Below, one piece after another: positions 1 to 64,000 of a stretch of 64,000 bases of DNA. The first letter of the stretch is position 1. Every line of letters begins with the position of its first letter. The stretch is from Candidatus Binatia bacterium (lineage in GTDB: Bacteria > Desulfobacterota > Binatia > Bin18). Location: positions 384,001 through 448,000 of the forward strand of contig OY761159.2 in NCBI GenBank assembly GCA_963664395.2. The letters are read 5' to 3'. The translations under genes were made by a program, and so were the position numbers. Under the pieces are notes generated by a model. The model had not been told where the DNA came from, made no database searches, and saw only the letters and a program-made list of their open reading frames with translations.

Positions 1-933
1 CACATCGTCGGGATCGCGCATCACATAGCGCCAGGTCGTTTCATCTTCGGGACGAATCTCACCGGGCAACCGCCCGGCCCTTTTGAAATCGGCCACCCTC
101 CGCCGCGCCTGTTGAATCACCCCCTCCTGGACCTGCCGCCGACTCCAGCCACTCTGTTTTATGATTGCAGCATGCTCGCCGGCGAGCACCAGCAGGCTTT
201 GATTAAACCCATACACGTTTGGTGAGGCGAGATTACACACGGCATCGGCAAATTCCAGCAGCAGGGGTTCGGGCGTACTGGCAAGCTGATTATACACACC
301 CATGAGCGTATTGGACGCATACAAGGTCACCGTACTGTCCTCGGGTTGAAAGCCGCGTTCAACGTGCAGCGGCTTCCAGGGATGGTTATCTTCGTTCTCG
401 GCAAAACAGAACGCATATTTCCCCGGTGAGCCCAAGGTAGCCTTGTCCAGCAAACCAGGGCGGGTATTGAGCACGTTGAGCATGACTAGGCGCAGCGCCC
501 GGCCGATGGTCGCATTGGGACGAAATCCCGGCCCGAAGGCGTTATGGCTTGCGTTGATCCCGAGCGCGGGACCAATCGGACCATTCACAATCAGTGTGAT
601 CGCCGACCCGCCGGTGCTGGTTGCCGGATTATGATAATGAAACTCGGGCCGGCACAGACCCCGCACCACCGCCAGCACAACGGGGAAATACTCGGGTAAA
701 CAGCCGGCCATCACCGCATTGATAGCCACCTTCTCAGCCGGGATAGTCACATTGCGTTCTGGAATAGTCCCCAGACTTTCGTCCGCTCTGACCTGTCCGG
801 CCTCCAGCATCGCCTGAACCGACTCTTCGGTCGGCGGGACGAGCGGCAAGCCGTCACTCCAGCCCTGCTGGTAATAGAACTCAACCCAGGCCGCGGCTTC
901 GGCCGGATCGGTTGGGGGTATGTGTGTGCCCAT
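1..933 (-). CDS. Conserved hypothetical protein of the WSDGLP..PPT family, usually encoded next to UGSC-type (seleno)proteins; 3' end lies outside the window
   Basis: Not in the ORF track because it runs off the edge. Manual translation from ATG at 933: MGTHIPPTDPAEAAAWVEFYYQQGWSDGLPLVPPTEESV...EKVAINAVMAGCLPEYFPVV...GFRPNATIGRALRL...PGKYAFCFAENE; open to position 1. Confidence 0.75.
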   Translation of the reverse strand, partial: MGTHIPPTDPAEAAAWVEFYYQQGWSDGLPLVPPTEESVQAMLEAGQVRADESLGTIPERNVTIPAEKVAINAVMAGCLPEYFPVVLAVVRGLCRPEFHYHNPATSTGGSAITLIVNGPIGPALGINASHNAFGPGFRPNATIGRALRLVMLNVLNTRPGLLDKATLGSPGKYAFCFAENEDNHPWKPLHVERGFQPEDSTVTLYASNTLMGVYNQLASTPEPLLLEFADAVCNLASPNVYGFNQSLLVLAGEHAAIIKQSGWSRRQVQEGVIQQARRRVADFKRAGRLPGEIRPEDETTWRYVMRDPDDV

Positions 934-1045
934 ACGTCCTCAGACACTTCATAATCTCATAGCATAAGCATTGCACGAGAGTCAGGAGCCAGTACAATAA
1001 CAACAATATACGGAGAGCCTTGGAACATGTTTTTGGGAGACAGGC

Positions 1046-1297
1046 ATGAATGAGGCAAAGCTGCTCGAACGCATTTCTATCAATCCAAAAATCTTCGGCG
1101 GTAAGCCTATTGTCCGAGGGCGCAGGCTCGCGGTCGAACATGTTCTTGGGATGCTGGCGGCGGGAGATACAGCCGATACCATACTTTCAGGCTATGCTTG
1201 GCTTGAGCCGGAAGATATCCAGGCTTGCCTCCTCTACGCGCGGCAGCTCGTTGGTCATGAACGTGTCGAGCCATTCTTTATTAAGCCCCCCGCATGA
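1046..1297 (+). CDS. DUF433 family antitoxin (VapB45-like)
   Basis: ERISINPKIFGGKPIVRGRRL...LEPEDIQACLLYA; ATGA overlap with the next gene. Confidence 0.9.
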   Translation: MNEAKLLERISINPKIFGGKPIVRGRRLAVEHVLGMLAAGDTADTILSGYAWLEPEDIQACLLYARQLVGHERVEPFFIKPPA

Positions 1298-1659
1298 GGC
1301 TCCTGCTTGATAGCTGTGTCTGGGGCGGAGTCCGCCAGGATATAAGAGCCGCTGGCCATGATGTCCTGTGGGCGGGCGAGTGGGATGAGGACCCCGGCGA
1401 TGAAGAAATTCTCAGTAGAGCTTTCCGTGACAGTCGTATCCTCGTGACCTTAGATAAGGACTTTGGCGAACTTGTTATCGTCCGCGGCCAGCGCCATGCA
1501 GGCATTCTTCGCCTCGTCAATCTCTCAGCACGTCAACAAGCAGCTGCCTGCATTCAAGTCCTCAGCACGCATGGTACGGATTTGGAAGCTGGAACGATCA
1601 TTACCGCCGAGCCCGGCAGATTACGCATTCGCCCGGCGTCGTTGTTACCCTCTTCATAG
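1294..1659 (+). CDS. DUF5615 PIN-like toxin (VapC45-like)
   Basis: MRLLLD, GHDV, DEEIL, RILVTLDKDFGEL motifs; coupled to the DUF433 gene. Confidence 0.9.
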   Translation: MRLLLDSCVWGGVRQDIRAAGHDVLWAGEWDEDPGDEEILSRAFRDSRILVTLDKDFGELVIVRGQRHAGILRLVNLSARQQAAACIQVLSTHGTDLEAGTIITAEPGRLRIRPASLLPSS

Positions 1660-1856
1660 GTTGCCTTGATCCTCCAGGGCTAAACGTACGCACTTTACCG
1701 CCCGGATATGCCCTCGTCATGCCGGGCTCGACCCGATATCTCTCGCCTTGCCCTGCCTTGTGGCATGATCCAAGTGAGTAAAGCCAAAGAGACCCAGCAG
1801 CTTCCAGAAGAGTATGGTATGGGAAGAGAAAAGTGCCAGCCTGAAAGGACTATCCC

Positions 1857-2894
1857 ATGCCACACCGCTTTATGACCTTGCGCGAAATTCGACGCGCCGC
1901 AAAAACCATACTGCCGCCCGGGCCGTGGGCGTTTGGCGCTGGAGGCGCGGAAACGGAAACCACGCGCCGCCGCAACCGCCGGGCACTGAAGCGCCTGGCC
2001 ATCCGCCAGCGGGTGCTGCGCGATGTCCGCCATATCGATATCAGCACGACCTTCCTCGGGCTCGAACTGCCCAGCCCCTTTGCCATCGCGCCGATGGGCA
2101 GTCTGGTGCTCTTTCATCCGGAAGGTGACCTCGAGATGGTGCGTGGCGCAAGTCCCAGCCGCAACCTCGCCTTCGTGAGTGGTGTCACCGGATGGTCGGT
2201 CGAAGACCTGGCCCAGACAGCACGTGGCCCCTTGATATATCAGCTCTACTGGAGCGGCCCGCGGCCCTGGTGTCAGGACCTGCTCGCCCGGGTGGAAGCC
2301 TCAGGCTATCACGCCGTATGCCTCACCGTTGACGTGCAGACCTATAGTCGGCGCGAACGGGATGTTGAGCTGCGTTTTGATCCGCAGAGTGCTCGGTCAC
2401 TCACCCCCAACGAACAGCCGCCGGAGTTCGACTATCAGACCCGCCTCACCTGGGATGATGTGGCTTGGCTCAAGAGCATTCTGTCGGTTCCGCTTGGATT
2501 AAAAGGCATTCTCACCCCGGAAGATGCAAAGCGTGCCGTCGAGGCCGGAGTCGAGATCATTTGGGTCTCGAATCACGGCGGGCGTCAGCTCGATTCTACC
2601 CTGGCGACGATTGATGCCTTACCGGAAATCGTGGAAGCCGTTGATGGGAAGGCCCAGATCGTGATTGACGGCGGCTTTCGGCGGGGCACGGATATTATTA
2701 AAGCCCTGGCGTTAGGAGCGAACCTGGTTGCTCTGGGTCGGCCCATGCTCTGGGGTCTGGCCGCGGATGGCGCAGCCGGCGTGCATCGGACAATCGAATT
2801 ATTCCGCGACGAATTGGAAACAAATTTAGCCCTGTGTGGGCAAATCAGTGTGCGTAATCTGGAGCCGAATCTGATTCGGAAGGTGGATTATTGA
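1857..2894 (+). CDS. FMN-dependent alpha-hydroxy acid oxidase/dehydrogenase
   Basis: LTVD, LKGIL, VSNHGGRQLD, DGGFRRGTDIIKALALGA motifs. Confidence 0.92.
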   Translation: MPHRFMTLREIRRAAKTILPPGPWAFGAGGAETETTRRRNRRALKRLAIRQRVLRDVRHIDISTTFLGLELPSPFAIAPMGSLVLFHPEGDLEMVRGASPSRNLAFVSGVTGWSVEDLAQTARGPLIYQLYWSGPRPWCQDLLARVEASGYHAVCLTVDVQTYSRRERDVELRFDPQSARSLTPNEQPPEFDYQTRLTWDDVAWLKSILSVPLGLKGILTPEDAKRAVEAGVEIIWVSNHGGRQLDSTLATIDALPEIVEAVDGKAQIVIDGGFRRGTDIIKALALGANLVALGRPMLWGLAADGAAGVHRTIELFRDELETNLALCGQISVRNLEPNLIRKVDY

Positions 2895-2927
2895 GTACGC
2901 CTCTTCAAGCGAAAAGAGACCCACAGT

Positions 2928-3287
2928 ATGGTTGAATCAGTTGAATCACAGGTTGAGCACCTCAACCACACATACGCCGCCCTTGCCGACCCCACGCGGC
3001 GGGCCATTCTCATGATCCTCATGCGGTCTGAGGCGCGCGTGACAGAATTGGCCGAGCCCTTTGACATGTCGCTGAATGCAGTCTCAAAACATGTGCGCGT
3101 GTTAGAGCGGGCACACTTGATACGCCGTGCGATCAGAGGCCGCGACCATTATCTGTCGGTCAATATCGAACCGCTGCGTGAGGCCGCCGAGTGGCTTGAG
3201 ACCTATCAACACTTCTGGGACAAGCGCGTTGCTGCGCTCGAAACGTTTCTCGGCAATAATCGCGCGCAACCGAAACGGAGAGAGTAG
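2928..3287 (+). CDS. ArsR/SmtB family transcriptional regulator
   Basis: ALADPTRRAIL...VTELAEPFDMSLNAVSKHVRVLERA winged HTH. Confidence 0.9.
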   Translation: MVESVESQVEHLNHTYAALADPTRRAILMILMRSEARVTELAEPFDMSLNAVSKHVRVLERAHLIRRAIRGRDHYLSVNIEPLREAAEWLETYQHFWDKRVAALETFLGNNRAQPKRRE

Positions 3288-3300
3288 GCTAGGAGGACAT

Positions 3301-4380
3301 ATGCAGTTTGGTATTATCTTTCCCACCCGCATCGATGACTGGCAACTGGTGAAAGACGCCGAGGACCTGGGCTATGACCGCGCCTGGGTACCGGACTCCC
3401 AGATGATCTGGTCGGACTGCTATGCCACCCTCGCTCTGGCTGCGCACAATACTTCGCGGATTCATATTGGCAGTGGGGTCTCGATTCCCGGCAGCCGTAT
3501 CGCTCCGGTCACGGCCCATTCCATTGCCTCGATTAATCAGATTGCACCGGGCCGCGTGTTCCTCGGCATCGGGACCGGGCATACTGCCATGCGCGTCATG
3601 GGCATGCGACCCATGCGGATCAAACCCTTCCGCGAGTATCTGCGCATTGTGCGCACGCTCCTGCGCGGGGAAGAGGTTGACTACACATTTGGTGACACCA
3701 CGCGCACGATTCGTTTTCTCCACCAGGACCTCCGTTTTATTAATCTGGAAGATCCCATCCCGATTTATGTTGCCGCCAACGGACCACGGGCGCTCAGCAT
3801 CACGGGTGAATTCGGGGATGGCGTCACGACCCTGCTCTACGAAGATACCAGCGTCCTGAGGGGTCACTTGCAGTTGATCCGGTCAGGAGCGGCCAAAACT
3901 GGACGCAGCCTGCCCGACCCCTTTCATGTTTCCGCCGTCACCTCTGCCGTTATCCTGCATCCGGGCGAAACACTGGCATCAGACCGGGTCGTCGATGCCT
4001 GCGGAGCCTGGGTCACCACGGCGCTCCATTTTGTGTATGAGGTCTATCAACTGACCAAGAATGAGGAGGTCATTCCGCCTGCGTTTGCAGACACCTGGGA
4101 AGAGTACTGCGCCTATGTCGATCAGATGCAGACCCCAGCCGACAAACGCTATCTCCAGCTCCACGACGGCCACAGCACCTATCTGGTGCCGGCCGAACGG
4201 CGCTTTGTGACGCCCAAGGCGATTCAGGGCACGAGTCTGGTGGGCACGCCGGAGGAGATTATCGAACGCATCCGCACGGCAGAAAAAGCGGGCATGCGCG
4301 AGCTGACCGTCCTGCCTCCGACCGAGACAAACCGGGAGATGCTGACGGAGTTTGCCGAGCTGGTGATGCGCAAGTATTGA
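3301..4380 (+). CDS. LLM class flavin-dependent oxidoreductase (Mer-like)
   Basis: AGGAGG RBS then MQFGI; GYDRAWVPDSQ, GRVFLGIGTG, PIYVAANGPRAL. Confidence 0.9.
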   Translation: MQFGIIFPTRIDDWQLVKDAEDLGYDRAWVPDSQMIWSDCYATLALAAHNTSRIHIGSGVSIPGSRIAPVTAHSIASINQIAPGRVFLGIGTGHTAMRVMGMRPMRIKPFREYLRIVRTLLRGEEVDYTFGDTTRTIRFLHQDLRFINLEDPIPIYVAANGPRALSITGEFGDGVTTLLYEDTSVLRGHLQLIRSGAAKTGRSLPDPFHVSAVTSAVILHPGETLASDRVVDACGAWVTTALHFVYEVYQLTKNEEVIPPAFADTWEEYCAYVDQMQTPADKRYLQLHDGHSTYLVPAERRFVTPKAIQGTSLVGTPEEIIERIRTAEKAGMRELTVLPPTETNREMLTEFAELVMRKY

Positions 4381-4408
4381 TACTATCATGCGTGGGGAGC
4401 ACGATGGT

Positions 4409-5551
4409 CTAGCCCTCAAGCTGCTCATTCAATTTGGCAATGGCTTCGACATAGCCCTCAACCATTTCCCGCACGACGTCGCGGGTGGCCCGCACGCTGT
4501 TTTGCGTGCCGATGCCCTGTCCGGCGGGATAGGAATACAACTGATACGCGCCGGACTCCGGGGTGATGCCAGGGGCCTTCATGGCGTGGTCGATACGGCG
4601 CAGAGAATGATAATTCAGGACGCTTTGGAGGGGGGTTTTGAGGGGGTCCGGGGTGTCGGGCCGGTCCCATGCTTCGGTCCATTCGGAACGTAAAAAACGG
4701 GCGTGCTTGCCCGTCATAGACCTGGTCCGCACCGTGTCATCCGTCCCCGCGACCAGCATCTTTTGCTTGGCCATCCGGTCCAACTCGGACTCAGCCGTCG
4801 TCAACCAGACTGAACCGCACCACACGCCTTGAGCGCCAAGTGCCAGGGCCGCGGCCATCTGACGCCCATTGCCTATGCCACCGGCGCCGAGCACCGGAGT
4901 CGGGGCAACCGCATCAACAATCTCCGGGATCAGCACCATGCCGCCAATCTCTCCAGTGTGCCCCCCGGCTTCGTAGGACTGGGCAATAATCACATCCACA
5001 CCGGCTGCTTTATGGCGCTCAGCGTGCTTTTTCTTTCCGGCCAAGGCGCCGACGTAGAGATCGCGCGCATGAGCCGCCTCAGTGACCCAATCCGGCGGCG
5101 TTCCGAGCGCGCTCACCAGAAACCTGGCCTTGTGGGCAAAGGCAATATCCACGATACCTTTGGCCTGTTTCTGGGAATAGCGTAAGCCACGCTCCTTTTT
5201 GGAGGCGGTCAGATGGTCCGGCAACTCGGGCACCCCGGCGTCCTCAAGCATTTTCTCCACGAACTGCCGATGCTCGTCCGGGATACAATCCCGGAGCGAC
5301 TTTTGATCCATCCCGCCGGTTGAAGCGCCAACGTAGTTTGACGGCATCATCAGATCCACGCCATACGGGACGGCGCCGAGCTGATCGTCAATCCATTGCA
5401 GATCAATTTCCAAGCGTTCATCCGTGTGAATCGCTGCCCCCAGCACGCCGAGTCCACCAGCCTTACTGACTGCGACAACAACGTCGCGGCAGTGCGTGAA
5501 GGCAAAAATAGGATATTCAATACCGAACATTTCAGTGAGCGCTTGTGTCAT
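4409..5551 (-). CDS. Nitronate monooxygenase-like flavin oxidoreductase
   Basis: VSKAGGLGVLG, EAGGHTG, AGGIGNGRQMAAALALGAQGVWCGS. Confidence 0.88.
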   Translation of the reverse strand: MTQALTEMFGIEYPIFAFTHCRDVVVAVSKAGGLGVLGAAIHTDERLEIDLQWIDDQLGAVPYGVDLMMPSNYVGASTGGMDQKSLRDCIPDEHRQFVEKMLEDAGVPELPDHLTASKKERGLRYSQKQAKGIVDIAFAHKARFLVSALGTPPDWVTEAAHARDLYVGALAGKKKHAERHKAAGVDVIIAQSYEAGGHTGEIGGMVLIPEIVDAVAPTPVLGAGGIGNGRQMAAALALGAQGVWCGSVWLTTAESELDRMAKQKMLVAGTDDTVRTRSMTGKHARFLRSEWTEAWDRPDTPDPLKTPLQSVLNYHSLRRIDHAMKAPGITPESGAYQLYSYPAGQGIGTQNSVRATRDVVREMVEGYVEAIAKLNEQLEG

Positions 5552-5759
5552 ACTGTCTCCTCAATCTTTTTTCGCCCGTATAAAACCACGCTTGAGACAA
5601 AGAGGCCACAACCTCTCAAGGCCGTGTATGGCCGGGCTCAGGCCGGCATACCGCATTGACAGCGCAAACCTCACGGCGCTAGGCTTCGGCAAAACAGGAA
5701 ACAGTGGTCCGGCCGGTCAGGATAACCGGTCCGCGACCAAGACAAAGGAAGACCTGAGC

Positions 5760-8153
5760 ATGGCATATATCGGCAGTTCGGTCAGTGGCATCCTGGATAC
5801 CAGGCTCGTCGCCGGCAAGGGACAATACACCGCAGACGTGAGTCTGCCGGACATGGGCTATATGGCCGTTGTCCGCAGCCCCTATGCCCACGCCCGGATT
5901 CTCAGCATCGACACCAGCGCGGCGCAGCAGCACCCAAGCGTGCGCATCGCTGTCACCGGGACGGATGTCAAACAGTGGAGCAAGCCCATTCCGCACACGT
6001 TGAATCCCAGCGCCTTTGGCGGAAAAACGACCGACATCTACTGTCTGGCGATTGACCGGGTGCATTATGTCGGGACACCGGTAGCTGCCGTGGTTGCCGA
6101 TACCAGACACGCTGCGACCGAGGCGGCCAATCTTATCGAAGTCGAGTATGCAGACCTGCCGGTGGTGATCGATGCCGAACGGGCCCTGGAGCCGGATTCC
6201 CCCCTGCTCTATCCTGAATGGGAAACAAACGAGCTGATGCACGTTCACTTTCAGGGCGGCGATGTTGAGCAGGCATTTACCGACGCCGACCATGTCCTGG
6301 ACGACACCCTCCGCCTGCACCGGCATACGGCCACGCCGCTGGAACCGCGGGCGGCCCTGGCTCACTATGACGACCGTGCTGAGCGCCTGACCTTGTGGGT
6401 CTCCACCCAAGCGCCCCATCCCCTGCGCACAACGTTGGCGGACACGTTGCAGATGGATGAGAACGATATCCATGTGATTCAACCCCAGGTCGGTGGAGCA
6501 TTTGGGGTGAAAATTCCGACCTATCAGGAAGACCCTCTGGCCTGCCTCTTGTCGAAACGAACCGGTAAGCCGGTCAAATGGGTCGAAGAGCGCACGGAAC
6601 ATTTCATGGCCGGCGGTCACGCTCGCGAGCAGACCCTCAAATTCTCGGTCGCCTGTCAGGCGGACGGAACCGTGACCGGCCTCAAGGTTCGTATCATTGG
6701 CGACGTCGGGGCCCTGGCCGCGCTGGGCGGTTGGGGCATGTCCTATGTTGCGGCCTTTGTCGTGCCCGGCCCATACAAAATCCCGAACTGTGAGGTGGAT
6801 TTATCTATCGTGGTGACCAACAAGGGCCCCTGGAATGCGTATCGTGGGTTTGGCAAAGAGGCCGCATCCTTTCTCATGGATCGTGTCATGGACCGCGTCG
6901 CCGACACGGTGCAGATGGACCGCGCCGCGGTGCGGCTCAAGAATTTTGTGTCCAAAGACGAGTTTCCCTACGTGCAAATCTCGGGTGCAACCCTGGACAG
7001 CGGCGATTATGTCAAGGCGCTGCAAGACGTTCTGGACAAAGCCGGCTACCATACCTTCGCCGAGGAACAACAGCGCCTCCGAGACCAAGGCCGCTACATT
7101 GGCATAGGCGTGGGTTTTGAACTCACGCCCGAAGGCGGCTGCATCCCCGACTCTTTTATTGGCGGCTACGAAGGCGCCACCGTCCGCGTCAGCCCGAGTG
7201 GCCAGGTCACCGTCCTGACCGGCGTCACCTCGCCCGGTTCGGGCAATGAAACCGGCATTGCCCAGATTGTGGCAGATACGTTAGGCGTACCGCTCAGCAG
7301 CGTCAGGGTCATACAGGGCGATACCCAGGCGTGTCCATATGGGTTGGGCAATTGGAGTTCGCGCAGTCTGTTCATGGGTGGCTCAGCTTCGCTGTATGCG
7401 GCACGGGAGGTTCAGCATAAGATTCTGCGGGTCGCGGCCAGCATGTTAGAAGCTGCGCCTGAAGATCTTGACTGCGAACAGGGCCGCATCCGCGTCAAGG
7501 GCCAGGCTGACCGAGAGGTGGCGTTCAACGATATTGCCGAGTACGTTCACAAACGCGCATTCGATCATCACGCTTTTGATATGGAGCCGGGTTTGGAGTC
7601 TACGCGCTATTTCCGCATGGGCAATATCCACCACGTGCCGGACGACAAAGGGCGCATCAACACCTATCCCTCTTATCCCTATGCCGCCTGTGTCGCCGTG
7701 GTTGAGGTGGATATTGAAACCGGCGTCGTCACCCCTTTGCGCTACGTTGCCGTCCACGACTGCGGCACCGTCATTAATCCGTTACTGGTTGAAGGGCAGT
7801 TTCAAGGCGCAGTGGCGCAGGGACTCGGTGGTCTGATCTATGAACAGCTCAGCTATGATGAAAACGGCCAACTCCAGACCGGGACGTTCATGGACTATAC
7901 GCTGCCCACAGCGGTTGAAGTGCCGAGTGTTGAAATTCACCACCAGGAAGTCCCGAGTCCGTTCACGCCACTCGGCACCAAAGGTGCGGGCGAGTCCGGC
8001 GTGTCCAGCCCATTTGGGAGCATCGTCAGCGCTGTGGAAAACGCCCTTGCGCCCTTTGGGGTGAAAATTCACGATACCCCGCTGACTCCTCAACGCGTAT
8101 GGCGCATGATTCAAGCGGCTAAAAATGGCAGCGCCGGGAGGGCGGGAGCATGA
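5760..8153 (+). CDS. Xanthine dehydrogenase/CoxL-like molybdopterin-binding large subunit
   Basis: VVRSPYAHARI, VGGAFG, AYRGFG loop, HDCGTVINP, GTKGAGE; start taken at MAYIG. Confidence 0.9.
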   Translation: MAYIGSSVSGILDTRLVAGKGQYTADVSLPDMGYMAVVRSPYAHARILSIDTSAAQQHPSVRIAVTGTDVKQWSKPIPHTLNPSAFGGKTTDIYCLAIDRVHYVGTPVAAVVADTRHAATEAANLIEVEYADLPVVIDAERALEPDSPLLYPEWETNELMHVHFQGGDVEQAFTDADHVLDDTLRLHRHTATPLEPRAALAHYDDRAERLTLWVSTQAPHPLRTTLADTLQMDENDIHVIQPQVGGAFGVKIPTYQEDPLACLLSKRTGKPVKWVEERTEHFMAGGHAREQTLKFSVACQADGTVTGLKVRIIGDVGALAALGGWGMSYVAAFVVPGPYKIPNCEVDLSIVVTNKGPWNAYRGFGKEAASFLMDRVMDRVADTVQMDRAAVRLKNFVSKDEFPYVQISGATLDSGDYVKALQDVLDKAGYHTFAEEQQRLRDQGRYIGIGVGFELTPEGGCIPDSFIGGYEGATVRVSPSGQVTVLTGVTSPGSGNETGIAQIVADTLGVPLSSVRVIQGDTQACPYGLGNWSSRSLFMGGSASLYAAREVQHKILRVAASMLEAAPEDLDCEQGRIRVKGQADREVAFNDIAEYVHKRAFDHHAFDMEPGLESTRYFRMGNIHHVPDDKGRINTYPSYPYAACVAVVEVDIETGVVTPLRYVAVHDCGTVINPLLVEGQFQGAVAQGLGGLIYEQLSYDENGQLQTGTFMDYTLPTAVEVPSVEIHHQEVPSPFTPLGTKGAGESGVSSPFGSIVSAVENALAPFGVKIHDTPLTPQRVWRMIQAAKNGSAGRAGA

Positions 8154-9028
8154 TACGCGCGCCCTTTCAGCTACACACGCCGCACTCGATCGCTGAAGCC
8201 GTCCGTCTCTTATCCCAGTGCGTGCAAAACGGCGAAGACGCAAAGCTGCTTGCCGGTGGGCAGTCGCTCATTCCAAGCATGAACCTTGGCCTGGTCGCGC
8301 CGGCCCATATCATCAGCCTCAACCATGTTGCCGGCCTCAACTCTATTCGCCGGGACGGGGATATGCTCGCCATCGGAGCGGGGACTACCCATCACGCCCT
8401 GGCCGAGTCCGAGGTCGTGCAAGCCCACTGTCCGATTCTCAGCGAGACCGCAGCCTGTATTGGCGATGTCCAGGTTCGCAACCGGGGGACGCTGGGCGGC
8501 TCAATTGGCCATTTTGATCCTGCGGCTGACTATCCGCCCGTACTCGTCCTGCTTGATGCAGCCTGTCAGATTGTTAGCCCAAGTGGAGAGCGGACCGTTG
8601 CCGCCCAAGACGTCTTTGTTGATTATATGACGACGAGTCTGAGCGCAGATGAGGTCCTGACCGAAATTCGCGTCCCGGTCCTGTCCTCGGACACTGGTAC
8701 GGCCTACGTGAAGTTCACCAGGGTAGAAGGCGGCTTTGCCATTGTCGGCGTTGGCACGTGCCTTCGGCTCAATCCGGATAAGACCTGTCGGTCCATCCGA
8801 GTCGGCATGTGTGGCGCAGCCCCCGTCCCGGTGCGTTTGACCGCTATCGAGGACACGCTGACAGGCAAGGTCGTGGACGACGCCTTTGTTGATGCGGTTG
8901 CAGCTGCCGCGTATGAGTCGGCTCACGACCCGGTCGCAGAGTTGCACGCCGATGCGGACTACAAACGAGAGATGGTCCGGGTGTTTACCCGTCGGGCGGT
9001 GAAGACGGCCTTGGAACGGGCGGATTAA
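8150..9028 (+). CDS. CoxM-like FAD-binding subunit
   Basis: LLAGGQSLIP, IGDVQVRNRGTLGGS, DPAAD. Confidence 0.9.
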   Translation: MIRAPFQLHTPHSIAEAVRLLSQCVQNGEDAKLLAGGQSLIPSMNLGLVAPAHIISLNHVAGLNSIRRDGDMLAIGAGTTHHALAESEVVQAHCPILSETAACIGDVQVRNRGTLGGSIGHFDPAADYPPVLVLLDAACQIVSPSGERTVAAQDVFVDYMTTSLSADEVLTEIRVPVLSSDTGTAYVKFTRVEGGFAIVGVGTCLRLNPDKTCRSIRVGMCGAAPVPVRLTAIEDTLTGKVVDDAFVDAVAAAAYESAHDPVAELHADADYKREMVRVFTRRAVKTALERAD

Positions 9029-9047
9029 GGAACGGTATGGGAAAGCT

Positions 9048-9530
9048 ATGCAAACCACCATTCAACTGACAGTGAACAATACTCCGTGTGAAGCCACGGT
9101 CGATACGCGCACGCTCCTGGTCGATTTTTTGCGCGATCAACTCGACCTGACCGGTACTCACCTCGGCTGTGCCACCGGCAATTGCGGCGTGTGCACCGTC
9201 GTGCTCGACGGTCTGACGGTCAAGGCGTGTACCATTCTGGCGGCCGACGTTGCGGGCTCCACAGTCACCACCATTGAGGGTTGGACACAAGACACAAGGC
9301 AATCGGGCGACCTGCACCCGATTCAGGATGCCTTTGTCAAACACCACGCTTTACAGTGCGGCTTTTGCACCCCCGGCATGGTGTTGTCGGTTCAGCAACT
9401 GCTGAAAGAAAAACCGAATCCCACAGAGGCTGAGATTCGGCACGGCATAGCCGGCAATCTGTGTCGATGCACCGGCTATGCCAGTATTATCAGGGCGGTT
9501 CAGGAAGCCGCGCGGGGAAGCGGCGATTAA
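9048..9530 (+). CDS. CoxS-like 2x[2Fe-2S] subunit
   Basis: GCATGNCGVC, QCGFCTPG, NLCRCTGY. Confidence 0.93.
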   Translation: MQTTIQLTVNNTPCEATVDTRTLLVDFLRDQLDLTGTHLGCATGNCGVCTVVLDGLTVKACTILAADVAGSTVTTIEGWTQDTRQSGDLHPIQDAFVKHHALQCGFCTPGMVLSVQQLLKEKPNPTEAEIRHGIAGNLCRCTGYASIIRAVQEAARGSGD

Positions 9531-9575
9531 AAACAAAATTCCCTCCCCCCTCAAGGGAAGAGGGCCAGAGGTCCC

Positions 9576-10439
9576 CTACTCCGCCGGCTTCATAAACTTG
9601 AGCGTCATGCGATCGCTCTCGCCTATCGCCAGATATTTTTCCTTGTCCTCGTCTCCGAGACTGAGAGCGGGCGGCAGGGTCCACACACCTTTAGGATGGT
9701 CGCGCATGTCTTTCGGATTGGCGTTTATCTCACTCCGGTCCATAAGTGTGAATCCCGCTTTTTCCGCCATTTGAATTGTCGCCGCCTCTGTGACATAGCC
9801 TGAGCCTGCCTTTGGGTCTTGATCTTTGTCCGGGTCAGCCCGGTGCTCCACCACACCCAGAATTCCGCCCGGCTTCAGCGCTTTATACATGGCCGAAAAT
9901 ACGCCATCAGATGTTCCCGCACCTATCCAGTTGTGCACGTTGCGAAAGGTCAGGACCATGTCGGCCGAGCCTTCGGGCGCAATATCGACCTTATTGGGTG
10001 GAGCGAGTTCGGTCGCGGTCGGCGTGCCATACACCTCGGGATTGGCGGCTAGTTTCTCATCCAGAAGCGCGTTCAGCTTCTTCATGTATGCGATATCCGA
10101 TTCTCTATCGAATCCGGCCAGGTATAGGCTTCCCCGGTCTTTCAGATAAGGAGCCAGAATCTCGGTGTACCAGCCCCTCGACGGCGAAATTTCGACCACC
10201 GTCATATCCGGCTTGAGTCCCAGCCAGGTCAGGGTTTGCGCGGGATGACGGTATTGATCGCGCACTTTATGCTCGGCCGAGCGATGCTCCCCGTCAATGA
10301 CGGCTTGCAGCGCAGAATCGATTGAATCGGCCGCTTCTGCAGTAGCGTGGTGATCGGCAAGGGCTTGGCCGGTGAACAGCATCACGGCACTGACCGCGAC
10401 ACAGCATTGGAAAAATCGAGACACTGATACTTTCTGCAT
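9576..10439 (-). CDS. Predicted exported class I SAM-dependent methyltransferase (COG4798-like)
   Basis: Signal-peptide-like N-terminus; RDQYRHP, VVEISPSRGWYT, LTFRNVHNW, KPGGILGVVEHR, IGESDRMTLKF. Confidence 0.82.
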   Translation of the reverse strand: MQKVSVSRFFQCCVAVSAVMLFTGQALADHHATAEAADSIDSALQAVIDGEHRSAEHKVRDQYRHPAQTLTWLGLKPDMTVVEISPSRGWYTEILAPYLKDRGSLYLAGFDRESDIAYMKKLNALLDEKLAANPEVYGTPTATELAPPNKVDIAPEGSADMVLTFRNVHNWIGAGTSDGVFSAMYKALKPGGILGVVEHRADPDKDQDPKAGSGYVTEAATIQMAEKAGFTLMDRSEINANPKDMRDHPKGVWTLPPALSLGDEDKEKYLAIGESDRMTLKFMKPAE

Positions 10440-10553
10440 GAGTCCTTCTCCTTACTTCTGGTGTGAATCCGCCGTCCATCTGCAAGCCTTACCCGTTACA
10501 GATATTTCCGCAATCCCCCAAGGGCAGGCAGTCTCATGCGGATGAGGAAAAGT

Positions 10554-10588
10554 CCCTCACCCTAGCCCTCTCCCAGGGGGAGAGGGGA
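10554..10588. repeat. REP-like palindrome, CCCTCACCC..CCCTCTCCC..GGGAGAGGG family
   Basis: Related copies at about 9541-9571 and 56546-56578 (reverse); CCCCTC..GAGGGG variants at 57869-57890 and 63546-63657. Confidence 0.7.
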
Positions 10589-10602
10589 ATGAGACCGATA
10601 TG

Positions 10603-12141
10603 CTATTTTGCTGACAGAGAGGCGTATTGGTTCACTCCGTTGTCACGCCGGAGCAGGAGCAACAGCGGCTTGCCTTCCTCCACTGTGGCAATTTCCTTTT
10701 TGAGTTCGTCCAGCGTTTTGACCTGTGTCCGGTTGACCTCAAGGACCACGTCCCCCTCACGGACTCCGGCTTCCGCAGCCGGGCTGTCAGGCTGCACGCC
10801 AGCCACGATGACCCCTTCACTCTCTTTGAGCTGCATCTGAGCTCGCTCTTCCGGAGTGAGGTCACGCAGCGCCATCCCCCACTTCCCCTTTTTGGCAGCC
10901 TCAGGTCCGCTGGCTACTTCGGGTTCGTCAAGTTTGGCAATTTCGACAGTGAGCGTCTTGGTCTTTCCGTCGCGCAAGACCTCAATGGGGACTTTTGTCC
11001 CTACCTTGGTGGTGGCCACCAGCAGGGGCAGGTCGGAATTCTCTTTCACCTTTTGGCCGTCGTAGCCGACAATGACATCTCCGCGTTCCACGCCGCCTTT
11101 ATCGGCCGGGCTATCTGTGGCGACGTCGGCAACCAAGGCGCCGTTTGGATCGGTGAGGCCGAGGGATTCCGCCAACTCTTTGGTCATCTTCTGGATAGTG
11201 ACACCCAGCCAGCCGCGCGTCACATGGCCTTTGGTCTCCAGGTCGGGCACGAGCTGCTTGGCCAGGTTAATCGGGATGGCGAAGCCAATACCGATGTTGC
11301 CACCGCCATTCCCGAAGATCGCGGTGTTAATGCCAACGACTTCGCCCTTTTCGTTAAACAGCGGCCCACCCGAGTTTCCGGGGTTAATTGAGGCGTCGGT
11401 CTGAATGAAGTCATCGTACGGGCCGGCCCCGATTGTACGGCCTTTGGCGCTGACAATCCCCGCGGTAACGGTGTTGTTCAGCCCAAATGGGTTGCCAATG
11501 GCCATGACCCAGTCACCGACTCGTAAGTTTTCAGAATCTCCAAGGTTTGCGACCGGCAAATCCTGCTCTGATTCAATCTTGAGCACAGCCAAGTCAGTCT
11601 TGGGGTCGCGGCCGAGGACGGTGGCCTGATATTCACGCTCATCCGGGAGATTCACCATAATCTCGTTTGCGCCCTCAACCACATGATTATTGGTGATAAT
11701 GAGTCCATCCTTACGGATAATAAATCCAGAGCCTGAGCTGCGACGCGGAACGCCCTGGCGCGGAACGCCCTGGCGCGGACCGCCAAATCCAGGCGGAAAC
11801 GGGAATTGGCGACCGAACGGATTGCGTGGGCCACCAAAACGGCGTCGCTCAGACGCTCTTTCTACGCCAACAACGCGGACATGGACCACAGCCGGCGATA
11901 CATGGGCCGCCAGGGCAGCGAATGACGGTACCCCGGACGGCGTTAATTCGACCCCGGGAGTTGCCGTTTCCGGCGCCGCTTGAACCACGCCCACCACCTC
12001 CACTTGGGTCACCCTGCCCAGGATAAAGCCCCCTAGCACCAAGGAAACCGCCATAAAGAGTAAACGTGCCCTCCACAGCCTACCCAGATGTTGGCCCGCT
12101 TGCTCTTTCACTCCAGCCGATGTTTTCGTCTTCGTCTGCAT
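10603..12141 (-). CDS. Do/DegP/HtrA serine endoprotease with two PDZ domains
   Basis: [35 protein letters not shown]; N-terminal TM/signal; 15-nt duplication encoding PRQGV twice. Confidence 0.95.
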
Positions 12142-12263
12142 AACTTTCCTCCTCGCATTAAAGTTTCTGTGTTCTTTGACGTTCACTATAGCCATTACAT
12201 ATGAGAGAAAGATGAGATCAAGATTAGAGGTCTCTCATTTTTCGCTCAAACTGAGCCGCTCGC

Positions 12264-13154
12264 TCAGAGCGAGGCGAGCATCTTGAGGCCGGCGAGTACG
12301 CTTACGCTTACGGCTACCAGCCCGGCCCGCCACTGCAAGCGGCGTTCATCTGAAGCCGACAGGGGTGGAACAAGCGCTCCGAGTACGACACCACAGACCA
12401 AACCGCCAATATGCGCCGCGTGGTCCGTCCTCGGCCCAATGCCAATCACAAAACCGTAGAAGGCAATCAACATGGCCGGGACGTGCCAGAATGTATAGCG
12501 CGAAGAAGCCGGGAAAAGCGCGAGCTGCCGCAGGCGCACGCCGGACAAAGTGCCCAGCAGACCCAGAATAGCCCCTGACGCTCCGGCCTTGACCGCGAAA
12601 GACGGATTCCAGAGATAGCTCACATAATTGCCTGTTATCCCAGACACCACATACAGAAAGAAGAGTCGCCCCGGCCCGACCGCCCGCAGAGTCAGCATGC
12701 CAAGCACGCCCAACGTTGCCATATTCCCGGCCAGATGCTTGAGGCCGATGTGCAGAAACAGGGCAGTCACAGCCCGCCACCATTCGCCCTCTGCCAGTAA
12801 AAGAGTCCGGATCGCCCCGAAGCGGAGTAGGGTTGCCGAGTCGTACGAGCCACCGTTTTGCTCCAGCAGCCCCCACACGATTATATTGCAGAGGATCAGT
12901 CCCGCTACCCATACGGGGCTGCTGTGTTTACCGAGTTGGGGCTCAGGCGGTGCTGAGGGACGTGGGGGGTCCTCTTCGGTGATACACTGCTGCGCCTCCA
13001 GCAGTCGGTCGGGTTCGACTTCAATCACCCACGGACCGGTAGGATGCTCTTTCCGCAAAGACAGACGGGAAGTGATGCCGGCGCTGGTGAGAATCAGCGC
13101 CGTTTCTTCGGCCTGACTTTTCTCGGCACTAGCGACCAGGAAGGCGTAGGCCAC
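12264..13154 (-). CDS. Rhomboid family intramembrane serine protease
   Basis: WWRAVTALFLH, HLAGN, GASGA, AHIGG. Confidence 0.9.
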   Translation of the reverse strand: MAYAFLVASAEKSQAEETALILTSAGITSRLSLRKEHPTGPWVIEVEPDRLLEAQQCITEEDPPRPSAPPEPQLGKHSSPVWVAGLILCNIIVWGLLEQNGGSYDSATLLRFGAIRTLLLAEGEWWRAVTALFLHIGLKHLAGNMATLGVLGMLTLRAVGPGRLFFLYVVSGITGNYVSYLWNPSFAVKAGASGAILGLLGTLSGVRLRQLALFPASSRYTFWHVPAMLIAFYGFVIGIGPRTDHAAHIGGLVCGVVLGALVPPLSASDERRLQWRAGLVAVSVSVLAGLKMLASL

Positions 13155-13212
13155 TAGACCGCATTCCCCTCACCCACGCCGGACTGAACCGAAGCGGATG
13201 AATAACCGGACA

Positions 13213-13887
13213 TCAGGACAACATCTTTTGCGCGCCTTTAATAAACGTGTCTTTGTTTTCCTCTTTTTCAAGATCAAGGCTTTCTGGCACAGCCCGGCCC
13301 TTTTCTACTGCCGGACGCGCCCGAATCACGTCGCGCCAGCGTTTGAGATTGACGAGGCCATCGGCGTTAATGCCCGACCACTTATAGGTATGCACCCAGC
13401 TCCAGTGGGCGATGTCGGCGATTGAGTACTCACCAGCCAGGTATTCGTTCTCTTTGAGTCGCGTATCCAGCACCTCGAATAGCCGCCGCCCTTCGCGTTG
13501 ATAGCGATCAATAGCAAACGGAATTTTCTCGGGCGCGTACCGATAAAACACATTGGCCTGACCCATCATCGGACCGATACCGCCCATTTGGAACATGAGC
13601 CATTGCATGACCAGCGAACGGCCTTTTTCGTCTTGGGCCATGAGCTGGCCGGTTTTCTCGGCCAAATACACCATGATCGCACCCGTCTCAAAGACAGCGA
13701 AATCATCGTTGTCATGATCGACTATGGTCGGAATACGGCCGTTGGGGTTGAGCGCGACGTACCAGTCTTCTTTTTGTTCCCCCTTGGCCAGGTCAATCGC
13801 CTTCACCGTGTAATCGAGGCCCATTTCTTCAAGAGCAATAGACGCTTTCCAGCCGTTTGGGGTTGGTGCGGTGTACAGAGTAATCAT
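13213..13887 (-). CDS. Glutathione S-transferase family (YfcG/YghU-like)
   Basis: TPNGWK, NPNGRIP, FETGAI, YSIADIA. Confidence 0.92.
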
Positions 13888-13936
13888 ACGTTTTTACCCA
13901 TTTTCTCCCATTTCCCCCTTGGGTGGTGATGTCAAT

Positions 13937-14716
13937 CTATTCTGCGTTTGGCTTCAGCGCGGCAAAACGCAGCCGGACATAATCGGCTGTCCATTTTCCG
14001 TCAGCATCACATAAATCGGGGCGCAGAATATCCCGGACCTGGTCAATACTTGCCGTACGGTCTGCTTCAGGAACTGCGTTGAGAAAGGTTGCCGTAAACA
14101 TTTCCAGCCAGTCTCCTATGTCTCCGGGAAGTGGTGTGGGCCGGGGAATCAGCTCTATTGACTGGACCTGAAGGCCTCTGGCTTCAAGCTGCCGGGTATA
14201 GGTTGCAGGCGTGGGGAAATACCAGGGGTTAATGGACTCGGGATCAATACCGCGGGCGCGCAGCACGTGATAAACAGCCGCCGCTATTTTTTCGACATTT
14301 CCCGCTCCGCCACATTCGGCCACAAACCGCCCACCGAATTTGAGCGCGCGCCAGACACCGGCAATCACTCCGTCAGTGTGCTTCATCCAATGCAGGGCGG
14401 CATTGCTAAAGACTGCGTCAAATTCATTGCGATACGAAAGCTGCCGGCCATCTACGACGTGGGCGTCCAGACCGCGAGTGCGTGCGGCTGCGACCTGCTC
14501 AGGACTGCCATCAACTCCGACTACCTCACAGCCAACTGCGACAAGTTTTTCAGTTAACGCGCCGTCACCACAGCCGAGATCAAGAATACGTTCGCCCGGC
14601 CTGGGATCAAGCAGTGCAACCACAGGCATGCCAAGGTCTGAGACAAAGCGGGCACTGCGGGCATAGCGTTCCGGGTCCCAGGGCTGGGCTTGCGCTGAAT
14701 GGCTCTGTGTAGACAT
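13937..14716 (-). CDS. Class I SAM-dependent methyltransferase (trans-aconitate MTase-like)
   Basis: ILDLGCGDG, FDAVFSNAALHW, DYVRLRF. Confidence 0.88.
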   Translation of the reverse strand: MSTQSHSAQAQPWDPERYARSARFVSDLGMPVVALLDPRPGERILDLGCGDGALTEKLVAVGCEVVGVDGSPEQVAAARTRGLDAHVVDGRQLSYRNEFDAVFSNAALHWMKHTDGVIAGVWRALKFGGRFVAECGGAGNVEKIAAAVYHVLRARGIDPESINPWYFPTPATYTRQLEARGLQVQSIELIPRPTPLPGDIGDWLEMFTATFLNAVPEADRTASIDQVRDILRPDLCDADGKWTADYVRLRFAALKPNAE

Positions 14717-14829
14717 CTGTTCCCCTAATCCTGAAGCTGGAGGGGAGTCAAGGGGGAAACGCTCTGGCAACACAACGCTGAGCAGTGTTATACGAAAGAC
14801 CAACAAACGTAACGAAGAGGAATAAGGCC

Positions 14830-15729
14830 ATGAAGAGTATCAAAACCGGTGGTGTTGAGATGATCCCGATTGAGGGTGAATACGAAGTCTGGACCAAGCG
14901 CTTCGGCTCCGGGTCGATTCCACTCCTCACGCTGCACGGCGGCCCCGGCTGCACGCATGAATATTTTGAGTGTTTTGAAGACTTCCTACCGCAGCATGAT
15001 ATTCAGATTATTTACTACGACCAGCTCGGCTCGGCCTATTCCGACCAGCCGGACGATACCAGCCTGTGGACGGTGGAGCGTTTTCGGGAAGAAGTCGAGC
15101 AGGTCCGGCTTGCGCTTGGGCTTGAGCACTTCTATCTGCTCGGACACTCCTGGGGCGGGCTGCTCGGCATTGAGTACGCCCTGGCCTATCAGCAGCATCT
15201 CAAGGGACTCATCATCTCTAATATGACCGCCAGCATTCCGGCCTATGTCGCGTATATAAACGAGTTGCGCGACCAACAGCCGTCCGAGGTCCTTCGCCTT
15301 CTCGAAAAATATGAGGCGACCGAGGACTATGCAGCGCCGGAATATGAGGAGGCCCTGTTCACCCATATTTACAGTAAGCATTTGTGTCGTGTAGCGCCCT
15401 GGCCGGAACCACTCGTGCGCATGTTCCGCAACCTGGCCAAGCCGGTCTATAACACCATGCAGGGCCCGAATGAGTTTGTCGTCAACGGCACGTTCAAGGA
15501 CTGGGACCGCTGGGAAGATCTGCACCGGATTCAGTGTCCGACCCTCGTTTCCGGTGCGCGCTTCGACACCATGCGCGTGTCCGAGATTGAACGCATGGGC
15601 GAGTTGATCCCCCACTCGCGCGTGGCTGTGTGTGAAAACGGCAGCCATTGCGCCATGTATGACGATCAGGAAACGTATTTTCGAGACTTGGTGCAGTTCA
15701 TTCAGGATGTCGAGGCAGGGTCGTTCTGA
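14830..15729 (+). CDS. Proline iminopeptidase-family alpha/beta hydrolase
   Basis: LHGGPG, YDQLG, GHSWGG, MQGPNEF, GSH. Confidence 0.9.
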   Translation: MKSIKTGGVEMIPIEGEYEVWTKRFGSGSIPLLTLHGGPGCTHEYFECFEDFLPQHDIQIIYYDQLGSAYSDQPDDTSLWTVERFREEVEQVRLALGLEHFYLLGHSWGGLLGIEYALAYQQHLKGLIISNMTASIPAYVAYINELRDQQPSEVLRLLEKYEATEDYAAPEYEEALFTHIYSKHLCRVAPWPEPLVRMFRNLAKPVYNTMQGPNEFVVNGTFKDWDRWEDLHRIQCPTLVSGARFDTMRVSEIERMGELIPHSRVAVCENGSHCAMYDDQETYFRDLVQFIQDVEAGSF

Positions 15730-15830
15730 CATCTCCCCCTGCCCCACCGCTCGCCCGTAGGTACATCGGCGCAACCGGTTCGAGCTTGCCTGGTCTGTGA
15801 AAAAATCATACCTTCCCTACCACGAGGAGG

Positions 15831-16514
15831 ATGTACACAATGGCCCATTTACTCATTGCCTTTAAGCGGAAAGATGGTCTCAGCCTGGCTGACTTCTCAC
15901 GTCACTGGCGCGAGGTGCATGCCCCACTCGCCAAGCGGATGCCCGGCCTGCGTGGCTATGTCCAAAACCATAGCGCGTCCGTGGTGAGCCGGAGCCAAGC
16001 CTATGACGGGGTGGTGGAAATCTGGATGGACAGTGAAGACGCCATCACCGCGGCCTTTCGGAGCAAGGAATATCGTGAAGGCGCGTATGCGGATGAGCCG
16101 AATTTTGCGGATGTCAAAAACGTGGTGCGGCTCGTCACCGCAGACCATGTGCTGCGCGAGGGAGAGGAGTACACCAGCCCCGAGCCACGGATCAAACGGC
16201 TGTCTTTCATCAAACGGAAGCCTGATTGGGACCGGGATGAGTTCTTCCGCTACTGGAAAGACGTGCACGGCCCACTGGCACTCGCCCTGCCCGGTGTGCA
16301 GCGCTATGTCCAGTGCCACGCCCTACCTTCGGCGTATGAGCAGGGCGAGCCGCAGTACGACGGCGTAGCAGAACTGTGGTTTGAGACCCTGGGCGATCTG
16401 CACTTTGCCCTGACGTCCGCGGAATACAAAGACCACGCCCAACCGGACGGTGCAAAGTTCATTGACCCAACATCAACGTTCACTCTGATTACCGAAGAGC
16501 ACCGGATTGTGTAG
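15831..16514 (+). CDS. Tandem EthD-domain protein
   Basis: Two repeats of KRK...F..(H/Y)W..VH.PL...Y VQ.H...YDGV.E.W. Confidence 0.88.
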   Translation: MYTMAHLLIAFKRKDGLSLADFSRHWREVHAPLAKRMPGLRGYVQNHSASVVSRSQAYDGVVEIWMDSEDAITAAFRSKEYREGAYADEPNFADVKNVVRLVTADHVLREGEEYTSPEPRIKRLSFIKRKPDWDRDEFFRYWKDVHGPLALALPGVQRYVQCHALPSAYEQGEPQYDGVAELWFETLGDLHFALTSAEYKDHAQPDGAKFIDPTSTFTLITEEHRIV

Positions 16515-16581
16515 CGCCGCTCTGCGCTACAACAGGACAGTGCCTGCGCTCCCAGATTGAGTCTCCACCCCTACCCGGGGC

Positions 16582-17718
16582 TCAGGTCCGAGACGGCAAG
16601 CGCACCACGCCCGTGCTGAGCACGGACAGTTCGCCGTCCTGGTTTTTGGCGTTCTGCTGCACCTCGACGCAATGCTGGCCGTCTTCCTCGAAAATCCGAG
16701 TCACCTCGCCGTTGATAAAAAGCGTATCGCCGACCGGATTGTGACGCCGTATCTTGACGGAAATCTGGCGCAGAAAACCCTGGTCGCCCATCCAGTCGGT
16801 CAGATGGTGGGCCATCCACGAGGTGCGCTCCGGGCCATAGTCGTAGGCTTCGGGCGTACCGACCCGTTGGGCCAGCTCGGTATCCCAGTGGACGCGCTCG
16901 GGCACGTCAGGAATGCCAAAACGGTCAGGAATACCCAGCCCAGGATGTTTGTGGAGTTGCTTCCAGGCCAGGCGGTTGGCCCGGATATACAGCCCACCCC
17001 AGCCCTGGGCATAGGCGATAAAGCCGGTGACCGTCATCGGGCCTTTGACCATGGTCGGCAGGCTGTCGCCAACGCTGACCTCTTCGATATAACGCGGCGT
17101 TGCTCCGCGCACTTCTTCCTGCGCGTACTGGGCGAAGATCTCGGCGATGTGTTCGCGGCTATAGCTGACCGGCGCTTGCTGTTTGACCTCGGTGTATTTT
17201 GTGCCGCGCTCCCGGGCGGTGTCGCGCTCGGTCCGAAAACACCAGCTATCGCCTGCGATCACCAGCTCGTTATCCTGGTTGTAATAATCAACATGATAAA
17301 TCTGTTGAATCGCGCGACCGGCAAAACGTGTCTCGTGTTCTATCAAGTCCTTCAAGCGGGCTTTGGTAGTAAAGGAATCATTGCGAAATATGGGCTTATG
17401 CCAGGTCAAATCCGCACCGGCCCACATGGCGTGAATCCCCGGTAGTCCCCCCACATAGCCACTCAAGACCCGATTCAGCGGGAAGACGAACGACGGCGGA
17501 GCGGTAATCGCGCCGTACTGCGCTTGAGCCGCGTACTCCGGGTCGCACCACAGGGGATTATCGTCGCCGATGCCGTGCGCATAATGGCGGATATTGTCGC
17601 GGGTGGCCTCATAGCACCACGGCTCCAGGGTGTCACCGATAGGGACATTAATAAACTTGCGCAGAGAATCCAGGGCTTCATCGGTGATAATGGCAAAGCG
17701 GGGTTCTTGGGCTGACAT
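16582..17718 (-). CDS. Double hot-dog MaoC/FAS1-like acyl-CoA dehydratase
   Basis: RDNIRHYAHGIGDDNPLW, APPSF, VHWD..A...G motifs in two hot-dog halves. Confidence 0.8.
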   Translation of the reverse strand: MSAQEPRFAIITDEALDSLRKFINVPIGDTLEPWCYEATRDNIRHYAHGIGDDNPLWCDPEYAAQAQYGAITAPPSFVFPLNRVLSGYVGGLPGIHAMWAGADLTWHKPIFRNDSFTTKARLKDLIEHETRFAGRAIQQIYHVDYYNQDNELVIAGDSWCFRTERDTARERGTKYTEVKQQAPVSYSREHIAEIFAQYAQEEVRGATPRYIEEVSVGDSLPTMVKGPMTVTGFIAYAQGWGGLYIRANRLAWKQLHKHPGLGIPDRFGIPDVPERVHWDTELAQRVGTPEAYDYGPERTSWMAHHLTDWMGDQGFLRQISVKIRRHNPVGDTLFINGEVTRIFEEDGQHCVEVQQNAKNQDGELSVLSTGVVRLPSRT

Positions 17719-17880
17719 GGCTGCTCTTTACTCCTTGATCTCCGGCGAAATCAGGCTATATTTTTGCGCCCTCAGCATGGGGGATTTGTGCCGGGAGCGC
17801 AAGACAGGACGCCTATCAGAAAAAACTTCGGGCTGATTTCCGGCGGCCTGCTGTTCTCCCGGCCGGCGCAGAGTATGCCC

Positions 17881-18657
17881 CTACTCAAGACCGGAGTAGT
17901 CGAATGGCATGGGTTCGATATCACCAGCCTGAATCGCATTCAGTCGTGCGTCTGAGAGCGGATAGCTGAATTGTTCATTGCGCATATGGAGCCGCTGGAG
18001 CAGAATCTTGTGGACCATGTCAGCGACCTCATCCCACTCGGCTGGAGAGAGTGTCTGCTGCGAGAGACCAACAAAGCCAGAGCGCATATGCCCGATTTCG
18101 TCGTTATAGACTTGCTCACACGCTTTTGCGATGCGGTCATTCGGCTCGCCTGTCCCCGCCAGCCGCATCCCCGCGACAAACATGCTGCAATACCCGCCCT
18201 CAGTAAAACGCGAGGCAAAATGACCCAGTTGACCCCGTTTATCCCTGTAGTCGTAGCGCAGGTGGGCCAGCGTTTCATCCGCCTCCCAGCCCATGAGTTG
18301 CTGGGGGTTCAGCCTGGTACCACTGATATAGTCGTAGATGTCGGCAAACAAACAGTAGTGATAGAATTCGGAACGCAGGTCGTCGATCACATCCAACACA
18401 GTATGGCGATCAACCTCGCGGTCGATCTTGGAGAAGACGGCGTCCAGGTAGGCCACCGGCCCCTGAAAGAGGCCCTTCTTCTTATCGCCGATGCCCGAGC
18501 CCCAGATCTCCTTGAAACACTGGCGCTTAAGCCACACCAGATCGCTTTGGTTCGTGCGCTGCGGACTCTGGAAATAGGTCCGGACAATCTCCTCCTCGCC
18601 GGCCCACAGGGGGGCGGCAAGGGCAACCAGCCGTCTGAGATTTTCGTGTATCGGCAT
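17881..18657 (-). CDS. Ferritin-like diiron-carboxylate protein, function unknown
   Basis: E (FKE)...ExxH (EFYH)...E (FTE)...DExxH (DEIGH) pattern in a helical protein. Confidence 0.65.
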   Translation of the reverse strand: MPIHENLRRLVALAAPLWAGEEEIVRTYFQSPQRTNQSDLVWLKRQCFKEIWGSGIGDKKKGLFQGPVAYLDAVFSKIDREVDRHTVLDVIDDLRSEFYHYCLFADIYDYISGTRLNPQQLMGWEADETLAHLRYDYRDKRGQLGHFASRFTEGGYCSMFVAGMRLAGTGEPNDRIAKACEQVYNDEIGHMRSGFVGLSQQTLSPAEWDEVADMVHKILLQRLHMRNEQFSYPLSDARLNAIQAGDIEPMPFDYSGLE

Positions 18658-18691
18658 AAGAAACCCGTATCAGAGCACGCGCTGGGCTGAG

Positions 18692-19399
18692 CTAGGCTGC
18701 ATTTCTGTTGGCATCGATGTGATCGCCCAACTCGCAAATGCCCTGATAGAACAACTTGCAGGCCGTCAGCGCCAGTTCCATGCCATCCAGGACTTCCCGG
18801 CGCTCAGCCTCAGTGGTCACGTGCCGGGCGATTGGCTCCCAGACCTGCCGGCCGGCATGATCGTCGTCCGCCTTGGTGTGGTAGGTGAAAAAGAAGACCT
18901 GCTCGTCATTGAGATTATAGGTTGCCTTCCACGCCTCAGGCCGAAAATTGTGCTCGCCGGACATGGCGGTCAGCATGAACTCATCCACCGAGGTCGCCAG
19001 CCAGCCTGCAACCCAGTGTTTTGAGCGGGCAATATTCTCCCACACGTTCAGCGCAACATCGACCAGCGGCACCGCGCGGGTATTGTCCATTTCCCCATTG
19101 GTCAGGCCGACGTTGCGGCCCATTTCCCACAACAGCGTTGTATGGGGCTGGGAAATCTCGTCATCATACACCAGCTCTTCCCGCATCTGCCCAATGGTCT
19201 TGCGGACAATAGCCAAGTCAGGACACCGACTCACCCAGGCCGGACGGATAACCGCACTGAACAATCGGTTACGCAGGATGTGCTGCAAGATAAAGGCCTG
19301 GCCACGCCCCGGAGTCAGCGACTCAACCAGCCAGGGGACTTCAGGAGCAATGTCGAGGGCGCGCTCGCAAATGACATCAACAATAGAAGTCTGTGACAT
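18692..19399 (-). CDS. Heme-oxygenase-like diiron oxidase (CADD/PqqC/TenA fold)
   Basis: EEL...PH, DE, FFTYHTKADDDH (H-x3-D-x2-H), matching the CADD ligand pattern. Confidence 0.72.
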   Translation of the reverse strand: MSQTSIVDVICERALDIAPEVPWLVESLTPGRGQAFILQHILRNRLFSAVIRPAWVSRCPDLAIVRKTIGQMREELVYDDEISQPHTTLLWEMGRNVGLTNGEMDNTRAVPLVDVALNVWENIARSKHWVAGWLATSVDEFMLTAMSGEHNFRPEAWKATYNLNDEQVFFFTYHTKADDDHAGRQVWEPIARHVTTEAERREVLDGMELALTACKLFYQGICELGDHIDANRNAA

Positions 19400-19448
19400 T
19401 TTCTATCCTCTTCTATCCTCACTTTTATTTTCGGTTCTCAACCCGGCT

Positions 19449-20615
19449 TTAGGGCTGGCCAAGCACGGCGACACACGAGACTGCCCCAGGGCCACCTACG
19501 TTATGGACTAAACCCATTTTTGGATCTTTGACTTGACGCAGTCCGGCCTCACCTCGAAGCTGGGTGACGATTTCATACACCATACGCACACCGCTCGCGC
19601 CAATAGGATGGCCAAACGACTTGAGCCCGCCACTGGGGTTGACCGGGATATCACCGTCCAAGGCGGTGCGGCCTTCTTCAATCAGCTTGGCGCCCTGACC
19701 CTTTTGGATAAAGCCGAGGTCTTCGTAGTTGGAAATCTCCGTCCAGGTAAAGCAGTCGTGCACCTCGGCGACGTCGATTTCCTTCAGCGGGTCGGTAATG
19801 CCGGCCATGGCATAGGCCTGGGCCGAGGCGTTTTGGGTGGCACGAAAGCCAAGGTAGTCAAAGTTCGGGTCCATGAACGGCCGGCCGCTCGTCACGGACA
19901 GCCCTACACCTTTGACCAGGATATGGTCGGCACGATATTTTTTCGCCAGGTCGGCTCGGCAGACTATGGCCGCGGCTGCGCCATCAGTCGTCGGACAGCA
20001 GTCGTACAGCCCAAACGGATAGGCCACAACCGGCGCAGTCAGGACGGTTTCCAGTGTGACTTCCTTCTGCAAGTGGGCTTTGGCGTTGAGCGCACCATTG
20101 TGATGGTTCTTCACCGCGACTTTCGCCAGGGTTTCACGGGTCAAGCCGAACTCGTACATATAGCGTGTGGCGGCCAGGGCAAACAGTCCCGGTGCGGTTG
20201 AGCCATCGTGGTAATACGGATGCACGCCCTCTCGGGCGAGCCCACGTCCGGGACGGTCTTTATATTTTTCAACGCCTAAGACGAGAGCCGTATCATACAT
20301 ACCGGAGGCGACCGCGAGGACCGCGTGCCGAAAAGCATCAGTCCCCGTCGCGCAAAAGTTTTCCACTCTGGAAATTGGCTTATCGTACAACCGCAGGGCA
20401 TCACCGAGCGACACCGCGGCTTTGCCGTGCCCCTGCGCCGGTGAATAGGTTCCAAGCCAGGCCGCATCGATCTCTTCGGGAGAGATGTGGGCGTCATGAA
20501 ATGCCGCATACGCGGCATCAACCGCCATGTCTTCATAGCCCTGATCAAAATTATCGCCGAACTTGATACAGCCAACACCGATAACCGCGACTTGATCTTT
20601 GAGCGACCTAGCCAT
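19449..20615 (-). CDS. Thiolase, SCP-x/archaeal type (acetyl-CoA acetyltransferase)
   Basis: VENFCATG, DCCPTTDGAAA, EVHDCF, NPSGGLKSFGHPIGASG, HNVGG. Confidence 0.92.
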   Translation of the reverse strand: MARSLKDQVAVIGVGCIKFGDNFDQGYEDMAVDAAYAAFHDAHISPEEIDAAWLGTYSPAQGHGKAAVSLGDALRLYDKPISRVENFCATGTDAFRHAVLAVASGMYDTALVLGVEKYKDRPGRGLAREGVHPYYHDGSTAPGLFALAATRYMYEFGLTRETLAKVAVKNHHNGALNAKAHLQKEVTLETVLTAPVVAYPFGLYDCCPTTDGAAAAIVCRADLAKKYRADHILVKGVGLSVTSGRPFMDPNFDYLGFRATQNASAQAYAMAGITDPLKEIDVAEVHDCFTWTEISNYEDLGFIQKGQGAKLIEEGRTALDGDIPVNPSGGLKSFGHPIGASGVRMVYEIVTQLRGEAGLRQVKDPKMGLVHNVGGPGAVSCVAVLGQP

Positions 20616-20710
20616 CTGTGTGTCCTCCCTTTCGAGCCCCCATGCTAGCCGAGCGCGCGGCCCTTAGCCAGACCGGGATTTCCATGGAACGCGGGATACC
20701 CCGCTCATCA

Positions 20711-22111
20711 CTAGCGCGCCGGTCTGCATTTCCAATAGTAGTTGTGCATAGTCGGCCCCTCCTTCATGCGTCTGAGGGTCAGGACAACTGCATCACCAAT
20801 ACGCACGTCTTCCGGGTCAACATCGGTCATCTGTAAATAGAGACGGCCGCCCCGGTCGACGTCGACCACGCTCATAATGGTCGGAGAGTCGGGAGCCACA
20901 TAGAGATGATCGCGGGTAAAGGTAAAAACCTGGCCGGTGTGTGCGAGCGGGACTTCCTGGAGTGAGTCGTGATTCTTACACACACTGCATACCCGTGTGA
21001 GTGGATATTGGCGCGTCCCACAACTCAGACACAGCGTTCCGTGCAAACGGACATTTTGGCTCTCTTCTTTTTCTAAGAGCACATTGGACAGTTCGGCGGC
21101 CTCTTGATGCTCGCCATAGTAGGAACGCATTTTTCGGAAAATCTGGTAAGAGGCATACAGTCGCCTTTCACTAATGTGGTCCGAGAGCGACGACTGAAGT
21201 GGACGTTTGCGAATCTCCTCGGTTACACGCAATAAGACACCATCCGCCCCATCTCCATAGTTGAGCAGGAGGAGCAACTCGCCCGGACGCGCAACTTCCA
21301 ATGCCTTCGCGAGCAAGAGGAAAGGAGCGGCACTGCCAGTTGCTCCCATATCCACAAAGAACGGATCGAGAATCTGCGGCTCCTGAAAGCCGAGTTGCTT
21401 GGCCGCCGCGCTATGGGCCCGGCCATCTGGAGAGGGGCATATCACTGTGGCCACATGCCGGGCCTGCAGCCCGTGCTTTTCGAGCAGGGTCCTGCCGACT
21501 GTGACTAGGCTTTTTTGATAGCCGCGCTCAGTCGAAAAGCGAGACGCCTGGGTCTGGATGAAATCATCTCCATCGCGGCGCCATTCATCCCAAAAGTTGC
21601 TGGAGCAGGTTGCCAGCCCCAAAATTTCAGCCAGCACATTTTCCCGCCCGATGGTGACAGCGCTGCCGGCGTCACCAAACCATTCTTCTTCACTTTCTCC
21701 CGGCTGTCCGTCGCGCACCTCGCCCGTTGCGATCAAGATGTTGGACAGACGACGGCTATTGAGCGCGTCTACACCCGCTCGTAAGGCGGCAGTGGCTGAG
21801 CGTAAGCTGCCACCAAAGTCCGACGTCTCGCAGGCTGCCGACAGGTCGCAGGCTGCCGCCAGAAAGCTGGCGGTCGAACGTTGCCAAAAAGGGGCGGACG
21901 TTGAGGCAAAGAAGAGGGCGTCAACGTCTTTCTTATCGCGGTATTCCAAACAGCGCTGGGCCGCCTCAAATCCGAGGGTGAGGGCGTCTTCATCAAAATA
22001 GATTGCGGCCCGTTCGCCTTTCCCAGGACGACGGTCCCAGGCTTGACCAAAGTGCGCCCGCTCCAGGCGACAGAAGGGCACATGATAGCCGCAGCTTGTA
22101 ATGCCGATCAT
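20711..22111 (-). CDS. HMG-CoA synthase-like domain fused to Zn-ribbon/OB-fold (DUF35)
   Basis: DEDALTL, FFASTSAP, GDAGSA, YGDGADG; C-terminal CLSC...CSVC and OB-fold ending YYWK; start MIGITSCG. Confidence 0.85.
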   Translation of the reverse strand: MIGITSCGYHVPFCRLERAHFGQAWDRRPGKGERAAIYFDEDALTLGFEAAQRCLEYRDKKDVDALFFASTSAPFWQRSTASFLAAACDLSAACETSDFGGSLRSATAALRAGVDALNSRRLSNILIATGEVRDGQPGESEEEWFGDAGSAVTIGRENVLAEILGLATCSSNFWDEWRRDGDDFIQTQASRFSTERGYQKSLVTVGRTLLEKHGLQARHVATVICPSPDGRAHSAAAKQLGFQEPQILDPFFVDMGATGSAAPFLLLAKALEVARPGELLLLLNYGDGADGVLLRVTEEIRKRPLQSSLSDHISERRLYASYQIFRKMRSYYGEHQEAAELSNVLLEKEESQNVRLHGTLCLSCGTRQYPLTRVCSVCKNHDSLQEVPLAHTGQVFTFTRDHLYVAPDSPTIMSVVDVDRGGRLYLQMTDVDPEDVRIGDAVVLTLRRMKEGPTMHNYYWKCRPAR

Positions 22112-22139
22112 AGTATTTCCCGGCGTTTCCTGGCGTTTC

Positions 22140-23030
22140 CTATGCAATCCCGGCTTGTTTCGCCCGGTCCAGGATGGTCCGTGCCCGCGTGAGATGGGGC
22201 GCATCGACCATCTGGCCCTTGAAGCTAAACGCCATTTTTCCAGCTTTTTGATTTTCTTCAAAGGCCGCCAGGAGCTCGTGGCTTTCAGCGATTTCTTCCG
22301 CTGAAGGAGTGAACACGGCGTTCACGGTTTCGATCTGGTTGGGATGGATGGTTATTTTGCCAGTGAAGCCCATCCACGCTCCTTCGACACATTCCCGGCG
22401 GAGCCCTTCGCTATCGCGGATATCGACAAACACAGTATCCAGCGGCTGGACTCCCGCTGCGGTTGCCGCCAGGAGCGTCATGATTCGAGCATAGCGGAAC
22501 ACTTCGAGAAATGTGCCGTCTTCACCCCGGTTACGGCGGGCGCCAATGGCGGCAGACAAATCCTCAGCCCCCCACGACAGGGCATCGATTCTCGGACATG
22601 AGCCAAAATCTTTGATGTTCAGTAGTCCCTCAGGCGTCTCTGTTGCCAAAACGACCAGCTTGACCTCACCCGGCGGATAGCCGCACTCCTTTTCCATACG
22701 GCTGAGAGTCGTATCGATCTTGAGCAGGTCATCACGCGTTTTGACCTTAGGGACAAGGTAGGAGTCCGGCCGGCCTTGCATCGTGACTTCAAGATCAGTC
22801 ACCCCCCAGGGTGTATCCAGAGGATTCATCCGGACCATGCGTTCTTGCCGACCAAAGTCCACGTTCTTGAGCCAGTCTGTCACTGTCTCCCGAGCAGAGT
22901 CTTTATTCTCTGGAGTGACCGCATCTTCGAGGTCCAGCACAAGCGAGTCAGCTTCCAGCGCAAGCGACTTGTGCAGCATCTTTTCATTGGCTCCGGGCAC
23001 GAAATGGACGGCACGACGTAAGCGGGTCAT
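22140..23030 (-). CDS. HpcH/HpaI aldolase / citrate lyase beta-like CoA-ester lyase
   Basis: FVPG, LDLEDAV, VRMN, ETPEG, WGAEDL, GFTGKITIHPNQ, MVDAPH. Confidence 0.92.
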   Translation of the reverse strand: MTRLRRAVHFVPGANEKMLHKSLALEADSLVLDLEDAVTPENKDSARETVTDWLKNVDFGRQERMVRMNPLDTPWGVTDLEVTMQGRPDSYLVPKVKTRDDLLKIDTTLSRMEKECGYPPGEVKLVVLATETPEGLLNIKDFGSCPRIDALSWGAEDLSAAIGARRNRGEDGTFLEVFRYARIMTLLAATAAGVQPLDTVFVDIRDSEGLRRECVEGAWMGFTGKITIHPNQIETVNAVFTPSAEEIAESHELLAAFEENQKAGKMAFSFKGQMVDAPHLTRARTILDRAKQAGIA

Positions 23031-23075
23031 GGGAAGTCTCCGGTGGGTGGCTTAGTGCTCTTTCTATCCGAAAGC

Positions 23076-23537
23076 CTACGAAATTTGGGCTTCTTTCTTG
23101 CGCATCATGGCGCCCCGGCGGCAGCTCATCACAATTTCGCCCCGCTGGTTCTTGGCCCGGTGCTCGAAGGTCACAATCCCCCACTGCGGACGGGAGCGCG
23201 ATTCTCGCTTTTCGACGACTTCGGACTCGGCATACAACGTGTCCCCAATAAAAACAGGCTTGGGGAAGACTACTTTTTCAAAACCCAGGTTTCCGACAGT
23301 TGTCCCCAGGGTGGTATCGCCGACAGACAAGCCCACTGCCAGCCCCAAGGTGAAGATACTATTCACCAAGCGTTGGCCAAACTCGGCCTTTTTTGAGAAC
23401 TCTTCATCCAGATGGAGCGGCTGGGGGTTGTGGGTCATAGTCGAGAACAACAGGTTATCCGTCTCGGTAATGGTTCGTCCGGGTTGATGTTGAAATACGT
23501 CACCAACATTCAATTCTTCAAAGTGTTTTCCGGCCAT
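23076..23537 (-). CDS. MaoC family dehydratase
   Basis: [34 protein letters not shown]. Confidence 0.9.
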
Positions 23538-23675
23538 ACGGTCCTCCTTACAGAGCAGTCCTTTCAAGCAAAGGGGCGTGTGGACGTTTGCTTACCACGT
23601 CCGCTGAAGTCGTGCCAGCGAGGGAGGTGCAAAATTGAGCAGGGCGGTAATAACGGCCCTCCGCACCAGAACACC

Positions 23676-24866
23676 TTATCTCGCTCGGTCGGCCTGATAC
23701 CAAATCCGCCCATCTTTGACTGTAAGATAGGCAACGAGTTTTTTCTCGCCGACCATATGGTTCTGGTCGGTATCGACAAAATCAAATGCGCCCTGTTCAA
23801 GACTGAGCACGGCGACATCGGCAATGGCACCGGGTCTGAGCGTTCCGAGTTGCTCAGCCTCTCCAATCACGCGGGCGGGATTGGTGGTGACGCAGCGGAT
23901 CACGTCTTCCAGGCCCATGCCCAGGTTTAAGAGCTTGGACATGGTCGTCGGCAGATCGAAGACCGGTCCTTTCGTCGCACTGGGGAGCGTCAGATCGGTC
24001 GCGATCGTGTCAGGCAAGAATCCCGCATCTAACGCCTGCTGCACAAATGGAAACGGAAAGTGCATGCGACCGTGCGCGCAGTCAAAAATAATACCCTCTT
24101 TTTGCGCGGCCCAGACTTCTTTGAGAATGGCCTTCTTTTCCGGGCCCATGATGCCGTATTCAAAACCGTGGAAGCAGTGGGTCACGACATCGCCCGGCTT
24201 GAGAAATTCCAGAATTTGAGGAACCGGCAGCAGCGCGTCTGTGATATGCACCATCAGTGGAACATTGGCCATATCCGCGGCTTGGCGCGCAAGACGCAGC
24301 GGCTCAGTTCCGGCAGAGTCAGGCACGACGTTGTTGCTAAAGCGGAGCTTAACGCCAATGGCAAGGTCACGATTATTGATGATCGTCCGGGCACAGCCCT
24401 CCGGGTCGGCATAATCCATATGCATTAACTCACCAACTTGGAGGTGCATCAGACCCAAGGCTGACAGATGGATAAAACAGCGCAACCGGACTTCACTATT
24501 GTTCGCCACATACTGACGTAATCCAGGGAAGGTGGCGGAACCAGAGCTGCCTGCGTCGATTATCGTTGTCACGCCACTCGCAGCACAGCGGCTATCGGTT
24601 TCAGTGCCCATATCGTGGGCATTTATAAACGTATGCGCGTGAATGTCGATCAGCCCAGGGCAGACAATCTTGCCTGATACGTCACGGACTCGGGCCGCTT
24701 GTGTCGCAGGAATGTCCACCGCAACAGTTGCTATTTTGCCGTTGCGGATCGCAACGTCGGCTTTTTGCGGCTTTTGATACTCAGACCAGCCAGGGTCAAT
24801 GACCTCGCCGCCTTTTATGAGGAGATCGTATTGCACTTTACGTTCTACTGCGTGAGACTGCGGCAT
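23676..24866 (-). CDS. Amidohydrolase/deacetylase family metallohydrolase (dihydroorotase-like)
   Basis: PGLIDIHAH, GVTTIIDAGS, GVKLR, LMVH, THCFHG, TDL; start MPQSH. Confidence 0.88.
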   Translation of the reverse strand: MPQSHAVERKVQYDLLIKGGEVIDPGWSEYQKPQKADVAIRNGKIATVAVDIPATQAARVRDVSGKIVCPGLIDIHAHTFINAHDMGTETDSRCAASGVTTIIDAGSSGSATFPGLRQYVANNSEVRLRCFIHLSALGLMHLQVGELMHMDYADPEGCARTIINNRDLAIGVKLRFSNNVVPDSAGTEPLRLARQAADMANVPLMVHITDALLPVPQILEFLKPGDVVTHCFHGFEYGIMGPEKKAILKEVWAAQKEGIIFDCAHGRMHFPFPFVQQALDAGFLPDTIATDLTLPSATKGPVFDLPTTMSKLLNLGMGLEDVIRCVTTNPARVIGEAEQLGTLRPGAIADVAVLSLEQGAFDFVDTDQNHMVGEKKLVAYLTVKDGRIWYQADRAR

Positions 24867-24918
24867 GAATGTCTCCTGTTCTTCCGGCCTGACACCGGAC
24901 TTGGACAGACGTGCGGTA

Positions 24919-27054
24919 CTACTCGATTGCCCGTCCCACTTTTCCTTCAAGCTCTTTGAGGAACTCGTTCCATTTTTCCCCCATGTTTGCTCTAAGCTTA
25001 TTGAATAAATCTTGCCGTTCCTCGGTGTTGAGCCAGTTATCCGTGTACCGAGCAATATCGACCTTGTAACCCTTTCCTCCACCCCAACGCTCTTGACAAT
25101 TGCCCCAGAGCTTAGAGTCTTCACGGAGTGGTTCTTCAAAGATGGCCTCACTTATTAGCTCTGCTTGCTTTTGCAATTGGCCGGAGCTTTCGGCGATGTA
25201 GTCTCGTAATTCGTCGACAAATGCTCGTGCCGGCTGCATATCTTCACCCTGCTTCAAATTGTCCAAGAGTGCGGTCAACATCTTAAGTTTCGGTTCGCTG
25301 GCGGCTACAAATATGGCCCTCACACCATAGGCGAGCACATCGTAGAAGTTCAAGTTGTACCAACTGCCTCTCCTATTGATAGATGCCCGTACACTAGAAG
25401 CGTAAGTGCTTTGGGCAACGATCGACTCCCGAAGAGATTCGGGAACTTGTTCAAGCTCGAATTCCAAGGATTTATTGTCCTGAATCCAGGTCTGAATCCT
25501 TTTTCCGATGTGTTTGTAGCAGGCTGATTCTTGATGCTTTTCAAGATTTTTTTCCAACTCCTTGACTTGACCTACAATGCCCTCAATCTTCTTGATGTGG
25601 TCTGCGCGCATGCGGTCAAGTCCCCCTTCGACGCTTTTGGAGAAAATCGATGGAGAATCCTCTTTTTGATTGAAAAACGTGATTTGTATATCCTTTAGCT
25701 GTAGCTCTTGGGCTAGGGCGACCTCAATATCAGCCCGTCTTACCTGTCGGCCGTCATCTCCATTGGCCACCCTAGAGCCATCGAAATCATTGACGCTCTC
25801 AGCCTCTTCTGAGCGATCTAGTACTACCAACTGTGCTTCGGTCAATAATCGCTCGCGTAGACCGCCCACCACGGCGTGCTTCAACACAGACCGTGACGTT
25901 TCATCAGGTGCGTCAAGAAAGCGTGAGCAAATGATGCAGAGTGCTCTGGGGTCATCAAAGAGCGCGGAGATATCCGACCGCGGAGCAAATTGATCCACTC
26001 CTTTAGTGTCTATGACCGATATATTGAGAGGCACTTCCCCATTAAGGACCATCTGCGGCACGATCACGTTTATTCGTTTGGGGACTGAGAATGACGGATT
26101 ACGGCCATGGTTGATTTTGGTGAATTCACCTTTGAGCCAATGTAAGGGGTCCTTCTCTCCAGAATTACTGTGCCAAAGTTCCCTATGAGTACGAACTCGC
26201 AAGTTCATGCGCTCAAGCATCTGTAGCTTGAATTTTTCCTTGTCTGTACTCGAACGCGCGAGGTTGATGGCCTCATCGATGACTTTCCGTGTAGCTGGAT
26301 CTCGCCTTTGGGCGAGGCCTGCCATGTTTCGGAGGCAGCGAGTTAATTCGGTGTTGAGGTTGGGAATGCTGTCACTAGGGCCGGAGTCGTTCACCCCACC
26401 ATCAGAAGCCATAGTCGCACGGGACAGGGTGTATTCGCAAAATTCGTCAATACAAACATCAATCTCCTCGTCATCACGCGGCTCGACGATCAATCCCCAA
26501 CTTGGTCCCTTGTTGATGACAACTTCACAGATCGTTGTCCGTCCACCGCCGTAGTCAAGGACTGGCTTGCCATCCAAAAGGAGGTGGGTCGCTGCACAAA
26601 TCGCGGTGGTCTTGCCTACCCCAATACTTCCGATAAATCCAACGGTATGATCGAGACTGAGGAGATATTTTACTGCGTTACGGAGCGAATTTCCGTAGAG
26701 GTCAATCTCGTCACGAATGAAGTCCGCCTCTGGAATATTCTCATTCTCAATCAATTTCTTAATGCGATGGAGCCCGTCGTTTGCCATCATGAGCGAATTC
26801 AAATTGGGGTGATCCAGGGGCGGTGTCGCTGCGAAGGCAACAGTGTCCCATTCGGATTCCAAGTATGCGCAGATTTTTTTCGCATAGGGCGAATCGACTT
26901 CCTCAAGATACCGATAAACCTCTTCAGCCGGTAGCTCTGGAGAGCTTTCCATGCGCGATATAGCGACCTGCGAAAGACCGAGTCGCTGCCCGACTTCGCG
27001 CTGAGACATTCGTTTCTGCTCCCGTTCTCCCGCCATCAGCTTTCCCAAGTGCAT
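24919..27054 (-). CDS. XRE-type HTH fused to a dynamin-like (TRAFAC) P-loop GTPase, 711 aa
   Basis: N-terminal MSQREVGQRLGLSQVAISRMES HTH; G1 GSIGVGKT, G2 GRTT, G3 DTKG, possible G4 NQKE; long helical C-terminus; GGGGGA RBS 12 nt after the upstream stop. Confidence 0.75.
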   Translation of the reverse strand: MHLGKLMAGEREQKRMSQREVGQRLGLSQVAISRMESSPELPAEEVYRYLEEVDSPYAKKICAYLESEWDTVAFAATPPLDHPNLNSLMMANDGLHRIKKLIENENIPEADFIRDEIDLYGNSLRNAVKYLLSLDHTVGFIGSIGVGKTTAICAATHLLLDGKPVLDYGGGRTTICEVVINKGPSWGLIVEPRDDEEIDVCIDEFCEYTLSRATMASDGGVNDSGPSDSIPNLNTELTRCLRNMAGLAQRRDPATRKVIDEAINLARSSTDKEKFKLQMLERMNLRVRTHRELWHSNSGEKDPLHWLKGEFTKINHGRNPSFSVPKRINVIVPQMVLNGEVPLNISVIDTKGVDQFAPRSDISALFDDPRALCIICSRFLDAPDETSRSVLKHAVVGGLRERLLTEAQLVVLDRSEEAESVNDFDGSRVANGDDGRQVRRADIEVALAQELQLKDIQITFFNQKEDSPSIFSKSVEGGLDRMRADHIKKIEGIVGQVKELEKNLEKHQESACYKHIGKRIQTWIQDNKSLEFELEQVPESLRESIVAQSTYASSVRASINRRGSWYNLNFYDVLAYGVRAIFVAASEPKLKMLTALLDNLKQGEDMQPARAFVDELRDYIAESSGQLQKQAELISEAIFEEPLREDSKLWGNCQERWGGGKGYKVDIARYTDNWLNTEERQDLFNKLRANMGEKWNEFLKELEGKVGRAIE

Positions 27055-27066
27055 TGTTGTTCCCCC

Positions 27067-27339
27067 CTAACGGCGATTAATCTTCCGTGTTCGCCGGCCG
27101 ATCGTGACGACCGCACCGTCAGACGATTCTATAAAATACAGAGGATCGGGTTTCTCGAAGTCGTGTTGCATAGCCTTCAGCGCCTCCAGGATTCGTCTGC
27201 GCTGTTGCCTGTTCGCTATCCAGACCTTTGCACTGCCTGGAGCTCTTTCAAATTGTCCGAAGTGTTTGATTAATTCGAGGGATAGCAATTGGCAGCCACG
27301 CTCTCTTGCCCGTAATTTCGCATGTCTAGTTAGTCGCAT
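27067..27339 (-). CDS. Small basic DUF4258-like protein (putative RelE/BrnT-fold toxin)
   Basis: Family-typical N-terminus LTRHAKLRARERG and C-terminal DGAVVTI; GAGGAG RBS. Confidence 0.6.
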   Translation of the reverse strand: MRLTRHAKLRARERGCQLLSLELIKHFGQFERAPGSAKVWIANRQQRRRILEALKAMQHDFEKPDPLYFIESSDGAVVTIGRRTRKINRR

Positions 27340-27530
27340 TGCACATCTCCTCTCGCCCTTGTTGATGAATACAATCTCAACTATTAGCTAATTTAGGAGT
27401 TTTTATCAAGAATTAAATCTATAAATTTTCTCTTTTTAGTCGAATATATTCGCAATAAAAACTTCAACCTGATCGAATTGGGCAAATAATTGGGTTTACT
27501 TTTTAGGTAAACTCCGGTAAATACCCACTG
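27340..27530. promoter_or_regulatory. AT-rich divergent promoter region with inverted repeats
   Basis: CGAATATATTCG palindrome 27441-27452; GTTTAC-N7-GTAAAC 27494-27512; AGTTTTTAT/ATAAAAACT at 27398/27455. Confidence 0.5.
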
Positions 27531-28868
27531 ATGGATTCTCAAAAAAAACAGCAAATTCCATCGGTACCGGAAGGTCATTTAGCGTTCGGGCAACGTCTAC
27601 GTGAGCAGCGTCAGGAAAAAGGGCTCTTGCTCTCTGATCTGGCAAAGGTGCTTGAAGTCACAAAAGGGTATCTTTCTCGCCTGGAGCGAGGGAAAGCAAA
27701 ACCCTCAAAAACCATTATTGGGTTGATAGCGCACGCGCTGAGTATTGATCCAGGCCCTCTGAAGGTTCTTGCAGGGGACTTCCCTGGTGATGTGAGGCAG
27801 ATTCTCTATCATCATCCCGAAGACGCCCCCACTCTCCTTCGAGAGATATTTGGAGAGTATGGTTCTCACGGTACCTCTCGTAAATCCGATGCTACAAGGA
27901 AAACAATTCCTCAAAAGAAACACGGCATAAAGCCATTTCAAAAAGAGCGCTATGAACTCATTCAGGCCAACTGTCTTGAATGGCTGGAACACCGTGCCTC
28001 CAATAGTATCCATGCTGTCGTCACTGATCCGCCCTACGGCTTAAAAGAATACACACCCGAGGAAAAGAAAAAACTCCGGCGCGGGCGTGGTGGCGTCTGG
28101 CGCATACCACCAACACTTGATGGATATACCCGCAGTCCGATTCCTCGCTTCACTGTGCTGACTCATGAAGATAAGAATTCTTTAAAGAAATTCTTTACGC
28201 AGTGGGCAACAAGAATTCAGCGAGTTCTCGTCCCTGGCGGACATACATTCATTGCTACCAACCCCCTTCTCTCCCACCTCGTTTATACTGCGTTGGAAGA
28301 GGCAGGCTTCGAGAAAAGAGGGGAGATTATCCGTCTCGTACAGACTCTCCGAGGTGGTGATCGGCCAAAGAATGCCCATAAAGAATTTGAGAACGTCACC
28401 GTCATGCCTCGCTCCTGTTGGGAACCTTGGGGGCTATTTAGAAAGCCCTGTCGAGGTCGAGTGCAGGATAATCTTCGTGAATGGCAGACAGGCGGCTTGC
28501 GGCGTGTCTCGGAAGAGCAGCCTTTTGGAGATGTTATCAAAAGCGCTCCAACCAGAGGGATAGAGCGAGAAATCGCTCCTCATCCATCCTTGAAACCGCA
28601 GGCTTTCATGCAGCAGATTGTTCGCGCCTCCCTTCCCTTAGGAGAAGGGATTATCCTTGATCCTTTTATGGGTGGAGGGTCTACGATAGCAGCAGCCTGC
28701 GCGGTAGGTTATCGCAGTATTGGGGTCGAAATAGACCGGGAGTATTACAAAATGGCCGTTCGGGCGATACCAAAGCTTGCAACCCTTGTCCTCGATAACG
28801 GAAATGGAAAAGTTCCCCCGTACCTCTCCCGTGGGCAAGTAGAACAGAAACCTCCCCTATTTTCATAA
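27531..28868 (+). CDS. Beta-class N4C/N6A DNA methyltransferase with N-terminal XRE HTH
   Basis: GQRLREQRQEKGL...YLSRLERG HTH; VTDPPY before HPSLKP and LDPFMGGGST. Confidence 0.9.
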   Translation: MDSQKKQQIPSVPEGHLAFGQRLREQRQEKGLLLSDLAKVLEVTKGYLSRLERGKAKPSKTIIGLIAHALSIDPGPLKVLAGDFPGDVRQILYHHPEDAPTLLREIFGEYGSHGTSRKSDATRKTIPQKKHGIKPFQKERYELIQANCLEWLEHRASNSIHAVVTDPPYGLKEYTPEEKKKLRRGRGGVWRIPPTLDGYTRSPIPRFTVLTHEDKNSLKKFFTQWATRIQRVLVPGGHTFIATNPLLSHLVYTALEEAGFEKRGEIIRLVQTLRGGDRPKNAHKEFENVTVMPRSCWEPWGLFRKPCRGRVQDNLREWQTGGLRRVSEEQPFGDVIKSAPTRGIEREIAPHPSLKPQAFMQQIVRASLPLGEGIILDPFMGGGSTIAAACAVGYRSIGVEIDREYYKMAVRAIPKLATLVLDNGNGKVPPYLSRGQVEQKPPLFS

Positions 28869-28883
28869 TCCGTCTTAGCCAGT

Positions 28884-29537
28884 TCACAAGAGTCCGGGAC
28901 CGTCCGCAAGAATCGAACGATGCTTCCCCACCCCAGTTCCAGGGCTTCGATATATAAAGTTATTTCGGAGTTTCTCTACACCATCTGTTGTAATTGAGGC
29001 GGTCGGAGTCCGCCGTGATTCCCCTTTACGTCCAGAGAAAGACCAGTCGTCTTTTGTCAGTTCGGCACAGAGGATTTCGACAAAAGTAAAAGGAACAATT
29101 TCTCCACTCTTCTGCTTTCCGACAACGTACCTAAAAACCATTAACCAACACTCTTCTGGATTGTGTCCTTGCCAACCACCTTTCTGGATAGAGCATTTGA
29201 CCTCAATCCCCTGGTCTCCCTTCAAGACAGCATTCGACGCATAAGAAGCTTTCGGGAGAAGGTCAGGATGCCCACCCACCTTCGTATTTGCTTCAAGCAC
29301 TGAAGAGGATTTAGCAATGTTCTTGACTAAGAATTCGGAGATGATCCCCGATAGGGAGTTGCCGAGGAGCAACTCTTCTAGGGGTCGAAATCCATTCTGC
29401 CTGAGATAATCGTTAAGACCATGGGAAAGACGATAAGTTTCCGCAACTGATTTCTCAACTTCTTCTACTGTAAACCCATAGGGGAGAATAGCGCGTCTGT
29501 TCACGTAGCCCTTATCAAGGACTCCTGGCAACTCCAC
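28884..29537 (-). CDS. Putative type II restriction endonuclease (PD-(D/E)XK)
   Basis: GHPDLL...IEVK catalytic motif with upstream SE; convergent with the MTase, 15-bp gap. Confidence 0.72.
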   Translation of the reverse strand: MELPGVLDKGYVNRRAILPYGFTVEEVEKSVAETYRLSHGLNDYLRQNGFRPLEELLLGNSLSGIISEFLVKNIAKSSSVLEANTKVGGHPDLLPKASYASNAVLKGDQGIEVKCSIQKGGWQGHNPEECWLMVFRYVVGKQKSGEIVPFTFVEILCAELTKDDWSFSGRKGESRRTPTASITTDGVEKLRNNFIYRSPGTGVGKHRSILADGPGLL

Positions 29538-29599
29538 TTCATCTTCCTTCAGTTACTTAAGTTCTTTTGCTCTTGCGAGGTAGTGCAGAGCCCATCGGC

Positions 29600-30232
29600 C
29601 TACCACGTATTCTCGTGGATCAGCTTCTCAAGCGGGATTTTCTTATTACCAGGTTTGCTCGGCTTTTCTGCGGGATAGCCGAGGGTGATGAGTCCGACCG
29701 GGCGGACGTGGTTGGGCAGTTGCAATATCCTGGTGACTTCTTCCGGGTTGTACGAGCCGACAAAACAGGCTCCCAGCCCTTGCTCAGTCGCGCCTAACAA
29801 AATCAGCAATGAGGCAAACGCAGTATCCACCAAACTGTAAAAAGCCCCGCGCGTACCGTATTTCTCGCCCATACGCTGGATATCGGCACAGGTGGCAATG
29901 ATAAGCGGCGCGGTGGCAACCGAGTTCTGACTCATCGCCGCCTTCGCCAGTTCGGCCCGGACCTCGGGGTCGCGCACCAGAATAAACTCCCACGGCTGGA
30001 GATTGCCCGCGCTAGGTGCGCGCACTGCGTAGCGCAGCAGTTTTTTGATCTCTTCTTCAGGGATCGGCCTGTCCTCGTACTTGCGGATCATGCGCCGGCG
30101 TTTCACGACCGCAGCGAAGCTGGCGGTATCGCCGTTTTCAACGGCGTGAGCCAGACTGTACGCCTGGCCGAGGAGGGCGGCGGTGCCGACTCCCTGAAGT
30201 ATATGCCGACGGGTAAGTGTTGTCCGAGACAT
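29600..30232 (-). CDS. Nitroreductase family protein with Tat-like signal peptide
   Basis: TRRHILQ twin-arginine; RRMIRKY, APSAGNLQPWEF, GLGACF, LGYP. Confidence 0.88.
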   Translation of the reverse strand: MSRTTLTRRHILQGVGTAALLGQAYSLAHAVENGDTASFAAVVKRRRMIRKYEDRPIPEEEIKKLLRYAVRAPSAGNLQPWEFILVRDPEVRAELAKAAMSQNSVATAPLIIATCADIQRMGEKYGTRGAFYSLVDTAFASLLILLGATEQGLGACFVGSYNPEEVTRILQLPNHVRPVGLITLGYPAEKPSKPGNKKIPLEKLIHENTW

Positions 30233-30240
30233 GTAGCGCG

Positions 30241-31344
30241 CTAACGATTCACAAATCGCAACACGCTCACTCCTCCGGTCTGCGAATGGCCCAGGGGGAC
30301 CTTGGTAATCAGGTCCAGGGATTCGGCGTCGTAGACCGCGACATCGTGCCAGTTGCTGCCGCAGTAGACCTTCTTGCCTTCGGGGTGAATGAGCGGCGCG
30401 AAATAGGTATTGGACAGGGGTATTTTTTTCTCAATGTGGCGTGTTTTGGGATCAACCTTCCACAAATTATTGTATGCAAAATATGCCTTGTTCGTATGCC
30501 GCGAGAGCGCACCAGTGATCACATAGTCACCCTCGACAAAGGGTTGGAGTTCAACAATTTTCAGTTCCGGGTCTTCCTGGGTGAGGTCAAGCGAGCCGAT
30601 GCCCAGCGTCGTCTGATTGGTAATGGAATCTTGGGTAAACGTACCAAAAGAGACAAGATGGCCACTTTCCTGATAGGTTCCGCCAAGCGGCAGGCCGTCG
30701 GTTCTCGTAATGCCACTGATGTTACGATTGGCAAGGGGAATGGTATCGAGCAGTGTTCCGTCTTCCGTACTATGCACAAAAATATCTTGCCCGACACTGA
30801 ACAAATAGAGGCGCTTTCCATCCTTTGAAGACGCAAGCCCCATCACCTGGCGGGGAGCAGGAAACGTTGTCGCCGTCTCATTGGTCTCCAGGTTGATGAC
30901 CCGTATCCGATTTTCTTGGGCAGTGTAGCGACCCAGGTCTTGCTTGATTGGCATTTCGTGCACGAACAGGCGGGTGCCTTGCGTATTCACATCGATCGCC
31001 ATGGTTCGCACGAGTTCATTGTCGTTCGACAAGTCAAAGCTCTTGACCTGCTTGCCCTCGTCCAGGTCAACCATGGCCACGCTTCTGGCCAGATTGTTCA
31101 CCACATAGGCAAACTGTGGCTGAGCAGGATTGGGCGCAATATACAGGGCCGGCCCTCGACCATTGAGGGCAATATCTTTGACGACCGTATCCGTTTCCGT
31201 ATCGACAATAACCAGATTATTCGGATGAGTGCTGGCCAAGAGATACCACTTTGCCCAGGCCGTCTGCGGAACGACCCCAAACAAGAAGAGAACACCCCAC
31301 ACAAGCTGCCTGTGTTTTGCGTGCACCACCCGCTCCTTCAGCAC
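30241..31344 (-). CDS. qhpB: Quinohemoprotein amine dehydrogenase beta subunit (beta-propeller)
   Basis: Signal peptide, HPNNLVIVD, FPAPRQV propeller repeats; directly downstream of qhpC. Confidence 0.82.
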   Translation of the reverse strand: MLKERVVHAKHRQLVWGVLFLFGVVPQTAWAKWYLLASTHPNNLVIVDTETDTVVKDIALNGRGPALYIAPNPAQPQFAYVVNNLARSVAMVDLDEGKQVKSFDLSNDNELVRTMAIDVNTQGTRLFVHEMPIKQDLGRYTAQENRIRVINLETNETATTFPAPRQVMGLASSKDGKRLYLFSVGQDIFVHSTEDGTLLDTIPLANRNISGITRTDGLPLGGTYQESGHLVSFGTFTQDSITNQTTLGIGSLDLTQEDPELKIVELQPFVEGDYVITGALSRHTNKAYFAYNNLWKVDPKTRHIEKKIPLSNTYFAPLIHPEGKKVYCGSNWHDVAVYDAESLDLITKVPLGHSQTGGVSVLRFVNR

Positions 31345-31375
31345 GATGCGTTAAGATACTTTTTCTGAGCCGGAC

Positions 31376-31717
31376 TTATTCGATTTTGGGAAAGACAACG
31401 TCCAGGTTGCGCCAGTCTTCCTGATTCATACCTGAGCAGCCTTTGGCCCACTCGGGCGAGTTCTGGAGGCTGTCCGGCACCTGAGCTGGCCACCAGCACA
31501 GATTCGAACAGCTCAGCAGGTCGGCTTCCATGGGGGCACACATGCTGCTTGCCCCGCCCCACGAATTCGCCTCCCAGCCTGGATTAAAGATGGTCGTGCA
31601 GCCAACAGGTTGCGCCATACCCACGACATCTTCCTCTACCTCTTTTTTGGTCGCGGATTTTTCCACAACGGCGGTGACGGCCACTGCTTTGCGATTCGCT
31701 GCTTTGAGGTGTTTCAT
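31376..31717 (-). CDS. qhpC: Quinohemoprotein amine dehydrogenase gamma subunit precursor (CTQ, Cys-Asp/Glu thioethers)
   Basis: MKHLK leader; GC..PGWE, C.PMEADL..C...CWWPAQVPD, DWRNL signature. Confidence 0.95.
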   Translation of the reverse strand: MKHLKAANRKAVAVTAVVEKSATKKEVEEDVVGMAQPVGCTTIFNPGWEANSWGGASSMCAPMEADLLSCSNLCWWPAQVPDSLQNSPEWAKGCSGMNQEDWRNLDVVFPKIE

Positions 31718-31735
31718 GCTCTGCTCCCCATGCCT

Positions 31736-32225
31736 TCAGGTCAGTTCTTTTGGTGCGTCTCCGCGTCCACGTAACACATAGTGCTCAATAAACCCAGGGT
31801 TTTGCTCTTGCAGCTGCATATACACGCCAATGCCATACTCCGTCCATTCCCGCAGGAAGTCGCAGTAGTGCAGGTTCGGCAAGCTCGCATCTCCAAACTC
31901 GGTCATGGCTTCATGATAACAGCCGCCGCCACACAGGCCACGGATCCAGCACGTTTGACATACCGGCTTATTGCCCAGGTGGGCACTGTTGATAAATGTA
32001 TTCAGACGGTCGTATTCAATGCCGTCTTTCACATTGCCGTATTTGTGCTCCTCGGTGCCGGGGAAACGGTGACATAAATACACATCGCCATTGCCATCAA
32101 CATCCAAGAGCCCCAAGCCAGCGCCACACGGAAAGAATTTGTTTGTTCCCAGGTGGATGTCAGTCAGCAAGGTACTCAAATTCGAGAAACCCGTGTATTG
32201 GTTGTTCAGCGCGCGCGCGACGTAG
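31736..32225 (-). pseudogene. qhpD: 3' fragment of QHNDH maturation radical SAM protein (SPASM domain only)
   Basis: GFSN, CGAG, LCHRF, CQTCWIRGLCGGGCYHE, HYC; CxxxCxxC core missing; homology appears to stop near 32225. Confidence 0.8.
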
Positions 32226-33334
32226 ACCCCGTCCGGCCCGATGGAGAGCATAGCGTGACCATCCGCTATGGTTCAGGAGAACGCATTCTGGCCGCGTTCT
32301 GCGTTGATGCGACCGGCCACGCTGGTATATACGCCCGACAGAACCTGCGCCAGCGGGACAGCGTCTTTCAAACGCTTGCCTTGACCGGCTATTGGCAAAA
32401 CGCGGCCAATCCACCTGGCGTAGACAGCGCCAACACCCTGCTTGAAGCCTATTCCGACGGCATGGTCTGGTCCGTCCCGCTGCATACCGGCCTGCGGAAT
32501 GTCACGCTGCTGATTGACTGGCAACAAAGCCTCGCCATGAAGCGGAGAGGCGTGCAACAGTTTTATAGGGAAGAACTCCGCAAAGCGGCGTATGTCTCGG
32601 GCTTTCTGGCTGAGGCGCACCTGCCCCACCCACCCCAGGTCTTTGATGCCAGCCTGTATACCGCGCGGCAGTTTGTCGCCGGCCGCACCCTCCTTGTCGG
32701 TGACGCCGGCCTGTTCATTGATCCCTTGTCCTCAGAAGGAGTCCGCAAAGCCATGGCATCCGCCATTACGGGCGCCGTGGTTATCAATACCCTACTCCAG
32801 CGACCCGCCATGCGGCCCCATGCCGCTGCGCTGTACGAAGCCGGTCAGCGAGATACCTATGATAGCCACTATCAGCAGTCGGTTCGCTATTACGCGGAAG
32901 AGGGCCGCTGGCCGGACCGACCCTTTTGGCAGCGCCGTCGCCTGCGCCCTGAGCCCGACGCGGTTCCCGCCGCTCCGCAGCCGCCGTCCACTGCCTTTTC
33001 TCCATTTGACTCACAGCCGGTCTCACACCTGGCGCTAACATCTGACGCGATTATCCAAGAACGGCCCGTTATTGAGGGCTCTTATGTTGAGCTCCGGCCT
33101 GCCGTTGTCACCCCGCGTCACCCGCGGGGTCTGCGCTTTCTGTCTGGGGTGAACGTCCCGACCCTGCTGCACTGTGTTCAGAAACACCGCGCTGTGCCTG
33201 ACATTCTGGAGGCGTATCAGCGTCATCCTGACGGGCAGCAGAGCCTTCCGCCCCAAATCCGTCAGGTCCTGGCCCAGCTGTATCAAGAGGGCCTGCTTAG
33301 ACCGACATCGCCAGACGAAAGCCAATCAGATTGA
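32212..33334 (+). pseudogene. qhpG: 3' part of FAD-dependent halogenase-like monooxygenase (QhpG-like) with C-terminal winged-helix domain
   Basis: VDATG, WSVPL, VGDAGLFIDPLSSEGV; N-terminal GxGxxG absent; next to qhp genes. Confidence 0.7.
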
Positions 33335-34022
33335 AACGAAAATTGGGATTATTGCGGAAACGGTACGACACGCGGCAAAACTCGGGGAAGAGCAGCCAGG
33401 CTCCGCCGCGCAACACCTTGACTGTTCCAGTCGCCGGGCCCTGCGGGTCTGCGGTCGGGGAGACCGCGTAGTACTGCGGAGCGTACCAGTCCGCCACCCA
33501 CTCCCAGACGTTACCGGCCAGGTCATACAGACCGTAGTTATTGGGCGGATAGCTTCCGACCGGGGTTGCCCCGGCCGGATTGTCATAATTTGCCAGGTCC
33601 CGATTGATCCCGTCTCCCCACGGATAGGGCTGGTCTGCCAGTCCGCCACGGGCGGCGCTCTCCCATTCGGCCTCGGTCGGCAGTCGTCCCCCGGCCCAGG
33701 CACAGTACGCCTGGGCGTCGTGCCAACTCACCAGAACCACCGGATGGTCTTCTCGCCCTGGCGGCGGTGCGTTGCGCTCCTGGTCCCAATTCTCGCGTTC
33801 CACCCGGGCGTCATCCAGATAGGGCAACCGATGGCCGGTGGCCAGGATAAACTGCCGGTACTGTGCATTCGTCACCGGCCGTTGAGCAATATAAAAACTC
33901 CCCAGCGAGACCCGATGGGGCGGACGTTCGGGCTGCGTCCCGCTCTCGCTTCCCATGCAATACTCCCCCGTAGGGATGCGGATCAGCGAACTGCCATCTT
34001 TTGGGTTGACCAAATTAGCCAT
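33297..34022 (-). CDS. Formylglycine-generating enzyme / SUMF1 domain protein
   Basis: VTNAQY, HPVVLVSWHDA, RLPTEAEWE, GLYDLAGNVWEW, RGGAW, IGFR. Confidence 0.92.
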   Translation of the reverse strand: MANLVNPKDGSSLIRIPTGEYCMGSESGTQPERPPHRVSLGSFYIAQRPVTNAQYRQFILATGHRLPYLDDARVERENWDQERNAPPPGREDHPVVLVSWHDAQAYCAWAGGRLPTEAEWESAARGGLADQPYPWGDGINRDLANYDNPAGATPVGSYPPNNYGLYDLAGNVWEWVADWYAPQYYAVSPTADPQGPATGTVKVLRGGAWLLFPEFCRVSYRFRNNPNFRFNLIGFRLAMSV

Positions 34023-34046
34023 GAAAAATCATCCCTGAAAAGCCAT

Positions 34047-34553
34047 TCATGAGTTGACCAGTCGATAATCGCGACCCAATGAGTCAAAGAGCCCAGCCAG
34101 GGCGCTTTCAACGCTGCGTTTCAGCCCTGCTCGCGGAACCATGCTCAATGTCCCTTCAGTCCAGGTTGGAGCCATTAAGTGGACCTGCTCGGTTCGCTTC
34201 AAATGGACGACTTGTTGCACTTGCAGTTCGAGCGAATAGGCCAACACGGCGGCGGGATGTTCCACGACCCGGAGCGCAATATTCAGCACGGCGGGGAAAT
34301 CTCCGCTCGTCAGCGCATTGTGGCGCAGATGCGTGACAGCCAGCGTGCGCAGCCGGGTTTCTGAAAACCCAAGCCGCCGCGCCGGAGGGCTAATGGCCGC
34401 AATAGCAACCCGAAAACCTTTAATCCCAAACAGCGTCGTGGCATCAGACCGGAGGCCGGAAACCGGGGCGGGCCAGACAAGGCAGACGAGCAGACACAGC
34501 AGGCGTGCGACTCCTGCGAGGGGGGGGATGTGTACCGAGAACGGCAATCTCAT
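34047..34553 (-). CDS. Hypothetical exported protein
   Basis: Hydrophobic signal-like N-terminus; in series with flanking minus-strand genes. Confidence 0.55.
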   Translation of the reverse strand: MRLPFSVHIPPLAGVARLLCLLVCLVWPAPVSGLRSDATTLFGIKGFRVAIAAISPPARRLGFSETRLRTLAVTHLRHNALTSGDFPAVLNIALRVVEHPAAVLAYSLELQVQQVVHLKRTEQVHLMAPTWTEGTLSMVPRAGLKRSVESALAGLFDSLGRDYRLVNS

Positions 34554-34558
34554 GCCAC

Positions 34559-35041
34559 TTAATTTGGCTGGGCGCTCTGGGCGGCTGTCTGGGCGGCGGC
34601 TTGTTGTTTTGCAAGCTGAAGGTCAACCGCCTTTTCGACTAAAGCGAACAGGCGCTGATTTTTTTCCGCCGGCAGCGTCCGCAGCGCCTTTTGGATCAAC
34701 CCGCCCATCTCCGTCACCTCCCGCTCGCCGGCCTCGGCTCCACGCTGCCTCAGCTCCTCAAATCTCAGTCCTTCCCGCTCGGGTAGCAACCGCAGGGCCT
34801 CAGCATACAGCGCGTCCATTTCGGCCCGCTCGGCGGGCGCCAAAAGCCGGCGTCCGGCCTGGGAGAGCCGCATCCCGCGTTTTGCCGCGGGCAGCCCTCG
34901 GGCTTGCAGGACACTCTGCAAGGTCTCTTTGGGTGGGGTGCGATAGCGATAGGTAATCGTCACCGCCACCACGCCTATGGTCAGGAGTCCTATCACCAGG
35001 AAAATGCCTTTAGGCGAGCGCGAAGCAGCTGTCGTTGCCAT
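34559..35041 (-). CDS. Hypothetical membrane-anchored helical protein
   Basis: Single TM (GIFLVIGLLTIGVVAVTI) then helical repeats. Confidence 0.6.
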   Translation of the reverse strand: MATTAASRSPKGIFLVIGLLTIGVVAVTITYRYRTPPKETLQSVLQARGLPAAKRGMRLSQAGRRLLAPAERAEMDALYAEALRLLPEREGLRFEELRQRGAEAGEREVTEMGGLIQKALRTLPAEKNQRLFALVEKAVDLQLAKQQAAAQTAAQSAQPN

Positions 35042-35150
35042 GCACACCTTGTACGCGATTCGACAAGAAATGAGTAGGGGAGGATACGTCGATTGCCCAG
35101 GAGGTGGTCAACTTTCATCGCAGTGGGAGAGGCGGTATGCTTTCCAGTCC

Positions 35151-35747
35151 ATGGCCGAAGAGCGTATCTTTCCTCTGCCCGACCTCAGCGGCCGTCTTGC
35201 CGTTCTGGGTGGACAGCCGCGCGACCGGACCGAGTTGTGCATCAGCCTCGCCCTGCGTCAAGCGAGCCAACACGGCGTGGTGGTGTGTGTGGACGCCCAC
35301 GGTCGTCAGCAACTCGAAATGCCCTTTCGCCTCCTGCTGCGTGAAGACGCAGCCTATATTTCTCTTCCAGCGGATGGCAAAGTTTCAGATGACATAGCGC
35401 AGCAGGTGCTTCAGACACTTCAGAACGGTTTCCGTCATGCGACGCCCCTCTCACCCCTCCTCCTCCTTGACGGAGTACGAGAGACTGCCGACTGGGAGCA
35501 CACGCTCACGTTCTTCTTGCGCGCAGGCATTGTTGTTGTCGAATTTCTGCCAAGCCCGGAAAGTCTCGTCTTTGGGCGGTACGAGACGACGCTGCTCTTG
35601 CGCTCAACAGGAGCTGAGGCTGAGGCGATCAGTCAGACCGTCGGCAGAAAAGTCTCGTCCGAAAATCTGGCGGTGTTGAAACCAGGAGAGGGGTATTTCA
35701 TCCACCTGTCGCGGGTGTATCGGGTGCAATTCCCGAAGCATCTCTAA
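35151..35747 (+). CDS. Hypothetical protein with degenerate P-loop NTPase-like fold
   Basis: LAVLGGQPRDRT, VVCVDAHG, LLLLDG, LKPGEGY. Confidence 0.5.
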   Translation: MAEERIFPLPDLSGRLAVLGGQPRDRTELCISLALRQASQHGVVVCVDAHGRQQLEMPFRLLLREDAAYISLPADGKVSDDIAQQVLQTLQNGFRHATPLSPLLLLDGVRETADWEHTLTFFLRAGIVVVEFLPSPESLVFGRYETTLLLRSTGAEAEAISQTVGRKVSSENLAVLKPGEGYFIHLSRVYRVQFPKHL

Positions 35748-35864
35748 GCACCTGATACGTTCGACCGAGGCGGACATGGAGATCGCCTAGCTTGAGAGCG
35801 TTCGTTGACAACACCGAGCCGGACCCGCCATAATCCCGTGCCAATAAATAAAGGGAGGGCGGAT

Positions 35865-36857
35865 ATGCGGGTGGTGATTCTCGGAGCCGGTGGGGTGGGT
35901 TCGGTTGTGGCTGGGCATCTCGCGCGCAATGGCGTAGACGCCATTATGATCGCCCGGCCAGGGCACGCTCAGGCCGTACGGCAAAATGGTCTCCAACTCA
36001 CCGGACTGTCTGATTTTCGTGTCCGAGTGCCTGCGTATGCTGATGCTTCAGCAATAGACACGGCCGATGTCGTGTTGATTACCGTGAAGACCAGGGACAT
36101 GCAGCCCGCGTTGGAGGGCGTCAAACATCTCCACGTTGGCGCTGTCGCGTCCCTCCAAAATGGAGTTGTGAAGAACGCTCATATGATCCGCGTTTTTGGT
36201 GCAGACAAAGTCGTTGGCGCAACAACCATGATCGGTGCAACCCTCGTCCGGGATGGCGAGGTCAATTACACGCTTGATGGTATTACCTTCTTTGGCGAAC
36301 CGGAGGGCACTCGCTCAGAGCGAGTTGATCGCATTGCTCAGGCGTTTGTTGACGCCGGACTCAAGGCTGCGGCGGTCGAGAATATCGTCTCAATCGAATG
36401 GACGAAGCAAGCCATCCAAAACCCCTTTGCCCCGTTGTCCGCCATGACCCGCCTGCCGGTCCATCTGGTTTGGTCGAGCCCGGAACTGGCTACCCTCTCA
36501 GTCCATATGTTTCGAGAAGTCGCGGCCGTTGCCGATGCGCTCGGCATTCCGCTGTCCGAACATCCGGCCTGGAGCCTGTTCAACCAGCAGACGCTTCGGG
36601 ACGCCCCATTCGACGAGGCAGTACAAATGCTCGTCGGGGTGGGCCAACAGGTGGCACGGAGCGGGCGGACACATATCATTCCGTCCATGCTCCAGGATGT
36701 GCTGGCAGGAAAAAAAACAGAGATCGAAGAAACCGTCGGCCACGTCTTCAAGGAAGGCCAACGCCTCGGCATTCCCGTTCCCTACACCGAGTTTGCCTAT
36801 CGTGCGGTCAGAGCCATACAGGATCAGTACCCCGCCCGGCTTGACACAGCTGAGTGA
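35865..36857 (+). CDS. Ketopantoate reductase family protein
   Basis: ILGAGGVG, TVK, SLQNG, WTK, SMLQD...KTEIE. Confidence 0.88.
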   Translation: MRVVILGAGGVGSVVAGHLARNGVDAIMIARPGHAQAVRQNGLQLTGLSDFRVRVPAYADASAIDTADVVLITVKTRDMQPALEGVKHLHVGAVASLQNGVVKNAHMIRVFGADKVVGATTMIGATLVRDGEVNYTLDGITFFGEPEGTRSERVDRIAQAFVDAGLKAAAVENIVSIEWTKQAIQNPFAPLSAMTRLPVHLVWSSPELATLSVHMFREVAAVADALGIPLSEHPAWSLFNQQTLRDAPFDEAVQMLVGVGQQVARSGRTHIIPSMLQDVLAGKKTEIEETVGHVFKEGQRLGIPVPYTEFAYRAVRAIQDQYPARLDTAE

Positions 36858-36883
36858 AGGCCGTTCGCGCCTGTCCCCTCCCT

Positions 36884-38092
36884 TTATGAGGCGGGGATAC
36901 GCAGCACCCTGCCCACCTGAATACGGTGACTACGGAGGTTGTTGATCCGTACTAGGGTCGCAATCGTTGTATTGTAGCGTTGCGCAATGCCACCCAGAGT
37001 GTCCCCCCATTGCACCCGGTAGAGCGTCGTCTCGGTCCGGCCGGTGGGAATCCGCAGCACCGCGCCTATGTTAATCTGGGTTCCGCGCAGGCTGTTTGCT
37101 TCCCTCAGAGCACGCACCGTCGTCCCATAACGCCGGGCAATTTTCTCCAGGGAATCTCCGCGACGCACGGTATACCGGAGGTTCGGCTCGTTTTTCTTTT
37201 CTTTCGCGTCCCGCCCGGCGGCAGAAGGCATCTGTGGCGGCAGGGACGCCACCGTCCGTCTATCCGGCGCTGCCGCCGGGGGCGTTGGAAGGGTGATTTC
37301 TTTTCCAGCCGTGAGCGGATGCAAGTACCATAGCTGATGCTGCTGACGAAACGTCTGCGGATCGACCTGAAAGACGTTGGCTAGCAGCTCGGGCGTATCT
37401 CCAATACGAACCACGTACACCGGCTTTTCCCCCACACCGACCAAGTCCGCAGGTACCTCCGTGGGATAGGCAACAGTCGAGCCTCCTTGGAGAAAACGCT
37501 TCGCCAGCATCGGGTTGTACAAACGCAGGACGGTTAGTGTGAGCCGAAGGGCCTGGGCCATGGATTCCCACGACTCCCCGGGGTGGACTTTTCTGAGCTC
37601 GAGCTGTCCTGCTCGGCGACGCACTTCGGGCTCATATTCCTGCAAAACGGATTTATAATACCCAATGCTCACAACATATTGCAGCGTCTTGAAGTGGATA
37701 GGCTCGTCTTCTCGCACCCGGTCGGGACCGAGCTTATAGGCGGCCAGCACATAGTCCTCCCGCGCGAACTGATTTTGCAACTGCGCCAGGTATTGTATAC
37801 TGGCTTCAATATTGGTTGGACTGCCGAGTAAGTGGACGATTCCGGGGGGTATTTGGAAATACCCGACACCTCCGCCCGGGGAGACCCACTCCGCATTCCC
37901 GCCCGATTCCTGTAGAATCACGGCCCGAGCCAGCCGATGGTCCACCCCGTAGCGGGCCGCATGGGTGAAGAGTTCAGTCTCGATCTCAATGGTCTTGCGG
38001 TACATACCCAAGAGCGCAGGGGAAATATCCGCGGTCGCCCAAGCTGACTGCACCCAGAGCATACCGCTCAGAAACACTATCCAGCATGTCAT
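36884..38092 (-). CDS. Lytic transglycosylase (SLT) with multiple LysM domains
   Basis: AVILQESGG, GYFQI, LAAY; YTVRRGDSL and YRVQWGDTL LysM repeats. Confidence 0.88.
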   Translation of the reverse strand: MTCWIVFLSGMLWVQSAWATADISPALLGMYRKTIEIETELFTHAARYGVDHRLARAVILQESGGNAEWVSPGGGVGYFQIPPGIVHLLGSPTNIEASIQYLAQLQNQFAREDYVLAAYKLGPDRVREDEPIHFKTLQYVVSIGYYKSVLQEYEPEVRRRAGQLELRKVHPGESWESMAQALRLTLTVLRLYNPMLAKRFLQGGSTVAYPTEVPADLVGVGEKPVYVVRIGDTPELLANVFQVDPQTFRQQHQLWYLHPLTAGKEITLPTPPAAAPDRRTVASLPPQMPSAAGRDAKEKKNEPNLRYTVRRGDSLEKIARRYGTTVRALREANSLRGTQINIGAVLRIPTGRTETTLYRVQWGDTLGGIAQRYNTTIATLVRINNLRSHRIQVGRVLRIPAS

Positions 38093-38318
38093 TCTTCATC
38101 CTCCAGCCTTGCTGAAGTGGGGTCTCAGTATACTCAGAATAGCCTGAGAAGGAAAGAATAATGCCCCATGACGATGTTGAGTGACATCGTCCAGCCCCCG
38201 GTATTTTCTCACCGTACTTGATCCCGGTATAATAATGTTTACATTCTTCTGAAATGCGTTGCGCTGTTTTTCTCATTGAGGAACAGGCTGTACCATATAC
38301 AAGAAAGTCTCTTCTCTC

Positions 38319-38951
38319 GTGCTTGAATTGTTTTCGGCATCCACCATTGATTACTGGGTTTCTTACCTCACGTACTCACCCTATATGGCCGTCTTTCTGT
38401 TGCTTATTGCAGGGATATGGTTCATCCCGTTAGCAGAAGAAATCGCACTGGTTGCAGCTGGCTATCTCTACTACTCAGATCAGGTTCAGCTTACCACCAT
38501 GCTCATGCTGCTCGGCCTTGGCGTTTTTTGCGGCGATTTTGTTGGTTTTTGGGTGGGACGCCGTTGGCGGGGCAGCAGTCCACGCGCAGCATTTCCCTTT
38601 CTCCATCACAGCAAATGGGTCGAGCGATTCAAGACCTGGCTTGACCAGCATCGGAATCGGGCGCTTTTTCTGATCCGCTTCTTGCCCGGCCTGCGACTCC
38701 CTGCACATATTATTGTTGGTGCGCACGGGATGCCGACGCCTATCTATGTCCGGATTTCTCTGATTGCCGTCGTTGTCTACGTACCGATCATTTTTACGCT
38801 GGCCTATTCTTTTGGCGCCGAGATTGACGCCGCCCTCGTTTCTATCCAGCGTCTTGGGCACGTTGCGTGGGGCCTGCTTCTCGTCGCTGTTATCGTGTGG
38901 AGCCTCATTCGGTTCTGGATTACCCGGCAGTCCCTTTTCGACCAACCCTAG
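38319..38951 (+). CDS. DedA family membrane protein
   Basis: PLAEE, GDFVGFWVGR, RFLPGLR. Confidence 0.9.
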   Translation: MLELFSASTIDYWVSYLTYSPYMAVFLLLIAGIWFIPLAEEIALVAAGYLYYSDQVQLTTMLMLLGLGVFCGDFVGFWVGRRWRGSSPRAAFPFLHHSKWVERFKTWLDQHRNRALFLIRFLPGLRLPAHIIVGAHGMPTPIYVRISLIAVVVYVPIIFTLAYSFGAEIDAALVSIQRLGHVAWGLLLVAVIVWSLIRFWITRQSLFDQP

Positions 38952-39065
38952 TAGGGGCGATGCGTGAACCGCTCGCTTATGTCACAACCGACCGCATTGA
39001 GTCAGAGCGCGGTTTTCCGTATGGTAGGGGCCTGCAATCAAACCGTTTCAATTGGAGGAGACGAA

Positions 39066-39164
39066 ATGGAAAATCAGGGACAAGGACCGGCCTGGGTTGT
39101 TTTTCTGCTGTGGATGCTCGCCCCCTTGCTGCTCTTCTTTCTTATTTTGACCTTTACCGGCTAG
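39066..39164 (+). CDS. Putative 32-aa single-TM small protein
   Basis: GGAGGAG RBS, then MENQGQGPAWVVFLLWMLAPLLLFFLILTFTG. Confidence 0.5.
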   Translation: MENQGQGPAWVVFLLWMLAPLLLFFLILTFTG

Positions 39165-39190
39165 CAGTATTATTCAGAGAAGGAGCAATA

Positions 39191-40216
39191 ATGAAACCGC
39201 ACGGGCAGAAGCGCCTCCGCCTTGTCAGTGCCTTTCTCCTAACAGGAGTGGTGCTGGCTCCGGGCGCACTCAGAGCCGATGCCACCAGCGCAGTACTGGC
39301 CACGGTCGGCGAGAGAAGCATCACCGAGGCGGAGATTGAAAACCAGATTAAAGGCCAGATGCTCCGTTTGCACAATCAAATCTACTCGCTCAAAAAGCAA
39401 GCGGTCGATACGATCATCAACGCCCACCTGCAAGAGCAGGAAGCAAAGAAGCGTGGCATTACCCGCCAACAACTCCGCCAGCAGGAAGTAACCGCTAAAA
39501 CAGAACCGGTGACCGACGCAGAGGTAGCGGATTACTATAATGAGAACAAAGCCCGGTTTGGAGAGCGTAAGCTGGAAGAAGTGCAGGCGCAGCTCAAACA
39601 ATCCCTTCAGGCCCGCAAGCAGCAACAGCGCCAACAGGCATTTGCTGCCGAACTGCGCAAAGCGGCCACGATCGACTTTACGCTGGCACCACCGATTGTT
39701 GATGTCCCGACCGCCGGAGCACCCGCAAAAGGACCCCAGGACGCGTCCATTACGCTGGTTGAGTTCTCCGACTATCAATGACCCTACTGTGCCCGAGTGC
39801 AGTCTGCACTCTCCCAAATTCAGGAAAACTACAAGGATAAAGTTAAATTTGTGTTCCGGGACTTTCCGTTAACCCGGATTCATCCCCAGGCGTATAAAGC
39901 GGCTGAGGCGGCACGCTGTGCCGGAGATCAGGACAAATACTGGGAGTACCACGACATCCTGTTCGCCAACCCCAAAGCCTTACAGCCCGAGGAACTGAAA
40001 CAATACGCCGCCGACCTCACACTGGACCCGGCGCAGTTTGCGGCCTGCCTGGACAATAATGCCTATACCGCAGCGGTCAGCAAGGACCTGGCGCTGGGTA
40101 CCCAACTCGGGGTGAGCGGTACGCCGGCCTTTTTTGTGAACGGACGTTTTCTGTCCGGTTCGCAACCCTACTCGGCGTTTGCCGAATTGATCGAGGAAAT
40201 GCTGGCGGCGCAGTAG
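39191..40216 (+). CDS. Exported SurA-N-like/DsbA thioredoxin-fold selenoprotein (UPYC motif)
   Basis: ORFs ending at 39781 and starting at 39797 are in frame: EFSDYQ-TGA-PYCARV...FRDFPL..IHPQA...GVSGTPAFFVNG; TGA 39779-39781 is at the first C of CxxC. Confidence 0.88.
39795..39811 (+). promoter_or_regulatory. Putative bacterial SECIS hairpin
   Basis: Perfect stem GAGTGCA-GTC-TGCACTC, loop G about 21 nt after the UGA. Confidence 0.7.
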
Positions 40217-40358
40217 TCTGTGGGGTGACCTACCGGTCGCCCCTAGAGCGTTTCACGCTGGGCGGTAGCCATGCCGTTACGCGCCCGTCATGCCGGACGT
40301 GATCCGGCATCCAGTGGGCGGCTACACAGAAGCCTAATTTACTCTAGTCTGGCGACGG

Positions 40359-40850
40359 TTATCGGGCCGATGTCAATAAGTGAGAGGCTTCGGGATATTG
40401 GGCGGCGGCCCTATCCTCCACCACCAAGGAACGCCCAACGGCTTCGAGGGCCTTCTCGACCGACGTAATGTGGGACCTGTGCCCAGGGTCGAGAAGCCGA
40501 CGGACTGCGTTCTCTTGCAGGCCCAGCCGGACGGCAAGAGCGACCTTGGTGACTCCCTGTTCCCGCATCGCCGCATAGAGGGCCAGCTTCGCTGCGACGA
40601 TGGGCGCTACGGAGATCAGCACTTGGCCCTCCGCCAGGGGGCTGGGAACGGGTATGTCTTCACGGGCCTTGACGTACATGCCCAAGGCGACTCCCAGGCA
40701 ATCCTTGGCCATCTCCAGGGCCTCTTCCCAGGACCATCCGCCGGTGTTGGCTCCGTACACGTCTGGGAAGGTCACCGTGTAGGCTTCTCTTCCGGTCGCT
40801 CGTTCTTCTTCCTCGTCGCGGACGATACTGCAAAGATAAGCGTAGCGCAT
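40359..40850 (-). CDS. hicB: HicB family antitoxin
   Basis: YTVTFPDV..ANT.G...EEALEMAKDCL, IPVPS, C-terminal HTH. Confidence 0.88.
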   Translation of the reverse strand: MRYAYLCSIVRDEEEERATGREAYTVTFPDVYGANTGGWSWEEALEMAKDCLGVALGMYVKAREDIPVPSPLAEGQVLISVAPIVAAKLALYAAMREQGVTKVALAVRLGLQENAVRRLLDPGHRSHITSVEKALEAVGRSLVVEDRAAAQYPEASHLLTSAR

Positions 40851-40853
40851 GAT

Positions 40854-41059
40854 CTATAGCTCCCCTCTATCGACGTGCAAGTCTTTCAACATTGAAGCCA
40901 GAGTTCCCGTAGGAATCTCGCCATGAGGGACGGTAGTCCGGTAGGGACCAAGCCGGACCTCCCCGTGACTGCCCTTCCCGCGGCTGGGGTGAAAGAGAAG
41001 TCCAACCTGTGCTTGCGGGCATATCGCCGGGCTCGTCTAAGAAACTCCCTGTCGTTCAC
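40854..41059 (-). pseudogene. hicA: HicA-like toxin with a 1-nt frameshift
   Basis: MNDREFLRRARRYARKH in one frame, HPSRGKGSHGEV...VPHGEIPTGTLASMLKDL in another; span 206 nt. Confidence 0.8.
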
Positions 41060-41119
41060 GAGTCTATTCCGGCACATATTTGTGCGATTATCAAGAGACG
41101 GGAGACCTGCCGGTCACCC

Positions 41120-41368
41120 CTAGCCTGTCCCACCCGATCTCTCTGGAGACAGCCGCCGTGGTGGTGCTCCGCAGTGGCGCAAGGCTAAGGTATCGAGGCG
41201 TTCCTGGAACGCTTTTTTTTCAACCGACGTCTGGCAGGGCAAGGCGCACAGGGCGTGGCGGTCCTCCAGGGGGAAGGCCTGCCATTCTTTTAAGTGGAGT
41301 TTGATTCCGACCCGGTCGAGCTTGGCTCGAACAGGGCGGGGAATCCAGCCAAGATCATCAGTCTCCAT
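41120..41368 (-). CDS. Nitrate reductase-associated protein family (Nitr_red_assoc-like)
   Basis: IP..VR.KLD..GIKL.L..W......R..L..LPC pattern. Confidence 0.6.
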   Translation of the reverse strand: METDDLGWIPRPVRAKLDRVGIKLHLKEWQAFPLEDRHALCALPCQTSVEKKAFQERLDTLALRHCGAPPRRLSPERSGGTG

Positions 41369-41473
41369 ACCCTCTCCCTTTCCACACAGCGATCCGTTCG
41401 CCCCTACCCGCTTTCACCCCGGCGCGCAAGGCAGCCCCGCCCGCCTGCCCCTATTGGCGATTCAGAAAGGGGT

Positions 41474-42709
41474 ATGGTAATGCTTCAGCCCATGTCAGCA
41501 AAGAAAGCAAAGGCGGCCCGCCGTAAGGCAGCCACACACGACCCGGCCTTGCAGACGGCGCGTCACGCTCCCAGTTGGCCACCACTCGCCATACGTATCC
41601 TTGGAGGGCTGGGTCTCGTCCTCGGGGTCTACCTCTCGGTCCTGCACTATCAGGCTGGGGCGAGCGGCCCTATTGAATCGGCTTTTTGTGGCAGCGGGAC
41701 CACGGTCAACTGTAGCCTGGTCTTGAGTAGCGCCTACGCCTCGCTCTTTGGGGTTCCGGTGGCCGTCCTCGCCGTCGGCACCTATGCTGCCCTCCTCGCC
41801 AGCACGTTCCTGGCTACGCCTGGGCTGACCATCCTGCTGTGTGGCTGGATGTTTGTCTTCTCACTGTATATGGCAGCGCTCTCATTCTTTACCATAGGGG
41901 CCGTGTGTCCCCTGTGTACCGGTCTGTATCTGGTGAACATCGGCCTCTTCATGAGCGCCGTTGTGCTGGGACGGGCGAACAACACGATTACCACGCCGCG
42001 GCTGGCCTATGCTGCTCTTGGATTTACCATCTTTCTGTTGGGCATCGGACTGACCCAAACAGAGGATGCAACAAACGTCACTACCCCTCGGGAATATCTT
42101 GCTCCCACACCGGCCGAGATGGACATGAGTTTTGTCCGCTATTACTACGACCAACCTGCCGTCGTGCTGCGAGGCCCGGAACGCCACGTTGAAGGTCCCT
42201 CAGACGCAGTGCTCACGATTCATGAGTTCGTTGATTTTCGCTGCCCGCAGTGCGCCAACGCTCGAGACACACTCATGAAATTTCAGCATGCCAACCCCAA
42301 TGATGTGCGGGTCGTGTTTCGGCATTATCCCCTCGACCAGCAGTGTAACACGGGCATGAAAGGCCAAGTCCATCCGGGCGCTTGTGCGGCGTCAATGGCG
42401 GCCGAGTGTGCCGCAGAACAGGGAAAATTCTGGGAGTATGCCGACCTGCTGTTTGCGGAGCAGACCAAATTTAAGCGGACCGACTTTGACGCCCACGCCA
42501 GGACCGCCAGATTGGATTTCGAGCAGTTCGGCGCGTGCATGGATGATGGGCGCACCGAGGCGCTGGTCAAGAACGATATTGACGAGGCCCTGCGTCTTGA
42601 GATCAAAGCCACCCCCACCCTGGTGGTGAACGGGCGGCTCATCCGGGGTCTGCCGCCCATTAAAAAGCTCGCCACGTTGGTAACACTCCAGAAACAGCCG
42701 GAAGGATAA
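41474..42709 (+). CDS. VKOR domain fused to DsbA-like thioredoxin domain
   Basis: FC...NC..VLSSAYA, VCPLC in the TM region; DFRCPQC, FRHYPLD, ATPTLVVNG. Confidence 0.9.
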   Translation: MVMLQPMSAKKAKAARRKAATHDPALQTARHAPSWPPLAIRILGGLGLVLGVYLSVLHYQAGASGPIESAFCGSGTTVNCSLVLSSAYASLFGVPVAVLAVGTYAALLASTFLATPGLTILLCGWMFVFSLYMAALSFFTIGAVCPLCTGLYLVNIGLFMSAVVLGRANNTITTPRLAYAALGFTIFLLGIGLTQTEDATNVTTPREYLAPTPAEMDMSFVRYYYDQPAVVLRGPERHVEGPSDAVLTIHEFVDFRCPQCANARDTLMKFQHANPNDVRVVFRHYPLDQQCNTGMKGQVHPGACAASMAAECAAEQGKFWEYADLLFAEQTKFKRTDFDAHARTARLDFEQFGACMDDGRTEALVKNDIDEALRLEIKATPTLVVNGRLIRGLPPIKKLATLVTLQKQPEG

Positions 42710-42726
42710 GGCTTCCTCGCCTGCTC

Positions 42727-43398
42727 TTATCCCACAATCACGTGTTCGCGCGTAATGATAAATGGCAGTTTGGCGCCATCGATAAAATTGGCTTCATCCG
42801 CCCGGGTTGCGGCATACTCGGGCATGCCGGCTGAGGCGCGCATGGCTTGCGTATCAGCAAACCAGGTAATGGCCACCCCGTCATAGACCGGTGTTTTTCC
42901 GGCCTTATATACCGAGAGCCGGGTATGGCTCTGCACATAGCGTCGAATCACCGGAATGGCCGCCCCGAGTGGGCCGTGGACTTCCCGCCAGTGTTTTTGA
43001 AAGGCCTCAATCGATAAATCGGCCCGGTGGGTGACAAACTCCATATTCTTGACCGCATTGGGCGGGACACTCCCAGCCTTGATCGTATGCTCCTGGGTGA
43101 TAATGCTGCCCATGGTTGAGAGGTCGATGAAATGCGGCTCATCAGCCCGCACCGCGGCGTACTCCGGCGTCTCGCCCTGAGCCCGCAGCACCTGCGTATC
43201 CTCGACCCACACCTCGGCCACGCCGTCGTAGGCGGGCTCCCCTTTGCGGTAGCCGCCCAGCAGCGTATGCGACTGCACATAGCGCTGAATGCCCGGCAAC
43301 TTGACGACCACGTCGGCATGTTTCGTCCGCCAGTATTCCTGGAAGGCTTCGACCGACAGGCCCGGTTTGCGCTTAAAAAATGACATGAGTTTGATCAT
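42727..43398 (-). CDS. Tandem EthD-domain protein
   Basis: KRKPGLS..F..YWRTKH, YVQSH, YDGVA twice. Confidence 0.88.
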   Translation of the reverse strand: MIKLMSFFKRKPGLSVEAFQEYWRTKHADVVVKLPGIQRYVQSHTLLGGYRKGEPAYDGVAEVWVEDTQVLRAQGETPEYAAVRADEPHFIDLSTMGSIITQEHTIKAGSVPPNAVKNMEFVTHRADLSIEAFQKHWREVHGPLGAAIPVIRRYVQSHTRLSVYKAGKTPVYDGVAITWFADTQAMRASAGMPEYAATRADEANFIDGAKLPFIITREHVIVG

Positions 43399-43568
43399 AC
43401 TTAGCCCTTTCCTTTGCATATGCTACGTGTAGAGGTGATTCACATACCGCTCTCCCCCTTACCTATTCGGCAGCTACGTCACCGGTCAAGCCAATCCCCT
43501 CGCATTGAGCCCGCCGGGCCAAGCGCGTATAACAGGTGGGCGTTCCAGCGCAGGCGAAAGGAGGCAGC

Positions 43569-44609
43569 ATGATTTCGGTTGGCTATATGCCCGATACCCA
43601 CGGCGGCCCGTACCAACAACCGGAACCGGACCCGGAGCGTGCGGCCAATTTTTCCCAGCAATTGCTGCACGAAGCCGAGCAGGCGGAACAGGCCGGCTTT
43701 GACGCCCTGTTCGTGCCCGAACGACACGCCCGCACGGAATGCATGTTTCCTTCGACCCTGACCCTCATGGCCGCCCTGGCCGCCCGCACCGAGCGCGTCA
43801 AGATCGGCTCCTACGTCATCATGCCGCCCCTGTATAATCCGGTCCATCTGGCTGAGCAGGCAGCCATGATCGATGTCCTGTCACGCGGCCGACTCATCAT
43901 GGGCGTTGGCGTGGGCTATCATGTTGATTACTTCAATCATTTTGGGGTATCGATCCGGCAACGCGAGGGTCGCTTTGAGGAATGCCTCGACATTCTGCAC
44001 AAGGCCTGGACCACACCGGGACCGATTGCCCATCACGGCCGGTATTACGATTATGACGCGATCCACATCACGCCCAAGCCCTACCAAAAACCTCGTCCGC
44101 CCATTTGGATAGGTGCGTTTGGTCCGAAGTCCATCGCGCGGGCCGGACGCTTGGGCGACGCCTGGTCGATGGCACCGTTTTTTGACAGCTTTGATACCCT
44201 CAAAGCCCAACTGGAAATCTATCAGGAAGCGGCAATACAGGCCGGGAAAACGCCGCATGTGGCCCTCTTGCGGGACGGCTGGCTGGCCTCCAGCATGGAA
44301 GAAGCCGAGGAGACGTTTGGCCGGCTCTGGCTTGAAGAGTGCAAGTTTTATCTGCGTCAGGGCATGCTCACGCCAACCAAAGATTTTGCATCAGAATCTG
44401 ATTTCACCCTGGATAAAGTCCGCCCCTACATGGCCATAGGCACCAAAGACGACTGGCTGGAACATCTGAGCCTGTGGCAAAAAGAACTCGGGGTTGAGCA
44501 TTTCGTACTTCGCTGTCGGGTACCCATGGGGCCACAGCCGGAGCAGGTCATCGAATGCATCCAACGGCTGGGCGAAGAAGTCTTGCCTGCCCTCAAGACG
44601 CTGGCGTAA
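43569..44609 (+). CDS. LLM class flavin-dependent oxidoreductase
   Basis: GFDALFVPERH, NPVHLAEQAAMIDVLSRGRL, PKPYQKPRPPIWIG. Confidence 0.92.
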   Translation: MISVGYMPDTHGGPYQQPEPDPERAANFSQQLLHEAEQAEQAGFDALFVPERHARTECMFPSTLTLMAALAARTERVKIGSYVIMPPLYNPVHLAEQAAMIDVLSRGRLIMGVGVGYHVDYFNHFGVSIRQREGRFEECLDILHKAWTTPGPIAHHGRYYDYDAIHITPKPYQKPRPPIWIGAFGPKSIARAGRLGDAWSMAPFFDSFDTLKAQLEIYQEAAIQAGKTPHVALLRDGWLASSMEEAEETFGRLWLEECKFYLRQGMLTPTKDFASESDFTLDKVRPYMAIGTKDDWLEHLSLWQKELGVEHFVLRCRVPMGPQPEQVIECIQRLGEEVLPALKTLA

Positions 44610-44634
44610 ACGGCAACCCAAGAAGAGGAAGAGT

Positions 44635-45825
44635 ATGGATTTTCAATATACGCCTGAACAGGACGCCTTTCGGACTGAGGTCCGCGGCTGGTTGGCGGCG
44701 AATTTGGACCCCGCCCTGTGTGTCGACGACCCCAAAGACGAGCGAGTCGCCCCGGACCGGGAAACGTTTGAAAAACGCCGTCTCTGGCAGCGCAGCATGT
44801 ACGACAGCGGCTGGGTCGGTGTTGCCTGGCCCACAGAATATGGCGGTCGTGGCGCCGGCCTGCTGGAACAAGTCGTTTTTGACGAAGAATACTCAAACGC
44901 CCATGCCCCGGTCTTACCCGGCTATTCCGGCATTGCCCTATGCGGTCCGACACTCATGCACTGGGGCGCAGACGAACAAAAGGCACGCTTCCTCAAGCGC
45001 ATACTGAACGGCGATGACGTCTGGTGTCAGGGATATTCCGAGCCCTGCGCGGGCTCGGACCTGGCCGGGCTGCAAACCAAGGCCGTTGCCGAGGGCGACG
45101 ATTTCATCATCAACGGCCAGAAGGTCTGGACCTCGGGCGCGCAGTACGCGGACTGGATTTTCATGCTGGTCCGGACCGACCCGGACGCGCCCAAACATCG
45201 CGGCATCAGCTATATGCTGGTCAATATGAAAACTCCTGGGGTGACGGTCCGGCCCTTGGTGCTGATGAACGGTCATGCGCATTTCAACGAAGTTTTTTTC
45301 GAAGATGTTCGGGTTCCCAAAGCCAACCTCGTTGGCCCGCTCAACGAGGGCTGGAAGGTGGCCATGACGACGTTAATGTTCGAGCGCGCCTATGCCGGGG
45401 TCGGGAATTATGACGACCAGATCGGCCGTTTGGTGGAACTGTCCAAACAGGTCCATATCGGCGACACCCCCGCCTGGGAGCAATCCTGGGTGCGGCAGAG
45501 GCTGGTCCAATTCCGCATTGAAAGCCAGGCCCTCCAATACACCCGCTTGCGCGGCCTGACCAAACTGCTCAAGGGGGTGCCGCCAGGCCCGGAGGGCTCC
45601 ATGCTGAAGCTGTGCGGTTCGGAGTTGGGTATTGATATTGCTGCGTTTGCCAGCGAACTCCTGGCCGGCGCAGCCATTACCAACCAGGCAACCGACAGCG
45701 TCCCCGACGCCCCACGCTGGTTCAACCGGGTCCTCAGCGCCCGGCAGTACACGATTGCTGGCGGCACGAGTGAGATTCAGAAGAATATTATGGGAGAGCG
45801 GGTGTTGGGGTTACCGAAGGGATAG
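44635..45825 (+). CDS. Acyl-CoA dehydrogenase family protein
   Basis: WPTEYGGRG, WCQGYSEP..GSDLA, NGQKVWTS, FNEVFF, TIAGGTSEIQ. Confidence 0.93.
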   Translation: MDFQYTPEQDAFRTEVRGWLAANLDPALCVDDPKDERVAPDRETFEKRRLWQRSMYDSGWVGVAWPTEYGGRGAGLLEQVVFDEEYSNAHAPVLPGYSGIALCGPTLMHWGADEQKARFLKRILNGDDVWCQGYSEPCAGSDLAGLQTKAVAEGDDFIINGQKVWTSGAQYADWIFMLVRTDPDAPKHRGISYMLVNMKTPGVTVRPLVLMNGHAHFNEVFFEDVRVPKANLVGPLNEGWKVAMTTLMFERAYAGVGNYDDQIGRLVELSKQVHIGDTPAWEQSWVRQRLVQFRIESQALQYTRLRGLTKLLKGVPPGPEGSMLKLCGSELGIDIAAFASELLAGAAITNQATDSVPDAPRWFNRVLSARQYTIAGGTSEIQKNIMGERVLGLPKG

Positions 45826-45927
45826 TTGCTCATCTGGCAGTCCGTATCCCCAGCTGAGTTGTCCGGCGGAAGGGGAACTGGACCAGGACCGTTGTTTTTT
45901 GTTTTTGCCGGGTATAATAGCTCAGTC

Positions 45928-46008
45928 ATGACGAGTCGTCCGAACTATCATATACTCCAGAACCGCCGGAATTGGTGGTGGCTGCCCAAGGAGGTGGCCC
46001 GGACGTAG
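45928..46008 (+). CDS. trpL: Trp attenuator leader peptide
   Basis: MTSRPNYHILQNRRNWWWLPKEVART with three tandem TGG, upstream of anthranilate synthase; TATAAT at 45913-45918. Confidence 0.85.
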   Translation: MTSRPNYHILQNRRNWWWLPKEVART

Positions 46009-46026
46009 GACAACGACCGCACTCGG

Positions 46027-46061
46027 AGCCGCCTTGTAAATGTGAGGCGGCTTTTCTTTTT
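46027..46061 (+). terminator. Attenuator terminator hairpin 1
   Basis: AGCCGCCT...AGGCGGCT followed by a T-rich tail. Confidence 0.8.
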
Positions 46062-46064
46062 CTC

Positions 46065-46099
46065 AGGCCGCCGCCTCTCCCAAGGCTGCGGCCTTTTTT
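46065..46099 (+). terminator. Attenuator terminator hairpin 2
   Basis: AGGCCGCcGCCT...AGGCtGCGGCCT followed by a T run. Confidence 0.75.
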
Positions 46100-46196
46100 A
46101 TACAGGCCCGGCTCTGGAAAGAGTAAACGTGCTCTCCATAGCATACGAAGTTGTTGACACGTTCACTCTTTCACAACACAGGATAGCGAGGCCAAT

Positions 46197-48371
46197 ATGA
46201 CATCTCTGCTCCAACACACAGACCATTACCATACCCGTGGGGGAATCACCGTTCATCGGGTGATTGACGACCTGCCGGCGGCAGACACCATCGAGCCCGT
46301 TCTGGACGCGCTCGACCACCAGCGCGGCGCCCTGTTTGCCTCAAGCTATGAATATCCAGGGCGCTACACCCGCTGGGATATGGGCTTTATCAACCCGCCC
46401 CTGGCGATCGGGGGACGGCGCCTGAATTTTTGGGTGTCCGCGCTGAACGAGCGCGGCACTCTGCTCTTACCGGCCATTACCGCAGTGCTTGAGAATCTTT
46501 CCGCGGTCGCCTCGTTGGAGGTCCGGGGGCCGGAGCTGAGCGGCTCCATCACGCCAACGCCTGAACGCTTTCCGGAGGAGCAGCGCAGTCAGCAACCCTC
46601 TCTTTTTTCCGTGCTGCGCGTGCTGGTGCAACTCTTTTATAGCACCGCGGAGCCTCATCTGGGTCTGTATGGCGCGTTTGGCTACGACCTCGCCTTTCAG
46701 TTTGAACCGTTGCGGCTGCGTTTGGAACGGCCGCCTGACCAGCGCGACCTGGTGCTGTATCTCCCGGACGAACTGATCGTGGTTGACCATCGACGCGAGC
46801 GGGCGATGCGGCGCAGTTATGAATTTGAAGTGGACGGACACTCGACGCACGGTATCCCGCGCAGCGGCGCAAGCCGGATGTATCAGGGCAACCCCCAGGT
46901 GAGGCAGAGTTGCGACCACGAGCCGGGGGAGTATGCCACCGGGGTCGCCGTGGCCAAAGCCGCCTTCAAAAAGGGAGACCTGTTTGAAGTGGTGCCGGGG
47001 CAGACATTTTTTGAGGGCTGCACGGCCTCTCCGGCGGAACTGTTTCGGCGACTCCGGGAACGCAACCCGTCGCCGTACGGCTTTCTCATTAACCTCGGAC
47101 AGGATGAATACTTGGTGGGCGCCTCGCCCGAAATGTACGTCCGGGTTGAGGGCAAGCGCGTCGAGACCTGTCCCATATCGGGCACCATTGCCCGCGGGCA
47201 GGACGCGATCACCGATGCCGACCGGATTCTTGAACTGCTGACCTCAAAGAAAGACGAGTCCGAGCTGACCATGTGCACCGACGTGGACCGCAATGACAAG
47301 TCGCGCATTTGCAAACCGGGCAGCGTGCGCGTGATTGGCCGACGTCAAATCGAAATGTACTCCCGCCTGATTCATACCGTCGATCATGTCGAGGGCTATC
47401 TCAGAGAAGAGTTTGACGCTCTCGACGCCTTTTTGGCCCATACCTGGGCCGTGACCGTCACCGGCGCGCCCAAAGCCTGGGCCATGCAGTTTATTGAAGA
47501 CCACGAAAAATCGCCCCGCGCCTGGTACGGCGGCGCGGTGGGTCTGATTGGGTTTAACGGTAGCCTGAATACCGGTCTGACGCTGCGGACCATTCGTCTG
47601 AAAGACGGCGTGGCCCAGGTCCGGGCGGGCGCCACCCTGCTGTACGACTCCGACCCGCAGGCAGAGGAGGAAGAAACCCACATCAAAGCCTCGGCCTTTC
47701 TCGACGCTATCCGCCGTCCGCGGGGCTTGACCCCGGAAAAGGGCATGCCCTTGGCCCCCGTTGGCCGGAATAAAAAAATCCTGCTGATCGATCATCAGGA
47801 TTCCTTTGTCCACACCCTGGCCAATTATCTGCGTCAAACCGGGGCCGAGGTCCTCACCCTGCGCGCCGGTTTTCCCGAGAGTGAATTTGATACCTACCAG
47901 CCTGACCTTGTTGTCTTGTCTCCCGGTCCAGGCGAACCAAAGGATTTCAATATCTCGGATACGCTCAGCGCCGTGCTGAAACGGCATCTGCCCGTCTTTG
48001 GTGTGTGTCTGGGTCTGCAGGGCATTGTCGAGCACTTTGGTGGCAGACTCTCGACCCTCCCCTACCCGATGCACGGTAAACCGTCACGCATTCATGTCCT
48101 GGAGGGACAAATAAGGAGACAGTTATACGACAATCTCCCGAGAGAATTTCGTGCTGCGCGCTACCATTCTCTGTTTGCCCTGCGCGATACGCTGCCCCCC
48201 ACACTACGCATTACCGCTGAGAGCGATGATGGGGTCGTCATGGCGGTTGAGCATACGGACCTGCCCATCGCCGCGGTGCAGTTTCATCCGGAGTCTATTT
48301 TAACGCTTCAGGAGGATCTGGGGCTACGTTTGATTCACAATGTGGTAGAGACGCTGACCACTCCACTTTGA
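46197..48371 (+). CDS. trpE: Fused anthranilate synthase component I/II, TrpE(G)
   Basis: SSYEYPGRYTRWD, NPSPY, GASPEM, PISGT, TGAPK; GATase DHQDSFV, SPGPG, GVCLG, QFHPES. Confidence 0.95.
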   Translation: MTSLLQHTDHYHTRGGITVHRVIDDLPAADTIEPVLDALDHQRGALFASSYEYPGRYTRWDMGFINPPLAIGGRRLNFWVSALNERGTLLLPAITAVLENLSAVASLEVRGPELSGSITPTPERFPEEQRSQQPSLFSVLRVLVQLFYSTAEPHLGLYGAFGYDLAFQFEPLRLRLERPPDQRDLVLYLPDELIVVDHRRERAMRRSYEFEVDGHSTHGIPRSGASRMYQGNPQVRQSCDHEPGEYATGVAVAKAAFKKGDLFEVVPGQTFFEGCTASPAELFRRLRERNPSPYGFLINLGQDEYLVGASPEMYVRVEGKRVETCPISGTIARGQDAITDADRILELLTSKKDESELTMCTDVDRNDKSRICKPGSVRVIGRRQIEMYSRLIHTVDHVEGYLREEFDALDAFLAHTWAVTVTGAPKAWAMQFIEDHEKSPRAWYGGAVGLIGFNGSLNTGLTLRTIRLKDGVAQVRAGATLLYDSDPQAEEEETHIKASAFLDAIRRPRGLTPEKGMPLAPVGRNKKILLIDHQDSFVHTLANYLRQTGAEVLTLRAGFPESEFDTYQPDLVVLSPGPGEPKDFNISDTLSAVLKRHLPVFGVCLGLQGIVEHFGGRLSTLPYPMHGKPSRIHVLEGQIRRQLYDNLPREFRAARYHSLFALRDTLPPTLRITAESDDGVVMAVEHTDLPIAAVQFHPESILTLQEDLGLRLIHNVVETLTTPL

Positions 48372-48406
48372 ACGGGCATCGCCTGCGCAATCTATAGCCA
48401 AGCCAG

Positions 48407-48451
48407 CAGCAAGATCAGCAAGATCAGCAAGATCAGCAAGATCAGCAAGAT
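48407..48451. repeat. Intergenic 9-bp tandem repeat (CAGCAAGAT)x5
   Basis: Five perfect copies read directly. Confidence 0.95.
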
Positions 48452-48540
48452 ATTCCTCGGACTGGAGTTCTCCGGCAAGGTCCGCTAGATTCAGAAAAGA
48501 CAACTGTCGGAAATACACCACCCACGAAACGGAGGAAGCA

Positions 48541-49803
48541 ATGAAATTCACGTGGTTTAATCTTATGCCGTGGCCGAATCTGCCGGATAATTTTCGAGAA
48601 GAGCACCATTCCGTGTGGGTGGATATTCCCAACAAGCTGTATGACCCCCACAAGGGTCACTTTGTCTACCACGAATACATGGATCAACTCGAATACGCCG
48701 ACTCGCTCGGCTATGACGGCATCGGCGTCAACGAGCATCACCAGAATGGGTACGGCCTGATGCCTTCTCCGAATATTATTGCCGCTGGCCTGGCCCGCCG
48801 CACGTCCCAGGCTGCATTGGCGGTGATTGGCAACTCACTGGCCCTGTACAACCCACCGATCCGGGTGGCTGAAGAATTTGCCATGCTGGATGTTATCTCA
48901 GGTGGCCGCCTGCTGGCCGGATTCCCGGTCGGGACTTCGATGGACACCAACTATTGCTACGGCCAGATTCCGAGCCTGACCCGCGATAAATATGCTGAAG
49001 CGCACGAGCTGGTCATGCGCGCCTGGCATGAGGAAGAACCGTTTGCCTTTGACGGGAAATACAATCAACTCCGCTATGTGAATCTGTGGCCCAAGCCTAT
49101 TCAAAAGCCCAATCCTCCGATCTACATCCCTGGCGGCGGTTCGGTCGAAACCTGGGACTTCTGCCTGGATAACGACTACAACTACTCCTACCTGTCCTTC
49201 ACCGGCTATCAGCGTGGGAAAAAATTGATGGATGGCTATTGGGATCGCGTAGCCGCACGCGGCAAAGACGAGTCCCCCTATCGGGCTGCCTTTGCCCAGA
49301 CCATCTGCGTGGCCGATACGGACCAGCAAGCCGAAGAGATGTACTCCGAACACGTCAGTTATTTCTATAATCGCTGCTTACACGTCCACGGCGGTTTTGC
49401 CGACGCGCCGGGGTATCGTACGGTCAAGACCATTAAGGCCGATGTCCTCAACGCCTTGAGTGAGGAGATGCAGAGTCTCTTTCCAAGCCTGACCTGGAAA
49501 GAGCTTGTTGATGAAGGCTATATCATTGCCGGCAGTCCGGCCACGGTCCGCGAACGCATGGAAGACCTCATTAAGTCTCTCCACGTTGGACATATCTTCT
49601 GCCTGATCCATATCGGCAACATGCCTGACTGGAAAACGCGCTACTCGACCAAGCTCTTTGCCGAACAAGTCATGCCCCACCTGCGCGACATGTGGCCGGA
49701 GTGGAAAGACGACAAGCGCTGGTGGTGTAAGCCGCTGGACGAGCGGCTGCACCCCGAAACCGGTATTGAGCAGGCGCGCCAGGACGCAAGGATGCCGCTA
49801 TGA
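48541..49803 (+). CDS. LLM class flavin-dependent oxidoreductase
   Basis: NEHHQ, PIRVAEEFAMLDVISGGRL, WPKPIQKPNPP. Confidence 0.92.
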   Translation: MKFTWFNLMPWPNLPDNFREEHHSVWVDIPNKLYDPHKGHFVYHEYMDQLEYADSLGYDGIGVNEHHQNGYGLMPSPNIIAAGLARRTSQAALAVIGNSLALYNPPIRVAEEFAMLDVISGGRLLAGFPVGTSMDTNYCYGQIPSLTRDKYAEAHELVMRAWHEEEPFAFDGKYNQLRYVNLWPKPIQKPNPPIYIPGGGSVETWDFCLDNDYNYSYLSFTGYQRGKKLMDGYWDRVAARGKDESPYRAAFAQTICVADTDQQAEEMYSEHVSYFYNRCLHVHGGFADAPGYRTVKTIKADVLNALSEEMQSLFPSLTWKELVDEGYIIAGSPATVRERMEDLIKSLHVGHIFCLIHIGNMPDWKTRYSTKLFAEQVMPHLRDMWPEWKDDKRWWCKPLDERLHPETGIEQARQDARMPL

Positions 49804-50582
49804 ACAGCCGCATGATTGAGACGGGACGTGGAGCCAAGGTCCACGTCCTTGACGCCGGTAGCGGCGAGCCGCTGGTCTTTATGCACGGCGCCGGCGGCTT
49901 ATTCCCAGAGAATCCGTTCCTCGACCAATTGGCCCACCACTACCATGTGTTTGCCCCGGAATTCCCCGGCTTTGGCGCATCGACCGGCGAAGAATTGCTG
50001 GAAGATATGCTGGACTTCACCTTACACGGTTGGGATGTGGTACAAGAGCTGGGCTTGACCAAGCCGCATATTGTCGGTCATTCCATGGGTGGCATGATTG
50101 CCGCGGAAATGGCAGCCCTGGTGCCGCATGACGTTTCCAAGCTGGTCCTGGTCGCCTCGGCCGGTCTGTGGCTACCGGAGCATCCGATTCCGGATATTTT
50201 TTCCTTTCTGCCGCATGAGTTCGCGCAGTATCTGTTTCATGACCGGTCTCAGGGTGAGGCCATGTTGACCGGCGGCCTCGACCTCAAAAACCCTGAAGCC
50301 CTGAAAGAGTTCTATATCGGCAATACGCGCCGTTTGGGCATGGCCGGGAAAATTCTTTTCCCCATTCCCAACCGGCGACTTTCAAAACGCCTGTACCGCC
50401 TCAGCGCACCAACGCTGCTCGTGTGGGGCAAGAATGACGCGCTCATTCCGCCGGTCTACGCGGAGCGATTCAAAGCGCAGATTGCTAATGCTGAGATTGT
50501 TGAAATCGAAAAAGCCGGTCACATGCTTCCCTACGAACAACCGGAAGAATTTGTTCGTGCAGTTACGACCTTTCTACAGTAG
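49800..50582 (+). CDS. Alpha/beta fold hydrolase
   Basis: HGAGG, GHSMGG, WGKND, AGH; ATGA overlap with the LLM gene. Confidence 0.9.
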   Translation: MNSRMIETGRGAKVHVLDAGSGEPLVFMHGAGGLFPENPFLDQLAHHYHVFAPEFPGFGASTGEELLEDMLDFTLHGWDVVQELGLTKPHIVGHSMGGMIAAEMAALVPHDVSKLVLVASAGLWLPEHPIPDIFSFLPHEFAQYLFHDRSQGEAMLTGGLDLKNPEALKEFYIGNTRRLGMAGKILFPIPNRRLSKRLYRLSAPTLLVWGKNDALIPPVYAERFKAQIANAEIVEIEKAGHMLPYEQPEEFVRAVTTFLQ

Positions 50583-50711
50583 ACAGCACGGGCGCTACGC
50601 CCGTGCCTACTTTCCCATCCATACGCAACACCTGCTTCGTCCAAGTCTTTCCTCAACCGGCCCGAAGTGGTATGGCGGAAAGCGTACGGCAACAATTGAG
50701 GGAGGGAGTCC

Positions 50712-51557
50712 ATGCCGATTCAGAGCGTAGAGCGCACTACTGCGCCGGACGATATCCTCGCCATTCTCGAACGAGACGGGGTGGTCATCATCCGTGAGTT
50801 GGTTGATCGGACCGCCATGCAAGAGATGATGGGCAAGATCGAGCCCAGACTCGCCGAGCGCAAAACCGGCGGGGGCAAGTTTTTCGGGTATCGCAAACGC
50901 AGTATAGGCGCGCTGTTTTCCCACGGGCCGGAGCTGAGCCGACTCCCTCTCAACCCGGTCGTGCAATCACTCGCAGACACGGTTCTCGGTCCGAGCTGTA
51001 ACACCTACCAGCTCCATGCCACCGGGGCGATACAGGTCTGGGGTGATGGACAAAACCAACCGCTGCACCGAGAACTCGACGCCTATACACCGTTTATCAA
51101 GCTCAATCCGGACGATCCGGAATATATTCTCTTTTTCATGTTTGCCGGTAGCGACTTCAGCGCTGAAAACGGCGCAACCCGGCTCGTGCCGGGCAGCCAT
51201 CGCTGGCCGGCAGACCGACACGCCGCCGAAGCGGAAGTCGCCCAGGCCGTCATGCCCCAGGGATCGGCTGTGGTGTGGCTCGGCAAAACGCTGCACGGGC
51301 TGGGGACGAATACGACTGACACCCCACGCACCGGCCTGTTTTTTTCCTTTAGCGTGGGTTGGCTGCGGCAGGAAGAGAATCAGTATTTAGCCGTCCCGAT
51401 TGATATCGCGAAAGAACTGCCGGAACGCTTGCAGCAGTTGCTCGGCTATCGGTCGCACGGCACCTTCCTCGGCTGGGTTGATGGCCGGGATAGTGAACTG
51501 CAAACCCGCGAGACCCCACTCGAAATGTTTGAAGATGTCGAAGGGGTGACGTATTGA
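50712..51557 (+). CDS. Phytanoyl-CoA dioxygenase family Fe(II)/2OG enzyme
   Basis: QPLHRE, ENGATRLVPGSH, LHG..N...R, WLRQEENQY. Confidence 0.88.
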   Translation: MPIQSVERTTAPDDILAILERDGVVIIRELVDRTAMQEMMGKIEPRLAERKTGGGKFFGYRKRSIGALFSHGPELSRLPLNPVVQSLADTVLGPSCNTYQLHATGAIQVWGDGQNQPLHRELDAYTPFIKLNPDDPEYILFFMFAGSDFSAENGATRLVPGSHRWPADRHAAEAEVAQAVMPQGSAVVWLGKTLHGLGTNTTDTPRTGLFFSFSVGWLRQEENQYLAVPIDIAKELPERLQQLLGYRSHGTFLGWVDGRDSELQTRETPLEMFEDVEGVTY

Positions 51558-51569
51558 GGAGCTACCCGC

Positions 51570-52574
51570 ATGGCAGAGTTTAACTACTCAGCGTTTTTTC
51601 GCCGGATTCAAGACCTCAAGCAGTTGCAGATCAGGGCGGAAGACGTCTCCTGGGTCGAGAAACATCACACGCCCGACCGAACCTACGAGACCGTGCTGTA
51701 TCTGGGCTGCAATATCTTACGCACGCCCCATATCGCCAAGCAGGTCATCGACGTGTTTACCCACCTGGGGATCGATTTTATTCCCGTCGGCGGGGTGCAG
51801 TTCTGCTGCGGTATTGTCTGGGACAAATTTGACGGTCCGAAGAAAGGAAGTCAGGTTTCTGATCGGACGGTTGGGCGCTTGGAATCTTATCAGCCCAAAC
51901 GAGTAGTCATGTGGTGCCCATCCTGCAACGTCCATTTCAAGGACGTTATCATTGGTCGTGACAGCCGCCAGCCGCAGTTCGAGATCACCCATACCACCCA
52001 GTTCCTGGCCGAGATGGTCCAGCGCGGCGAGATCGCGTGGGACCGAGCAGTTCCTGGCAAGGTCGCCCTCCATACCCACGTGGGCCGCACCGGGCATGAA
52101 GAGGGACAGCGGCGGGCCAAGATCGACCGAGAGGCGGCGGCCACACTCCTGGGTTCGATTCCCGGTGTCGAGCTGCTTGACGAGCTTCAGTCTCCGCCGG
52201 AGCTGGACTACGACTGCGGAGCGGCCGGCCTGCGTCTGCCGCCACAGCGCTTTCAGGCCATCCGGACCGAACTGGTCCATTCGCTCAAGAGCACGAGCCC
52301 GGCGGACACCTTGGCAACCATCTCACACGCCTGTCATCGCGAGTGGTGCGACATCGGCGACACTCGTCTCAGCGTCCGCAATTATATCTCCATCGTTGCC
52401 GAAGCATTAGGGCTTGAGACCGAGCACGACCAACTCGGTGATTTCAAGCAGACCACCGACCTCGAAGACATCCTGGATCGTTCGCGTGACGCCTGGGAGT
52501 CGCACGGGCTCAGCCGCGAGCAGGCCAGAGACCTGGCGGCCAGGTATTTCGCAGACGGCGCCATGGCTCCGTAG
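51570..52574 (+). CDS. CCG-domain (HdrB/GlpC-like) Fe-S protein
   Basis: YLGC, FCCG, WCPSC; degenerate second domain (DCG, HACH). Confidence 0.78.
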   Translation: MAEFNYSAFFRRIQDLKQLQIRAEDVSWVEKHHTPDRTYETVLYLGCNILRTPHIAKQVIDVFTHLGIDFIPVGGVQFCCGIVWDKFDGPKKGSQVSDRTVGRLESYQPKRVVMWCPSCNVHFKDVIIGRDSRQPQFEITHTTQFLAEMVQRGEIAWDRAVPGKVALHTHVGRTGHEEGQRRAKIDREAAATLLGSIPGVELLDELQSPPELDYDCGAAGLRLPPQRFQAIRTELVHSLKSTSPADTLATISHACHREWCDIGDTRLSVRNYISIVAEALGLETEHDQLGDFKQTTDLEDILDRSRDAWESHGLSREQARDLAARYFADGAMAP

Positions 52575-52629
52575 TCCACGGCTCCGTAGTTCATGAGACG
52601 CGGCGCAGGTCTGAGGGCCGGTCTTTTTC

Positions 52630-53073
52630 CTACAGTTCAACCTTGAAGGTATCCGCCAGGCCGTTGGCGTAAGAGATACGCTTGGGAGTGAGGCGCATCA
52701 TGCGCAAGCTGTCATAGCCAAAGAACGGTTCTTCAAACGGATTCTTGGTCAGGAAACGTTCTTTTAATTCGTCCCATTCGGCGCTGTCCCGAGCGACCTC
52801 CGTGGCGAGCCCCTGTATCGTCGCGCGCGCTACTTGCAAGGTTGCAACATCGGCCGTGTCTCTATTATCAATCGCAACCGTCGCCTGGGGACGCGTGAGT
52901 AGATTGGAATACTTCTCCGCGGCAGCCAACATAATGAAAATCAAATCCAGCTCGTCGGTCTGTCCAAACGCCTGTAGATGGGCCGTCGGCCAGGCCTCCC
53001 CCTGGGTTGTGAGGACGGCCACGTGCTGCTGGGCGCATAAGTCCGCGAGTTTTTGTTTCTGCTCGGCATCCAT
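52630..53073 (-). CDS. Pyridoxamine 5'-phosphate oxidase-like flavin-binding protein
   Basis: AVLTT, K..NL...P.ATVAID, IQG.A split-barrel pattern. Confidence 0.75.
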   Translation of the reverse strand: MDAEQKQKLADLCAQQHVAVLTTQGEAWPTAHLQAFGQTDELDLIFIMLAAAEKYSNLLTRPQATVAIDNRDTADVATLQVARATIQGLATEVARDSAEWDELKERFLTKNPFEEPFFGYDSLRMMRLTPKRISYANGLADTFKVEL

Positions 53074-53124
53074 GCATGTCTCCCTTCCTTATTCCACGCA
53101 AGTCAGGTGAAGAGTCTGTCCCGG

Positions 53125-53706
53125 CTATCCCGGCTCCCGCTCGTTAAACGTCACGATCTTCCGAAACCTGTTGAGCACCTCTTCCCCGTAGTCGGCCCGA
53201 ATCTGTTCGGTGATCTTCGGCGGCACCCCGACGTCGTCACGCGCGTCGACCTCCCCGGTAATAACGGTCAGCAGGACGCTGTCTGTGTCCGCGACGTTGC
53301 GAAAGCCGCGATACACGCCCGGCGGACAGGAGAACACATCCCATTTATTGAGCCTGACCGTCTCCTGCCCTTCCTCACCAACGGCAAACTCGAACGCCCC
53401 GTCGAGGACCATAAAGGTCTCGTAGGTGCTGTTGTGGGCGTGTAAACACGGCCCTTGGCCGGGCGGGCAGACAGACACGTTCATCGTTGTGCCGGCCGCG
53501 CCAAATATCGCGGCCGTCTCACCAAACGGATTCTTGGTCTTCTCCAGAATGACCGGCATCAGGCGGCGGGCAAAGATGACATCCATCGCGGCCTGCGGCA
53601 CGTCCGCCATATCCTTGGCCGTGGACATGGGCTGGAGCCGATCAAACCGGGCGACCCGCTGGGCAATGTCTTCTTTGGTCATGTTGCGGTTTTCTCCATT
53701 ATTCAT
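53125..53706 (-). CDS. Cupin domain protein
   Basis: PPGQGPCLHAH...ETF.VLDG, PPGVYRGFRN. Confidence 0.85.
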   Translation of the reverse strand: MNNGENRNMTKEDIAQRVARFDRLQPMSTAKDMADVPQAAMDVIFARRLMPVILEKTKNPFGETAAIFGAAGTTMNVSVCPPGQGPCLHAHNSTYETFMVLDGAFEFAVGEEGQETVRLNKWDVFSCPPGVYRGFRNVADTDSVLLTVITGEVDARDDVGVPPKITEQIRADYGEEVLNRFRKIVTFNEREPG

Positions 53707-53734
53707 GTGGCTGCCCTCCTTCAGATTTGTGGTC

Positions 53735-54931
53735 TTACCATAAACGCTCGGACACCAAGGCCGCGCCTTGACTCAGCACGTGTAATTTCGCCCATACCAC
53801 GTCCTCAGCCACCATGGTATAGCCGGCGAAGGTTGAGAACCCACAGTCGGTACTGGCGATAATGCGTTCCCGCTCGCCAACCACGTCGATGATCCGCTCA
53901 ATGCGTTCGGCCACGACCTCGGGGTGTTCGAGATAATTCGTGGTCACATCCACCACGCCGGGAAAGAGCAGCATATCATCCGGGAGGGGGTAGGACACAA
54001 AAAGCTCGCCCTCATGCTGATGACGCGGGTTGGCGAATGGGATGCTCAGCCCGCCCACATTGGCTTGATACAGGAGTGGCAAGAGGGGTTCCAAATCCAT
54101 GTCGTCGATGTGCGGACCGTCCCAGTTCCCCCAGCACACGTGCAGGCGCACGCGGTCTTTGGGGATGTTGACCAAGGCGGCGTTGAGCGCCTCGATATGC
54201 AGCTCGACCCGTTTGAGAAAGGCATCCAGCGGTTTGTCCACATACAGAATCTGGCGCTCAAGGGCCAGGTCGGGTCCATCGACCTGAAGAATATGGCCGT
54301 GCTCAACAATGAGTTCATATTCGCTGCGCAGTTCCTCGGCCAAGGCCAGCACATAGTCTCTGTCAGTGGCGTAGTCCGGATGGTCCGGATTGCGCAACAG
54401 GGTTGTCGAGACAATGCCCGGAGTGGCGGCGGTCACAAACGTCTCTGTCGCCCGGTTCCCGACCCCGGTTCGCTCCAGGGATTGTGTGAAGAGACGCAGT
54501 TCTTGTTGCGCGGCACGCCGCTCTGAGTCGTATTGCACGGCGTATTGGCATTCCGGCATAGCGTATAGGGTTGCACTCTTGGAAATCTCATCTCCGCTGG
54601 CCGCCTGCTGTTGCTTGAGTTTGGCGTAGCCTGGGAATTTTGCAAAATCAGTCACCGTACCGCGGGGCGAGTGACCCCCAAAGCCTGCCATGCGGTCCTT
54701 GACATAAAAAGAGAAGCCGAGCCGGGGCAGTTCGCCATCACCGATAATATCCACCCCCGCTTCGTCCTGTTTTTGCAGTATATAGTCGAGGTCGTGGGCG
54801 ACCTGTTTTTCAAACGCGGCGGCGTCAATCGCCTGACCGGCTTCTCGATCTACCAGCATCTGAAGGAGTCTGTCAGCGCGCGGCAGACTGCCAACATGCG
54901 TGGTGAGAATACGATCAGCGCTGTGTTGCAT
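53735..54931 (-). CDS. Cobalamin-independent methionine synthase II (single-barrel MetE-like) family
   Basis: TTHVGSLPR, DGE, LHVCWGN, NPRH.HE, PGVVD, TDCGF. Confidence 0.88.
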   Translation of the reverse strand: MQHSADRILTTHVGSLPRADRLLQMLVDREAGQAIDAAAFEKQVAHDLDYILQKQDEAGVDIIGDGELPRLGFSFYVKDRMAGFGGHSPRGTVTDFAKFPGYAKLKQQQAASGDEISKSATLYAMPECQYAVQYDSERRAAQQELRLFTQSLERTGVGNRATETFVTAATPGIVSTTLLRNPDHPDYATDRDYVLALAEELRSEYELIVEHGHILQVDGPDLALERQILYVDKPLDAFLKRVELHIEALNAALVNIPKDRVRLHVCWGNWDGPHIDDMDLEPLLPLLYQANVGGLSIPFANPRHQHEGELFVSYPLPDDMLLFPGVVDVTTNYLEHPEVVAERIERIIDVVGERERIIASTDCGFSTFAGYTMVAEDVVWAKLHVLSQGAALVSERLW

Positions 54932-55078
54932 TCACCCCCCCTACTTGAGCACGAGTCGTCGGAATCCAGACATAATGAATTTCAACTTGGCGCGCAAGAT
55001 TATCTTTCTCCCGACTCATTCGCTATACTCACGCCGCAACATTCTGCGTAAATGCCCTGCGATAAAAAGGAGAAAGCC

Positions 55079-56170
55079 ATGCCTGCGGATGTCCTCACCG
55101 TTCGCGCCCTGCGCGCCCGTGCGGTCAGCTTGCCCATGAATCGCCCCATACATACCGGGGGTGGATCGGTCACAAAATTCCCTATGGTTCTAGTTGATCT
55201 TGAGACCGAGGAAGGCATTTGCGGCTGTAGCTATATCTTCTGCTATGCCCCATTTGTCATGACACCGATGGTGAAGCTCCTCGAAAATCTGGGCGAGCTT
55301 ATCGTTGGCGACAACGTTGCCCCGCTCGCCCTGGAAGAAAAGCTCCACGGGTCTTTCCGTTTACTCGGTCCGCAAGGTTTTACGGCCATGGCCGCGGCCG
55401 GGATCGACATGGCCGCCTGGGACGTCTGCGCCAAAGCGGCAGGACAGCCCCTGGTCCAACTCTTAGGCGGGAAGTCACAGCCCATTCCAGCCTACAATAG
55501 TACGGGCTTGAGCATTATGGACGTGGACCGGGTGCGGAGTGAGGCACGCGAGTTGGTTGAGCCGGGCTTCAGTGCCATGAAAGTGCGGCTTGGCTATGAA
55601 GATGCCCGAGCAGATGTCGAGATCGTGCGTGCCATCCGCAATGCCGTGCCGGACGAGATTACGCTGATGTCGGACTACAACCAGGCCCTGTCCGTTGCCG
55701 AGGCCGTGCAGCGCGCCCACGCGCTTGCCGGCGAAGGGCTGTGCTGGATTGAGGAGCCGACCCGGGCGGATGATTACGCCGGCTATGCGCACATCCGCCA
55801 AGCCGCCCATGCGCCCATCCAGCTTGGAGAGAACTTCTGGGGGCCGCACGACATGGCCAAGGCAATCGCGGCAGGGTCCGGGGATTTTCTCATGCCCGAT
55901 GTCAATAAAATCGGCGGCGTGTCCGGCTGGCTGCGGGCAGTCGCACTGGCCGAGCCGGGCGGTATTCCCATCTCCTCTCATCTCTACCCGGAAATCAGCG
56001 TACACCTGCTGGCCGCAACTCCCACGCGACACTGGCTAGAGTATGTGGACTGGGCTGAGCCGGTTCTCCAGGAACCAACCCGGATTGAAGCCGGCTATGC
56101 CTTTCCCTCATCAACCCCGGGGACTGGCATCGCCTGGAATGAGGAGGCGGTCGCCCGGTATTTAGTCTAG
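55079..56170 (+). CDS. Mandelate racemase-like enolase superfamily protein
   Basis: GIDMAAWD, KVRLG, DYNQ, WIEEP, GEN, SSH, WLEY. Confidence 0.88.
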   Translation: MPADVLTVRALRARAVSLPMNRPIHTGGGSVTKFPMVLVDLETEEGICGCSYIFCYAPFVMTPMVKLLENLGELIVGDNVAPLALEEKLHGSFRLLGPQGFTAMAAAGIDMAAWDVCAKAAGQPLVQLLGGKSQPIPAYNSTGLSIMDVDRVRSEARELVEPGFSAMKVRLGYEDARADVEIVRAIRNAVPDEITLMSDYNQALSVAEAVQRAHALAGEGLCWIEEPTRADDYAGYAHIRQAAHAPIQLGENFWGPHDMAKAIAAGSGDFLMPDVNKIGGVSGWLRAVALAEPGGIPISSHLYPEISVHLLAATPTRHWLEYVDWAEPVLQEPTRIEAGYAFPSSTPGTGIAWNEEAVARYLV

Positions 56171-56181
56171 CATCAGCCCTA

Positions 56182-56513
56182 TATCCGCCCTTGTTCCAAG
56201 CCTTAACCACAAACGAAGAAACCATCCGCTGGACTGCACGCGAAGGGCGCACGACGGGGCGATTTTCTTGTTCAGCCGGTTCCACGCCAAGTTTGCTCAA
56301 GAGATTCCAACAACGATTGAGCCCTTGATCGAGGCCGGTATTGCCTTTGTCGGGACGGTCGATGATATCCGGCGACAACTGGAAGCGGTCAGAGAAAAAC
56401 TCAACCCGGACTGGTTCATGATTCTCTCTGACCAGGGATTCCTACCTCAGGACGAGATGAAAGAGCAGTTGGACATTCTGGGGACAAAGATTATTCCCGA
56501 GTTTGCTCAGTAA
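56182..56513 (+). pseudogene. Degraded LLM monooxygenase remnant
   Basis: YPPLFQALTTNEETIRWTAREG fragment, then C-terminal AFVGTVDDIRRQL...LGTKIIPEF; N-terminal half absent. Confidence 0.65.
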
Positions 56514-56601
56514 GTGAGCGGTCGAGTTTCGCTCCACTGCGAGTACCCTCTCCCGCCGGGAGAGGGCTGGGGTGAGGGTTCCTTTTTCAGCAACCCAACG
56601 G

Positions 56602-56988
56602 TTACGGGCGTTGTTTGCGCATCGAGTTCTTGACCAGAATCTTGCCGCCCCTAAAGGTCAGCACATCACAACCGCGCGCCCTCACTTTGGTACCGTCCGC
56701 TACCCTGGTCCCGGTAAATATCCACTCACACCCCCCTCGATTGCCCGCAATAAAGTCTTTACCCACCGGCTCAAAGTGGGCATCCGGATAGCCTTTCCAC
56801 AGACTGGCAAACCCTTTGCGGACTTCCTCTCTACCCTCCCACTTGGTCCCCTCGACCTCGGTGCCGACGGAGGCCATAAACACACAACCATCGGCCATAT
56901 GCTCCATCAGTTTGTCGAGGTCCTTATCGTTCCAGGCCTGGGTAAAATTCGCCAGAAATTCAGGGGTCACTTCGTTTGTGTCAGACAT
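56602..56988 (-). CDS. NTF2/SnoaL-like protein
   Basis: F..AWN.KD.D.LM, GREEVR.GF, PDAHF, EW.FTGT, GCD..TF..GKI..K. Confidence 0.85.
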   Translation of the reverse strand: MSDTNEVTPEFLANFTQAWNDKDLDKLMEHMADGCVFMASVGTEVEGTKWEGREEVRKGFASLWKGYPDAHFEPVGKDFIAGNRGGCEWIFTGTRVADGTKVRARGCDVLTFRGGKILVKNSMRKQRP

Positions 56989-57072
56989 ACGCTCGTCCTC
57001 CGTCGCGGTAGCAGTCCACTCATACGGGCTGATACTATCACCACATTCTTCATGAAAGATATGGAGGACAGC

Positions 57073-57837
57073 ATGATTATCGGCCACGAACTGTACGGCA
57101 GCGGCCCGGAAGGCGTTATCGTCATGCACGACTTCTACGGCTGCCGGGATACCTGGGCGTTCGCCCGCAATTTTTTTGACACCCGGAATTTTACTTTCGC
57201 ATTCGTTGAGGTACGCGGCTACGGCGAGTCGCGCCATATTCCCGGCGAATACACGCCGGTTGAAGCCGCGTCCGACATCCTCGCCCTGGCCGACAATCTG
57301 GGCTGGGAACAATTTCATATTGTCGGCCATTCCATGAGCGGTATGCTGGCCCAAAGGGTCGTCCTCGACGGTGGCGAGCGCGTTAAATCGGCGATCCTCA
57401 ATACGCCGGTTGCCGCGACCGGCTTGGCTTTTTCTCCCGAGGGCCTGGCCGTCATCACCGATTCGATTACCGACAACGACGCCCTGGCCCAAGCCTTCGA
57501 CGTCCTGACCGGCAACCGGCTGTGCCGGGAATGGCTCGATTTCAAAATCCGGCAAACCCGCTCAACCCGCAGCAAAGAAGCCCAGGCCGGTTATCTGAAA
57601 AGCCTGGCTCAACAAGGCTTTCTCGACCGGATGAAGGGCAATACCACGCCCATGCTCATCATCATTGGCGAGTTCGACATGGAGCCGTTCACTGTGGCGA
57701 TAACAAAAGAGACCTTTCTCACCTGGTATCCCAACGCCGAAATGGCCGTCTGCCGCAACGCCGGTCACTACCCACAGCAGGAAGCGCCCGTCTACGTCGC
57801 CACAGTCATCAATCGGTTTTTGCAAAAGCAGCTTTGA
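57073..57837 (+). CDS. Alpha/beta fold hydrolase
   Basis: GGAGG RBS; RGYGES, GHSMSG, GEFD, AGHYP. Confidence 0.88.
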   Translation: MIIGHELYGSGPEGVIVMHDFYGCRDTWAFARNFFDTRNFTFAFVEVRGYGESRHIPGEYTPVEAASDILALADNLGWEQFHIVGHSMSGMLAQRVVLDGGERVKSAILNTPVAATGLAFSPEGLAVITDSITDNDALAQAFDVLTGNRLCREWLDFKIRQTRSTRSKEAQAGYLKSLAQQGFLDRMKGNTTPMLIIIGEFDMEPFTVAITKETFLTWYPNAEMAVCRNAGHYPQQEAPVYVATVINRFLQKQL

Positions 57838-57962
57838 GGGGGGAAAGTAAGGCAATCGTATTTCCACTCCCCTCCCAAGAGGGGATTTTCCTGACCTTCT
57901 TTGTCCGTCTCTACCCATTTTTTCCCATGTCCCGTATGCTCCACAGAAAAAAGGAGCCCAGT

Positions 57963-59084
57963 ATGAAAGTCGTCGACGGCGACAGTCACTTGATCGAACC
58001 CCTGGATTTATACCTCCAGTATATTGAGCCGGCCTACCGCGAGCGGGCCATGCATGTGGAGCAGGATAGCGCCAGCGGCAAGCTCCGCATGGTAGTGGAT
58101 AACAAGTCCATGCGACTCGGGAGCGAAATCGACGAGATGCTCAGCATCGTCGTCGGTTATGGGCAGAAGGAAGCCGGCAGTGCGCTCAACGAGTTTGACC
58201 GGTCTCTGTATGCGGGCGGCGACTGGCAGGACATGGACAAGCGCCTGCAATTTCTGGATGCCGAGGGCATTGATTATCAGGTCCTCTACCCCACCCTGGG
58301 CCTCTTATGGGAAGGCGAAGTCCAGGACCCGCCGCTCGCCGCGGCGCTCTGTCGGGCCTATAATACCTGGGCGTTTGAGGTCAGCGCCGGCCATCGTGAC
58401 CGCCTCTTTCCCTCGGCCCATATCTCGCTCCGTGAACCAACGCTGGCCGTGCAGGAGATACAACGGGTGGCCAAACTCGGCGCGCGTTCCATCATGATCG
58501 GCTCCGCACCTATCAACGGCAAGAGCTTCGGCCATCCGGATTACGATCCGCTCTGGGCAGCCGCTCAGGATTGCAATCTGGCCGTCAGTATCCACCCGGC
58601 CGGCAACAAGGAATATCTCGGTAGCGCCTGGTATAAAAACCGCAACCCCGGCTTCATGTTTATCTCCATGAATATCATCCAGGACCCCCGTATGTCGCTG
58701 AGCACCATGGTGTATGACGGCGTGTTCGAGCGCTTTCCCAAATTGCGCGCGGCAACCGTGGAATCCATGGGCAGTTGGGTCGGGGAGTGGATTGAGCGTT
58801 TTGACTATCGCTACCAATACATGCGCCACACCTCGCAGATGAAGCGCCCGATTCGAGAGTATCTGGCCCGCAATATCTGGATCAACGCCGACCCGAGCGA
58901 AAAGCTGCTGCCGTATATCGTCCAGTTTGCCGGAGATGAGAAATTCTTCGTTGGCTCGGACTATCCGCACGCCGAGGGCTTTACCAAGCCGGTAGAGACC
59001 ATGCGCGATTTGCTCTCCGCGCTGCCAACGCAGTCGGTCGATAAAATCCTGGGAGCGAATGCCGCCACGTTTTATGGTATTTGA
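57963..59084 (+). CDS. Amidohydrolase_2 family protein
   Basis: DGDSH..EP, QVLYPT, AYN.W, IHP, GVFERFPKL, GSDYPH. Confidence 0.9.
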   Translation: MKVVDGDSHLIEPLDLYLQYIEPAYRERAMHVEQDSASGKLRMVVDNKSMRLGSEIDEMLSIVVGYGQKEAGSALNEFDRSLYAGGDWQDMDKRLQFLDAEGIDYQVLYPTLGLLWEGEVQDPPLAAALCRAYNTWAFEVSAGHRDRLFPSAHISLREPTLAVQEIQRVAKLGARSIMIGSAPINGKSFGHPDYDPLWAAAQDCNLAVSIHPAGNKEYLGSAWYKNRNPGFMFISMNIIQDPRMSLSTMVYDGVFERFPKLRAATVESMGSWVGEWIERFDYRYQYMRHTSQMKRPIREYLARNIWINADPSEKLLPYIVQFAGDEKFFVGSDYPHAEGFTKPVETMRDLLSALPTQSVDKILGANAATFYGI

Positions 59085-59121
59085 TGAAGGCGGTGGACAT
59101 GAGGCTGTAGCCATGCCGTTG

Positions 59122-59204
59122 CGCTCGCTGGATGCCGGACTTGATCCGGCATCCAGCGAGCGTCGGGGGCGGGGGACCTGGATTCCTGCTTCCGCAGGAA
59201 TGAC
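59122..59204. repeat. REP-like composite: 18-bp perfect inverted repeat plus GGATTCCTGC..GCAGGAATGACG unit
   Basis: CGCTCGCTGGATGCCGGA-cttga-TCCGGCATCCAGCGAGCG; related to 40286-40313 and 1714-1740. Confidence 0.75.
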
Positions 59205-59257
59205 GGGCGACTGTACAGAATCGTAATTTGCTCTGGCCGGTCCGAAAGAAGGCAAAG

Positions 59258-61015
59258 ATGAAGAAAAGAATAATGACGGCTGTTGTATTGTGTGTGACCC
59301 TGTGGAGCGGAGTGGCATTTGCTCAGACCGGGAACGGTAGGGCGATGCTGGAAAACCCCGCGCCCGATTCGCACCAGAGCGGCATCTCGGTGATCTCGGG
59401 ATGGGCCTGTGATGCACAGGAGATTGTGATCGAGATTGACGATATGTCCTTCACCGCAGCCTACGGCACTATGCGCGAGGACACCCAGGAGATGTGTGGC
59501 GATACCGATAACGGCTTCAGCTTTCTGTGGAACTGGAGCAACAATGGAGATGGAGAGCATACAGTCCGGGCCTTGTCGGATGGGGTGGAGTTTGGGACGG
59601 CCATTGTCACCGTGACCACCTTCGGCACGGAGTTTCTACGCGATACTCAGGGCTCATATATTCTCGACAATTTTCCGACCACCGGTGAGGAGACTCAGAT
59701 CAAATGGGTCGAATCCCTTCAGAACTTTGTGATCCGGGATAACCCGGCGGCTTTCACCAAGGACTTTGTGCAAGCCGCTCTGGACCGCTACGACCGGGAC
59801 GGACGCGAAGCAACGCTGGCCTACTACAACAGCCAAGCGAGCATTGAGGGAGAGTGGTATGTGTTCATCATCGACGAGAACGACCTCATCGTCTCACATC
59901 CGGTCATGCCCGATTTGATAGGTCAGGATGTCAAAACCATTGTCGGCGCCGACGGGTATGAGTTAGGCAAGGAGATTGCCACGGCAACCGAAGACGGTCA
60001 CTGGATTCACTACCTGTGGCCCAACCATGCGGCAGGCGGAGTAGAAGAGCCTAAACATAGTTGGGTCATCCGTCACGACGGGCTCATTTTTGGGTCGGGC
60101 TACTATGACCCGAGCAATCCCCATCGCGAACTTCTCCATAACCTTGTCCCGTCATCCCCATGCCACTTTCCTGGCCCGGACGGAGCGTGGCTGTTCAAGC
60201 GGTACTCTCGGGTTCCTGATATCGCCGCCGTTCTGGAGAATCCGACTCCGTATTCGTTCCGTAGTGGGATCTCCGCAATCTCCGGCTGGGCGTGTGACGC
60301 GGAGGAAATTGTCATTGAAATCAACGGGGAGCCGTTGACAGCCGCCTACGGCACCGTTCGGGGGGATACCGCAGAGGTCTGCGGCGATACCGACAACGGC
60401 TTCAGCCTGCTGTGGAACTGGAACAACCTCGGGGACGGGACCCATACCGCACGGGCTCTTATTGACGGCGTTCCCTTTGCACAGTCCTGTGTCACCGTCA
60501 CCACCTTCGGGGATGAAATGCTTGGAGATGAGGAAAAAGCGACCTTTACCCGCGACTTCGTGCAAGCCGCGCTGGACCGCTACGACTCGGAGGGGCGTGA
60601 GGCGACGGTCGCCCACTACAACAGCCAGGCGAGCATTGAGGGAGAGTGGTATGTGTTCATCATCGACGAGAACGACCTCATCGTCTCGCATCCGGTCATG
60701 CCCGACCTGATAGGCCGAGATATCAAAACCTTTGTCGGCGCTGACGGCTATGAGTTAGGCAAGGAGATTGCCAAGGCGACCGAAGACGGTCACTGGATTC
60801 ACTACCTGTGGCCCAACCCTGCGGCGGACGGGATAGAAGAGCCCAAACATAGTTGGGCGGTCCGTCACGACGGGCTCATTTTCGGATCGGGGTATTACGG
60901 CCCGCCGAATCTTCAGGAATACGAGCTGTTGGACTTTCCTGCCGCTGGCTCCAAGTCCACATTGCAATGGTCCCAACCTTTGCAGAACTTCGTGATTACC
61001 GACGTGATGCAGTAA
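59258..61015 (+). CDS. Secreted protein with two beta-rich LENP...SGWAC domains and two Cache domains
   Basis: Signal peptide; repeated LENP..SGWACDA..CGDTDNGF domain; two near-identical WYVFIID...HP...G.D...GHWIHYLWPN...EPKHSW...FGSGYY (sCache_2-like) units. Confidence 0.8.
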   Translation: MKKRIMTAVVLCVTLWSGVAFAQTGNGRAMLENPAPDSHQSGISVISGWACDAQEIVIEIDDMSFTAAYGTMREDTQEMCGDTDNGFSFLWNWSNNGDGEHTVRALSDGVEFGTAIVTVTTFGTEFLRDTQGSYILDNFPTTGEETQIKWVESLQNFVIRDNPAAFTKDFVQAALDRYDRDGREATLAYYNSQASIEGEWYVFIIDENDLIVSHPVMPDLIGQDVKTIVGADGYELGKEIATATEDGHWIHYLWPNHAAGGVEEPKHSWVIRHDGLIFGSGYYDPSNPHRELLHNLVPSSPCHFPGPDGAWLFKRYSRVPDIAAVLENPTPYSFRSGISAISGWACDAEEIVIEINGEPLTAAYGTVRGDTAEVCGDTDNGFSLLWNWNNLGDGTHTARALIDGVPFAQSCVTVTTFGDEMLGDEEKATFTRDFVQAALDRYDSEGREATVAHYNSQASIEGEWYVFIIDENDLIVSHPVMPDLIGRDIKTFVGADGYELGKEIAKATEDGHWIHYLWPNPAADGIEEPKHSWAVRHDGLIFGSGYYGPPNLQEYELLDFPAAGSKSTLQWSQPLQNFVITDVMQ

Positions 61016-61045
61016 CGTGGCCCGCTGTCCTCCTCAACGCTTAAC

Positions 61046-62236
61046 TCAGATCAACGACGCGCCCCGTCCGGGGTCTATGCCCAGCAGCGTACGCCCGTAG
61101 GTCTGTAGCCTGCTATCGAGATCAAACACGACATGGCAGGATATGGTATTCACATCGCGCCAGGCACGTTGGAATGGACTGTCCAGGAAATGGGAACGCG
61201 CACCGCTCGCTTCGCATACGCTTTGAATAATACGTTTACACTGGTCCACAGCCACAGCCAGCTGAGTCGCCCAGCGGGCGCGGTCTTCCAGTGTTCCGGT
61301 ATTCCGCTTGGCACGCACGTCCTCAATCATATTGCGCAAGAGTAATTCAGCCTCCCCTACTTCTACTTCCGCACGAGCAAGCCGCATTTGAGAGGCCGGC
61401 CGCTCGGCCTGTTTGCCACCCGTTTCTATGAGTACGCGCTTGGTGAGATATTCGTGAAACAAGCGCACCACCGTCCTGGCCTGACCCAGCACCGGCATGG
61501 CTGCGGCCAGGGTCAATATGGGCATCATCGGTGTCCGGTACAGCGGCCCGTCATGAAGCTGGGAGCCAGGGGCGTGACCGGAGCCCATTTCTATAATCGA
61601 GACGCTCCGCGCCGCGGGGATAAACACGTCTTCAATCACAACATCGTTACTGCCCGTGCCGGACATGCCATCGACGTACCACGTGTCTTCGACTTTCACT
61701 TCAGCAACAGGCAGTGCGAACCAGCGTGGATTGGGCTGGCCGTCTGCGGTCAGTTCCAGGGCCGCGGGAATGACCCAGTCCGCGTGCATAATGCCGCTGG
61801 CCCACTGCCAGCGACCGTTGATCCGATAGCCGCCGTCTTCCGGCACGGCGTTGCCGCCCAGCGCCACCATGGCCGGGGCAAGAATATACGACCGGTTCGC
61901 AAATAATTCTTTTTGAAACGCTTCAGGAAACTGACTCAAAATCCAGTTGTGCTCGATATAGAAATTTGACACCCAGGCGGTCGAAGCATCCCCTTCCCCC
62001 AGCGCCACCCCGACCTCAAAAAAGGTGTCCATATCAAGCTCAAGCCCGCCGTAGCATTTAGGGACCATGAGCTTATAGATTTCAGCTTCTTCCAGGGCGG
62101 TAATGACGGCATCGACCGGCTTGCGTTGTTTTTCCGCCTGTACCGCGTTTTCTGCCAGCATCGGAATCAGCGCCCGTGCCCGCGCGGCGAGTTCCGGACC
62201 AGTCGTGGGAGCGCTCTGCGTCTGAACCGTGCCCAT
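61046..62236 (-). CDS. Acyl-CoA dehydrogenase-like flavin-dependent hydroxylase (HsaA/C2 type)
   Basis: VPKCYGG, DASTAWV, GRWQWASG, TW.VDGMSGTGSND, FQRAWRD. Confidence 0.88.
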   Translation of the reverse strand: MGTVQTQSAPTTGPELAARARALIPMLAENAVQAEKQRKPVDAVITALEEAEIYKLMVPKCYGGLELDMDTFFEVGVALGEGDASTAWVSNFYIEHNWILSQFPEAFQKELFANRSYILAPAMVALGGNAVPEDGGYRINGRWQWASGIMHADWVIPAALELTADGQPNPRWFALPVAEVKVEDTWYVDGMSGTGSNDVVIEDVFIPAARSVSIIEMGSGHAPGSQLHDGPLYRTPMMPILTLAAAMPVLGQARTVVRLFHEYLTKRVLIETGGKQAERPASQMRLARAEVEVGEAELLLRNMIEDVRAKRNTGTLEDRARWATQLAVAVDQCKRIIQSVCEASGARSHFLDSPFQRAWRDVNTISCHVVFDLDSRLQTYGRTLLGIDPGRGASLI

Positions 62237-62358
62237 AGCCTTCTCCTTTTTGCTGTCTCGAATCGAGGTGCATCCTAGCCGAAAAAGCGCTATGCAAATA
62301 GTCGTCCCTGAGAAGCTGGAAGAGCCGGAAGAGCTGGAAGAGCGACAGGAGGAGTACG

Positions 62359-63516
62359 ATGCCAGTGAGCAGATTAGCCGGAATGGCCGGGATTGGGGTT
62401 GACCGCATGGGCAATCTGGCGGACCAGTCTCAGGACGGAGCGATACTACGTTTGGAGAATCTCGATACCGATCTGCGGCCACCGCCCGGAGTGGAAGAAG
62501 CCACCCGGCAGGCGGTGGCGGACGACAACGCCAACAGCTATCTGCCGTTTCTGGGTGCCGACCCCCTGCGGCAGGCCGCAGCAGCCCTGGTCAGCCGCCT
62601 CTCCGGTGTAGAGCACGACTGGCGTAATTCCACCATTGTCAGCGCTGGCGGTCTGAACGGCATTCTCAACGTGCTGCTGGCTCTGCTTGAGCCCGGAGAT
62701 GAGGTCATCCTCACCGACCCGATCTATATCGGCTTGGTGAACCGGGTGCGGCTGGCCGGCGGTGTGCCGGTTTTTGCTCCGTATCAGATTGAAGACGGCG
62801 TCTGGCGTTTGGACCGTGACCGATTACGTCAGGCCATGACGGCCAAAACAAAAGTCCTGCTGATGATGAGCCCCGCCATGCCGACCGGCGCCGTCTGTAC
62901 GCGCCAGGATTGGGACAGCATTTGCACGACTTGCCGGGAAGCCGACGCCTGGCTGCTGTATGACAGCGCCATGGAACGCATTCTATTCGATGGTCTGGAA
63001 TATATGCATCCGGCCGCGTTCCCCGGCATGGCCCAGCGGACAATTACCGTTGGCGCGGTGTCCAAGGAATACCGGATGATCGGCTGGCGGATCGGTTGGA
63101 TCGTTGCCCCGCCGGCCATTATTGATGATATCGGCTTGGTGAGTATCTCCAACGTGGTCTGCCCGGTCGGCATTGCCCAAGCCGCGGCAACAGTGGCTCT
63201 GCAAGCGCCCGACGCCGATATTGCCGCGGCCAGCGCGGAATGGCAGAACCGGCGGGATACGATCCTGCAGGAACTCGATGGCTTCCCCATAGTCAAGCCC
63301 CAGGGCGGCTGGTCCATGCTGCTGGATGTCTCGGGCTTTGGCCTGACGGGTGCGCAGGCCTCTCAGCGTTTGTTGGACAAAGGGAAAATCGCGGCAACGG
63401 CCATGACGGGCTGGGGAAGCGAGCGGAGCGCGAACTTTGTGCGCTTTGTTTTCTCAAATGAGCCCGTCAGTCGTCTGCGCGGCATGCGGGAACGGGTAGA
63501 GGCGGCTTTATACTGA
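62359..63516 (+). CDS. PLP-dependent aminotransferase class I/II
   Basis: PGDEVIL.DP.Y, SP.MPTG, D.A, SKEYRMIGWRIG. Confidence 0.9.
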   Translation: MPVSRLAGMAGIGVDRMGNLADQSQDGAILRLENLDTDLRPPPGVEEATRQAVADDNANSYLPFLGADPLRQAAAALVSRLSGVEHDWRNSTIVSAGGLNGILNVLLALLEPGDEVILTDPIYIGLVNRVRLAGGVPVFAPYQIEDGVWRLDRDRLRQAMTAKTKVLLMMSPAMPTGAVCTRQDWDSICTTCREADAWLLYDSAMERILFDGLEYMHPAAFPGMAQRTITVGAVSKEYRMIGWRIGWIVAPPAIIDDIGLVSISNVVCPVGIAQAAATVALQAPDADIAAASAEWQNRRDTILQELDGFPIVKPQGGWSMLLDVSGFGLTGAQASQRLLDKGKIAATAMTGWGSERSANFVRFVFSNEPVSRLRGMRERVEAALY

Positions 63517-63518
63517 GG

Positions 63519-63690
63519 AGGGGCAATTCATGAATTGCCCCTACGGAAAATCCCCTCCTCGGAGGGGTGGACGTAGGTCGGGGTGGGTTCTTCCCTGTGC
63601 AGCCTGTCCGCAGGAACCCACCCCGCCGCTGACGCGGCACCCCTCCCAAGAGGGGAGTAAGTAGGTCGGATTAGCGGAGCGTAATCCGAC
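63519..63690. repeat. Cluster of GTAG-type REP palindromes
   Basis: GGGCAATTCATGAATTGCCCCTAC and GTAGGTCGGATTAGCGGAGCGTAATCCGAC between convergent genes. Confidence 0.7.
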
Positions 63691-63720
63691 AAGGAAGGCT
63701 ACATATAATGGTGAATTGCT

Positions 63721-64000
63721 CTAGCTCGGCGAGGCTTCGAGTATCCGTCCGATTAGGGGGCTCTGGTGCCAGCAGATCACCTTCCAGGCTCCATCCCGGT
63801 ACACCCAGGTCAGGGTGAAACCCATGAAGCGCTGACGGAAACCGGCGTCGCGCGGTTTGCCCCGAAACGTAGAAAAGCCGCTGACATGGCCGGTATCGCC
63901 AAACACCTTGAAGTGCATTTCGCGCGGCTTCCATTCAAACGACTCCCACATGCCCTTCCCGCCGGCGTGGAAGGCAATATGGTCCTTGAAGTCGTCCAGG
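63721..64000 (-). CDS. NTF2-like/DUF4440 protein; 5' end outside the window
   Basis: Frame open to the window edge; VFGDTG, FT..W......WKV..WH.S. Confidence 0.7.
   Translation of the reverse strand, partial: LDDFKDHIAFHAGGKGMWESFEWKPREMHFKVFGDTGHVSGFSTFRGKPRDAGFRQRFMGFTLTWVYRDGAWKVICWHQSPLIGRILEASPS

Follow-up and report, generated by a model that had tools for sequence, protein, structure and literature searches.

Does a small basic gene, followed only 12 nt downstream by a 711-aa gene with a helix-turn-helix (HTH) head, form a functional module, and of what kind would such a module be? The question is raised by one locus in a window of 64,000 nucleotides (the whole stretch of DNA analysed here), where the original prediction saw a toxin paired with an HTH antitoxin fused to a dynamin-like GTPase, back to back with a restriction-modification pair.

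A mobile gene pair beside a resident restriction-modification system

The ORF list and the translations agree with the claimed 90-aa basic ORF and 711-aa ORF, 12 nt apart (Table 1), and the small protein reads LTRHAKLRARERG...DGAVVTI as quoted before. Both genes start with ATG and both ATG codons are preceded by Shine-Dalgarno-like purine runs. The small gene presents a dN/dS of 0.04-0.19 in all six pairwise comparisons, and we take both ORFs to be real genes and not chance ORFs. Upstream of the small gene the promoter-like match is not significant alone, since the region holds three such sites against a shuffle mean of 4.8; at the equivalent position, loci L100 and L099 carry TTGACA-17-TATGAT/TATTAT. 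A search for a palindromic operator common to the upstream regions of the four loci carrying the pair found none.

Table 1. Coordinates of the gene pair, its predicted domains and its neighbours in the window
Feature	Position	Strand	Basis
Large gene, 711-aa XRE-HTH plus divergent soluble dynamin-like P-loop NTPase	24919..27054	-	Pfam, hhalign, AlphaFold2
C-terminal helical stalk, residues 468-710	24925..25653	-	AlphaFold2
NTPase (G) domain, residues 135-461	25672..26652	-	invariant columns, hhalign, AlphaFold2
Two long N-terminal helices ahead of the G domain, residues 85-132	26659..26802	-	AlphaFold2 (H85-104, H113-132)
XRE-type helix-turn-helix head, residues 1-66	26857..27054	-	Pfam, PDB profile, AlphaFold2
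Spacer, 12 nt, purine-rich ribosome-binding stretch for the large gene	27055..27066	-	sequence
Small gene, 90-aa basic protein, divergent DUF4258/BECR-type toxin candidate	27067..27339	-	ORF, family alignment, AlphaFold2
Promoter-like site TTGATA-18-AATAGT upstream of the small gene	27380..27409	-	consensus match only
HTH-fused type II N6/N4 DNA methyltransferase, neighbour outside the module	27531..28868	+	Pfam, PADLOC
Candidate type II restriction endonuclease, neighbour outside the module	28884..29537	-	PADLOC REase_II E 3.8e-7

The restriction-modification (R-M) pair said to adjoin the module is real, judging from PADLOC matches to MTase_II (E 2.8e-120) and REase_II. Divergent from the small gene and separated from it by 191 nt, the methyltransferase also matches Pfam N6_N4_Mtase (5.7e-21) and HTH_3 (1.5e-11). 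The candidate endonuclease, for which a Pfam scan gave no match, is convergent with the methyltransferase, and the two are contiguous in G018 and G014. All of these genes lie in the AT-richer island described originally, and the GC dip itself is confirmed (0.46-0.51 in 1-kb windows from 25001 to 30000, against about 0.55-0.62 in the surroundings). It is not one island, however, but two parts of different age: an R-M pair resident in the genus and an insertion found in this genome (G000) only. All 27 same-genus genomes searched lack the gene pair and have the flanks and R-M genes, with the methyltransferase occupying this site in at least 11 of them.

Among 101 related genomes the pair is present in two. 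The second copy, in G046 of another genus, shows 73% and 80% identity and forms a patch of GC 0.50 within a genome of GC 0.65; it has no R-M genes nearby and is flanked by SDR, luciferase-like and SnoaL genes. A defence-island setting, as proposed for the locus, is therefore not borne out by the other complete copy among these genomes, which sits among metabolic genes. The small-then-large order holds at all four loci with an intact small gene (G000, G046 and the metagenome loci L100 and L099). The 12-nt gap recurs in G046 (L095: 10332 to 10345) and is similarly short in the two metagenome loci, while in G037 a deletion that took the large gene also truncated the small one. The pair is thus a mobile unit of 2.4 kb whose tight linkage is conserved within its clade.

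The small gene as a DUF4258-lineage toxin candidate

With a pI of 11.4 and an Arg/Lys-rich C-terminal tail, the small protein (P0001) matches no model in Pfam (E<=0.1), NCBIfam or PADLOC, and a PHROG search returned a single match at E 0.32. Its proposed likeness to DUF4258 stands only by way of intermediate sequences: P0001 itself has no Pfam match, but PF14076 is matched by 35 of its 65 aligned relatives (E<=0.1, best E 2.7e-7). The family profile collects 186 proteins at E<=0.01, and three of the 120 matches listed carry a precomputed PF14076 annotation. A sister subfamily, matched at E 1.4e-5 to 3e-3 per genome, aligns with the small protein over the full length at 28-31% identity with 15 invariant residues in common, and its members match PF14076 at E 0.009-0.055.

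The residues invariant in the family are T4, H6, A7, R10, R14, L23, G28, R47, A56, Y68, G75, V77, T79, G81 and R83. H6 and A7 do not vary among 18 sequences and are at least 90% conserved among 65; H6, R10, R14, R47, Y68 and R83 are kept in at least 90% of the same 65 sequences, both subfamilies included. The N-terminal HA motif of the Pfam description of DUF4258 is represented by H6-A7. The AlphaFold2 model (pLDDT 94.3; H5-13, H18-27, E29-33, E37-41, H44-62, E67-71, E77-82) predicts four strands and, besides a pair of helices at the N-terminus, a long helix inserted between beta2 and beta3; H6, R10 and R14 fall on helix 1 and T79, G81 and R83 in or just after the last strand. This modelled topology and placement of conserved residues are compatible with DUF4258.

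According to Gerdes 2025 (PMC11980606), DUF4258 (PF14076, which overlaps Ntox49) is a BECR-fold toxin family of type II toxin-antitoxin (TA) modules, of which DUF4258-MqsA(HTH) fusions exist. The same text has its members "remain undescribed in the literature", with activity demonstrated for none. DUF4258 is placed in the colicin-like BECR branch, whose active sites draw their residues from the pre-alpha element and beta4, often with a conserved histidine (bioRxiv 10.64898/2026.08.28.747851). Like DUF4258 toxins, the small protein is basic, bears an N-terminal T-x-H-A-x-x-R-x-x-x-R and a C-terminal V-x-T-x-G-x-R strand and has an HTH-bearing partner. Like colicin-like BECR toxins, it has its conserved residues, in the model, on the first helix and last strand. 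It differs in falling below every Pfam threshold, in the extra long helix between beta2 and beta3, in having a 711-aa NTPase fusion and not a small antitoxin as its partner, and in coming first, DUF4258 modules being tabulated as antitoxin-first (A/T) in PMC11980606. Genes of the sister subfamily lie directly downstream of a small HTH-like gene, so that pairing with an HTH protein is recurrent in this toxin family; they also adjoin BrnT/BrnA-like genes.

The large gene encodes a predicted dynamin-like NTPase

The large protein (P0002) is an acidic 80-kDa protein (pI 5.3) whose AlphaFold2 model (mean pLDDT 88.7, pTM 0.87) places a G domain between helical bundles. Its expected N-terminal XRE HTH is recognised by Pfam as HTH_3 (E 2e-5; score 25.0 bits, cut-off 23) and as HTH_31 (E 2e-5), with AlphaFold2 helices at 3-66. 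Compared with PDB entries, a profile of the protein's family finds 2ef8 (1e-7), C.BclI (2e-6), HipB (4e-6) and HigA 6af3 (3.9e-5), as well as HigA 6lty and 7ewc and the R-M controller 3clc (0.0015). By these profile matches, the head is closest to HipB/HigA antitoxins and to R-M controller proteins.

The claimed G1-G3 motifs are all found, as GSIGVGKT (P-loop, 142-149), GGGRTT (169-174) and DTKG (349-352). An alignment of 37 family sequences, which takes in five close-clade relatives of the large protein (59-78% identity), gives G142, V146, G147, K148, T149, G169, G171, T174, D349, T350 and G352 as invariants of the G domain. From its beta2-beta3 hairpin to the G3 strand, the domain is interrupted by a conserved insert of about 110 residues. 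The long helical tail was also predicted correctly as far as the AlphaFold2 model goes: residues 468-710 are almost all helix (468-502, 512-526, 534-546, 570-602, 604-644 and 678-710), with W650, G658, G660, Y663 and W695 as invariant residues of the stalk.

A Pfam scan of the large protein does not match Dynamin_N (PF00350), and a PF00350 search of the whole genome gave two matches elsewhere and none at this gene; one of the two is a canonical HTH-dynamin (P0392) with a long Gly/Ala/Leu-rich hydrophobic stretch. The dynamin-like label is nonetheless upheld, both in controlled profile-profile comparisons and in the predicted architecture, which combines a G domain with helical bundles. In hhalign, family profiles matched 22 Dynamin_N proteins with probabilities of 95.6 (E 1.1e-8, 157 columns) and 97.0 (E 9e-11, 446 columns), in an alignment that covers G1, G2 and G3 in register and continues into the stalk; the helices at 85-132 align with the N-terminal helices of these proteins. 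The controls SRP54 (probability 61-74) and Era-type MMR_HSR1 (33-50) aligned at the P-loop only.

What the large protein shares with bacterial dynamin-like proteins of the BDLP/mitofusin type is G1, the "L-x-T-G-x-x-x-T" switch I, the DxxG strand and the stalk, as well as the modelled order of N-terminal helices, G domain and C-terminal helical bundle. MFN2 (6jfk, E 0.024) is the sole PDB match that covers both G1 and G2, and Atlas lead clusters contain Dynamin_N-bearing members. What sets it apart, besides the G-domain insert, is the absence of G4 and of a paddle. No (N/T)KxD was found, the aligned position reading LVVL-DRSEE in the large protein and LVLxRxxEA in the family consensus, and a scan for a membrane paddle or hydrophobic tip gave a highest 19-residue Kyte-Doolittle mean of 1.35. 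Of the term GTPase, then, the P-loop NTPase of dynamin kind stands, as suggested by these alignments, but the guanine-specificity motif NKxD is absent; with neither NKxD nor a paddle, the protein may depart from dynamins in the nucleotide it uses and in how it acts.

A widespread NTPase family that mostly occurs alone

A word-indexed search found 120 relatives of the large protein at E<=0.001, and an exhaustive search of representatives found 829 at E<=0.001, 537 at 1e-10 and 214 at 1e-30. The family spans many phyla and plasmids and is annotated everywhere only as "HTH transcriptional regulator". Surveying the neighbourhoods of these homologs gave a divided answer on the conserved pair: it is kept at the four loci with an intact small gene, but none of the 79 more distant loci has the small partner (no BLAST match at E<=1e-3; best HMM E 1.1), and the ORFs upstream of the NTPase there look spurious. 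GTPase homologs without the small gene, which the original prediction had named as counting against it, thus do occur, and no other neighbour family is common to more than seven NTPase loci. It follows that the NTPase has a function that needs no toxin. In relatives the head is swapped for a Ser/Thr kinase or missing, and in one of them a VWA domain is found at the C-terminus; such exchange of heads, read from the sequences, is what one would look for in a modular signalling core.

Relatives are found on 19 plasmid records, some of them conjugative and small plasmids where they lie near partition and replication genes. In five of the six plasmid records inspected, R-M, nuclease, TA or AAA-helicase genes lie within 5 kb, and on two sphingomonad plasmids a DUF262 gene directly follows the NTPase relative. 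The 128 nearest-neighbour ORFs at 35 chromosomal loci include type I and IIG R-M genes, AriA/PtuA/GajA-like ATPases, HEC-02A, mads and PIN proteins; this is a raw list, and housekeeping genes (PEPCK, GroEL, GlyS) also occur beside relatives. A search of 50,697 phage records returned no relative, an absence that neither helps nor hurts a TA or defence reading much.

A tentative toxin-antitoxin model and its alternatives

We tentatively favour a two-gene mobile module of the toxin-antitoxin/abortive-infection kind, composed of a BECR toxin and an HTH-dynamin-like controller, and give this reading somewhat less than an even chance. The promoter-proximal gene would encode a small, very basic RNase-type toxin with a BECR fold, from a divergent DUF4258 lineage, and the second gene its controller, built of an XRE HTH head, a soluble, divergent dynamin-like NTPase and a helical stalk. 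The head would repress the operon promoter and the large protein would keep the toxin inactive. Infection or another insult may cause the dynamin-like domain to dimerise or rearrange in a nucleotide-dependent way, and this would then release the toxin or permit its expression; the freed toxin would cleave RNA and arrest the cell. Toxicity, RNase activity, binding, autorepression, the trigger and the role in phage defence are all properties that we infer, and a mechanism of this toxin-antitoxin/sensor type is plausible. Given that the family works without a toxin, the most fitting view of the toxin is that of an effector which one clade of an already existing HTH-dynamin-like sensor or regulator has captured.

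The conserved linkage, the mobility as a unit, the type of HTH and the contrast in pI (11.4 against 5.3) were counted for a module, as were the toxin-like traits of the small protein, the switch-like build of the large one and the genomic setting of its relatives. Adjacent, co-oriented genes with a short conserved spacing, a trait of type II TA systems, are found here (12 nt; all four loci). Their small, labile and dedicated antitoxin is not, the partner having 711 aa and belonging to a family that is mostly toxin-free (79 of 79 distant loci). Several observations speak against a module: the controller is about eight times the size of an ordinary antitoxin, the link to DUF4258 is transitive, the NTPase has neither NKxD nor a paddle, the upstream regions share no palindromic operator, relatives also adjoin housekeeping genes, the G046 copy lies outside a defence island and the toxin comes first.

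The genes might instead be functionally loose, an autonomous single-gene HTH-dynamin-like element, serving defence or plasmid biology, having beside it an ordinary addiction toxin that uses only the HTH head, as repressor of transcription or as antitoxin, with the NTPase uninvolved. This we regard as doubtful, though deserving of serious attention. The NTPase family is solo at every one of the 79 distant loci, its 19 plasmid relatives are annotated only as transcriptional regulators, and HipB/HigA-like HTH heads suffice as antitoxin modules elsewhere. The 12-nt coupling has nevertheless been kept, and in two genera the pair moves as a single unit of 2.4 kb; residues of the P-loop, GGGRTT and DTKG are invariant, in the five close-clade relatives as well, and keeping a partner of 711 aa would be expensive if the HTH alone were needed.

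Somewhat less probable still, and in our estimate unlikely, is a broader role of the dynamin-superfamily NTPase as an infection sensor or switch gating exchangeable nuclease effectors, a prokaryotic counterpart of the Mx/GBP dynamin-like GTPases of eukaryotic immunity that would work through effector release and not membrane remodelling. The effector would here be the BECR RNase, held and released in the TA manner, and on the sphingomonad plasmids it would be the DUF262 nuclease; elsewhere the NTPase may act alone through HTH, kinase or VWA heads.

Stabilising mobile DNA is a classical role of TA modules, and the pair could be a conventional post-segregational addiction module of this sort, which would maintain the inserted DNA and have no part in phage defence. 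A small mobile unit among metabolic genes in G046 would suit such a role, as would the relatives near partition and replication genes on conjugative or small plasmids. But addiction requires no large NTPase with a helical stalk; R-M, DUF262, HNH and AAA-helicase genes are frequent neighbours of relatives, and the G000 copy was inserted immediately next to an R-M pair. We hold this explanation to be quite improbable.

We see a similarly low chance that the small protein is non-toxic and serves the dynamin-like protein as a basic cofactor or adaptor that binds nucleic acid, tethering its partner to RNA or DNA for instance, with the BECR scaffold retained but catalysis lost. Such a protein could well have a pI of 11.4, an Arg/Lys-rich tail and no direct Pfam match, and activity is known for no DUF4258 member (PMC11980606). 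Against it, catalytic-type His, Arg and Tyr residues (H6, R10, R14, R47, Y68, R83) are conserved and lie, in the model, where colicin-like BECR proteins have their active sites. The sister subfamily, moreover, pairs TA-like with a small HTH gene and adjoins BrnT/BrnA-like genes, and the partnerless copy in G037 is truncated. That the large HTH protein regulates the adjacent R-M genes in the way of a controller protein, as its resemblance to C.BclI (E 2e-6) and 3clc (0.0015) and its divergent position 191 nt from the methyltransferase might suggest, is very nearly refuted: the methyltransferase bears its own HTH, at least 11 same-genus genomes have the R-M genes at this site and lack the pair, and the pair occurs without any R-M in G046.

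Relation to known systems and implications

The expectation that the pair matches no catalogued system held: PADLOC gave nothing for the small protein and only HTH_VI (E 0.0092) for the large one, and in the literature we found no description of an HTH-dynamin-like NTPase combined with a toxin-like gene. The module favoured here resembles HigBA in its toxin-first order, the XRE-type HTH of the partner and the tight bicistronic spacing; it departs from HigBA in a toxin candidate of DUF4258 and not HigB lineage and in a putative neutraliser with about 640 extra residues (NTPase and stalk).

Among dynamin-like systems, the two-gene one built of Leo homologs is named Eleos. The PADLOC Eleos model does not match the large protein, and the locus differs from Eleos/LeoABC in having a lone dynamin-like gene with a toxin-like partner in place of two or three dynamin-like genes. 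Anti-phage activity is attributed to the two-gene system of Leo homologs and to DynA in a preprint (Millman et al. 2022). Among pairs of an NTPase and a nuclease, PARIS (AriAB) is a comparable defence pair. By analogy, the large NTPase may be a regulator or sensor beside a nuclease or RNase effector, as in Septu PtuAB and in ptuXYZ, a proposed locus with a DUF262 nuclease, a PtuA-like P-loop ATPase and a PIN-YoeB BECR protein (PMC11980606). The NTPase is dynamin-like with an HTH head here and of ABC/AAA type there, with no sequence relationship.

The pair is accordingly a credible candidate for a new kind of toxin-antitoxin or anti-phage module, compact (2.4 kb) and self-contained in two genomic contexts, which makes it easy to test. 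It offers a handle on the DUF4258 toxin lineage, which has no described activity. Should it work as proposed, it would give a first function to the widespread soluble HTH-fused dynamin-like NTPases, which no Pfam model covers, and would put an NTP-driven mechanochemical protein where a labile antitoxin is usual, a new principle of TA control. Dynamin-like proteins, tied to antiviral immunity through membrane repair (DynA) and the two-gene Leo-type system, would thereby gain a further link to it. Under the sensor/switch reading, it would be the first dynamin-like "antitoxin".

A mobile two-gene unit beside a resident restriction-modification pair

A small and a large gene lie on the minus strand as two co-oriented ORFs separated, as the original prediction stated, by 12 nt; a purine-rich ribosome-binding stretch precedes each of them. 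The AT-richer island that they were said to share with a restriction-modification (R-M) pair is real in its composition (GC 0.46-0.51 between 25 and 30 kb vs roughly 0.55-0.62 outside) and does hold the R-M genes, but it has two origins. DNA comparison with 27 same-genus genomes shows that most of them conserve positions 21000-24835 and 29598-32232 of the window. At least 11 of the 27 have the methyltransferase at this site, and the endonuclease region is matched in two to three (G018, G014 and part of G022), so that many congeners may carry an orphan methyltransferase. The pair itself (24836-27581) was found by the same comparison in none of the 27, and congeners have ~4.4 kb of genes with native GC in its place. 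It follows that the low-GC island combines an R-M pair resident in the genus with the 2.4-kb module, a recent insertion specific to the source genome (G000).

Features of the locus, with positions in the window
Feature	Position	Strand or orientation	Remarks
Small gene	27067-27339	-	ORF, 90 aa
Large gene	24919-27054	-	ORF, 711 aa
HTH-fused type II methyltransferase	27531-28868	divergent from small gene, 191 nt off	PADLOC MTase_II 2.8e-120
Candidate endonuclease	28884-29537	convergent on methyltransferase	PADLOC REase_II 3.8e-7
Amidohydrolase gene, longest ORF	23676-25151	-	GTG start within large gene's 3′ end

The same two genes, at 73% and 80% identity and with the same 12-nt gap, occur in a genome of a different genus (G046), where they form a patch of GC 0.50 in a genome of GC 0.65, flanked by SDR, luciferase-like and SnoaL genes. 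In G037, which is syntenic with G046, a deletion took the large gene, two flanking genes and the 3′ end of the small gene; the remnant (L084:1462-1722 / L096:8619-8879) lies at the deletion edge and keeps 74% identity over residues 1-69 before an unrelated C-terminus. A metagenome scan returned only two loci, two contigs on which the large gene begins within ~12-16 nt of the end of the small one. Among 101 related genomes the large gene is present in only two, and a six-frame search of the same set found two close copies of the small gene, those of G046 (80% identity) and G037 (truncated). Within their clade the two genes are thus a linked, mobile unit.

Promoter and terminator scans of the region gave matches at chance level. 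One 70%-complementary palindrome lies upstream in G000, and no operator was common to the upstream regions of the four loci compared. Upstream of the small gene in G046 there is a ~70-nt tandem duplication (L095:10618-10800) that includes the stretch just 5′ of the ribosome-binding site. The real start of the amidohydrolase gene is probably an internal ATG near 24863 (MPQSHAVERK...), leaving ~55 nt to the large gene.

The large protein is a divergent dynamin-like NTPase

Pfam recognises in the large protein the XRE HTH that had been read from its N-terminus (HTH_3, residues 3-50, 25.0 bits vs a cut-off of 23); Pfam, NCBIfam, PHROGs and PADLOC returned nothing beyond it, and the core of the family is without a Pfam model. 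Single-sequence PDB searches with either protein gave nothing useful. The nucleotide-binding motifs first noted by eye, GSIGVGKT (142-149), GGGRTT (169-174, originally G2 RTT) and DTKG (349-352), are all present and conserved in a 37-sequence alignment, where they contain the invariant columns G142, V146, G147, K148, T149, G169, G171, T174, D349, T350 and G352.

The family is large. A word-indexed search yielded 120 relatives, an exhaustive search of representatives 829 at E≤0.001 (537 at 1e-10 and 214 at 1e-30), and 153 stretches of one-genome-per-species contigs encode a relative, the best 80 of which span Planctomycetota, Acidobacteriota, Cyanobacteriota, Chloroflexota, Pseudomonadota, Myxococcota and others. 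When the family profile is compared with the PDB, the HTH head resembles HipB, HigA and R-M controller proteins; some relatives lack this head. Two relatives of the NTPase core, P0114 and P0118, are domain-swapped: in one, an N-terminal Ser/Thr protein kinase (Pkinase, E 7.8e-40) replaces the HTH, and the other has a C-terminal CobT-type VWA domain (E 2.4e-57).

Its class was examined by hhalign comparison of two family profiles with alignments of three protein groups from related genomes. Against Dynamin_N (22 sequences) the probabilities were 95.6% (E 1.1e-8) and 97.0% (E 9e-11) over 157 and 446 columns, an alignment that covers G1, G2 and G3 and, for the full profile, also the stalk. The controls aligned over the P-loop only: SRP54 (29 sequences) at 74% and 61% over 34 and 20 columns, MMR_HSR1 (25 sequences) at 50% and 33%. 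The Dynamin_N alignment skips a conserved insert of ~110 residues, roughly 200-310, with the motifs E-x-x-R-x-L-R-N-M-A-G-L and I-N-x-G-R. Profile matches in the PDB were to FtsY, in the P-loop region (E 0.0016), and to mitofusin-2, over G1 plus the GxGxTT switch (E 0.024). In a confident AlphaFold2 model (pLDDT 88.7, pTM 0.87) the HTH takes up residues 3-66 and is followed by a pair of long helices (85-132); the NTPase domain, of mixed alpha/beta structure, spans 135-461, and a long stalk of helices spans 468-710. Among the Atlas leads for a homologue, each of them below 0.9, were clusters with Dynamin_N in 12-21% of members.

Three features of textbook dynamins are missing. The Pfam Dynamin_N model does not match the large protein, although it finds a canonical HTH-dynamin elsewhere in G000; the dynamin NKxD is aligned opposite LVVL-DRSEE, so the guanine-specificity motif is absent; and no hydrophobic paddle was found (highest Kyte-Doolittle 19-residue mean 1.35). 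We assign the large protein to the bacterial dynamin-like lineage (BDLP/mitofusin type), as a soluble and divergent member.

An SRP/FlhF-like P-loop, considered on account of the FtsY match and one to FlhF (E 0.011), was dropped because the SRP54 alignment covers only 20-34 columns. SrfC (PF10139), an Atlas lead at 0.89, had no match in G000 or any control genome. The canonical HTH-dynamin of G000 lies outside the window, near 2.08 Mb of contig C1 (L097:157-2424, minus strand); its 755 aa include an N-terminal XRE HTH, a Dynamin_N match (E 3.1e-13) and a hydrophobic paddle that is long and rich in Gly/Ala/Leu, and a head 67% identical to its own is found in G027 (L118). Of 22 Dynamin_N ORFs gathered from relatives, two thus carry an HTH.

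NTPase relatives outside the clade lack the small gene

The pairing that the original prediction put forward does not extend to the wider family. In the ORFs of the best 80 of the 153 stretches, BLAST with the small protein gave 0 matches at E≤1e-3, and the small-protein HMM reached a best E of 1.1 at the distant NTPase loci; by either method, none of the 79 loci with a more distant relative (≤35% identity) has a small partner. Relatives without the small gene were among the outcomes that the original prediction had named as refuting it. The NTPase family thus has a toxin-independent function. At these distant loci, the 45 short ORFs upstream seem to be artefacts of low complexity, ORFs of ~195 aa overlapping the stop codon in four loci had no Pfam match, and clustering of neighbours gave no family common to more than seven loci.

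The neighbourhoods of the relatives are suggestive of a defence-type context. Once seven near-duplicates had been dropped, 72 loci were kept and 256 of their neighbour ORFs selected; a PADLOC/Pfam scan took in 128 of these, nearest neighbours at 35 of the loci, and its counts are descriptive. Several PADLOC models, among them those for type I and IIG R-M, AriA/PtuA/GajA-like ATPases, HEC-02A, mads and AbiLi, were each matched by at least two of the 128 ORFs, and Pfam places housekeeping genes (PEPCK, GroEL, GlyS) among the neighbours too. Nineteen plasmid records contain a relative; no phage record does. R-M, HNH, TA or AAA-helicase genes lie within 5 kb at five of the six plasmid loci inspected. 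On two sphingomonad plasmids (L102:5358-7265, L194:7183-9087) a DUF262 gene (GmrSD-like nuclease family) begins 20-29 nt past the stop of the HTH-NTPase homologue and may be an alternative effector partner.

The small protein is a remote DUF4258 relative

On its own the very basic small protein (pI 11.4) had no match in Pfam, NCBIfam, PADLOC or the PDB and one PHROG match at E 0.32; the profile of its family gave chance-level PDB matches only. Its close relatives form 11 clusters, all at ≥43% identity. A sister subfamily, 28-31% identical, was found by six-frame search in nine of the 27 same-genus genomes and elsewhere in G000. The two subfamilies can be aligned over their whole length and share 15 invariant residues (T4 H6 A7 R10 R14 L23 G28 R47 A56 Y68 G75 V77 T79 G81 R83). 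Sister proteins match DUF4258 below threshold (E 0.009-0.055); a profile search collected 186 relatives of the small protein, and 35 of 65 aligned family members match PF14076 at E≤0.1 (best 2.7e-7).

Built with the 65-member alignment, a confident AlphaFold2 model (pLDDT 94.3) starts with two helices (5-13, 18-27) and two strands (29-33, 37-41), which are followed by a long helix (44-62) and two further strands (67-71, 77-82). PMC11980606 lists DUF4258 as a BECR-fold type II toxin family without described activity. A 2026 preprint (bioRxiv 10.64898/2026.08.28.747851) places it in the colicin-like BECR branch, with active-site residues on a pre-alpha element and beta4, often including a conserved histidine. 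Judged from the model, the small protein appears compatible with the BECR fold, and the positions of the conserved, catalytic-type residues H6/R10/R14 and T79/G81/R83 seem to fit that description. The small gene is under purifying selection, since dN/dS is 0.04-0.19 in six pairs.

Sister-subfamily genes have an HTH-like gene of 115-140 aa directly upstream, so that pairing with HTH proteins recurs in this toxin lineage. One such cassette of G000, a paralogous one, lies outside the window near 294-295 kb of contig C1 (L103:1396-2855, minus strand), where a 138-aa HTH-like gene precedes a DUF4258-like domain fused in frame to ~250 more residues (342 aa total); its counterparts in congeners have the extra part as a gene of its own, downstream. 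BrnT-like and BrnA-like ORFs adjoin it.

A possible toxin-antitoxin-like or abortive-infection module

The best-supported reading, which we hold tentatively, is a toxin-antitoxin-like or abortive-infection module in which a putative BECR RNase toxin is controlled by the HTH-dynamin-like protein. The HTH would repress the operon, the large protein would hold the toxin, and a nucleotide-dependent change, on some trigger, would release it. Such a module would work much as HigBA-order type II TA modules and NTPase-plus-nuclease defence pairs do.

There are four rival readings. The genes might be loosely coupled, through the HTH only. They might be a plain addiction module with no defence role. The small protein could be a non-toxic cofactor, although catalytic-type residues are conserved in it. 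Lastly, and least likely, the large protein might regulate the R-M pair, as its likeness to controller proteins could suggest, yet the G046 pair has no R-M genes nearby.

The pair is not a member of Eleos/LeoABC and was not detected by PADLOC among catalogued systems. DUF4258 modules in PMC11980606, which include DUF4258-MqsA fusions, have the antitoxin gene first, whereas here the small gene leads. Among the papers and titles screened, full-text searches turned up no account of a DUF4258-type toxin whose partner is an HTH protein fused to a dynamin-like or any other NTPase, and no mention of the accession numbers of the plasmid homologues. Because the NTPase family is otherwise solo, our reading is that one clade of an already existing sensor or regulator acquired the toxin of the proposed module as its effector.
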